From a virus, in IMG/VR virus record IMGVR_UViG_3300045988_076193, positions 1 through 42,951 of that record: a stretch of 42,951 nt of DNA. One strand, written 5' to 3'. The position numbers and the translations under genes were made by a program. The notes under the pieces were generated by a model, which saw nothing but the letters and a program-made list of their open reading frames with translations, did not search any database and was not told where the DNA came from. Below, one piece after another: positions 1 through 42,951 of this stretch; position 1 is the stretch's first letter; each line of letters opens with the position of its first letter.

Positions 1-5970: not shown

Positions 5971-6296
5971 TTTTCTTCCTCCAATTTCACGATTTCGCCG
6001 GTTTTCTCTACTTTCCATACACCTAGCACCCATGCAAGGGCGAAGGTGTCCTCATGTTCAAACGTCATCCATGGAGATAAAGAAACTACTGCGGCGTAGC
6101 TCATCGCTCCGGATAGAGAGAATTTTTTGTGTTTGAGTTTTACAATCACATCGCCTACAGCTTTCGGAATCACCGGCAGATCATCTGGCAGGGCGGCATC
6201 ATATTGCTTTAGGTATCGCTTATATATTTCATCATTAAGTCCGGCGCGTTCATCTGCAAATGTTTCGAAAACGTCCCGCTTCGTCTCATTGCTCAT
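5967..6296 (-). CDS. Hypothetical early protein (109 aa)
   Basis: ORF with a GAGGTGACTGACGATG initiation region. Confidence 0.65.
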   Translation of the reverse strand: MSNETKRDVFETFADERAGLNDEIYKRYLKQYDAALPDDLPVIPKAVGDVIVKLKHKKFSLSGAMSYAAVVSLSPWMTFEHEDTFALAWVLGVWKVEKTGEIVKLEEEK

Positions 6297-6576
6297 CGTC
6301 AGTCACCTCATGGTCATGAATTAATGGTGAAAATGCCATGGCACCATAATCTATTCCGCCTTCATGATAAATAGTCGGCTCAAGTTTCCCAGATTCACCT
6401 AAAGTAAGCATGATCTTTGGCTTCATGGCCTTTAGAATAAGGCCACGATCGTTTTCACTGATAGGGACGTCTGGAGAGTTAGCAAGCCTGATGAAGCCGT
6501 CATGTTCATTAATCATCCACAATCGTTCAATAAAATCAGTGTTTACATAGTCACCGCTGTCTAGCTTAATCATCAT
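6286..6576 (-). CDS. Hypothetical early protein (96 aa)
   Basis: ORF with the same GAGGTGACTGACGATG initiation region. The start overlaps the upstream stop. Confidence 0.65.
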   Translation of the reverse strand: MMIKLDSGDYVNTDFIERLWMINEHDGFIRLANSPDVPISENDRGLILKAMKPKIMLTLGESGKLEPTIYHEGGIDYGAMAFSPLIHDHEVTDDEQ

Positions 6577-6742
6577 CGTCAGTCACCTCCAACTGTTCCT
6601 TGTTGTAATCGATGATGCGTTTATAGTTGTTGTTCGCCTGCCACGCGCAATCATACAGGCCACACAGATCAAGTTTGTTGATCGCATTGTTCGCGGCATC
6701 GATGGCCTTTTGCGCAGCGTCTATGTCGGCTTTATTCGTCAT
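6566..6742 (-). CDS. Hypothetical early protein (58 aa; alternative TTG start at 6790)
   Basis: An ATG at 6742 avoids a 59-nt overlap with the upstream gene. Helical, Ala-rich sequence. Confidence 0.5.
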   Translation of the reverse strand: MTNKADIDAAQKAIDAANNAINKLDLCGLYDCAWQANNNYKRIIDYNKEQLEVTDDDD

Positions 6743-7274
6743 CGCTATCACACCAGACTTTCTCGCAGTCGCCCAGTCCGTAGTGCTCAATCTCGGCGTC
6801 AGTGAACCATTTCTTGTCGGTAATGCCTTCTAGGTAGTAAGAGTCACCCGCGTTGCAATATTCATCGTCAACCTTATAGAAATAGCTATCGTCCGTATGT
6901 GGCACCTTGACGATGTACTTCTTCTCCTTTGCCACAGTGTAGCCGTTCTTGATCGCTTCAATCAATCTCTTGATGTCTTTTTTATATCTTGAAGTGAATA
7001 GATATTTAAATGGATCATAGACGTCCACATACGTATTCGCATTAAGCAACGATTCGATCGCTTGTGCCTCGTTCGGACTGACGGCCACCTTTTCAGGTTC
7101 CTCAACGAGCGTGACAACATGGCCACCGTGCTCATTAGCCACTTGTTCAGCCTGATACTTGCTAGGCGTTATAGGGGAATCTGAGATATCTAATGTCCAG
7201 AAACCGGAATTATCAAAAAAATCCCAGTATTTTCCTTCATCGTTCTTAACCGCGTGCAGTTTTTCTTCGCTCAT
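6732..7274 (-). CDS. Hypothetical early protein (180 aa, DUF1642-like by recollection)
   Basis: Long ORF. Its ATG overlaps the stop of the 41-aa ORF (ATGA). Confidence 0.7.
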   Translation of the reverse strand: MSEEKLHAVKNDEGKYWDFFDNSGFWTLDISDSPITPSKYQAEQVANEHGGHVVTLVEEPEKVAVSPNEAQAIESLLNANTYVDVYDPFKYLFTSRYKKDIKRLIEAIKNGYTVAKEKKYIVKVPHTDDSYFYKVDDEYCNAGDSYYLEGITDKKWFTDAEIEHYGLGDCEKVWCDSDDE

Positions 7275-7396
7275 TTTTCGTCCTCCTGTTTGATTGGCAC
7301 TAGCTTGTAATCCTCATCTTCGTACATGACGCCTACAACCTTGCCAGTCTCTTTGCTGATGTAGATGTCATCGAACGTTTCGTCTCCGGTTTTCAT
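7271..7396 (-). CDS. Small ORF (41 aa), translationally coupled on both sides
   Basis: Not in the track. It has ATGA overlaps with the dcm stop (7393..7396) and with the next start (7271..7274). Translation: MKTGDETFDDIYISKETGKVVGVMYEDEDYKLVPIKQEDEK. Confidence 0.5.
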   Translation of the reverse strand: MKTGDETFDDIYISKETGKVVGVMYEDEDYKLVPIKQEDEK

Positions 7397-8175
7397 TGAT
7401 CGGCCTCCTCAATTTGAACGATTGCTTTAAATATTGGCAGTATTTGCTGTGGTACTACCGCATTGCCTAATGCTTTAATTCTGTCCAACCCTTCGGAAAT
7501 CCCATCATCGTTTCTTGGAATTCTGCGGCTTGTACTGGCGAGTACTCGAGCACCTGAAGCAAGTATGTGTCGCGCATTGTTCCAGCGTGACGTTTGCCCT
7601 TCTTCGGCATTAGTCCACGGTGCAAGCTCCCAATCACGTCCGCTTTGTTTACCTTTTTCCACGCAAACCCGTCGCTTGCTGTCGGCGTGGGCAACAATGA
7701 ATGTTCTAAGCCTCTGATGTGGGGCGCCAACGGCCAAAGCTGGAAGTACAAATGACCGTGCTTGGTAACCCGCACTTTCCAAGTCAGAAAGCGTTCTGTC
7801 GAGTTCCATATTTGCGAAGTTAGCAACATTTTCTCCAACAACCCAAGTTGGCCAGATTTGCTTGATAATTCTAAACATTTCTGGCCAGAGGTCGCGGTCA
7901 TCTTCCGTGCCTTTTCGCTTCCCGGCAATACTGAAAGGCTGGCAAGGGAAGCCTCCGGAAACAATGTCAATTGAGTCAGGGCTGATTCCTGCATTTGTGA
8001 GTTCTTCTCGATCAAGTTTTGTCACGTCCTTAAAAAGTGGCACATCTGGCCAGTGCTTCTGTAAAATCATGCGTGGGTAGTCAGCGTACTCACACAAACC
8101 GGCAACTTCAATCCCAGCCATTTGTTCAGCCAATGCGATGCCACCAATTCCTGCAAATAACTCTAGTGCTCTCAT
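7393..8175 (-). CDS. dcm: DNA (cytosine-5) methyltransferase, short-TRD phage type
   Basis: Motifs I (ELFAGIGG), IV (GGFPCQPFS), VI (GENV), VIII (QRLRTF) and X (GNAVVP) occur in canonical order. No motif IX was recognised in this frame. Confidence 0.9.
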   Translation of the reverse strand: MRALELFAGIGGIALAEQMAGIEVAGLCEYADYPRMILQKHWPDVPLFKDVTKLDREELTNAGISPDSIDIVSGGFPCQPFSIAGKRKGTEDDRDLWPEMFRIIKQIWPTWVVGENVANFANMELDRTLSDLESAGYQARSFVLPALAVGAPHQRLRTFIVAHADSKRRVCVEKGKQSGRDWELAPWTNAEEGQTSRWNNARHILASGARVLASTSRRIPRNDDGISEGLDRIKALGNAVVPQQILPIFKAIVQIEEADQ

Positions 8176-8246
8176 TAATTGGCCTCCTAAAGCTGTTCTT
8201 CCGTGAATAGCCCTGTGTGATAGTCATATCTAGCAATCGTGAGTAG

Positions 8247-8432
8247 TCAGGTTTCGTCCTCTACTTTCTTGATAATCAGTGGTTCCGGAATATCGACTTT
8301 AATGTCATCACCACGGGTGTTGCGTGCCTTTTTGTGCTTGGACATGTTCTCGTTAATCCAGCGGATACACCTAGATTGATACTTGGCTCGGTAATACTCG
8401 GTTCCTGTGTTTAATCCTGCTACTACGTACAT
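8247..8432 (-). CDS. Hypothetical protein (61 aa)
   Basis: ATG at 8432 with a GGAGGAAAACAA SD region. Confidence 0.55.
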   Translation of the reverse strand: MYVVAGLNTGTEYYRAKYQSRCIRWINENMSKHKKARNTRGDDIKVDIPEPLIIKKVEDET

Positions 8433-8749
8433 TTGTTTTCCTCCAATAGCTTCACAGCATCGTCTGCCGATCTGCATACGCCGTAAATTACTTTTGTTCC
8501 TGATATAGCGGCCGCAAAACGTTTTTGATCTTCACGAAGTCTTCCTTTTTCGTTTTTGCATTCAACCAGTACAGCACGTCCGTCCGCTTTTCTTATCGCA
8601 GTAATATCAGGCCACCCAGGCGGTGGTCCTGCGTTGAAAAGTCTTCCGTCCACAGTTCTTACAGTTCCTACGTTCGTTCTAGCGACAATGCAACCGTGTT
8701 CCGATAGTGCCAGCATGATTTCTGATTGAATGGCATGCTCTGATTTCAT
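8423..8749 (-). CDS. VRR-NUC domain nuclease
   Basis: 108 aa with a PD-(D/E)xK pattern: WPDITAI..VLVECK. Confidence 0.8.
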   Translation of the reverse strand: MKSEHAIQSEIMLALSEHGCIVARTNVGTVRTVDGRLFNAGPPPGWPDITAIRKADGRAVLVECKNEKGRLREDQKRFAAAISGTKVIYGVCRSADDAVKLLEENKCT

Positions 8750-8771
8750 GTATGCTCCTTTAATGTCGGAC

Positions 8772-9005
8772 GTGACGGATGATGTGACGGATGATTAGAA
8801 TCCTCTACGCTTACTCTCACAACGCTTCTAGCCTATTTGTGACGGATGTGACGGATGAATCGAAAAAACGAGTTTACAGTATACTTTTTTATATTTATCT
8901 ATATATACTTTTTAACTATTCATCCGTCACAAGAAAGAAATATAGGCTAAAGCCTTACAGCCGTAAGGGTTGTCGATAAAATTCATCCGTCACACCATCC
9001 GTCAC
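8772..9005. repeat. Iteron-type replication origin
   Basis: There are seven copies of GTGACGGATG(A). Four are direct (8772, 8784, 8839, 8848). Three are inverted (8920..8930, 8983..8993, 8996..9005). They flank an AT-rich core at 8859..8919 and lie just downstream of the primase-helicase gene. Confidence 0.7.
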
Positions 9006-9012
9006 ACATCTT

Positions 9013-11313
9013 TCATATTTTTGCCCAATTTAAGCGCGGATCGATTTTTTCTTTAATTCCTAAATACATCCGCCCGTTTCGCTTTCTAACGTATTCGAAC
9101 TTCTTTTGCATTTCTGCACCAAACTTTTGTTTGCGCATCTTGTACTCACCCGATTTGTCGCACCAGTCAACATATGTTTGGTAAAGCTGACCAGCAGCGG
9201 CCTGATATCCAGGCCCTTTTTCACAGCAATCATTGATAAACAGTTCAAGAACATCCATTTCTGTTCGGTACTCATTGCTTGCATCTTTCACACTCTGCGG
9301 CGGCTCTAATCCTTCGCGCTGCCACTTAAGTGCTCCATCAACTGCCCAATTTAGAATCCCGATTGATTCACGTTCAAGCTTGTATGTCAGCCTTTTGTCT
9401 ACCTGATCTACTGGCACTTGATGAGTAAATGGAATCAGCATCAATCTCCGCCAGATACCATCATCTGTTCCTCGAATAATGGGCTTGTGGTTAGTTGACA
9501 GCCAAAGCTTGAATTCTGGTTTGAATTCGAACTCTGATCCGTATAAAAAACGTGCGGTAACAGATTCTCCTCCGGTTAGTTCTTTGATAAGTCCTTCATC
9601 TAGTCGGACGCCTTCATTTGGTTCACTTGCAGATACCAGACGAGCTCCCTTTAGTCTTGCAATATCGCTGTTGGCACCCCCGCTAGACTGCTGAACCATA
9701 ATTGATTTAGCCTGCATCGTGCGTGAATAACTTCCAGCTATGTGCTTGAGAGTATCCATGAAAACAGATTTGCCATTTCGCCCTGATCCATAAAGGATAA
9801 ACATAACCTGCTCTTCAACTGATCCTGTTAATGAGTACCCGACCGCTTTTTGAATATAGTCAATTAATTCGTTGTCTCCATTGAAAGTCTGATTCAAAAA
9901 GGCTTGCCATTCAGGACACTCAACAGTGTCTGAATATTCAACGTTTGATTTCTTCGAGAACATTTTATTGATGTCATGCTCGTGAAGGGTCCCATCAGAT
10001 AAATCAATATATCCGTTGTCAACATTCATTAAGGTCTGATCAGCATCAAATTCATCAGTTGTCACCGGTAGACGATGTTGAATCTCATCTTCAAGCGCTC
10101 TTTTAGCACGATTTCCACGACTGGTTTTGCAAAACTTTGCCCATTCCTTCTCGGCTTTTTCCGGATCAACATCAGGAGGAGTTTTTGGCTTTTCATTTTT
10201 CAAGTCAGCAACTACTTGGTCAATCATGGTTCGCAATAAGCCACGCTTATCAAGTTCCCAGAAGCTACCATTGTAGATATACCAATCCTTATCGATATAG
10301 CTGTACCTCGCGACATCACCATATCGATCAACAAACCTATCTGCATTGCCTGTGTCATCCCACGAACGAGGAGGAAACGCTTTTGGCTTTCCAGTGTCAG
10401 TAATAAATCCAAGCTTATATTTAGGCTTTTCATGTTTCGGCTGATAAGTATCACGCACATCATTAATGGCTCGGTTGAGCGTTGAAACGCCGTAGGTTGT
10501 TTTGCCGTGCTTCTCGTCCCACTTTGGTCTCATTAACGATGACTGGCGGAATATACTGTCCATCCGGGTGAAATCTCTGCCTGTCCAAAATGCCAGGTCA
10601 TTTGCAAATGCCAGATCAGCCTCCGATTGAGATGGATATAATGGTTCCCAGCCTCCGTTGAGCAGTTTCTTAATTCGATCACCACTTTTAGATTTCAGCA
10701 TTTTAATGATGATCTCATCTTCAGAAAGATTATTAGGTGCTAAATTGTACCTGCTGGGCAAATCGATGACGGTTTTTGGCTCCAAATACTTTGTATATAT
10801 CCGCTTGAATTCCTCTTTTGTTGGAGAATTGATTGAATGAAACTTGCCAATCTCATCTCCCGTCATTGCAAAGAACCGCCCGCTTTGATACATCTCAACA
10901 TTAGCTTTTCTTCGGCGTGTACCGGGTATTTCGCCTTTGACAATGATATGAATACCAGTACCAGACATTGACCTTTCGGTATATGACCTGAAAGTATTCA
11001 TGAACTCCCATGCGACATTGTCGTCAGTTTGTCCCTCTTCTAGTCTCTCCAAATCATCGCCAATATGATCAACGTCAATTCCTACATATCCGTTTGCAAA
11101 GAAAAATCCAAGTCCGTCAAGGTCATAAGCCTGTAATGCTGTGATTGCTTCTTCAAAAGTTACCCACTGTTTCGAGTCCGTTGAGCTTGTTTTTGTGCCA
11201 GTTAAGGCAGAATAAGGAATCTTAGTATATTTATTTTTCTCTGGTTGCCAGATTCGGTGAAAGCAGCCCCATTGTTTTAGGGACCGTAGTTCTGCTGGAA
11301 TGCGTTCATACAT
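9013..11313 (-). CDS. Bifunctional prim-pol / D5-P4-type primase-helicase
   Basis: 766 aa. N-terminal prim-pol-like region and a C-terminal SF3 helicase with Walker A GSGRNGKS. AGGAGGA SD. Confidence 0.9.
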   Translation of the reverse strand: MYERIPAELRSLKQWGCFHRIWQPEKNKYTKIPYSALTGTKTSSTDSKQWVTFEEAITALQAYDLDGLGFFFANGYVGIDVDHIGDDLERLEEGQTDDNVAWEFMNTFRSYTERSMSGTGIHIIVKGEIPGTRRRKANVEMYQSGRFFAMTGDEIGKFHSINSPTKEEFKRIYTKYLEPKTVIDLPSRYNLAPNNLSEDEIIIKMLKSKSGDRIKKLLNGGWEPLYPSQSEADLAFANDLAFWTGRDFTRMDSIFRQSSLMRPKWDEKHGKTTYGVSTLNRAINDVRDTYQPKHEKPKYKLGFITDTGKPKAFPPRSWDDTGNADRFVDRYGDVARYSYIDKDWYIYNGSFWELDKRGLLRTMIDQVVADLKNEKPKTPPDVDPEKAEKEWAKFCKTSRGNRAKRALEDEIQHRLPVTTDEFDADQTLMNVDNGYIDLSDGTLHEHDINKMFSKKSNVEYSDTVECPEWQAFLNQTFNGDNELIDYIQKAVGYSLTGSVEEQVMFILYGSGRNGKSVFMDTLKHIAGSYSRTMQAKSIMVQQSSGGANSDIARLKGARLVSASEPNEGVRLDEGLIKELTGGESVTARFLYGSEFEFKPEFKLWLSTNHKPIIRGTDDGIWRRLMLIPFTHQVPVDQVDKRLTYKLERESIGILNWAVDGALKWQREGLEPPQSVKDASNEYRTEMDVLELFINDCCEKGPGYQAAAGQLYQTYVDWCDKSGEYKMRKQKFGAEMQKKFEYVRKRNGRMYLGIKEKIDPRLNWAKI

Positions 11314-11324
11314 TCTTAATCCTC

Positions 11325-11843
11325 CTAGAATGGCAAGTCGGAATCGTCAACCGGTTCATGAGGCTGACTTGGTTGAGAATCATCCTTAAATTTGTGAGCA
11401 ACTTGTGGATACTTGCTAGCATGAACACTCCACGGGGCCACTGTGTTCCGATCACCATATTCAGGGTTTTTCTCAACTTTGACATAAACTCGTACAGGCT
11501 TGTGATAAATAGCCTTGCAGAAATCATCGACGCTATTTAATGGAGTGCCTTCAGGGATCTTTGTCGCTTCCAATACATACTGGAGACCGTCCATATCGTA
11601 TTGGTTCGTAGCTTTGCGCTTCCAGTTATCGAAAAAGACAACTCGGTTATGATACTTTCCATTAGTTTTTGGCTCTGCTGCATCAAGATCATTGCGAACC
11701 GTGAGACGTAGCTGTAGTGATTCCGATCCCCTCTTGGTTGCAATTTCACCGGCTTGCGTAATGACCATTTCATATTCACCCTCTGGAAGTGGTGAAAAAT
11801 CGTTTTCCTGATTCTTGCTATAATCTGCGGTAATGAATGACAT
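11325..11843 (-). CDS. DUF669-like single-strand DNA-binding protein
   Basis: 172 aa. The C-terminal acidic tip DDSDLPF resembles the SSB tail motif. It sits in a Sak4-type recombination module. Confidence 0.7.
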   Translation of the reverse strand: MSFITADYSKNQENDFSPLPEGEYEMVITQAGEIATKRGSESLQLRLTVRNDLDAAEPKTNGKYHNRVVFFDNWKRKATNQYDMDGLQYVLEATKIPEGTPLNSVDDFCKAIYHKPVRVYVKVEKNPEYGDRNTVAPWSVHASKYPQVAHKFKDDSQPSQPHEPVDDSDLPF

Positions 11844-11844
11844 A

Positions 11845-12228
11845 TTAGTTTCCCCCTAAATATTTATGTTCGGCAGCTTTACGGGCTGCGATGGCTTCGT
11901 CTTTGGTATTGAATGTTCCAAGCCAAATCCTTTTTTTATTAATTTTGATGTAAGCGCCCCATTTTCCGGTGCGAAGCCTTGAAACTCCGGGGTATCCAGA
12001 AGTGTTGTTACTTTGTAAATATTTACGTTGCACAGCATTAAGCTTGTTTCCTGATCCAATTCCAGTTGTGCTCCCACTGCGTAGTGCTTCGTACCAGTAA
12101 ACTTTTAAATCTCCTGTACGGTTATTCCTAGCAAGAACACGTTGACTCTTCCCACGCACTTCGGCGTAACCCAAGACTTCAATATTTCCGAATGTTTCAC
12201 CGGTATGATCAATCGCTGGTCTACCCAT
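11845..12228 (-). CDS. AP2-domain DNA-binding protein (homing-endonuclease-associated type)
   Basis: SGYPGVSRLRTGKWGAYIKINKKRIWLGTFNTKDEAIAARKAAE is an AP2/ERF-like fold signature. Confidence 0.75.
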   Translation of the reverse strand: MGRPAIDHTGETFGNIEVLGYAEVRGKSQRVLARNNRTGDLKVYWYEALRSGSTTGIGSGNKLNAVQRKYLQSNNTSGYPGVSRLRTGKWGAYIKINKKRIWLGTFNTKDEAIAARKAAEHKYLGGN

Positions 12229-13605
12229 CTATGCTCGCTTCCTTTCCTTTAGCCATCCCCTAGCCACAATCTGGTGGTAAGCCCATCCGGGTTTATAGCC
12301 ACGTGCTTTTGCAATTGCGTACATGTCTTCAGGTGACTCGGCATCTTCGGCTTTCATTTGTCCATATTTGGTTTTTGAATAGTCCGCAACTATTTTGAAT
12401 ACTTTCTTGTCTACCTTTTTTAATTTTGCCGTAGGATCAACTTCAAGATCAGCACCGTCTGCTCTGAATGAATATCCACAAAGTGGGCATTGCTTAACCT
12501 GTGCAGGAACGATTCCGTAACATTTTGGACAGCTCTTGATCGCAGGTCCGTCTGATTTACCCCTGCGTTTTTCCTGCTTAGGTCGATCTTTAAGCGACCA
12601 TTCACGGTCAGCATCAGGAAGACCAAAGCGATAAACGTTCGCAACGTGATCAATAATGATTGCCCTTTTGTTCGGCCTATAGCGCATTCCTCGCATCGAT
12701 TGCTGAATGTCAAGAACAAGAGAAGCAGTTGGCCTCAGCATGATGACAACGCCACATTCGGGAACATCAAACCCTTCTGAGATGAGATCGACGTTTGATA
12801 TGATTCTAATTTTTCCATCTTTAAAGGCTGTCATTGCTTCATCACGATTCAAAGCAGGCGTTTTGCTGTCAACATGAATGGCAGATATACCGGCAGCATT
12901 GAACGTTGCCGCAACTCGCTTGCTTTCTTCGATACTGTGGGCATAGATAATAGCCTGGCGTCCATTGGCCAAATTCTGGTAGTGACTAACAACATCACCA
13001 AAAATCATCTTTGTATTGGCCTCATCAATCGACTTTGTGGAATAATCACCAGTTGATGATTTCTTTAGCTTTTCAACGTCAATTAATGTTGGCGCATAGT
13101 AGTCAAAAGGCGCTAAGTAGTGATGTTCAATTAGCCATTTAACTGTTGGCCCCTCAACCATGGTTTCATAAACATCCCCCAGTCCCTTTCCTGAAAGTCT
13201 CCATGGGCTTGCTGAAAAACCTAAGCGTGGAACGTCTTTATAAAACCCATAAATTTTTAGGTAAGTCTTTGCCAAACTGTGATGTGTTTCATCAGTGATG
13301 ATTAGAGTCGGTTTTGGCAATTTTCCTAAGCGTCTAGCAATTCTGCCAACAGTCATGATGGTGCATTTGTTCAAATCAACTCCGTTTGCAATAAAAGTCT
13401 TCGTGATTTGATCAATAAGTTCTTTTCTGTGAACGGTGAACATAACGTGCCCGCCCTTCATGACTGCCAACCTAGCTATTTCAGCGATGATAACTGATTT
13501 ACCAGATCCCGCTGGGCTGACTAGCAGTACAGACTTGTGACCGTCAGCCAGCTTTTCTCTTGCTTGATTAACTAGCTTCTTCTGGTAAGGATGAAGCTGA
13601 AACAT
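12229..13605 (-). CDS. SF2 DEAD/DEAH-box helicase with C-terminal zinc ribbon
   Basis: Walker A SPAGSGKS, DETH box, and CPKC..CPLC. ATG at 13605 is preceded by GGAGGTGA. Confidence 0.9.
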   Translation of the reverse strand: MFQLHPYQKKLVNQAREKLADGHKSVLLVSPAGSGKSVIIAEIARLAVMKGGHVMFTVHRKELIDQITKTFIANGVDLNKCTIMTVGRIARRLGKLPKPTLIITDETHHSLAKTYLKIYGFYKDVPRLGFSASPWRLSGKGLGDVYETMVEGPTVKWLIEHHYLAPFDYYAPTLIDVEKLKKSSTGDYSTKSIDEANTKMIFGDVVSHYQNLANGRQAIIYAHSIEESKRVAATFNAAGISAIHVDSKTPALNRDEAMTAFKDGKIRIISNVDLISEGFDVPECGVVIMLRPTASLVLDIQQSMRGMRYRPNKRAIIIDHVANVYRFGLPDADREWSLKDRPKQEKRRGKSDGPAIKSCPKCYGIVPAQVKQCPLCGYSFRADGADLEVDPTAKLKKVDKKVFKIVADYSKTKYGQMKAEDAESPEDMYAIAKARGYKPGWAYHQIVARGWLKERKRA

Positions 13606-14290
13606 CACTGTCACCTCCAAACTTAAAGAGGTCCTCAATGGCGCACGCAGTTCGATCATCCAAACGATTTTTTGCAAATATTGCATCTGAACCTGCAAGA
13701 ATAACTCCTCGGTGGCTTGTCTTTGTGCTGATGACTACGCGTCCTACAACGTCTGTTAGGCCTAATAACCCGTCACGTACGCTGTCGCGAATTGCTGGTG
13801 CATACTGGCTGAACGATTGTCCAGTTTCGCTTGTAATGTCTCGTGTGTTCTCCCAAGCGGTTACTAGCACGTTAACTGGTGCGTCCATGAAGATCATGGT
13901 CATGATACGGGCAAAGTAATTTGTCCATCTTGAGTAATCCTGAAGCTCGTTGCCAATGCCGTTTTTACTGTGCCTGCCCATCTCGACAAACCAGTCTTTT
14001 TCGAACGCTGATACGTTGTCGATCACCAGATTGTCATATCCGGAAACACGTTCAGCCAGATTTTTCAGAAATTCTTTCCATTCTTCGCTTGGCTTACTTC
14101 GGTCAAATGGTTGCACATCGATGTTCGGTGCACCAGATAGCACTTTTGAACTGTCATCCAGATCTAGCACGAGTGTTTTGCCATTAAGATTGCGGATAGC
14201 TGACGTCTTACCGACACCAGGCTTTCCATAAATCAAAACTCGCCAGTTCTTTGTTCGATCAATTGAAGATGCATGTTTAATTGGTTGCAT
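13568..14290 (-). CDS. Sak4-like RecA-fold ATPase (AAA_24 type)
   Basis: Walker A GKPGVGKTS. Size and position next to Gp157 and the helicase fit the family. Confidence 0.8.
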   Translation of the reverse strand: MQPIKHASSIDRTKNWRVLIYGKPGVGKTSAIRNLNGKTLVLDLDDSSKVLSGAPNIDVQPFDRSKPSEEWKEFLKNLAERVSGYDNLVIDNVSAFEKDWFVEMGRHSKNGIGNELQDYSRWTNYFARIMTMIFMDAPVNVLVTAWENTRDITSETGQSFSQYAPAIRDSVRDGLLGLTDVVGRVVISTKTSHRGVILAGSDAIFAKNRLDDRTACAIEDLFKFGGDSDVSASSLPEEAS

Positions 14291-14776
14291 CTACCGCACC
14301 CCCAGTCCAATGTTCTCAACCAGTCGCGCATTTGGTACCTCACGGCCAGCTTGTAATGCTTTCTTCAAGTCGGCTTTGTTGACCGTCAACGTGGTCTTAA
14401 TGAACTCTGGTGGCAACTTATTCGGGTCTTCTGGTGCTTCCACGCTCACTGTTCTGCGAGTGTAAATACTGAACAGTGGTGTATGAATGTGTTCACGACC
14501 AGTTTCAACCATCGCTTGCGCCAATCGTGATTTGATTGTCGCAGCATTTTTCTTGGCACTTGTCTTTCGTTCTTGCAAACGCCTGATTTCAGCATCGATT
14601 TCTTTGACGTCTGCTTCGATTGATTTATAGACTTTGACATAGCCAACCGCCTTATCATCAAAGTCGCCCTCAACCATTTCCATCGTGTCAGCAATAGCTT
14701 TTGGATCAGCCTTGCCACTTTCTGCCAGTCGTTGCAAACTGGTCAATTTGTCTGTTAAGTCGTATAATACTGACAT
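14291..14776 (-). CDS. Siphovirus Gp157-family protein
   Basis: 161 aa coiled-coil protein with a family-typical sequence and position. Confidence 0.7.
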   Translation of the reverse strand: MSVLYDLTDKLTSLQRLAESGKADPKAIADTMEMVEGDFDDKAVGYVKVYKSIEADVKEIDAEIRRLQERKTSAKKNAATIKSRLAQAMVETGREHIHTPLFSIYTRRTVSVEAPEDPNKLPPEFIKTTLTVNKADLKKALQAGREVPNARLVENIGLGVR

Positions 14777-14794
14777 ATAATATTTTCCTTTCTA

Positions 14795-14998
14795 TCAGTC
14801 GTTGGTCTGGACGCCAGCGGCTTTTTTCATAGCTTGTTTGATAATAAATAGGATCGCATGTGCGCCATCTTCTTGACCCATCGCATACGTTCGATGAGGG
14901 TCTGTATTGTTCGTCCCATAGTCGGTAGCAACCTTGTGATATGCCGCGATCTGGCGGTTCGCTTCGGCTAGAATTCGTTTGTATTCCTCATTGTTCAT
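14795..14998 (-). CDS. Hypothetical protein (67 aa)
   Basis: ATG at 14998 with an AAGGGGA SD at 7 nt. Confidence 0.55.
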   Translation of the reverse strand: MNNEEYKRILAEANRQIAAYHKVATDYGTNNTDPHRTYAMGQEDGAHAILFIIKQAMKKAAGVQTND

Positions 14999-15002
14999 CA
15001 CG

Positions 15003-15155
15003 TCATCCCCTTAGTTTTGCTAGTCGTGCACGTAGCTTCTCGTTCTCGGCAAGTAGCATCTTTGCAATTGGTGTGTGGTTGCCGCGCATGATGTCTAACA
15101 TCAATTTATTGTGTTCGTTCAGCAAATCACCAATGGTTCTTTCCGCTTCAGTCAA
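15003..15155 (-). CDS. Small ORF (50 aa, TTG start)
   Basis: Not in the track. GGAGG lies 7 nt upstream of TTG. The product is helical (TEAERTIGDLLNEHNKLMLDIMRG..). Confidence 0.4.
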   Translation of the reverse strand: MTEAERTIGDLLNEHNKLMLDIMRGNHTPIAKMLLAENEKLRARLAKLRG

Positions 15156-15276
15156 TCCACTGCCTCCATCCTTTCGAAATCGTTGCGCCGATCATGATGC
15201 CAGCCGCTACCAATAGCAGGTAACGCCAGAACGGCGCGGTGGGCGTCAGCAATGTCTGTACAATTGCATCAATCAT
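15148..15276 (-). CDS. Small membrane ORF (42 aa)
   Basis: Not in the track. The ATG overlaps the upstream TAA. One TM segment (FWRYLLLVAAGIMIGATI). Confidence 0.4.
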   Translation of the reverse strand: MIDAIVQTLLTPTAPFWRYLLLVAAGIMIGATISKGWRQWID

Positions 15277-15632
15277 TATTTGCCCTTCTCTCTAAGTGAC
15301 CTTGAAATCTCTGGAAACCATTTGTCTAAGAAGTCGAGCCATGGTTTCGGATGAAACAGATACCCCTTTTTGCCAGGCGGTGGATATGAAACCACGGTAT
15401 CTTGCAAGAACTTGTGGAAGCGTGGGACGTTCAAGATATTGTTAACTACCCACGTGTTGTTATGCCCTTCGACATAGCTTGTTGCGGTGGTGAGCGTCCA
15501 CATACCTCGTGCTGCTAGCTTGCGTTTTAACTCTTGGTTCTCCTTGATCAGCTTTGTCAGTTCTTCTTCATCGACCGCTAAATACTTTTTGCTTGAAATC
15601 TGCTTATTTTCGACAATTTGTAACAGTTCCAT
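15276..15632 (-). CDS. Hypothetical early protein (118 aa, DUF771-like by recollection)
   Basis: ORF in the early operon. The family assignment is from memory only. Confidence 0.65.
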   Translation of the reverse strand: MELLQIVENKQISSKKYLAVDEEELTKLIKENQELKRKLAARGMWTLTTATSYVEGHNNTWVVNNILNVPRFHKFLQDTVVSYPPPGKKGYLFHPKPWLDFLDKWFPEISRSLREKGK

Positions 15633-15696
15633 GGCGTTTCCTCCTTTCCTGTGATCGCCTCCTGACGGATAATGAAACCGAAGGAAGGTGATTTAG

Positions 15697-16287
15697 ATGA
15701 ACGAATTCTTTAAAATAGCAACGTTTGCATTTACCCTTATTACTGTGGCATTTTTGCTTCTTGACCACATAAAAAGATATTTATCTTCACGAGTTAGATT
15801 TAATTTAATACTGTCTGATTTTGAAGTCCTAGAAGAAGCCCAAGTTGTCAAAATGGATATGGTTATCGTCAACCATTCGTCTAGCAATTTAGCGATTATT
15901 GCAATGTATTATTTGGAGGATGGTAGTGAAGACACCATCAAGGGGTTATTCCCACCAAATTGGTCAAGCAGATATGTTGCTCCGATTGATGAAACCAGCA
16001 AGTACTTCAAAAAGCTTTCAAAAGAAGATAAACTTGTCATTGGAAATGCTGGCGGAATGGCACTTGGCAAACGCGAATATAAGTGGGTAGGATTACCGGA
16101 ACTTGATACATTTCCTATGAATATGAATGGATATTCCGCTATTGATTTAAACTTGAGCTTTCAAGCGTCAGGCATGCGCCATCTTTTCGATCCCGGTCTG
16201 ATGAAACATACCTTCTTGGTTATTACCTCTAGAGGAGTGTTTAAGAAAACATTCACAGCGTATGCAGCACGTATAATCCAGCAATAA
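15697..16287 (+). CDS. Opposite-strand membrane-anchored protein of unknown function
   Basis: 196 aa. GGAAGGTGA SD. N-terminal TM segment (IATFAFTLITVAFLLL). AT-rich. It is the only plus-strand gene inside the minus-strand early operon. Confidence 0.75.
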   Translation: MNEFFKIATFAFTLITVAFLLLDHIKRYLSSRVRFNLILSDFEVLEEAQVVKMDMVIVNHSSSNLAIIAMYYLEDGSEDTIKGLFPPNWSSRYVAPIDETSKYFKKLSKEDKLVIGNAGGMALGKREYKWVGLPELDTFPMNMNGYSAIDLNLSFQASGMRHLFDPGLMKHTFLVITSRGVFKKTFTAYAARIIQQ

Positions 16288-16453
16288 TCATGGCCGGTAC
16301 ACCAAAAACGCATGCTATCAATCCCGGAATTGACATCCAGTCATGGAATTTAACGATGGAATAAACCGCGATAGCGATTACAGGCAATACTCCAATCGCT
16401 GTTGCAAAGCAAAAAACTGCGAGCATGATGTTCATAATTACCATAGTTATCAA
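16253..16453 (-). CDS. Small hydrophobic protein (63-66 aa, 2-3 TM)
   Basis: ORF with TTG (16453) or ATG (16444) start. Its 3' end overlaps the convergent plus-strand gene by 35 nt. Confidence 0.5.
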   Translation of the reverse strand: MITMVIMNIMLAVFCFATAIGVLPVIAIAVYSIVKFHDWMSIPGLIACVFGVPAMIIAGLYVLHTL

Positions 16454-16495
16454 CGGCCTTTCTAATTAATCAAGATATGCTAGCTTGCTTGACAA

Positions 16496-16534
16496 GCTCC
16501 GTACTTCCCATATCAGTGCGGGGCTTTTTGTTTT
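16496..16534 (+). terminator. Plus-strand intrinsic terminator
   Basis: 9-bp stem GCTCCGTAC/GTGCGGGGC (two G-U pairs) followed by TTTTTGTTTT. Confidence 0.55.
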
Positions 16535-16540
16535 CTTCGT

Positions 16541-16786
16541 TCATACCGTCATCCCCTTCCGTTCTCTATTGGGAACGTTATCCGTAAAAAAAAGATCCAG
16601 TTGATTGGCGCCGTATCCCAAAATGCTTGCCATTTTTACTAATTCGGTAGCGCTAATTGTTGTAATACCGTTCTCACGCTTAGCGTACGAAGAGCGGTTG
16701 TGCCAGCCCATAGCTTTCGCCATTTCGTCTTGGTTCATTCCTTTTGCGATACGTTCAGCGCGAAGACGTTTTAAATTTAGTGTCAT
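16541..16786 (-). CDS. Cro-like XRE-family HTH regulator
   Basis: 81 aa from the ATG at 16786 (AAAGGAGG SD). HTH: MNQDEMAKAMGWHNRSSYAKRENG. Divergent from cI. Confidence 0.85.
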   Translation of the reverse strand: MTLNLKRLRAERIAKGMNQDEMAKAMGWHNRSSYAKRENGITTISATELVKMASILGYGANQLDLFFTDNVPNRERKGMTV

Positions 16787-16824
16787 TGTATTGCCTCCTT
16801 TCGTTTCCTTTTGGGAACATCTAA

Positions 16825-16853
16825 AGAATATCATCCGTGTTCCCATGTGTCAA
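16825..16853 (-). promoter_or_regulatory. Early rightward-type promoter for cro (TTGACA-17-TATTCT)
   Basis: -35 at 16848..16853 and -10 at 16825..16830. It is bracketed by the inverted repeat GGGAACA (16813..16819) / TGTTCCC (16838..16844). Confidence 0.55.
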
Positions 16854-16899
16854 CGATTATTTCAAAAAAATATTCAGATATTGTTTTTTTGTGCCCCTA

Positions 16900-16928
16900 T
16901 TGTGCACAATCGGGAACGGTGTTAAAAT
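16900..16928 (+). promoter_or_regulatory. Promoter for the cI operon (TTGTGC-17-TAAAAT, TG-extended)
   Basis: The -35 overlaps the palindrome ATTGTGCACAAT. -10 at 16923..16928. Confidence 0.5.
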
Positions 16929-16947
16929 CATTCTTGAGGTGAGATAC

Positions 16948-17622
16948 ATGAAAACAAATGATGAAATAATCAAGACTTTGAATGATCTTCGCAACCGCGA
17001 AGGGATTTCAATCAGTGAACTAGCACGCCGTGTTGACATGGCAAAATCGTCTGTGTCTCGCTACTTCAATGGAACGCGTGAGTTTCCATTAAACTATGTT
17101 GATAAATTTGCAAGTGCTCTACACACAACTCCGGAAAGCCTAATAGGAGTTTCTCCTGTAGATTCTTTTAAAGTCAAAAAACTAAATGTTCATTCTTATC
17201 CATACATTCCTGCTGAGATATCGGCTGGAATCTTGTGCAACGTCGATCCGCTAACTTCAGATGACGTTGAAACGATTCAACTACCAGATAGTGTTATGGG
17301 AAGATATGCCGGAGACAGTAGCATATTGATGATGCACGTTAATGGCGAATCAATGAACCAAACAATTCCAGACGGCTCTTTAATAGCCGTCAAACAATAC
17401 AGTGACATTCAAGACCTAAATGACGGGGACATTGTTGTGTTCGCAGATGATGGTGACTACGCTGTTAAATATTTCTACAACGACCGTCAGAAAGAAATTG
17501 TCACCTTTATTCCGGATTCCACCGACAAAAGATTTAGCCCTATCATGTATACCTATGAAGACCTTGAAGAAGAGAATATCAATATCATCGGCAAGGTAGT
17601 CGTATACACAGTCGTTTTATAG
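16948..17622 (+). CDS. CI-like repressor (XRE HTH + S24 LexA-type autopeptidase)
   Basis: 224 aa. HTH: ISISELARRVDMAKSSVSRYFNG. C-terminal GESMNQTIPDGSLIAV..GKVV (Ser/Lys dyad pattern). GAGGTGA SD. Confidence 0.9.
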   Translation: MKTNDEIIKTLNDLRNREGISISELARRVDMAKSSVSRYFNGTREFPLNYVDKFASALHTTPESLIGVSPVDSFKVKKLNVHSYPYIPAEISAGILCNVDPLTSDDVETIQLPDSVMGRYAGDSSILMMHVNGESMNQTIPDGSLIAVKQYSDIQDLNDGDIVVFADDGDYAVKYFYNDRQKEIVTFIPDSTDKRFSPIMYTYEDLEEENINIIGKVVVYTVVL

Positions 17623-17681
17623 CACAATCTTACGTCCAAACCCTGATCGACGTTAAAAGCTGAATTTTTTGGAGAGGAATA

Positions 17682-18359
17682 ATGAAACTACTTATCTTAA
17701 TTGCCTTTTTGGGATCGCTCCTATTGGCTGCAATATTTGGCACATTGTCTATAGTCCAACGAAAGGACTCGAGAAAACTAAAACGGAACCTTATTATTAC
17801 CGCGTTGTCGGCAATAGCATTTATTGCAATCTTTTTTTGGATTGGCACCTATTCGGGAGAAAGCAACAGGTCAGCTGCATCTAGTTCGTATTCGAAAGCT
17901 GAGTCGTCAAAGGTCGAGTCGTCACAAGATGATGATGACAGTTACGAAGACACTGATAGCGATGACTCTGATGATGAAGAATCATCAAGCACAGAAACAT
18001 TCAACGCAGCTGACTACAACACTGGGATCACTTATGAACAATTGGCACGGACTCCAAACGACTACAAGGGCAAGAACATCACTTTAACGGGCAAAGTTAT
18101 TCAAGTCGTTGAAGGTGACGATGAAACTGATTTGCGTGTTGCAGTTGATGGTAATTATGACAATGTAATTATGGTCGGTTATGATCCAGATATTATGAAC
18201 GGATCTCGCATTCTAGAAAATGACAAGATCACCTTCTATGCTGAAAGCTTGGGTACCACCACTTACAAATCAACCATGGGTGGCAAAATCACAGTTCCAT
18301 TGGCTTTGGCCAAGAAGATTGATGACGCCGGAACTGCTCCCGACGACTATGGTGATTAG
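17682..18359 (+). CDS. Membrane/secreted protein with an acidic Ser/Asp/Glu linker (superinfection-exclusion candidate)
   Basis: 225 aa. Signal/TM segment MKLLILIAFLGSLLLAAIF plus a second TM, then the linker SSQDDDDSYEDTDSDDSDDEESSS, then a beta-rich C-terminal domain. It lies between the repressor and the integrase. Confidence 0.75.
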   Translation: MKLLILIAFLGSLLLAAIFGTLSIVQRKDSRKLKRNLIITALSAIAFIAIFFWIGTYSGESNRSAASSSYSKAESSKVESSQDDDDSYEDTDSDDSDDEESSSTETFNAADYNTGITYEQLARTPNDYKGKNITLTGKVIQVVEGDDETDLRVAVDGNYDNVIMVGYDPDIMNGSRILENDKITFYAESLGTTTYKSTMGGKITVPLALAKKIDDAGTAPDDYGD

Positions 18360-18413
18360 TCCCTTTCCCCACGCAAGCGGCGTCCCCGTGCAAGCCGGAG
18401 AGTGGGGCTGGAT

Positions 18414-18444
18414 ACAAAATAAAAAGCCTTGGCGAGGCCAAGGC
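18414..18444 (-). terminator. Minus-oriented terminator-like hairpin inside the plus-strand lysogeny block
   Basis: GCCTTGGC-gag-GCCAAGGC followed on the minus strand by TTTTTATTTT. Confidence 0.45.
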
Positions 18445-18447
18445 AGA

Positions 18448-19506
18448 ATGAGATGGAGTATGAGTAAGATACAACCAAAAAAATCGAAAACAGATTCTAA
18501 TGAGCTCCAAGTCTATGAGACCTTACTTGAAAAAAGCCAGGAAGCTTTTACTCTGGCTCTGGAATTGTACAACAGGCCAACTATTAAATACCGAGTTGAG
18601 GCTTTTTCATTCTTCATCTGCAACGCATGGGAGCTCATGCTAAAAGCGCATTTAATTTCGCTGAATGGTTTTAACTCAATTTTCTATAGAGATAATCCTT
18701 CTCGGACAATTGCTCTATCAGACGCAATAAAGAGGGTATTTACCGACAAGCGCGAGCCTCTTCGCATGAACCTTGAGAAGATTATTAGTTTAAGAGATAC
18801 TTCAACTCACTTTGTTACCGTTGAGTATGAGCAACTTTACGCAGAGTTGTTTCAGTCCGCTGTTTTCAATTACGTAAACAAATTCAACGCTTTTTTCAAT
18901 GTTGATGTTACGGAACGTTTCGATCAGCATTTTCTCTCCTTATCAGTCAACGTTGACGGACTGGATGTTAACTCAATAAAAAGTAAGTATCCTAAAGCAA
19001 TAGCTGAGCAAATTCTCAAAGAAAGTACCGAGATTCGTAACGCTACTCAAACTATCGACAGTACCAGCTTCTCAATCCCAATTGATCATACTACCTACAT
19101 CACTAAAAACCGCAAAGATGCAGATTTTATCGTATCTGTAGTGGACGGCTCAGACGACAAAGTAGCGATTATTAATCGTGTCAGAGATCCCAAAAATACT
19201 CACCCGTACTCATTTAGTGATGTTGTCGCCAAGATAAACGATTGGATACGGCTTAAAAAAATAAAGTACAGAGTCTCACATCCCGATGGAATTAAAAGAC
19301 AAAAATTTAACAGTAGCGATCTTTCGCTTTTTATCAAGTTTTACGATGCTAAATCGAACCCCGATTATGCTTACAAACACCAAGTTGGAAATACTTCGCA
19401 GTTCACCTACTCTCAAAAGCTTGTTAATCTGATTGAGAGACAAATTACGAAACATCCTTGGTCAGTGATTACTAATCTAAAGAAAGCAATAGATAAGAGC
19501 AAATGA
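18448..19506 (+). CDS. HEPN-like (DUF3644-like) protein, abortive-infection candidate
   Basis: About 350 aa (ATG at 18448 or 18460). N-terminal LALELYNRP..AWELMLKAH and an Rx4H motif (RDTSTH). AT-rich. The family name is from memory. Confidence 0.7.
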   Translation: MRWSMSKIQPKKSKTDSNELQVYETLLEKSQEAFTLALELYNRPTIKYRVEAFSFFICNAWELMLKAHLISLNGFNSIFYRDNPSRTIALSDAIKRVFTDKREPLRMNLEKIISLRDTSTHFVTVEYEQLYAELFQSAVFNYVNKFNAFFNVDVTERFDQHFLSLSVNVDGLDVNSIKSKYPKAIAEQILKESTEIRNATQTIDSTSFSIPIDHTTYITKNRKDADFIVSVVDGSDDKVAIINRVRDPKNTHPYSFSDVVAKINDWIRLKKIKYRVSHPDGIKRQKFNSSDLSLFIKFYDAKSNPDYAYKHQVGNTSQFTYSQKLVNLIERQITKHPWSVITNLKKAIDKSK

Positions 19507-19762
19507 AAAAGAGACAACCCCAGGCGCATAGGAATTCTCGGCAAATGCCTACTCCCATTCGGGAACCCAGCGTTTCTCCTTCGCAAGTTATCTCTGCAGA
19601 CATTATATCATCAAATCAGTATCCTGACCACAAATCGTTAGTTACAAATAAACTAGCATTAAAAAGGCGCCTACCCCACCGAATGGGTAGACGTCTTATG
19701 GATCCGTGACTGTGTGGTGCGTGCAATAGCACCTATCTGTATTATAGCACAAGGAGGTGTAA

Positions 19763-20893
19763 ATGATGGCCAGCATTAGCAAACGTGGCAAAAAATGGCA
19801 ATATCGTGTCTCTTACAAGGATAATGATGGAACACGCAAGTATGTCAACAAAGGTGGTTTCCCCTCAAAAAAAGCTGCTGATATAGCGGCAATCGAAGTC
19901 GAACGTCAGCATAATCGCGGTGCAAATTTGGATCTTAACAAGATAACGTTAATCGACTACTGGGACAAATGGATTGAGCTGTACAAATCTGGTAAGCATT
20001 CTCGTATCACCGAAGCCCGGTATAAAACAATTCGTAAACAGTTATTAGCCTATTGGGGCGAAAGCCGTGAACTAAAATCAATTTCAAAATCAGACTGGCA
20101 GGCATTTATCAATGAGTTTGGCAAAAAAAGGGCTAAAGATACAGTCAGCAAATTGAATGGCTATGTTCGCTCAATGGCTGATTCTGCCGTCGATGACCAA
20201 ATAATATATACTAACTTCACTCATAACGTTGTCCTCACTGGTAATGAAGGCCAAGCAGGAATCATCAAATATTTGCAAGTAAAGGATTTACGCAAGCTCG
20301 TCAATTACTGCCTAGAATTTGCAGACTACGAGCATATTGCTTACTACATCATCGCAACCGGGGCACTGACCGGAGCTAGGTATTCTGAAGTTCTTGGGCT
20401 CACGTGGGATCATGTTGATCTTAAAAAGCGCGTTGTGCACATTACCAGAACGTGGGATCACAGATATGGCAGCGGCTTTGCTGCTACTAAGAACAAATCA
20501 AGTGTACGTGACATCGACATCACGAGAGAACTTGCAGACTTGCTTTTACGTCTCAAGAAAGAACAGCAAGAGGTCTACCTTGCTCAGGGATATCGTGATA
20601 GCAAACAACTATTATTTCGCAGCATACGGCATAACATGCTATCGAGCACGGCAATTAATAAGGATCTAAGGACGATCGAGAAGACTCTCGACATTTCCCC
20701 CGCGATTACTTTCCATGGGCTTAGACACACTCACGTTTCCTATTTGATTGCCAATCACGTTGACATTAACTATATTTCAAAAAGACTTGGGCATGCCAAT
20801 ACAATGATCACTCAAAAAGTCTACGCTCATCTTCTTGAAGATCAAAGAAAAGAGCAGGTATCCCAGACGCTACAAGCACTTTCGAGACTTTAG
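19763..20893 (+). CDS. int: Tyrosine integrase with N-terminal arm-binding domain
   Basis: 376 aa. Contains TGARYSE, HGLRHTHVSY and GHANTMITQKVYAH (the R..HxxR..Y catalytic set). AAGGAGG SD. Confidence 0.95.
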   Translation: MMASISKRGKKWQYRVSYKDNDGTRKYVNKGGFPSKKAADIAAIEVERQHNRGANLDLNKITLIDYWDKWIELYKSGKHSRITEARYKTIRKQLLAYWGESRELKSISKSDWQAFINEFGKKRAKDTVSKLNGYVRSMADSAVDDQIIYTNFTHNVVLTGNEGQAGIIKYLQVKDLRKLVNYCLEFADYEHIAYYIIATGALTGARYSEVLGLTWDHVDLKKRVVHITRTWDHRYGSGFAATKNKSSVRDIDITRELADLLLRLKKEQQEVYLAQGYRDSKQLLFRSIRHNMLSSTAINKDLRTIEKTLDISPAITFHGLRHTHVSYLIANHVDINYISKRLGHANTMITQKVYAHLLEDQRKEQVSQTLQALSRL

Positions 20894-21138
20894 CTTGTGC
20901 ACATTTTGTGCACCGGAGGAAAAAAACAACCGAAAATAAAAGGAAACAAAAATCCCGTAATGCCTTTATACCAGCATTCCGGGAAGCTATAGAAAGCATC
21001 TAGAAGCATAAAAACGGAGAGTAAGGGCGAAAACAAACGTATATATAATAGTAGAAAACAACTTTTTGTGCATATTTTGTGCACAAAAATAAGCCTCCCA
21101 CCATTGCTGGTAGGAGGCTTACTAATAACACATATAGC
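20894..21138. other. attP region (core not resolved)
   Basis: Non-coding A-rich stretch between int and the moron operon. It is flanked by two copies of TTGTGC-N5-TTGTGCAC (20895..20913 and 21066..21084). Confidence 0.55.
21084..21120 (-). terminator. Intrinsic terminator of the protease operon
   Basis: AAGCCTCC/GGAGGCTT 8-bp stem followed on the minus strand by TTATTTTTG. Confidence 0.7.
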
Positions 21139-21285
21139 CTAATATTGAACGATACGCACAACACATTCTTGTGCCGATCCTTGGTTTGTGGGTTCAGCGT
21201 TAGGTTGATTATATTGATTTAACTGTTCATTTGTTTTATTTACTTTATCGAAAAGGGCGTTGATTTGTTCTATTGTGTATGTCAT
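21139..21285 (-). CDS. Small ORF (48 aa) coupled to the protease gene
   Basis: Not in the track. AGGAGGAACCC precedes the ATG, and the ATG overlaps the protease stop (ATGA). Translation: MTYTIEQINALFDKVNKTNEQLNQYNQPNAEPTNQGSAQECVVRIVQY. Confidence 0.55.
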   Translation of the reverse strand: MTYTIEQINALFDKVNKTNEQLNQYNQPNAEPTNQGSAQECVVRIVQY

Positions 21286-22190
21286 GGGTTCCTCCTACTT
21301 TGGTCACTGACAATATATGAAGATGATTTGCTTTCAATTAATTTTGAAACATTTGTCTGTTGCAAAGTAATCATAATGGAGTGATGGAGACTCAAAACTG
21401 AATTTTGCAAGTTCTGATCGTCTTCGAGAGCATTAACTTTTAGACCGATTTCACGAGCCAAATCAATATTGAAGTGTCGAGCATGAGCCTTTGAACGAGT
21501 GTGTTCATTGAGCCTTTTCACTATAGCCTTTACCTTTTCATCTGGATGTGGGTCATCGGCGAACATAACAGACGAAAGCCAGCTTTCTATTAGCTCTCCC
21601 GATAATTGAACGGCATCTTGAGCGAACTTGACGTATGCGGCCGGATATTTTCCTAAAAGTAACGACCAATATTGAAGGTTGTTGGCGTTTTCTTGTAGAT
21701 CACGGTACGCTTCATCAAATTCAGAAATAATATTATAGGCAGGTAACCCCCCTATCTGAGGATCAACCGGTCCCAGGCTTGAATGCTTTCCCATCCAAAT
21801 CTTTTTAGAAGCACACGAAATCATAGTGCCTGCAGACATTGCCATGTGAGGAACGATCACCTCTATATTATCATCAAACATACTTCTAAGATATGAAACG
21901 ATTGATTCTGCAGCATTAGGATCTCCACCTGGTGTATGCAAAACTAAAGAAAGTCCCTTTTTGCGATCTAATCCATTGATGGAACTCATAAACCCTTCCA
22001 TGTCGCTATCATTGATATCAATCTGATTTTTTCGTCCTTGTTGCCAACCAGAGTAATAACAGATTATGGTTCTATTAGTTTGTTTTTCAAGGTCTTCGAG
22101 ATATTTATGCCTAAGAGAGTCTAATGGAGACGGATAAGACTTTAACTCATCGAAAATCGATGACCAACTACCACCGCCTTGATGCTGCAT
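21282..22190 (-). CDS. SDH-family Clp-fold (S49/ClpP-like) serine protease
   Basis: About 302 aa from the ATG at 22190. Family-typical core IICYYSGW..LVLHTPGGDPNAAESIV..HMAMSAGTMISCA..LGPVDPQ. Confidence 0.8.
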   Translation of the reverse strand: MQHQGGGSWSSIFDELKSYPSPLDSLRHKYLEDLEKQTNRTIICYYSGWQQGRKNQIDINDSDMEGFMSSINGLDRKKGLSLVLHTPGGDPNAAESIVSYLRSMFDDNIEVIVPHMAMSAGTMISCASKKIWMGKHSSLGPVDPQIGGLPAYNIISEFDEAYRDLQENANNLQYWSLLLGKYPAAYVKFAQDAVQLSGELIESWLSSVMFADDPHPDEKVKAIVKRLNEHTRSKAHARHFNIDLAREIGLKVNALEDDQNLQNSVLSLHHSIMITLQQTNVSKLIESKSSSYIVSDQSRRNP

Positions 22191-22273
22191 TGCTCCACCC
22201 CCCCATGTTAATCTATAAGCTTCATGTGATGTGTACGCTTTCCAAGCAAATTTGTCATGCACCCATCGCTTAC

Positions 22274-22302
22274 ATATTACCAGTGGCAATAACAATATTC
22301 AA
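22274..22302 (-). promoter_or_regulatory. Own sigma70-like promoter of the protease operon (TTGAAT-17-TAATAT)
   Basis: -35 at 22297..22302 and -10 at 22274..22279, with a 17-nt spacer. Confidence 0.5.
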
Positions 22303-22424
22303 TTAAAACTGATTAAAACATATTTAAAAAGTAAAAAATTGCAGTGCATTCTTGACAATTAATTTACAACAATAAGCCCTCCACCCGCGTTAGCGAGCAG
22401 AGGACTTTTTTGTTACCTGATATA

Positions 22425-22655
22425 TCAGTATTCTTCTCCGTCCCAGCCACGTAGACCAGGAGGACCGCAAACGGCTGATTTATGCTCCAAGGCCATTGTC
22501 ACAGACTGAACGGAGGCAACAGCATCTATAAGTTCATCAGTTGAATGCTTGTCTGAAGCGGAATCCAGCAACTCTGAAACGGCTCTCATTAAGTCACGTC
22601 TCACATAACTTTGCTCAATAACTCGTGCTTTATCAATTTTTTCAGCCATATGCAT
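22425..22655 (-). CDS. Hypothetical protein (76 aa) downstream of the endolysin
   Basis: ORF with a weak AGGGTGA SD and no recognisable motif. Confidence 0.55.
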   Translation of the reverse strand: MHMAEKIDKARVIEQSYVRRDLMRAVSELLDSASDKHSTDELIDAVASVQSVTMALEHKSAVCGPPGLRGWDGEEY

Positions 22656-22693
22656 TCACCCTATTTATATTTTTTGACTTCAGCGGCAAGCCG

Positions 22694-23992
22694 TTACCTA
22701 ATGTACAGGCTTTCGCCTGGGTAAATCAAACTGTAGATTGACTTGCCATTGTTAGCCGCCAGTGTGTACATGCTGATTCCGTACTTATAGGCAATACTCC
22801 AGAAGCTATCACCATAGCGGACTGTGTAGTACGTGTGACTTGATACTGCCACTGAGTAGCCACCAGATACACGCAATACGTCTCCAGGGTGAATCACACT
22901 GTTGATGGTCTTGCCATTGTTAGAAGCCAAAGTATACATGCTCATGCCGTACTTGTAAGCAATATACCACCAACTGTCACCAGACTGAACCGTGTAGGTC
23001 GAGCCATAGCTTACTGATGGCACGCTGGTCGTTGTCAGCAGCTCAACATTGCTACGATTGATCCAGCTCATGATGCCACCAAGCAATACGTTAGATCCAG
23101 ATACTTGCTGCACGGTGTACGTCTTGCCCTGAACCCAGCTAGGCATTGCGACACCGTTCGCCCAACGGGTTGTGCCGAAGTTTACTTTAACACTATCGCC
23201 AGCTTTGATCTGGCTAAGCGTGGTGTTGTTAGCTTGCTGGCCTGCGTTGGTTGCTGGTGTGTTGGTTGATGGCTTGACGTAGGTCTTGCCGCTGTCAGTT
23301 GTCGTGCTACCGTTGTAGCCTGAATCAGTGATGCCGGTTAGATCAACGTTACCATCAAGGCCGCCAGCGCGATAGGTGGAAGTGAACTGGAAGATACCTA
23401 CATTATCAAAGCTCGGGAAGTAGCCATAGTTCGGAACAGTGGTGACGTTGTAGTCTGGATATTCCGCAAGCCATAGCTGGTAGCGACTGGCAATCTGTGA
23501 CAAGTCAATGTGACTCATCAAGAAGCTCTTATACCCGTAAAGTATTGGCGTGTACCCAGCATCGCGGATATAGTCGAGTGCCCACAGCAAAGTTGCCGTG
23601 TTGGTTGATCCAGCTTCATAGTCAAGCGCAACAATCGACCCTTTTGGCGTCTGAATCTCTGGCAAGAAATGATCTAGCACCTGCTTGGCCAAATTGGTGT
23701 TGTCGATATTCTGCCACCAAATATAGGTGTGTGCCCGCTTACCAGCGGCAATCAAAGAAGCAACCTGTGTCTTATACGTGGTTTGCTCGTACGTGCCGTA
23801 GCCGCTATAGCCACCGATTTGAGAGATCCCAAACTTGTCAGTGGAATAACCAAAGACACCGTTATCTCCTTGGTACCGGCTCCAGTCGACACCCTGATCA
23901 CCCTTGGCTGCATTTACCTGCGATGGCAAGGCAAAAGAAATAGCCGCCAAGAAGGCGACTACCAAAGTGATGAGTTTAGTTTTAAATTTCAT
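22694..23992 (-). CDS. Endolysin: signal peptide + GH25 muramidase + SH3-like region + 2 LysM
   Basis: ATG at 23992 after AAGGAGGG. N-terminus MKFKTKLITLVVAFLAAISFALPSQVNAAKG. GH25 start DQGVDWSRYQG. Two C-terminal LysM repeats (YTVQSGDSWWYIAYKYG.., YTVRYGDSFWSIAYKYG..). Confidence 0.9.
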   Translation of the reverse strand: MKFKTKLITLVVAFLAAISFALPSQVNAAKGDQGVDWSRYQGDNGVFGYSTDKFGISQIGGYSGYGTYEQTTYKTQVASLIAAGKRAHTYIWWQNIDNTNLAKQVLDHFLPEIQTPKGSIVALDYEAGSTNTATLLWALDYIRDAGYTPILYGYKSFLMSHIDLSQIASRYQLWLAEYPDYNVTTVPNYGYFPSFDNVGIFQFTSTYRAGGLDGNVDLTGITDSGYNGSTTTDSGKTYVKPSTNTPATNAGQQANNTTLSQIKAGDSVKVNFGTTRWANGVAMPSWVQGKTYTVQQVSGSNVLLGGIMSWINRSNVELLTTTSVPSVSYGSTYTVQSGDSWWYIAYKYGMSMYTLASNNGKTINSVIHPGDVLRVSGGYSVAVSSHTYYTVRYGDSFWSIAYKYGISMYTLAANNGKSIYSLIYPGESLYIR

Positions 23993-24002
23993 GGTGCCCT
24001 CC

Positions 24003-24455
24003 TTATTGCTGTGGATCAACAGATGATGGTGCCAGTTTAGCCTTAACTGCGTCTGCGGCCGCCTGAGCTGCGGCAGCCACTTTGTCTTGATTAGATGCTT
24101 CCTGATCAACAGTTTTTTGTGGATAGGTTTCTGCTAGGCTGTCTTTCAAATTAGCGTAGGATTGCTCAACTGCGTTGGCAATTGTCTTCTCGTCTGTGCT
24201 GGTGAAACCAAGCGACTTCAAACCATCTTTAACTGCTTGAATGGCAGTAGATTTCTTAACCGCACCGTCAATCGCCTTTGTCACACCGAGCTGTTCTGCC
24301 GCTGTTACCGCAGCGTTTGCCAATGGGCCTATTACCTTTACCAAAGTGAGTGCTTGCTTGTTAGCCAGCAACTGTTTTGAGATCCAAGCCCCAATGACAG
24401 GGATTGCTGCTACTGCAAGTGATACTACAAGATCTGTCCAATTATTCATCATCAT
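24003..24455 (-). CDS. Holin, LL-H family type
   Basis: About 148 aa. It has a single N-terminal TM segment (LVVSLAVAAIPVIGAWI) and a long helical tail, and it lies immediately upstream of the endolysin. Confidence 0.75.
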   Translation of the reverse strand: MMMNNWTDLVVSLAVAAIPVIGAWISKQLLANKQALTLVKVIGPLANAAVTAAEQLGVTKAIDGAVKKSTAIQAVKDGLKSLGFTSTDEKTIANAVEQSYANLKDSLAETYPQKTVDQEASNQDKVAAAAQAAADAVKAKLAPSSVDPQQ

Positions 24456-24750
24456 TATCTCCTTTGATGCCTACATGGTCTTCTAATCGAGTAATCCTAA
24501 CCGAGTGACTGCCAAGCTCTTCATCATGTGCTTTCAGATGAGTATTCAAGTCTGCCAGCGATTGTTCGTGCATTTTGAGCTGACGATTAATCGTCTCTGA
24601 AAGTATTTGAATATCAGAGCGTAATGGATCTAAGGCAATCTTTTTGAACAGCCAGCTGCCCGCACTTACGCCCACCCCTATGATTGATATGAACTCCGCC
24701 CAGTCACCAATCGTGTATCCAAAAAATGTCACTTTCTCACTTCCTTCCAC
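24442..24750 (-). CDS. Membrane protein with coiled-coil tail (lysis-cassette associated)
   Basis: 96-102 aa (GTG at 24750 or 24732). TM segment FISIIGVGVSAGSWLF followed by a coiled coil. Confidence 0.6.
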   Translation of the reverse strand: MEGSEKVTFFGYTIGDWAEFISIIGVGVSAGSWLFKKIALDPLRSDIQILSETINRQLKMHEQSLADLNTHLKAHDEELGSHSVRITRLEDHVGIKGDNDDE

Positions 24751-24761
24751 AAAAATAGCCG

Positions 24762-24893
24762 CTAGCTTTTGCCACCGACATAGTCATTGCCTGTAATTTG
24801 CTTGTATTGATCTGGGGTAATCATTACCGGTACATAAGGTGTTAAATCAATCCCCCAACCGTAAAACAGTACACACTGATCATAATAAGTCAC
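24762..24893 (-). CDS. XkdX-like small protein (43 aa, GTG start)
   Basis: Not in the track. The translation (M)TYYDQCVLFYGWGIDLTPYVPVMITPDQYKQITGNDYVGGKS matches the XkdX pattern (YYD..G....V..ITxxQYxxITG). Confidence 0.5.
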   Translation of the reverse strand: MTYYDQCVLFYGWGIDLTPYVPVMITPDQYKQITGNDYVGGKS

Positions 24894-25176
24894 TTGATTT
24901 CACCGCCTTCATCTGCGCTACGTCAAGAGCAAGTGCAGCAAGCATTTGCTGTTCTGGTGACGCCTCAGGTTTAGGTATGTCAGCATCTGGGTCATAGCCA
25001 GCATCTGGAACAACCTTGCCATCAACAATACTTGCATGGTTCTCATACAAGCCAATAGCATCGTCAACTTCAATAACCTCAAATCCTTCATCGGTCGGCC
25101 CTACTGGTCTGTTTTCATCAGCATTTGCCCAGTTAAGCAGCCGATTATTGCTATCCGTCCACACTTTGATTTTCAT
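24880..25176 (-). CDS. Hypothetical tail-associated protein (98 aa)
   Basis: ORF directly after the Tal gene. Confidence 0.65.
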   Translation of the reverse strand: MKIKVWTDSNNRLLNWANADENRPVGPTDEGFEVIEVDDAIGLYENHASIVDGKVVPDAGYDPDADIPKPEASPEQQMLAALALDVAQMKAVKSSDLL

Positions 25177-25185
25177 AATTGCCTC

Positions 25186-27693
25186 CTAGCCAAAAAATGA
25201 ATCACCCGTCGGATAATCGTCCTGAGTTAGATACGACACCGAGCCACCATAACTACCAGAAGCTTTGGAAATGTTGCTATACCAGCCGACCGTTCCTCCG
25301 CTTGGCGTGCTTGAATACATAGCTGTAGATTGTCCGGGATCTGAAAAGCTCAAGCAGCTTGCAACAATATTGTTTGTCAATAAAGGTTTGTAACCGGGTC
25401 TAATATCTGCGAGTCTCAAATAATTGTACTGATTAGCTATTGTGTGAATTTGAAAGTTGACGGTCACCAAATTTCCACGTCGCGTGTAGTAAATATATGC
25501 GTAATCAATATCAATATTTCTTAGCGCGGTTGTATTGACGTAGAAAAATGTCACGTTGTCTGTTGATTTGAATTCAGACTGAATATATTTTTTTGTAGCG
25601 GCACTGGGGTCGCTGATCAATGTTTGTAACTGAAGTGCACCACGTTGGAGTGCAACTGACGACATGCTTCCCTTTTGATCGGGTGTCGTGATGTAGTTGA
25701 ACATACCGCTTGGGCTCAAAAGTGATTTGTAGTATTGACCGTTGGGATTACCATTATTGTCTTCGATGTTGCCCAGTATGCTAAGACTTGCGTCTTTGAG
25801 TTCAAGATTGCCAGAACTCTTGGCGCCATCAATCTGAACATGGCTGAATGGCGAATTAATGTCAGGCGAATTGATGGTTGATGTGTCAATCTCAATTGAT
25901 TGCAACTTTTTGATGCTGAGCACTGCCTGCTGAATGCTTTGGTCAATCCAAGTTGACCCATCATAGTATTGCAATGCTGTGGCATCATTAAGCGTTGTCC
26001 CGTGCCACCATAAGTCACCTTTCTTGGGACTAGCAGGCGTACCAAGTTGAATGTATGTGTATGGCACATCCTTGCTTCCGGGAACACCTTGCGGTCCTTG
26101 TGGTCCCTGTGGGCCAGTGTCGCCCTTTGGCCCTTGCACTAGTTGCCAACTATAAACAGCCGGATTAGTACTGTCAGCTTGCGTAAAGTCTGTATAACTA
26201 CCGATATACTTGCGAGAGCCGGGAGTATCGAGCGAAAAGTTCGTTTTGCCGTCACTGCTATCGGCGTATGCGATATGGAAGTATGGTGTTTTACCATCGG
26301 CACCCGGTTTCCCTGGCACCCCATCTTTACCATCCGCGCCATCTTCGCCCTTAATCAGTGCCCAATGGCCAGCGTAATCAGATGGATTGTCGCTTGGAAC
26401 GGATGTCTCATTTGACCAAACGATTGCCATATACTTCTTACCAGTTGGGAAGGCACTCATATTTGTTCCTTGATCATCATCGGCATAGCGGAGCCAAGGA
26501 TAGTATTGAACGGTTTTTGAGATATTCGACATCTGGTTGGCAAGCTCACTGAGGCGTTGGTCAAAGCTGACTGTTTCATGAGCGAACTCACCCAAAGTAA
26601 GCTTGACAGAGTGGTTAGCACGGCTGCGCTGAATGCTCAACACTTTGGCAGACAGGAATAGCTGTTGATTCTCATCGGCAATGTGGACGGTTTGATTAAG
26701 CGGTACGTATGGCGAATTAACCAAATCAATGTCGTACGTTTCGTTTGGGTGGTTATACTTTTTCAAGTCTGCCAAAGCCGCTTGCAAAAGTTCCGCCTGC
26801 GATTTTGAATCAAACGTTTTAACCCGATTCCAGTCAGACTGTGTTGGGTTAGGGTTGCTGTTGCTTAACAAACGTGAATATTTCTGCACAGCAATGGTAT
26901 CGTGCAAGAACCCGTACTGATCAAGCACAAACTGTCCTGTTGGATCAGTCCATTTGTAGCCGATCAAGTTGATTGGGTCCTGATTAGTTGATCCATTCGT
27001 ACTTTCTGGCACCGCTCCATAAGCCTTGATAGATGTTTCCATGTCATAGGTATCGAGATGCGTGACGATATTGTTGATGTCCTTATTCATTTCAAAGGAA
27101 ATCAAGCTGTCACCGGCCGTTTCATGCCGAATGTTAATGACACGCTTAACCAAGTTGGTTCCAACAAACTCAAAGCCAAAACTAAGCACTGCATCAAAAT
27201 CTTTTGCCACGGCAATAATGCGAGCCAACGATGATTCTTCACTAGTCCACTCGAGTGTTCGAACATTGTCAGGAAATTCGTTGATGCCAATCTCCCAGCC
27301 AGAATCATTTGTAAACATGAGGATATATTCAGCAATCGTATATGGCTTGTCGGCCTTGAAGGCGCCAACGGTTTCGTTAATCAAGTCATTACCCGCATCG
27401 CTGGCAACAATTGAGTGAATATGGCCTAGTGAATCATGGTCAACCGATTCAATCACCATTTGGTGAGCGTTGCCTTCTTCATCTTGATACATGATGAAGT
27501 GGGTTGCTTTGGCCATCTCATTGACTGCTTGTTCCTGATCATTCGTGAAGTGAATATCAAAAGAAAGTTCGACCGCAGGACGATTGTCTACACTTTGTTT
27601 TTCTATATCGTTGTCAATTCGCCATTCGCCTTTGCCATCAGTCGACCCAACACCCAAAATATTGAATTTTCGATCTGCAAAATAATACTCCAT
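25186..27693 (-). CDS. Tail-associated lysin/baseplate hub (Tal) with collagen-like repeats and C-terminal receptor-binding region
   Basis: 835 aa. N-terminal prophage-tail (gp27-like) domain. G-X-Y runs GEDGADGKDGVPGKPGADGKTP and GPKGDTGPQGPQGPQGVPG. Confidence 0.85.
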   Translation of the reverse strand: MEYYFADRKFNILGVGSTDGKGEWRIDNDIEKQSVDNRPAVELSFDIHFTNDQEQAVNEMAKATHFIMYQDEEGNAHQMVIESVDHDSLGHIHSIVASDAGNDLINETVGAFKADKPYTIAEYILMFTNDSGWEIGINEFPDNVRTLEWTSEESSLARIIAVAKDFDAVLSFGFEFVGTNLVKRVINIRHETAGDSLISFEMNKDINNIVTHLDTYDMETSIKAYGAVPESTNGSTNQDPINLIGYKWTDPTGQFVLDQYGFLHDTIAVQKYSRLLSNSNPNPTQSDWNRVKTFDSKSQAELLQAALADLKKYNHPNETYDIDLVNSPYVPLNQTVHIADENQQLFLSAKVLSIQRSRANHSVKLTLGEFAHETVSFDQRLSELANQMSNISKTVQYYPWLRYADDDQGTNMSAFPTGKKYMAIVWSNETSVPSDNPSDYAGHWALIKGEDGADGKDGVPGKPGADGKTPYFHIAYADSSDGKTNFSLDTPGSRKYIGSYTDFTQADSTNPAVYSWQLVQGPKGDTGPQGPQGPQGVPGSKDVPYTYIQLGTPASPKKGDLWWHGTTLNDATALQYYDGSTWIDQSIQQAVLSIKKLQSIEIDTSTINSPDINSPFSHVQIDGAKSSGNLELKDASLSILGNIEDNNGNPNGQYYKSLLSPSGMFNYITTPDQKGSMSSVALQRGALQLQTLISDPSAATKKYIQSEFKSTDNVTFFYVNTTALRNIDIDYAYIYYTRRGNLVTVNFQIHTIANQYNYLRLADIRPGYKPLLTNNIVASCLSFSDPGQSTAMYSSTPSGGTVGWYSNISKASGSYGGSVSYLTQDDYPTGDSFFG

Positions 27694-29610
27694 TTATAGC
27701 CAAGCCTCCCTTATCTCGACCTCACACGCAAATTGTTGTGCCCAGCTTGATGGCATTAACTTAATGATGGTATCTCCGGGTGGTAAAAGGAACTTGTCCC
27801 ACTGGTTGCCTAATGTATGCAAGGTGCGATCTTCATTGCCATTGAAATAAGTTTTGGTATTAGCCACATCAATTGTAATTACATAGCCATTGCTGAAGCG
27901 ATTCTTAATATCTGTATACCAGCTTACGTTCTGCCATTTAACGGTAGACGCAATTAGATACATAGTCGATTCGCCCCATGTCTTGTCTCGCATAAACCAC
28001 GCTGAAAATTGCTTAGTCTCGACACTAGCAGCGTCCGCAAAAGTGAATTGACGGGTAATAGTCGTCTCTCGTCCTTGATTGCCAACCCATGGTGACACTC
28101 TAAAAACAACCGAATTACCAAATTTCTGCAATTCCAGCTGAATGAACTTGTCGTTAGTGAAAATGCTGCGATCCAACTGTTCATTGACGACCAGCTGATC
28201 TTTGTAATAGCACATCCACCATATTTGGTCAGACAGTGCACTATTGTCTTTCAGTATCATCTGAAAGATTGGCTTGCCGTCACTTTCTAAAGTTGTTTCG
28301 AGTGAACCAACCTTTGATACACCAGTTTGGAAGCGTGTCATAACGTCCCATGTGAGATTGCTCTTAAAGTCTCCATTATGCGTCTGGGCGAGATCGTGTT
28401 TGATTGAAGGCCCATTCCAATACAAATGAGTACCAGTAATACTGGGCCAATTAGGCTCAACCTTCCAGCCATCGTAGCTGTCCTCTGTCCAAATCGCATT
28501 GCCGATCTGTTCATTCGGCGTAGCTGGGTTGTCTCCCCAGTAAAGATTATTGGAAGCCGCTTGATTATCCATGTGCGAGCCTTGAACGGCTGCCAAATTC
28601 AAGGCCACTTCGCTTTCTTCACTTGTATACCCATCAATTTCTTCAGGGTTGCCAAACTGAAGCACGCCACCCTGACTATTGGCAAATCCTAGAAAGCCGT
28701 TATCAGCATGCATGGTTGCCGTAATAACTGGCTCGACAGGATAGGTACCACCATTATGAACCGTGATGGTGTCTGGATAGTATTCAGGATCTGCTGGGTT
28801 AGGTGACCATGGAGAAGCAGAAGTGCCTAGTTCGAGTTTCTCATGCGTCCAAGACACAGACGTGTCTGTGGGGAAAGTTTGGCTAAAGTATCTTGGGGTT
28901 AGCTCAACATAAGCAGCATTACTAGGAGCCATAAATACGGTTGAGAACCGTCCCCCTCCAGAGACCCAAGGTATATCCGAACCAGCTTGGCTAGATATCC
29001 AGTTATTGGAAGCATCATACCAACTAACTGACGAATGGCCAGTGTGTCCCATATCGCCAAAAGTAACGGTGTAAACATATGTCTGACCACCATCGACTGG
29101 TGCTTTCTTCAGAGTGATACCATCAATTCCTTGAGTATTCGCCTTAACAACGCCAGTGTTGTTCGATGATGTACCTGTCATCAAGTTCACTGGTATGTCC
29201 TTGTAAGGCATATTGTCAAACGTCTTCGTGGCTACCGAGTGCGCAATGCCATCGGGAACCAGAAAATTAATAGTACCAGTGCCAAGAAAATAAGCTCGGT
29301 CCATGTCGATCTTGCCATCAACTTTTGCATACCAAAATTCATCAGGGCGATCATCAATGATTAGCTTCTGAACATCAGTGCTATAAAGTAGTGGCGCTAA
29401 CTGCCGTTCAAATTCACGACGAGATAGCGCCACAAAATCATAAGTTACTGGAATGATTCTAGACTTAAGACGACTATTGATAAGCATCTCACCATCGCTA
29501 ATTCCAACAGAATGGGAAGTGTTTTCAATCTCTGATGTAATTCCCCTAGCAGCACTAAACTGCAGAACGGAACTACCAATCTTATGTCCTCCAAATATCA
29601 AGTTCGCCAA
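27694..29610 (-). CDS. Distal tail protein (Dit), enlarged 'evolved' form
   Basis: 638 aa between the TMP and Tal genes. This is about 2.5 times a minimal Dit, consistent with inserted carbohydrate-binding modules. Confidence 0.8.
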   Translation of the reverse strand: MANLIFGGHKIGSSVLQFSAARGITSEIENTSHSVGISDGEMLINSRLKSRIIPVTYDFVALSRREFERQLAPLLYSTDVQKLIIDDRPDEFWYAKVDGKIDMDRAYFLGTGTINFLVPDGIAHSVATKTFDNMPYKDIPVNLMTGTSSNNTGVVKANTQGIDGITLKKAPVDGGQTYVYTVTFGDMGHTGHSSVSWYDASNNWISSQAGSDIPWVSGGGRFSTVFMAPSNAAYVELTPRYFSQTFPTDTSVSWTHEKLELGTSASPWSPNPADPEYYPDTITVHNGGTYPVEPVITATMHADNGFLGFANSQGGVLQFGNPEEIDGYTSEESEVALNLAAVQGSHMDNQAASNNLYWGDNPATPNEQIGNAIWTEDSYDGWKVEPNWPSITGTHLYWNGPSIKHDLAQTHNGDFKSNLTWDVMTRFQTGVSKVGSLETTLESDGKPIFQMILKDNSALSDQIWWMCYYKDQLVVNEQLDRSIFTNDKFIQLELQKFGNSVVFRVSPWVGNQGRETTITRQFTFADAASVETKQFSAWFMRDKTWGESTMYLIASTVKWQNVSWYTDIKNRFSNGYVITIDVANTKTYFNGNEDRTLHTLGNQWDKFLLPPGDTIIKLMPSSWAQQFACEVEIREAWL

Positions 29611-32600
29611 TTAATAAACACCCCTTCCATGTCTTTCTCTGATTGTGTTTTGCTTATCCAGCTCATTAATTGTTGGGTACAACCATTTGCCAATTTCGCG
29701 GTTATTTTCAAGCACTACTTTGCCTTCAGTACGTTGTGTATGATTAATCTGATAAATTGTTAATTCGATCAGTCTTGCAAGCAAATCCTCAACACGACTA
29801 TTGCTACCACTAGAAATGCTGGTAACAAAGGTTTGCGGATTCAATTGGTTTATTCTATTAGCAGCGCCTCCGAAGTCTGTGGTGCCACCAGCAAAACGTG
29901 GAATGTTCATTCGACGAGCCTTATCAGCAGGAATAACCATTGAGTGACGAGCAAGCGGAAAAACCACATTTCGTTCTTTGAACATAAACATGTGGCCATT
30001 AGGAGTGATAATAGGCTCTTGATAGTTAGATCCGGGGGCATCGTTCACCATCGCCAGTGAACTAGTTCGGAGATCATTAGTTCCGTGCTGCAAGTGAAGA
30101 AGCCTCCGAATACTGTCCGAAATATTAGCCACAAAATTGAAAGTCTTCGTGATGACTTCATTCCCACCAAATGCGCTAACTGCACGTTTGGCGGCACTTG
30201 CGGGTCCTGTCGTATTATCATGGCCTTTGAAATATTTATCTCCCGGATTTGTTCCATTAAAACTTCCGATACTGTTTTTACCAGATCCGGCAGCCCCCAC
30301 AACGCTTGAAGCATTACCCATGAAGTAACGCATTGATGGGTTAGTTCCATTGAAACTGTTGACTTCGCCCTTACCTTTTTCAGCATGTGCCGTCACGTTT
30401 GAGGAATCCCCAGTAAAGTAACGTGCCAACGGATTAGTCATGTTAAAGGTATTGACCTCACTCTTACCGTGTTCAGCATGTTGAGTGACATTTGAAGAAT
30501 CGCCGGTGAATTGCTTCATCCCCGGCTTGTAAGAATCATAGGAGATTAGATCTCCTTTCGCTTGCGAAGTCTTCGTCAGTAAATCATTGACGTTAGCCGT
30601 CAACTCTTTAGGTCTCGGGTGTTTGGCCTCGTATGCATCTACATCAATGCCTGCCTCAACTAGTTTGGCGCGGGCATCAGCATTATTTACCAATAATTCT
30701 TTGGTCTTTGACGGTAATTGATTCCACAAACCAAACTTGGCCACAGCGTCAGCAAGCTGTTCCTTGCCTTTGGCCTGAATCAGTGCCGTCTTAGCCTCGA
30801 CTGACAACCTGTTCCAAGACTGTGCTTCAATCATGCCTTGAATCAAGGTGGCTGTTGCTTTATCTTGCACAATCATCTGCATCTGCTTAGGTGTCAGTTG
30901 GTTCCAACCGTTAACTTCATCAATTGCCGTGACTAGAGATGAATAATCACCCTTAACCACCGCCTGCATTTGCTGCGGAGTAATCTTGTTCCACAGGGCC
31001 AACTGGTCAAGCATGTCAGCGAGTTTACCCTCGCCCACGGCTTTTAGCGTTGTGTACTGATCTTTGGGATCGATTGACTGCCACACGCCTAGGTTGAATA
31101 AGACGTCCTTGAGTTCGTCTTTACCCTTGGCATTGATCAACGCAGTTTGTTGTTTAAGTGTCAAACCCTGCCACTTGCCAGACTGCGTCAAGATATCAAT
31201 GAGTGGCAAAGTAGCCTTGTCATGAACGATCGCTTGCTGTTCTTTGAGACTCAATTCATTCCAGTAACCCATTTGAACTAGTGCGTTGACAAGCGGTGTG
31301 TAATCTCCACTGACGATGGCTTGTTGTTCTTTTGGCGTGAACTTATTCCATGAAACAAACTCGGTTATGATGTTAGCTAAGTCTTTTTGACCGGATGCCC
31401 TCACTAGAGCTGTCTTCTCTTGAACGGTCAGCGAATTCCACTTGTCGGTGGAGGCCATCGCCTCGACAATCATTTGCTTTGCATTTGAGCTAATCTTGGC
31501 ATTCTTTAGGTCAAAATTAAGACGTTTCCAACCACCTTCCGTGCTTGCGGTATCCTTTAGAACTTGTGGCAGATTGGTGACAACTTTACCAGTTTTAGGA
31601 TCTAGTACAAGGTTGTTCCAATCGTTACCAGCCTTCTGGACACTCTTGCTCATATTGGAATTAACGGCGGCCGCAAATTGCTTGCTATCTTTTACACCCT
31701 TACTCATTGCCTCTGAATAAGCGCTCATTGCTTTTTTAGCTTGAGACGCCGTCGCACCAAACTCTGTTTGAAGTTGTTCTTGAATCGTCTTGTTGGATAG
31801 TCCTTGCGCTTTCATTGCTTGGATCGCACCCGCATAAATCACGCTCATGTTGCTTTGATGATCTTTTTCCAGCTTTTCAAGATCTTTATTCTTTTGAGCC
31901 GTACTCAACTCAGCAGAGTTTTTAACGGCAGCATAATGTTTGCCATAAGTATCAGTTTCGTCAGCAAATGCCTGTTGCATCTGGCTGTACTGTTCCTTAG
32001 CCGCTGCTTGACTCATCCGAATCTTTTCGCCATTAATAGCTTTTAAGACATTCGCTTGTTGGGTACCAGAAATTCTAAGCGTCTTAACGGCCTCGGCTGC
32101 ACTGCTCTTGCGCAAATTATCCAGAATCTGAATTTGATCTCGAGTAAATTCGACATGTTCTTTGCTGGCAGATTCAGTAATTGACTTAGCTTGTTTGGCA
32201 TTAGCCTCAATTTGCTTGATGCGTGCATCGTCGGCCTTCTTCATTTCTGCTGCATCTTTACGAATCTGATCAGCAGCCGATCCACCGACTTGCTTTGCCA
32301 ACTTGTCGAGTGCGGTTTGGCTATTTTTGGACGATTCTTTAGCAGCCTTCGTAATATCATCAAAACTGTTGGCGATCGTTTTGGCATTTTCTTTGACAGT
32401 GTGGTTAGTGTCAGTGAAAGCACCACTGATCTTGCCAGAAGCGTCTCGCATCTTAGTTGCGGACCTATCTGCTGCTTCGCCAATGTCCGTGCCCCATCGT
32501 GAAGTTCTGTCGGCAGACTCAAGAGCCTTTTTGCCCCACAATTCCCAGATGGCTACACCGGCACCGACGACTGCTGTCACACCTAAAACAACTGGGACGA

Positions 32601-34473
32601 TTGGCCCCAATGCCGCTAGCAAACCTGTTCCGCTCGCTGCGGCTCCGCCCATGGCCGCTCCCATTCCAGAAGCACCATCTGCTGCCGCAGCCGCTGCAGG
32701 TGCAACCTTAAGTGCTTCAAAAGCTGTCTTACTAAACCCAGACTTGAGCACATCCATTGCAGTCCCGCCAATTTTTGCGGCTACGGATGCTCGCCCAATG
32801 ACTCCCGCAATTCCAGATATTCCTTTGCTCAAAGCAGCAACGGGCTTAAGAGCTCCACCGATAAGAGAACTCACTGGCCCTACAACTGCCGCAAACGCTG
32901 CAAATTTGATAATGGTTTGTTGCGTACCGCTGTCCATTTTTGAAAAGGCATTGACAACATCGGTTGCTGTTTTGATAAGAGGAGTCAGCGTCGGTAGAAG
33001 TTTTTGACCTACTTCAATTCCTAAAACATGAATCGACTCTTGAAATCTCTTCAATTTGGCGGCATCCGTATTGTTTAACTGGTTAGCAATTTTGGCAGTT
33101 GTTCCGCTAGCATGCTCAGCTTCACTGGTATATTTGCGTAGCTCACCGCCACCTGCACTAATCAAGGCATTCATGCCGGCTTGCGCTTCAGTGCCAAAAG
33201 CCAACGCTACTGCAGAAGCACGTTGCTGGTCCGTCCACCCCTTAGTGTTATTCTTGATTTTGTCAAGAATCTCTGGAAGAGTTAGCGTTCCTTTTTTGAA
33301 ATCAGCAACAGATATGCCTAATTCACTAAAGCCTTCAATGTTTTGCTTAGAAGGCTTCAACAGTCTTGTTAAAGCACCACGTAATGCTGTGCCAGCAACT
33401 GATCCTTCAATCCCTTTGTTGCTCATAATACCAATAGCAGCCGCTGTTTCTTCGAGTGAAATACCAGCAGCATGAGCAGAAGGGCCGACATATGTCATTG
33501 CCTCGCCCATATCCTGGAATCCTGCTGCAGTAGCGTTCGCAATATAGGTAAGAGCATCTGTAACGCGAGACGTGTTTTTAAGCATGCCCGTTGTTGATTC
33601 TGTCTTTAGACCAAATTGCTCCAAAACGGATGTAGAAACATGCATAACATCGTTGAAGTCATCGCCAGACGCTTTTGCCGCATTGAGAACTGCAGGCATA
33701 GCGCCTAAAGTTTGCGCAGCGGTATAGCCACGTTTGATCATTTCTGACATGCCGTCGTTAATCGCAGCCGTGGAAATGCCATATTCAACCGACCACTTTT
33801 TAGATGCTGATGCTAGTTGATCAAGTTGCGCACGATACTTAGCAGTAATCGCACCCCCATTTGTTAGCAAAGGTCCCATTGCTTGAATTTGGCTGTTGAA
33901 ATCAATAGCAGATTTAGCTGCTGCCACAAACCCAATGGCAATTGGAGCAGTTACCGCCCTTGTCATCGTTGATCCGAAACTGGTTAGTTTAGAGCTTGTC
34001 TTTTCGGTAACAGATGCAAATTTAGAGGCGCCGTTTGATACTTTAGTCCAGCCGTCACTTTGCAGTGCAATCTCTTTGCGTAAGGCCGCCATTCGATTTT
34101 CATTTTGAGCAGCAGCGGCAGCAGTTCGATTATACTGTGATGCAGCATTAGCTTGCAGTTTTGTCGCACGATTAATTTCTTCCTGCGATGCAGTCTCACT
34201 TTTATTAAGTCTTTCAACCGCTTTCGAATTTTCATCATACCGTTCTCGCTGTTTCTGAAGCTGAGCTTGGTAGTTCTTTGACTGGCGGCTCAATGTGTCA
34301 TAGGTTGAACGCATGTTGTTGATAGACTTTTCAGAGCCCTTAAACGCAGCATCTTGAGCCCGCAACTCAGCGGCAGTTGCTTTAATTGAAGAGTTCAAAA
34401 CTCGCTGGCTCACTTGAAACGGATCAATGTTCAAGCTTACGGTGGCCGCAATTTGTCCGAGATTTCCTAACAT
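29611..34473 (-). CDS. Tape measure protein
   Basis: 1620 aa. Contains an Ala/Gly-rich TM block and internal tandem repeats, and lies after the frameshifted chaperone. Confidence 0.95.
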   Translation of the reverse strand: MLGNLGQIAATVSLNIDPFQVSQRVLNSSIKATAAELRAQDAAFKGSEKSINNMRSTYDTLSRQSKNYQAQLQKQRERYDENSKAVERLNKSETASQEEINRATKLQANAASQYNRTAAAAAQNENRMAALRKEIALQSDGWTKVSNGASKFASVTEKTSSKLTSFGSTMTRAVTAPIAIGFVAAAKSAIDFNSQIQAMGPLLTNGGAITAKYRAQLDQLASASKKWSVEYGISTAAINDGMSEMIKRGYTAAQTLGAMPAVLNAAKASGDDFNDVMHVSTSVLEQFGLKTESTTGMLKNTSRVTDALTYIANATAAGFQDMGEAMTYVGPSAHAAGISLEETAAAIGIMSNKGIEGSVAGTALRGALTRLLKPSKQNIEGFSELGISVADFKKGTLTLPEILDKIKNNTKGWTDQQRASAVALAFGTEAQAGMNALISAGGGELRKYTSEAEHASGTTAKIANQLNNTDAAKLKRFQESIHVLGIEVGQKLLPTLTPLIKTATDVVNAFSKMDSGTQQTIIKFAAFAAVVGPVSSLIGGALKPVAALSKGISGIAGVIGRASVAAKIGGTAMDVLKSGFSKTAFEALKVAPAAAAAADGASGMGAAMGGAAASGTGLLAALGPIVPVVLGVTAVVGAGVAIWELWGKKALESADRTSRWGTDIGEAADRSATKMRDASGKISGAFTDTNHTVKENAKTIANSFDDITKAAKESSKNSQTALDKLAKQVGGSAADQIRKDAAEMKKADDARIKQIEANAKQAKSITESASKEHVEFTRDQIQILDNLRKSSAAEAVKTLRISGTQQANVLKAINGEKIRMSQAAAKEQYSQMQQAFADETDTYGKHYAAVKNSAELSTAQKNKDLEKLEKDHQSNMSVIYAGAIQAMKAQGLSNKTIQEQLQTEFGATASQAKKAMSAYSEAMSKGVKDSKQFAAAVNSNMSKSVQKAGNDWNNLVLDPKTGKVVTNLPQVLKDTASTEGGWKRLNFDLKNAKISSNAKQMIVEAMASTDKWNSLTVQEKTALVRASGQKDLANIITEFVSWNKFTPKEQQAIVSGDYTPLVNALVQMGYWNELSLKEQQAIVHDKATLPLIDILTQSGKWQGLTLKQQTALINAKGKDELKDVLFNLGVWQSIDPKDQYTTLKAVGEGKLADMLDQLALWNKITPQQMQAVVKGDYSSLVTAIDEVNGWNQLTPKQMQMIVQDKATATLIQGMIEAQSWNRLSVEAKTALIQAKGKEQLADAVAKFGLWNQLPSKTKELLVNNADARAKLVEAGIDVDAYEAKHPRPKELTANVNDLLTKTSQAKGDLISYDSYKPGMKQFTGDSSNVTQHAEHGKSEVNTFNMTNPLARYFTGDSSNVTAHAEKGKGEVNSFNGTNPSMRYFMGNASSVVGAAGSGKNSIGSFNGTNPGDKYFKGHDNTTGPASAAKRAVSAFGGNEVITKTFNFVANISDSIRRLLHLQHGTNDLRTSSLAMVNDAPGSNYQEPIITPNGHMFMFKERNVVFPLARHSMVIPADKARRMNIPRFAGGTTDFGGAANRINQLNPQTFVTSISSGSNSRVEDLLARLIELTIYQINHTQRTEGKVVLENNREIGKWLYPTINELDKQNTIRERHGRGVY

Positions 34474-34494
34474 GTTTTACCTCCTTTCATAGAA

Positions 34495-35009
34495 CTAGAA
34501 AAGGAACGGAAAGGCCTTGTCGATCGTGGTCTCCCGTTCCTCGTAAATCTGGTTAAGTTTTTCAATATCGCGGAGCGTCATAGCATCAACGTCAGCTAAT
34601 CGGTAGCCTTCAGAGAGCCTTGCTTTGTAGAAGTCGTCAAGGTTGCTAATGGCTTCTTTGACGTCCGCTTCGGTGATTTTTTTGCTGTGTCCTTCTTATC
34701 CTCTTCACCGTCGCTTAGAGAATCACCAATGGCATCATTGATTGAATCCAGCGATTTCAAAGAAATCGAAGAGCCATCAATAACATCATCGGTAGTAAAC
34801 TGGTTTTTCCAGAAATCAACAGCAAATTTGGCTAAGTTTTTCTCGTTCTCATCGTAATCATCGTTTGAAGGGCCATCTTTACGGTTTAGCATGCGCAGCT
34901 GTTGTTGCTGCACTTTCAAGGCGTTCGTAGTATCACGTAATGTTGGCTCTCCATTTCGTGTGAACACGCACGTTTCACCTTTGATATTTAGTTTAATTTG
35001 ATATGCCAT
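34495..35009 (-). CDS. Tail assembly chaperone, -1 frameshifted long form (gpGT analogue)
   Basis: Slip at A_AAA_AAA (34677..34683). The -1 frame stays open for 60 codons (ITEADVKEAISNLDDFYKARLSEGY...) to a TAG at 34495..34497. Confidence 0.75.
34596..35009 (-). CDS. Tail assembly chaperone, short form (gpG analogue)
   Basis: 137 aa from the ATG at 35009 (AAGGAG SD), between the major tail protein and TMP genes. Confidence 0.85.
   Translation of the reverse strand: MAYQIKLNIKGETCVFTRNGEPTLRDTTNALKVQQQQLRMLNRKDGPSNDDYDENEKNLAKFAVDFWKNQFTTDDVIDGSSISLKSLDSINDAIGDSLSDGEEDKKDTAKKSPKRTSKKPLATLTTSTKQGSLKATD
34677..34683 (-). promoter_or_regulatory. Slippery heptamer A_AAA_AAA for the -1 programmed frameshift
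   Basis: Seven consecutive A residues on the coding strand, in X_XXY_YYZ register with the chaperone frame. Confidence 0.75.
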
Positions 35010-35181
35010 GCTTAATCTCCTTAGGTATAAGCCGCCCGCTGTTCGCGTATTGTGCATTTACAAGGCGACGAGTTCATTGCTAAGCCACAGTTCCATCACT
35101 GGAAACGGTGGCAACGGTAAGATCTGACGTTTTGAAAGTAACTTGTTTATTCACGGCATTAGCCGGATCAACTTACACTTT

Positions 35182-35799
35182 TTAGACACCGACACCAACT
35201 GCGGAAATAGTCGCGTCTTTCTCATTCTTAGGGAATACATAGCTGTGGAAGGTATCGAATTTGAATCCATCGTTGTCTTCACGACCAATCAACACAACAT
35301 TGCCGGTATCTTGGTCACCTCGAGGAATAAATGAGCCTTCGATACTGTCAGCACTTGGATCTGGTGTGCCGTCAACAGTCTTGGTATCAACGTTCGGAAG
35401 TGAGAACATTCCCTTGAGCATACCAACCCAAACGTACTTGCCATTTGAAAGCTTCGTGCGGAACAAAGTCGCGACGTAATTAGGGCTAAGATTCTTTGGA
35501 TATACTTCAACCCCATTAACAACCTTAATGCCAAATAAATCAGACTTCATAACGGAATCAACATCGTACATTTCGATTGTTTCGGTTGCTTCCGTGATGC
35601 CACCTGAAAGAATCAAGTACGGGCCGTCATCAGCGGACAGCGTCTTTTGCTCTGTTTTAATATCCAATTTCACGCTAGATAAGCCTTGAATCTTTCGTGT
35701 TTTTTGTACAAAGTCGTCATCACCGACAACCCCGTATTCAAAGGCCGAAGCCCCAAATTTTGCTAACTTCTTATTAGTTGTTACAGCAGTCTCTGCCAT
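35182..35799 (-). CDS. Major tail protein
   Basis: 205 aa in the canonical position upstream of the chaperone and TMP genes. Confidence 0.85.
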   Translation of the reverse strand: MAETAVTTNKKLAKFGASAFEYGVVGDDDFVQKTRKIQGLSSVKLDIKTEQKTLSADDGPYLILSGGITEATETIEMYDVDSVMKSDLFGIKVVNGVEVYPKNLSPNYVATLFRTKLSNGKYVWVGMLKGMFSLPNVDTKTVDGTPDPSADSIEGSFIPRGDQDTGNVVLIGREDNDGFKFDTFHSYVFPKNEKDATISAVGVGV

Positions 35800-35832
35800 A
35801 TTAAAAATCCTCCTTTAGGAAATTAAAAAGGA

Positions 35833-36219
35833 CTAGCCAATCGGCAGTCCTTGAAACTGAAAGTATCCTGTTGTCATGCGAAGGGCTGGGGTATCGCCAT
35901 CAACGTAGGAGTTGCGATAATACCTTTCCCAGCCAGCCGCGTGTAGTGCTTGATATATCTGTGTTTCTATTTTTTCTTGTTGATCCCAGTCAGTGTTATT
36001 CACCCAAAAGTCTACTTGCACTTTCGGATACTCTAATATCCTAGAATCATCAGCATAATCAGCAGCATCACCGGGTAAAGAAGTGATTCTCACCCATGGA
36101 GCTAGACTTTCGGGAGTTACGCTTGTCTGGTTATTGAAGTCTGGGGTACCTATATATACCTTGTCAGCAATATCCAAATTGACTGACAGGATGTCATAAA
36201 CACGTTTTTCAGGTGCCAT
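35833..36219 (-). CDS. Tail terminator/tail completion protein
   Basis: 128 aa. Assigned by gene order. Confidence 0.65.
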   Translation of the reverse strand: MAPEKRVYDILSVNLDIADKVYIGTPDFNNQTSVTPESLAPWVRITSLPGDAADYADDSRILEYPKVQVDFWVNNTDWDQQEKIETQIYQALHAAGWERYYRNSYVDGDTPALRMTTGYFQFQGLPIG

Positions 36220-36605
36220 TACATCCCGCCTTCCTTCAAGTGACTTAGGAAAGTAGCGATAACAACTGGCCGCATGACTTCTTGCGTTTCCTCAATGAAA
36301 TGTTGCGGATCCTGCATTGAAGTGCCCGAGTTTGGAAAGTGAGCACGCCAGCCGGTATCTTTACCATATCCAACGTCTACTTCTGTTACACCACTCGTTT
36401 CACGGACACTTGAAAGCTGAATGTCATTTTTCAAATGCCCGCTCATATCAGTCTCGCCGTCCCACTCAGGCGTATTGCTTTTTAGCTTGTCGGCAAACTT
36501 TTGTGCGCCATCTCGGACAGCCGCTCGAGCTTCTTTTGCAACTCCAAATTGGAGCTTGTTAAGATTAGCAAGCAGTTCAGCATCCCCTGTGACTTTTACG
36601 CCCAT
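36219..36605 (-). CDS. HK97 gp10-family head-tail joining protein
   Basis: 128 aa. Assigned by gene order and a family-like sequence. Confidence 0.7.
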   Translation of the reverse strand: MGVKVTGDAELLANLNKLQFGVAKEARAAVRDGAQKFADKLKSNTPEWDGETDMSGHLKNDIQLSSVRETSGVTEVDVGYGKDTGWRAHFPNSGTSMQDPQHFIEETQEVMRPVVIATFLSHLKEGGM

Positions 36606-36934
36606 CAGCTCACCACCTTTGCCGTAATCGTTGTCAGATCGCGCCTCTCGTAATCAGGATCAAGACCCGTGATTTGATATTCCTTCCCACGCCACTGAAT
36701 TCGCCAAGTTGGTTGGATTTCCTCTGCGGTCAAAAATCGCACTAAAAAAGTTGGGCTGTCTTTGCGAGTGCCCAACTTCGTCTGCGGATCATTTGCTTCT
36801 CTGATTGGTACCTTAGGAACTTCCGCCCAAACCGTCATATGCTTAACGAGCACACCATCAACCGGAACTCCGTTAACCTTTTTTGACTCATAGCTGACGA
36901 ACGCAATTCTTTCAGTCATTCGATTAGTGCGCAT
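36605..36934 (-). CDS. Head closure (head-tail adaptor) protein
   Basis: 109 aa from the ATG at 36934, which overlaps the upstream stop. The family-typical size supports the call. Confidence 0.7.
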   Translation of the reverse strand: MRTNRMTERIAFVSYESKKVNGVPVDGVLVKHMTVWAEVPKVPIREANDPQTKLGTRKDSPTFLVRFLTAEEIQPTWRIQWRGKEYQITGLDPDYERRDLTTITAKVVS

Positions 36935-37271
36935 CAGGATCACCATCCTCTTCCGGCAATTCTGAGCGAAGCTGATTGATGATATTTGTGGTTGATGTTT
37001 GCAACGGAAAGCGCATGACTTCAGCACCCATACCTCTGTAGTCATAGTCTTCCTTGACTTGCTTCATAAGTGCTGTGAAAAAACGGTCACGTACTTCGGG
37101 ATTAGACAGGTAGTCTTCTGGCTTACTACCGGTTTTGATGGCTGCGGACAGCTCCGTACCTGCGTCATTAATTAAAACCTTAAGCATGTCATCTTCAATG
37201 CCCTGATCGACTTTGACATACATCTTCAGCGTTGCAAACTGCTCATCTGTCAGAAGCATATCATCAGCCAT
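36924..37271 (-). CDS. gp6-like head-tail connector protein
   Basis: 115 aa, the first gene after the capsid gene. Confidence 0.75.
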   Translation of the reverse strand: MADDMLLTDEQFATLKMYVKVDQGIEDDMLKVLINDAGTELSAAIKTGSKPEDYLSNPEVRDRFFTALMKQVKEDYDYRGMGAEVMRFPLQTSTTNIINQLRSELPEEDGDPDAH

Positions 37272-37334
37272 TAGCCTTCACCACTCATTCAGTTAGTTTT
37301 GATTCCCCTACTACGGCCTTGTCGGCCTTAGGGG

Positions 37335-38540
37335 TTACTTTTTTGGGGCTGTGTATGTGAGGAAGTAGCCAGCTTTTTGATCAGCAACAGCTACACCAAA
37401 GCGCATGCCAGCTTGTAAATATTGGCCGTAAATCTGATCATCAATCCAGCGAACCATGAAGTCTGCGCGGTTAGCAAACAGAATTGCCCGCTTGATGTCA
37501 CCCAAAAAGGCGTGTGCTTCGCCTGCTGCACCCAAAGTATCATCAGATACAACAATAATCGGCATACCAAGAACGCTCTTGCCAGACGGGGTCAAGATAC
37601 TGTCTTGCAACAAGTAACGGCCATTACCGTCTTTCACCGTATCCAAGAAGTTGTAAAAGCTCTGGGACGCGATGATTGCACGAGAGTACGCAGGGTCCAA
37701 ATCCACGTTGTTGATATGCTTCAAATCATCAATGCTAGAGATCGTCTTGGCAGTGAAGCCTTTCAGCAGAGTTGCAACGGCACTGTTAGTCGTGTTGACC
37801 TTAATTTGTTGTGCGTTCTGGGCAATCAACCCAACCAAATCAATTGCGGAGTCGTCAATAGATTCCTGTGAAACCGGAAGAGCCTGACGATACGTTTCAA
37901 CAGACCAGTCGATCGATTTGAAGTTCGGCTTTGCCATTGCTGGGTTCTTTTCCAACTCGGCAACAGTAGCCATCTTGGTTGTAGCATTTGCAACTGTTGG
38001 GTAAGTACCCTTTTTTGTGGAGGCTTGGAATACGTTCGTGAAAGGTTTCAGATCAACAACAGTCTGCAATTCACGTTGCGGGTTGTTGACAATCGTTTCC
38101 GGAATGGTCGCGGCCGCATCTGTTGACTTAACACCTGCATTTTCAGCATCACTGGCATCGGTAGGACTGCCACGGAAAATTGCAAATTCACCAGCTTCTG
38201 TCTTTTCAAAATTGACGCCATCAGTATTACGACCACGAGTATGCAAATAAGCATTCAGTGCATCGCGATAGCTATGCTCTTCCGGATGATTGGGCTTCTT
38301 CCCACTCGGCTGTTCATTGCCTTTCAACGCAGCCTCGTATAAGTCACGTTTTTCTTCAAGATCTTTGATCTCTTTGCCAGCTTTATCATACTTGGCACGA
38401 ACGCCTTCTGCCTTCTTCAGGTTTTCCTCGGAATCTTCACCTTCAAGTAAAGAACGAAGTTCTGTCTTCATAGCTGGCAACGCTGAACGCTTTTCATCAA
38501 GTTGCTTTTTAACAGCAGCTAATTTTTCATCTAAAGTCAT
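37335..38540 (-). CDS. Major capsid protein, HK97 family with N-terminal delta/scaffold domain
   Basis: 401 aa. It has a coiled-coil N-terminus of about 100 aa and follows the prohead protease gene. Confidence 0.95.
   Translation of the reverse strand: MTLDEKLAAVKKQLDEKRSALPAMKTELRSLLEGEDSEENLKKAEGVRAKYDKAGKEIKDLEEKRDLYEAALKGNEQPSGKKPNHPEEHSYRDALNAYLHTRGRNTDGVNFEKTEAGEFAIFRGSPTDASDAENAGVKSTDAAATIPETIVNNPQRELQTVVDLKPFTNVFQASTKKGTYPTVANATTKMATVAELEKNPAMAKPNFKSIDWSVETYRQALPVSQESIDDSAIDLVGLIAQNAQQIKVNTTNSAVATLLKGFTAKTISSIDDLKHINNVDLDPAYSRAIIASQSFYNFLDTVKDGNGRYLLQDSILTPSGKSVLGMPIIVVSDDTLGAAGEAHAFLGDIKRAILFANRADFMVRWIDDQIYGQYLQAGMRFGVAVADQKAGYFLTYTAPKK
37341..37347 (-). promoter_or_regulatory. Candidate -1 slippery heptamer C_CCA_AAA at the capsid gene end
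   Basis: In-register heptamer, a 6-nt spacer, then the stem-loop CCCCTA..GGCC-gacaa-GGCC..TAGGGG (37305..37334). Confidence 0.4.
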
Positions 38541-38581
38541 CTAGTGACCCTCCTTATTTTTTGTATAAAAATAGGCACCGA

Positions 38582-39193
38582 TTATTCGATGCCCTTGAGC
38601 AATTCCTCTTTATTCAGTTGATAAAGCATCTTGCGCCGCTTAAGTTCCCATTCTGGCGGCTGATCTAGCGCTTTTATCTGTTCCAACGATCGTGCTCCGA
38701 CCTTTACCTCAGTGTCTGGATAAGCAGGTGTTGTCACCGGCGAAACATCAAACAGATGATCAATGTTGTTGATTGTGCGCTCGTATTTAACCCCTCGTTC
38801 GCTTGACTTTTGCCACTTTTGCGCGTCTTTGTCTGGCGCAATCGTAAATGCAAAGCTTGACTGACTGATAATCCCTTGCCGGACGTTTTCTAGTAAGTCA
38901 CGACCGAGTTGTGTATCTGGTGGCGTCAGAGTGTACTTAAGTCCAGTGTCGTCAATGGTCAGTTCCAAATTAACGCCAGTGCGGCCTAACACTTGGTTTT
39001 GATCATGGTTAAATAGCGCCACGACATTGCTCATATCAGCATTGTCGAGCGCATGGCGGTCAATGTGCTCACGAAAACTAAATTCACCGCCGCCCATGAT
39101 TTCAGATTTCCGGTCAAATTTAAGCGCATAACCTTCGATGACAGTTGGATGTTTCTCATCCCCATCACGAATTTGCATGGGTGTCGCTGTCAT
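38582..39193 (-). CDS. HK97-family prohead protease
   Basis: 203 aa from the ATG at 39193 (AAGGAG SD at 6 nt), between the portal and capsid genes. Confidence 0.85.
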   Translation of the reverse strand: MTATPMQIRDGDEKHPTVIEGYALKFDRKSEIMGGGEFSFREHIDRHALDNADMSNVVALFNHDQNQVLGRTGVNLELTIDDTGLKYTLTPPDTQLGRDLLENVRQGIISQSSFAFTIAPDKDAQKWQKSSERGVKYERTINNIDHLFDVSPVTTPAYPDTEVKVGARSLEQIKALDQPPEWELKRRKMLYQLNKEELLKGIE

Positions 39194-40418
39194 TCGCAGC
39201 TCCTTTGTCATTAGCATCACCTCCCTTCAATTGCGATGCGTGTTCAGCTTGATATGCTTCCTTTTGATCAAGGAACACTGTGTTAAGTGTCGACTGAATA
39301 CGATCCATGTTCGGGTCTTTTAACGGTTTCTTTCCAAGCTCCGCACGTCCCTCGTTTCCAGTCCACAGTCCGCCATTAACTGCTGTATTGACGTCAGTAA
39401 TCGGCAATCCGTTTACTGATTTTGTGTCAAAGCCAATGCGATACTGATGGCGCTGGTTGTCATCAAGCAACTTTAGTTCAAACTCGCTTGTAATCGGTTC
39501 AAAGTAAAATGGAAGATCATTGCGAATATAGTCATCAGCAAGCTGCTTAACTGACTGATTGGGACTATTTTGGGCTAATCGATACGCTGGCACCCGTAAA
39601 GCCTTCGCAATCTGCGCTGTTGAATAGTTATTGCTGTTAATCAGATTAAGAACGTTGGTATCAACTTCCAACGGCTGATAATCCATCGTCGCGTCAACTA
39701 TAATTGGCGATCCAGCATCAGCACCTGCCTGTGCCCTTTCAAAATCTTCACGAATCTTCTGGCGTGCTTCGGCAGATAGGCGGCTCTCTTTTGCTTTGAT
39801 AATTGAGCCTTTCAATCCGCTCTTGAAGAACTTTTGAAGCGTGGAAACACCGGATTCTTGAAGTCCAATCTCATCACCTAAGGAAAGTAGCGGCGAGCGG
39901 CCCATGATGGTGTCATATGAAAAGAACTTCCAATGAATAACATCCTCAAAACTGCAAACTTTTTGAACACTTGCGTTGTATGGTGTGAATCGATAGACAA
40001 GATTCTCGGGATCGCTTGTGTCCACCTGCGTCTGTGATGGGGCATAGAACTCAAACATAGCTGGTTCGTTGGTTATCGGATCGCGCACAATCCGCGAATA
40101 AGCATTGCCAGTCAAAATTGCATTGACCATCATGGAAAATTTCCACTGATATGCTGATAAACGTTTGTTAACCTTTGTGTTCATCAGATAATCAATGTCA
40201 GACAAGTCTATCACTTCATCGGTTGAGCTGTCAGTAATCACTAACGGGAACCGGCTAACATCACCTGCGACAATTGAGACAGCTGTCAGCACATCGGAGT
40301 TGCGTAATGCAGAAATACCAAGGTATCCACCTCGAAATGATGGGATTACCCCAGAATCAAGCAAATGATCTGCCCAGTGAGGGTCCACTTCGGTTGCCAA
40401 TCCTCGAAATAGCTTCAT
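39165..40418 (-). CDS. Portal protein, HK97 family
   Basis: 417 aa. GGGAGGTGA SD. Canonical position. Confidence 0.9.
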   Translation of the reverse strand: MKLFRGLATEVDPHWADHLLDSGVIPSFRGGYLGISALRNSDVLTAVSIVAGDVSRFPLVITDSSTDEVIDLSDIDYLMNTKVNKRLSAYQWKFSMMVNAILTGNAYSRIVRDPITNEPAMFEFYAPSQTQVDTSDPENLVYRFTPYNASVQKVCSFEDVIHWKFFSYDTIMGRSPLLSLGDEIGLQESGVSTLQKFFKSGLKGSIIKAKESRLSAEARQKIREDFERAQAGADAGSPIIVDATMDYQPLEVDTNVLNLINSNNYSTAQIAKALRVPAYRLAQNSPNQSVKQLADDYIRNDLPFYFEPITSEFELKLLDDNQRHQYRIGFDTKSVNGLPITDVNTAVNGGLWTGNEGRAELGKKPLKDPNMDRIQSTLNTVFLDQKEAYQAEHASQLKGGDANDKGAANDSDTHANS

Positions 40419-40423
40419 TCATC

Positions 40424-40615
40424 TCACCTCCCTTCGTTATCAGGAAGCAGCAGAATAAAGGCGAGAACAAACAACAAGCCGCCGCAAACCATGAATCCAG
40501 TAGGTCTATTGATCAAAAAAGCCCCATATCCAGCTAAAATGAAGCCTAAAACAGTGGCAATTCCAGCCATATTTGCGCCAAGAATTCTAAAAAAGTTAGC
40601 TAGTTTTCCATTCAC
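40424..40615 (-). CDS. Small membrane protein (63 aa) between terL and portal
   Basis: GTG start after AGGAGGTGA. Two TM segments. Confidence 0.6.
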   Translation of the reverse strand: MNGKLANFFRILGANMAGIATVLGFILAGYGAFLINRPTGFMVCGGLLFVLAFILLLPDNEGR

Positions 40616-40626
40616 GTTCTCACCTC

Positions 40627-42339
40627 CTAGAAGCCAAAATCATCGCTGAAGACACGCTCATCGTCCAAGTAGTTGTCCAAGTCTTCCTTGAACGCGATGG
40701 CATAAGCATCAAGCGTGGCATCAATCATGTCTATTTTGTTAGCATACTTATTCTTATTAATACGGACGCCGTTGTTGTCAGACATTAGAACCGCGTTCAT
40801 TGCGGCGGCCTGCATAATGCGATTATCTGAATGCTTTATGCGACCGCCTATAACATCATCGCGGAACTGCTTAGTTGGCATTGACAGTGTCAGCGTTCCT
40901 TGTCGTACCTGTACCATCGGCCACTCAGGATGATTCTTCTCAATTGCCGTTAGCATTGGTCCAAATTGATAAGGGTCGTACATGATACCTTGAACATCTA
41001 AGTCATTACGTTCAATGAAGTCTTCGAGCCATTCATATACCCGATCGTTGTCGATGATACCTGACTCTAAGCTGCTGATCTCTCCTTCGCCGTGTTGTTC
41101 AGCAGCCAAGTAGTCAATCCGATCCGTCTTGATTTTGTTATCAATTCCGCCTTTAGAAGCGACAAATGCATAACCATCGAGCCACCACCAGCCTTCTTGC
41201 GGGATTAACCAAGTAATGGCAAAAAGGTCGCTTGTACGACCAACATCAATACCAATCCAAGCTCTTTTGCCGCGAATATCAGGCTTTTCACTCAATTCAG
41301 CATCCTTCCAAGCATCGAAGTCTAAATAACTATCTTCAGTCGCTTGCCGCCAAATGTTGAAATTCTTGACCAGTTTTGCATTTAAACTGCCATCAGCACG
41401 TGCTTGAGATAGCTTTGTGGTCAAATAGTCGGTGATCTGATCATGCACAATATCAACGTCAAGTAGCGGATTCGATTTAATCCAAGAATTGGGGTCATCA
41501 ACCTCTTGTACGTTGTCTTGTTCAGCAATGAATGCAAAATAGCGTTCTGCCGTTTCTTCACCGGACAACACCTTTTTTGCATATGGATAATTTTGTTGAA
41601 ACATCGGCACGTTCATGTCGAATCCAGCCGTTGAAATGATGAACGTCAGATAACTAGGCAGTAACACCTGACCTGAGGCAAGGGTTTCAATCATATCTGT
41701 TGTTTTAGCGTTGGCATATTCGTCAACCACCGCAACATGGGGTTCATAGCCATCGACAAGTCCTGTATCACGAGAGAACGAACGAATTGTTGATCCGTCG
41801 TCTAAATTGACAAGTTCATCTCGCGTAATCTTAACCATTCGTTTGATGCCTGGGTCTTTCCGCATGAGCGCACGTAATCGGTCTTTTACCATTCCGAATA
41901 CAATGCCGGCCTGCTTGCGATCATTAGCAGCGGTATATAATTGCCGTTTGTTGGCTGGATTCTTTCCGAACAGAAACTCATACAGAATGACGCCAGAAAT
42001 CAAAAGCGACTTACCGTTTTTTCGTGCCATCGAAATGAACACATCGGTAAATCGCCTTATATTTGGATCATCTTTGTCAACCCAGCCATATATACTGCCA
42101 ATAATGAATTTTTGAAACGGTGCTAATGGTTGTGGTTTCCCACTTTTTGGTTCTGGCAGAATTTCCATAAATTTAACAGCCTTTCCCGCTAGATTTGGAT
42201 CATAACGCCATCGCCAATCTGTTCGTTTCAAGTCTTCTTGATGCCGTTTCACCGCGAGATTAACTGCATTAGAAGTAATAAGACGACCGTCCAGCACACG
42301 TTTTATAAAATTTGGCATTGGATCTTTAAATTTTGACAA
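40627..42339 (-). CDS. terL: Terminase large subunit
   Basis: 570 aa. TTG start after GGAGGTGA. Walker A-like MARKNGKS and Walker B VAVVDEY. Confidence 0.95.
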   Translation of the reverse strand: MSKFKDPMPNFIKRVLDGRLITSNAVNLAVKRHQEDLKRTDWRWRYDPNLAGKAVKFMEILPEPKSGKPQPLAPFQKFIIGSIYGWVDKDDPNIRRFTDVFISMARKNGKSLLISGVILYEFLFGKNPANKRQLYTAANDRKQAGIVFGMVKDRLRALMRKDPGIKRMVKITRDELVNLDDGSTIRSFSRDTGLVDGYEPHVAVVDEYANAKTTDMIETLASGQVLLPSYLTFIISTAGFDMNVPMFQQNYPYAKKVLSGEETAERYFAFIAEQDNVQEVDDPNSWIKSNPLLDVDIVHDQITDYLTTKLSQARADGSLNAKLVKNFNIWRQATEDSYLDFDAWKDAELSEKPDIRGKRAWIGIDVGRTSDLFAITWLIPQEGWWWLDGYAFVASKGGIDNKIKTDRIDYLAAEQHGEGEISSLESGIIDNDRVYEWLEDFIERNDLDVQGIMYDPYQFGPMLTAIEKNHPEWPMVQVRQGTLTLSMPTKQFRDDVIGGRIKHSDNRIMQAAAMNAVLMSDNNGVRINKNKYANKIDMIDATLDAYAIAFKEDLDNYLDDERVFSDDFGF

Positions 42340-42360
42340 CCAGCATCACCTCCATCGCGT

Positions 42361-42828
42361 CTAGCCAAAAGTATCAATGATTGAATCGTTCTTCTGTGCT
42401 TCGGTCTTAGGCATGCTCATCTGCATCCGGCTGTTGACATTAAGGCCAAGATCACTGGCTAGACTTTTAATATTTGCTGTGGCTTTATTCAAGGTGCTAA
42501 TGTACGCATAATATTCATCTTGATCTCCATTCTTTAAAGCCAATTTCATGTTGACCGATGTGTTTTTGTAAACCGAATACCATGTACAATAGTTTTCCAA
42601 CTCGGCGCGATCGAGATTTCTAAGTGGTAAGGTCCCCAAAGATTCGATAATTCGCTTGTATTCTTGTTTTGCGACTGGGTCAAGATGATTAGGCGGTGTT
42701 ACCTGAAGTTTTGGAATGCCATCTTTGGCCATTAATTCCGCATGTAGCTTGGCTTCTTGCCGTTCTTTGGTCAAATCACCCTTAGACATTTGCAACACTT
42801 TGTATTTTCCAGCCATTTCCCACTTCAC
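42361..42828 (-). CDS. terS: Terminase small subunit (P27-family type)
   Basis: 151-155 aa (ATG at 42816 is likely; the track start at 42828 abuts the SD). It lies immediately upstream of terL and downstream of HNH/cos. Confidence 0.8.
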   Translation of the reverse strand: MKWEMAGKYKVLQMSKGDLTKERQEAKLHAELMAKDGIPKLQVTPPNHLDPVAKQEYKRIIESLGTLPLRNLDRAELENYCTWYSVYKNTSVNMKLALKNGDQDEYYAYISTLNKATANIKSLASDLGLNVNSRMQMSMPKTEAQKNDSIIDTFG

Positions 42829-42854
42829 CTCCTAATATCTATATAAAATGGGCT

Positions 42855-42951
42855 GAGTTTACCCCTGCCGCCTTAAAAATCGTTACAATTTGGGGTGCAA
42901 AAAAGAGGCCGACCGTTCTTCCGCTTCGAGAAATGTAACCCCCGATAAAAA
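42855..42951. repeat. Terminal direct repeat, copy 2 (identical to 1..97)
   Basis: Same 97-nt string as 1..97. Confidence 0.95.

Follow-up and report, generated by a model that had tools for sequence, protein, structure and literature searches.

In Bacillus subtilis, the S49-clan protease SppA, which has a ClpP-type fold, is co-transcribed with a downstream protein, YteJ, that reportedly restrains its activity. NfeD (1510-N) is likewise a ClpP-fold protease, and its substrate or partner, stomatin, is encoded in the same operon. Small protease regulators also take part in phage–host conflict: the short Gol peptide turns Lit on, and the CIII protein of phage lambda, a small amphipathic-helix protein, blocks FtsH. 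Both Lit and FtsH, however, are zinc metalloproteases unrelated to the enzyme described here, and their small components are not co-inherited as a mobile cassette. A subtilisin-like protease, IetS, forms half of the IetAS module. IetAS, composed of a serine-protease toxin and an ATPase antitoxin, confers plasmid stabilisation and anti-phage activity, and is the only system mentioned among serine proteases in a 2026 domain-centric defence screen (PMC13069673). It shows that the effector of a selfish or defence module of two genes can be a serine protease, but its partner is an ATPase and IetS bears no sequence relation to the protease of the present locus. With respect to genomic setting, the closest parallel is provided by the classical morons of lambdoid and HK97-type phages, with which the cassette shares insertion between backbone genes, an apparent promoter and a terminator of its own, absence from sister phages and a position at the lysis–att end; it differs from them in its cargo, a protease–partner pair that we have not found described, and in its small shift in composition.

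The cassette is found in the IMG/VR virus record IMGVR_UViG_3300045988_076193, of which the whole stretch of 42,951 nucleotides (hereafter the window) was analysed. The element is a temperate Lacticaseibacillus siphophage, and the cassette sits at the extreme end of its prophage map. On the minus strand, 21139–22302 comprises a promoter-like site, a 302-aa PF01972 protease and a coupled 48-aa ORF, with a strong terminator thereafter. The features of the region are as follows.

19763–20893: integrase, by profile match
20894–21083, no strand assigned: presumed attP region, backbone between the integrase stop and T2, from flank matches
21084–21123, minus strand: T2, rho-independent terminator of the cassette, from folding; downstream insert border
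21096–22371, no strand assigned: insertion of about 1.28 kb relative to phage C3.1, from a three-way alignment with C3.1 and BH1
21139–21285, minus strand: 48-aa partner ORF, from the sequence; orthologues lie 3' of close protease homologues
21282–22190, minus strand: SDH-type ClpP-fold serine protease, 302 aa; ORF with ATG at 22190, PF01972
21291–21296, minus strand: Shine–Dalgarno AGGAGG of the small ORF, 5 nt 5' of its ATG, from the sequence
22274–22302, minus strand: candidate sigma-70-like promoter, TTGAAT-17 nt-TGgTAATAT; sequence reading, function presumed
22374–22407, minus strand: T1, terminator of the late/lysis operon, 3' of a 76-aa ORF (22425–22655); upstream insert border

Compared with the sister phages C3.1 and BH1, the insert fits precisely between the two terminator hairpins, and is bracketed by a short direct repeat, AA(A/C)AATAAGCC, with which both hairpins start. 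The T1 hairpin is the sole terminator at the corresponding spot in C3.1, and BH1 carries other cargo at the same site, flanked by a T2-type hairpin. No near match to the cassette at the DNA level was found among 50,697 phage records, in which both flanks have matches of 92–96%; the presumed attP segment on the downstream side is conserved in many Lacticaseibacillus phages (R23.9, R18.1, Lrm1, R29.1 and others). An unrelated phage (L003) shows the same order of terminator, promoter, protease, small ORF and terminator, and a T2-type terminator also belongs to the cassettes of both L003 and L107. In an L. paracasei lysogen, the prophage ends with the cassette, beyond which host genes follow, and homology stops at the T2 hairpin. 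The cassette is thus a true, self-contained moron in the lysin–att slot, as the first-pass annotation had proposed, on the evidence of the insertion relative to C3.1 and BH1, the L003 layout and the terminal position in the lysogen. It may have been acquired via recombination at a terminator hairpin, at the lysin–att end of a temperate Lacticaseibacillus siphophage. Searches of the region, including the presumed attP segment, returned no Rfam family and no tRNA.

The two hairpins delimit the cassette transcriptionally as well. T1, with 15 pairs, 8 of them GC, in the terminator scan and a folding energy of −27.8 kcal/mol (z −8.1), shields the cassette from late transcription. T2, the strong terminator claimed for the operon from the outset, was readily recovered as a hairpin at about 21088–21123, with a stem of 13–16 bp, a GCAA loop and a UUAUUUUU tail; its folding energy is −28.6 kcal/mol (z −6.1), and none of 200 shuffled sequences was equally stable. 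The promoter previously described as near-consensus exists as a site, consisting of TTGAAT (22297–22302), a 17-nt spacer, TAATAT (22274–22279) and the TG of an extended −10 element (22281–22282), but that description does not hold, since only 8 of 12 consensus positions match in addition to the TG. The candidate falls below the threshold of the promoter scan, in which sites of 8/12 quality are no rarer than expected by chance, and what supports it is its placement directly 3' of T1. At the equivalent position of the homologous L003 cassette lies a promoter with 11 of 12 positions, TTGACA-18-TATAGT. A transcript begun at the candidate would carry some 75–80 nt of 5' UTR. Further downstream, the ATG of the small ORF (21283–21285) overlaps the TGA of the protease (21282–21284) as ATGA, which implies translational coupling; this overlap, the 48-aa ORF and its AGGAGG were all recovered at or near the positions first given for them.

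The protease matches Pfam PF01972 (SDH_protease) over residues 57–254 with 78.7 bits (cut-off 31.3), bearing out its initial description as an SDH/S49-type Clp-fold enzyme of about 302 aa, and its start at ATG 22190 agrees with the N-termini (MxxxGGSWSS) of its homologues in a 37-sequence alignment. Invariant in these 37 homologues are HTPGG (85–89), Ser119 (AMSAGT), Asp143 (GPVDPQ), His236, His239, His269 and His270, and Ser119 aligns with the nucleophile stretch of ClpP and NfeD. Judged from the alignment, the residues appear in the order Ser–Asp–His on a ClpP-like fold, the putative catalytic histidine being one of His236, His239, His269 and His270. The AF2 model (pLDDT 87) has a ClpP/SppA-like core, and its nearest solved folds are SppA (4kwb, 3rst), which is the best structural match, ClpP and NfeD 1510-N (3viv), with TM-scores of about 0.4–0.6. 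There is no sequence-close solved structure, PDB sequence matches being at E 0.05 or worse, and the scores against ClpP PF00574 (17.3 bits; gathering threshold 20.2), SppA TIGR00706 (23.1 bits; cut-off 155) and NfeD1b_N PF25145 (25.6 bits, weak; cut-off 40) all lie below their thresholds, so that the likeness to SppA is one of fold only. Compared with SppA and YteJ, which are membrane proteins with a Ser–Lys dyad, the cassette proteins look cytoplasmic, as predicted for the protease, and combine a proposed Ser–Asp–His triad with a partner of 45–80 aa. The partner of NfeD, a large SPFH membrane protein, has no equivalent here, an SPFH gene being absent from the neighbourhood. With PF01972 and NCBIfam NF047768 ('SDH family Clp fold serine proteinase'), the protease shares the ClpP/crotonase-type core, the HTPGG oxyanion loop, the AMSAGT serine and the downstream Asp and His, but at 93.2 bits it stays far under the NF047768 equivalog cut-off of 250, as expected of a related subfamily, and it has an obligate small partner. 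It belongs to a distinct subfamily of about 300 aa, phrog_11747 (E 1.6e-92; annotated as function unknown), characterized by a C-terminal helical domain and this partner. The literature search turned up no functional work on any member. The names given to the protease in source databases go no further than 'serine protease' or 'periplasmic serine protease'.

Weak matches to ClpP-related head-maturation families (NF045542, 30.7 bits against a cut-off of 120; phrog_53, E 1.5e-6) could suggest a second morphogenetic protease, acting on the prohead or scaffold, a reading that is effectively refuted. The phage has its own prohead protease, a Peptidase_S78 at 38582–39220 (E 8e-42) beside the portal and capsid genes, and the cassette enzyme, which shows no similarity to it, is additional to it, as had been maintained earlier. 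Moreover, the cassette is missing from sister phages that share the structural module, and its gene lies outside that module, in what reads as a separate transcription unit, and is also found outside phages. A second prohead protease was accordingly rejected for the lack of S78 similarity, family scores below cut-off and the wrong position.

In the 48-aa partner, MTYTIEQINALFDKVN...VVRIVQY, both ends are conserved, the N-terminal one as an amphipathic-helix motif and the C-terminal one as a hydrophobic, strand-like motif; the hydrophilic linker between them varies. Orthologues sit downstream of close protease homologues, and partner proteins in general are soluble and 45–80 aa long. The 48-aa protein has, judged by sequence, no signal peptide and matched no Pfam, NCBIfam or PADLOC family, and 11 partner sequences gave no significant Pfam match; since no protein family was matched, DNA-binding domains such as the HTH and RHH domains, which are frequent though not universal in type II antitoxins and serve their autoregulation, were not detected. 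The C-terminal motif is clade-specific (INTGxxNxKLN, NAWNFG, VxVETVxV), and the N-terminal helix alone is common to the clades. A partner that is tightly coupled to its protease, with conserved ends and a variable middle, could be a pro-peptide, that is, the dedicated substrate whose cleavage by the protease would set free a short peptide with an activity or a signalling role, for instance the conserved C-terminal VRIVQY-type segment, and, according to the title of PDB 4kwb, the active sites of SppA-family enzymes do accommodate C-terminal peptides. We consider such a peptide-maturation pair unlikely: the partner has no signal peptide, no gene for an exporter, a modifying enzyme or a receptor recurred among the clustered neighbours, and the very segment that would be released differs wholly between clades.

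The small ORF is a real partner of the protease and is conserved together with it. A small ORF with the same N-terminal helix motif adjoins the protease in about 62 of 76 species genomes (roughly 80%), a count that mixes HMM matches with inspection, some upstream-type partners and start codons having been chosen by eye. Among the 62 loci, the partner lies downstream on the same strand in 32, is convergent in 4, and is upstream and overlaps the protease start in 26. Downstream partners are those of Firmicutes, and upstream, overlapping ones occur in Proteobacteria, Actinobacteria, Planctomycetes and one archaeon. A strict-threshold iterative HMM search did not join the two types, but profile–profile comparison with hhalign linked them over the N-terminal motif at E 7e-5, a value reached by none of 40 random small-ORF sets (best 0.39); the kinship of upstream- and downstream-type partners rests on this controlled result together with gene position. 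In an independent viral set of 69 loci and 5380 small ORFs, all 24 HMM matches (E<0.01) were adjacent to the protease and oriented as expected; matches to the motif occurred exclusively beside proteases. The possibility of a chance ORF was rejected on the motif HMM, the adjacency and the existence of annotated orthologues. One natural protease–partner fusion (P0152) is known; being a singleton with no fused relatives, it counts as weak Rosetta-stone evidence only, and in its AlphaFold model the partner segment is a low-confidence tail (pLDDT 43–65) that is not confidently docked. All-against-all clustering of neighbours detected no third conserved gene, none of at least 70 aa recurring across loci. 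Strict adjacency of the partner despite the permuted gene order argues for an obligate pair. The first-pass annotation had made its reading depend on joint conservation of the two genes in other genomes, and both the species genomes and the 24/24 viral matches clearly show such conservation. As in type II-like toxin–antitoxin systems, two adjacent coupled genes, one of them small, are inherited together.

Relatives were identified in 401 of the 185,579 species genomes (about 0.2%), in many phyla and one archaeon at 42–68% identity, a sparse spread that points to horizontal transfer rather than a core function. They are also present on 153 IMG/VR viral contigs, without clear enrichment at contig ends when these were inspected by eye, and in 4 of 72,556 plasmid records, of which the small one examined, CP137442, is phage-like. 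The pair is carried by phages of unrelated hosts. The protease gene takes accessory-slot positions in Porphyromonas phages (behind HicAB), a Mu-like phage of Shewanella (at the early/late boundary), a Gordonia phage, a Pseudomonas phage (int–att-adjacent) and a Klebsiella lambdoid prophage (in the nin region); with the Klebsiella copy as query, no homologue was found in E. coli at the DNA level. The presence of the family on these viral contigs and in several temperate phages, and positions such as the Mu-like boundary and the nin region, would suit a protease of direct benefit to the phage, which degrades host regulators or immune proteins during lytic growth or the establishment of lysogeny with the partner as adaptor. 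This counter-defence role seems improbable to us, given that in oral streptococci the two genes stand by themselves, with no phage around, as an islet between mnmA and mnmG, which serve tRNA modification, that the pair also lies beside Abi_2 in a locus with antigen I/II-type surface adhesin genes and no phage genes among those called, and that the cassette of the window stands behind T1, shielded from late transcription and with its own candidate promoter.

The neighbours in other genomes are heterogeneous and mostly unrelated to defence: the 144 scanned with Pfam and PADLOC models are a mixture of housekeeping genes with integrases, HTH proteins, NUDIX, type I RM specificity subunits, a dCTPase-like deaminase and an AbiA-type HEPN protein. 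The frequency of housekeeping genes, like the generic database names mentioned above, could speak for an ordinary proteostasis or fitness gene, a cytoplasmic peptidase as cargo whose small companion is a minor accessory of no regulatory meaning. Such a reading is less probable still, as it fits poorly with a family that is sparse yet crosses phyla at considerable identity and with a partner kept strictly adjacent while the gene order is permuted. The patchy, mobile distribution resembles that of a toxin–antitoxin or defence cassette.

A protease-based conflict module, serving defence or addiction, is the favoured and most likely reading. For the proposal that the protease is gated by its small partner, the two making up an autonomous two-component proteolytic moron, we estimate a probability of roughly 0.45. 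The broader proposal, that the pair stands for a new horizontally moving two-gene class with an anti-phage or addiction role, in which the small protein gates a self-compartmentalising serine protease, is more tentative. As a conflict module, the cassette would consist of a cytoplasmic SDH-type (Ser–Asp–His) ClpP-fold serine protease and a co-translated cognate small protein, in which a variable linker joins an N-terminal amphipathic helix to a short hydrophobic strand. In the lysogen, it would be transcribed from its own promoter, with T1 blocking read-in from the late operon, and the small protein would bind the protease via the conserved helix and gate it, whether by inhibiting it or by acting as its specificity or sensor subunit. 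A disturbance of this state, for instance when another phage infects or the element is lost, might then tip the balance towards cleavage of host or phage proteins by the protease, resulting in exclusion or abortive infection, or in addiction to the element. Model searches did not back the defence role first suggested: the partner had zero matches in PADLOC-DB v2 and the protease none at E<0.01, its sole match, JetB at E 0.012, being noise. The literature search found no paper on the protease together with a small partner, and none linking PF01972 to defence or toxin–antitoxin systems.

Few characterised bacterial immune and toxin–antitoxin systems use a protease as effector, and we know of none with a ClpP-fold enzyme; if the conflict-module reading is true, the pair may represent a new effector type. 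What began as an odd gene pair in one phage is now a defined two-gene family, hundreds strong, in which the partner can be recognised by its motif and the gene order varies naturally, and it makes the function of PF01972, a Pfam family with no known biology, experimentally addressable. Prophage-encoded exclusion in Lacticaseibacillus casei/paracasei would be relevant to the phage robustness of dairy and probiotic strains. The pair also exposes a gap in annotation, in that the partner ORF is without annotation in the Pseudomonas phage record and, in records that do annotate it, is just a 'hypothetical protein'.

In base composition, the operon has a GC content of 37.5–40.5%, compared with 45–51% in the lysin gene, 42–49% in the tail genes and 39–43% in the lysogeny module. 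The operon is thus more AT-rich than the structural genes, as had been remarked, but this is not distinctive, because the lysogeny module is equally low in GC and the shift is small.

The window holds a temperate siphophage of the Lacticaseibacillus casei/paracasei/rhamnosus type, in which a minus-strand cassette encodes a 302-aa SDH-type protease of the ClpP fold and a small partner. Its elements are arranged as follows:

22694-24109, minus: GH25-LysM endolysin, first in minus-strand order, before the cassette
22425-22655, minus: conserved 76-aa ORF (phrog_12658), between the endolysin and T1
22374-22407, minus: T1, strong hairpin terminator of the late operon (fold -27.8 kcal/mol, z -8.1 against shuffled controls)
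22274-22302, minus: promoter-like site, TTGAAT, 17 nt, TGgTAATAT
ATG 22190 to stop 21282, minus: 302-aa protease ORF (PF01972)
21139-21285, minus: 48-aa ORF with AGGAGG ahead, its ATG overlapping the protease TGA
about 21084-21123, minus: T2, second strong terminator, the cassette's own (fold -28.6 kcal/mol, z -6.1 against shuffled controls)
between T2 and the integrase stop: backbone of about 190 bp, conserved phage sequence
19763-20893, plus: tyrosine integrase, convergent with the cassette

The two-gene locus described in the first-pass annotation is confirmed, with the ORFs, the promoter-like site and the terminator all present, and T2 is as strong as had been claimed. The promoter, then called near-consensus, exists as a site but agrees with the consensus at 8 of 12 positions and has an extended -10 TG, a match that alone is statistically unremarkable. 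Likewise, the cassette is AT-rich relative to the lysin (GC 37.5-40.5% versus 45-51%), but its GC equals that of the lysogeny module.

The locus is firmly established as an insert at a terminator at the prophage end, and it has the layout of an autonomous transcription unit. Both flanks match at 92-96% identity among 50,697 phage records searched with megablast, and the cassette itself is unmatched. In a three-way alignment of the window with the sister Lacticaseibacillus phages C3.1 and BH1, C3.1 carries the T1 hairpin alone in place of T2, cassette and T1, giving an insert of about 1.28 kb (roughly 21096-22371), on either side of which lies a short repeat, AA(A/C)AATAAGCC, that starts both hairpins. 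In BH1 (L002 3200-3500), a T1-type and a T2-type hairpin enclose about 215 bp of unrelated cargo; therefore, the site is a recombination hotspot at a terminator, and cargo exchange seems to proceed by recombination at the terminator itself. An unrelated phage of a fermentation metagenome, with genes for an Amidase_2 lysin and a cI repressor alongside, encodes a 76%-identical protease in an identical layout of late terminator, promoter (TTGACA-18-TATAGT, 11/12), protease, small ORF and terminator. In an L. paracasei genome, lysin, protease and small ORF (96% identical) occur in that order, and homology with the window ends at the terminator hairpin; beyond it lie FeoA, a gene for a FeoB-associated protein, and PEPCK, so that in the integrated prophage no phage element comes after the cassette. 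The megablast result, the C3.1/BH1 alignment, the shared layout in the unrelated phage and this prophage end support the proposal that the cassette is a genuine moron. In the sister phages, T1 and T2 represent two related hairpin types, both beginning with AATAAGCC, around variable cargo.

The protease is a member of Pfam PF01972 (SDH_protease; 78.7 bits, cut-off 31.3) and matches phrog_11747, a family without assigned function. It scores well under the cut-offs of the NCBIfam NF047768, ClpP, SppA and head-maturation protease models, which rules it out as an NF047768 equivalog, ClpP, SppA or prohead protease. A second morphogenetic protease is excluded, given that the cassette is an insert relative to C3.1 and that, as noted earlier, the phage has a separate HK97 prohead protease, a Peptidase_S78 gene adjoining the portal and capsid genes, with which no sequence similarity was found. 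The putative catalytic residues are solidly conserved at the sequence level: HTPGG (85-89), AMS119AGT, GPVD143PQ, H236xRH239 and H269H270 are invariant in a 37-sequence alignment, and in alignments to ClpP and NfeD, Ser119 coincides with the nucleophile region. The AlphaFold2 model comprises a ClpP-like core and a C-terminal helical domain (pLDDT 87, pTM 0.85), matching by Foldseek only Bacillus subtilis SppA, ClpPs and NfeD 1510-N in the PDB, with query-normalised TM-scores of about 0.4; by this search, no family member appears to have a solved structure. No signal peptide or transmembrane segment was seen when the sequence was read by eye, so the protease is presumably cytoplasmic. Gram-negative-type homologues (loci L055, L059, L061, L062, L070, L072, L091 and L095) have an extra strand-like motif near the C-terminus (AFIQxAQxVLV or VVVQ) and, after it, a Pro/Gln-rich tail of 20-45 aa, both of which are missing from Firmicutes-type proteases.

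Relatives of the protease are found in 401 of 185,579 species genomes from very distant phyla (42-68% identity), in 153 IMG/VR contigs and in only 4 of 72,556 plasmid records; a library of 1.8 billion proteins contains 4121 clusters (50% identity) at E<1e-3 and 293 at E<1e-30. In each phage context, the gene occupies an accessory slot: it follows HicAB within the structural region of Porphyromonas gingivalis phages, sits between the lysis genes and late regulator C in a Shewanella Mu-like phage, and comes after the tail genes in Gordonia phage BeeGee. In a circular Pseudomonas phage, it lies beyond xis-int, across a 700-bp gap, with a 66-aa upstream ORF that lacks annotation; a Klebsiella lambdoid prophage has it in the nin region, with an annotated ORF of 67 aa upstream; and in an Oscillospiraceae prophage it is at the lysin end, the distal flank differing between assemblies. 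Contexts outside phages include a site next to an Abi_2 gene, with surface adhesin genes upstream, and, in oral streptococci, a bare islet of just the two genes, flanked by mnmA/NUDIX and mnmG. Among 144 neighbours scanned were integrases, HTH proteins, NUDIX, type I RM specificity subunits, a dCTPase-like deaminase and AbiA-type HEPN, along with many housekeeping genes. Two rival readings are a generic peptidase carried as cargo and a phage-benefit or counter-defence enzyme; the sparse, phylum-hopping, islet-forming distribution of the pair is, on solid grounds, typical of toxin-antitoxin and defence cassettes. The P. aeruginosa record CP137442 is deposited as a 'plasmid' of 44 kb but resembles a circular phage genome, with xis and int; its upstream partner ORF (L106 3814-4014) lacks annotation in the public record; the Klebsiella partner ORF (L188 3775-3978) is annotated merely as 'hypothetical protein'.

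A small co-translated partner remains adjacent to the protease despite permuted gene order, a solid conclusion that supports the partnership proposed earlier and extends it well beyond Lacticaseibacillus. All close homologues examined (62-79% identity), from another phage, Streptococcus uberis, oral streptococci and a locus with antigen I/II-type surface adhesin genes, have a 45-52-aa ORF directly downstream with the pattern M-x-Y-T/S-h-E-Q-I-x-x-L/I-F/Y ... V-R/K/Q-I/V-V/I-x-Y. Among 80 species-genome loci fetched, 76 have a complete protease ORF; 32 of these possess a same-strand downstream partner of 48-77 aa, sharing an N-terminal motif (approximately E-I-x-x-L-Y-x-K-L-G-I) with clade-specific mid and C-terminal motifs, 4 have a convergent small ORF just past the protease stop, and 26 have a 53-90-aa ORF immediately upstream, usually overlapping the protease start. 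The upstream type, some of whose ORFs and start codons were picked by inspection, occurs in Proteobacteria, Actinobacteria, Planctomycetota, Dehalococcoidia, Nitrospirota and Methanoregula, and has a similar motif, E-I-x-x-x-F-x-x-L-G-L, then a hydrophobic strand (e.g., VIVETVIV, VTFIEIRS). At E<0.1, an HMM of the N-terminal motif matched only protease-adjacent ORFs among 8074 small ORFs, including convergent partners absent from training. It is precisely over this motif that the upstream profile can be aligned with the downstream one (hhalign E 7.4e-5, probability 62%; best of 40 random small-ORF sets from the same loci, E 0.39), and the two types stayed separate in a strict iterative HMM search. 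Applied to 69 IMG/VR loci as an independent set, the downstream HMM gave 16 matches, all immediately downstream of the protease, and the upstream HMM 8, all immediately upstream, with none elsewhere among 5380 small ORFs, the sensitivity of these models being low for such short, divergent proteins. No partner checked matches a Pfam family, the small protein of the window and its close relatives forms 17 clusters among 5.8 billion proteins, named at most 'hypothetical protein', and no conserved larger neighbouring gene was found beside the protease. In the Oscillospiraceae prophage (L013-L017 3861-3995), an extra 44-aa ORF just upstream of the protease accompanies the 58-aa downstream partner and is kept in five assemblies with differing distal flanks.

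P0152 joins a protease and a partner-like tail (MNKKNYFFKEDLLDFLSEHGLS...KKITFISRTL) in one reading frame, and no fused relatives of it were found; its model gives no evidence of docking of the partner segment. It is the first of three tandem SDH-protease paralogues (372, 303 and 316 aa; L105 4001-6995, GCA_045598185.1), an arrangement that hints at hetero-oligomeric rings.

As far as literature and database searches reach, this two-gene family is undescribed, and we rate the cassette as a moron-borne, toxin-antitoxin-like or defence-like one. SppA with YteJ and NfeD with stomatin similarly combine a ClpP-fold protease with an operon partner, and IetAS (PMC13069673) is likewise a mobile module of two genes whose effector is a serine protease, but the cassette has no sequence relationship or common partner type with any of them. 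The most economical mechanism would be a protease gated by its small partner, which would bind through its helix and either inhibit the protease or serve it as a specificity and sensor subunit; we infer that the pair would serve exclusion/abortive infection or addiction to the element. The defence databases, literature and structures searched hold no direct support for such a gated protease; a rival reading takes the pair as a pro-peptide and its processing enzyme. A defence role, as first proposed, remains a reasonable hypothesis.

A gene that matches the PADLOC candidate system PDC-S19 (18220-19506, plus, probably starting near 18502; E 7e-128) is located between the cI-like repressor (16837-17622) and the integrase; it contains DUF3644 together with an EC042_2821 restriction-endonuclease-like domain. 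In the long ORF, the first 69 residues match phrog_32683 separately (E 5e-46), and therefore the 428-aa ORF as listed could represent a fusion or two separate genes. The 225-aa ORF between repressor and PDC-S19 gene (17682-18359, plus), whose sole match is weak and below cut-off (SpoIIIAH-like, E 1.7e-4), could be a lysogeny-module accessory gene. With the PDC-S19 gene near the repressor and the cassette at the lysin end, candidate conflict genes thus occur at both prophage ends.
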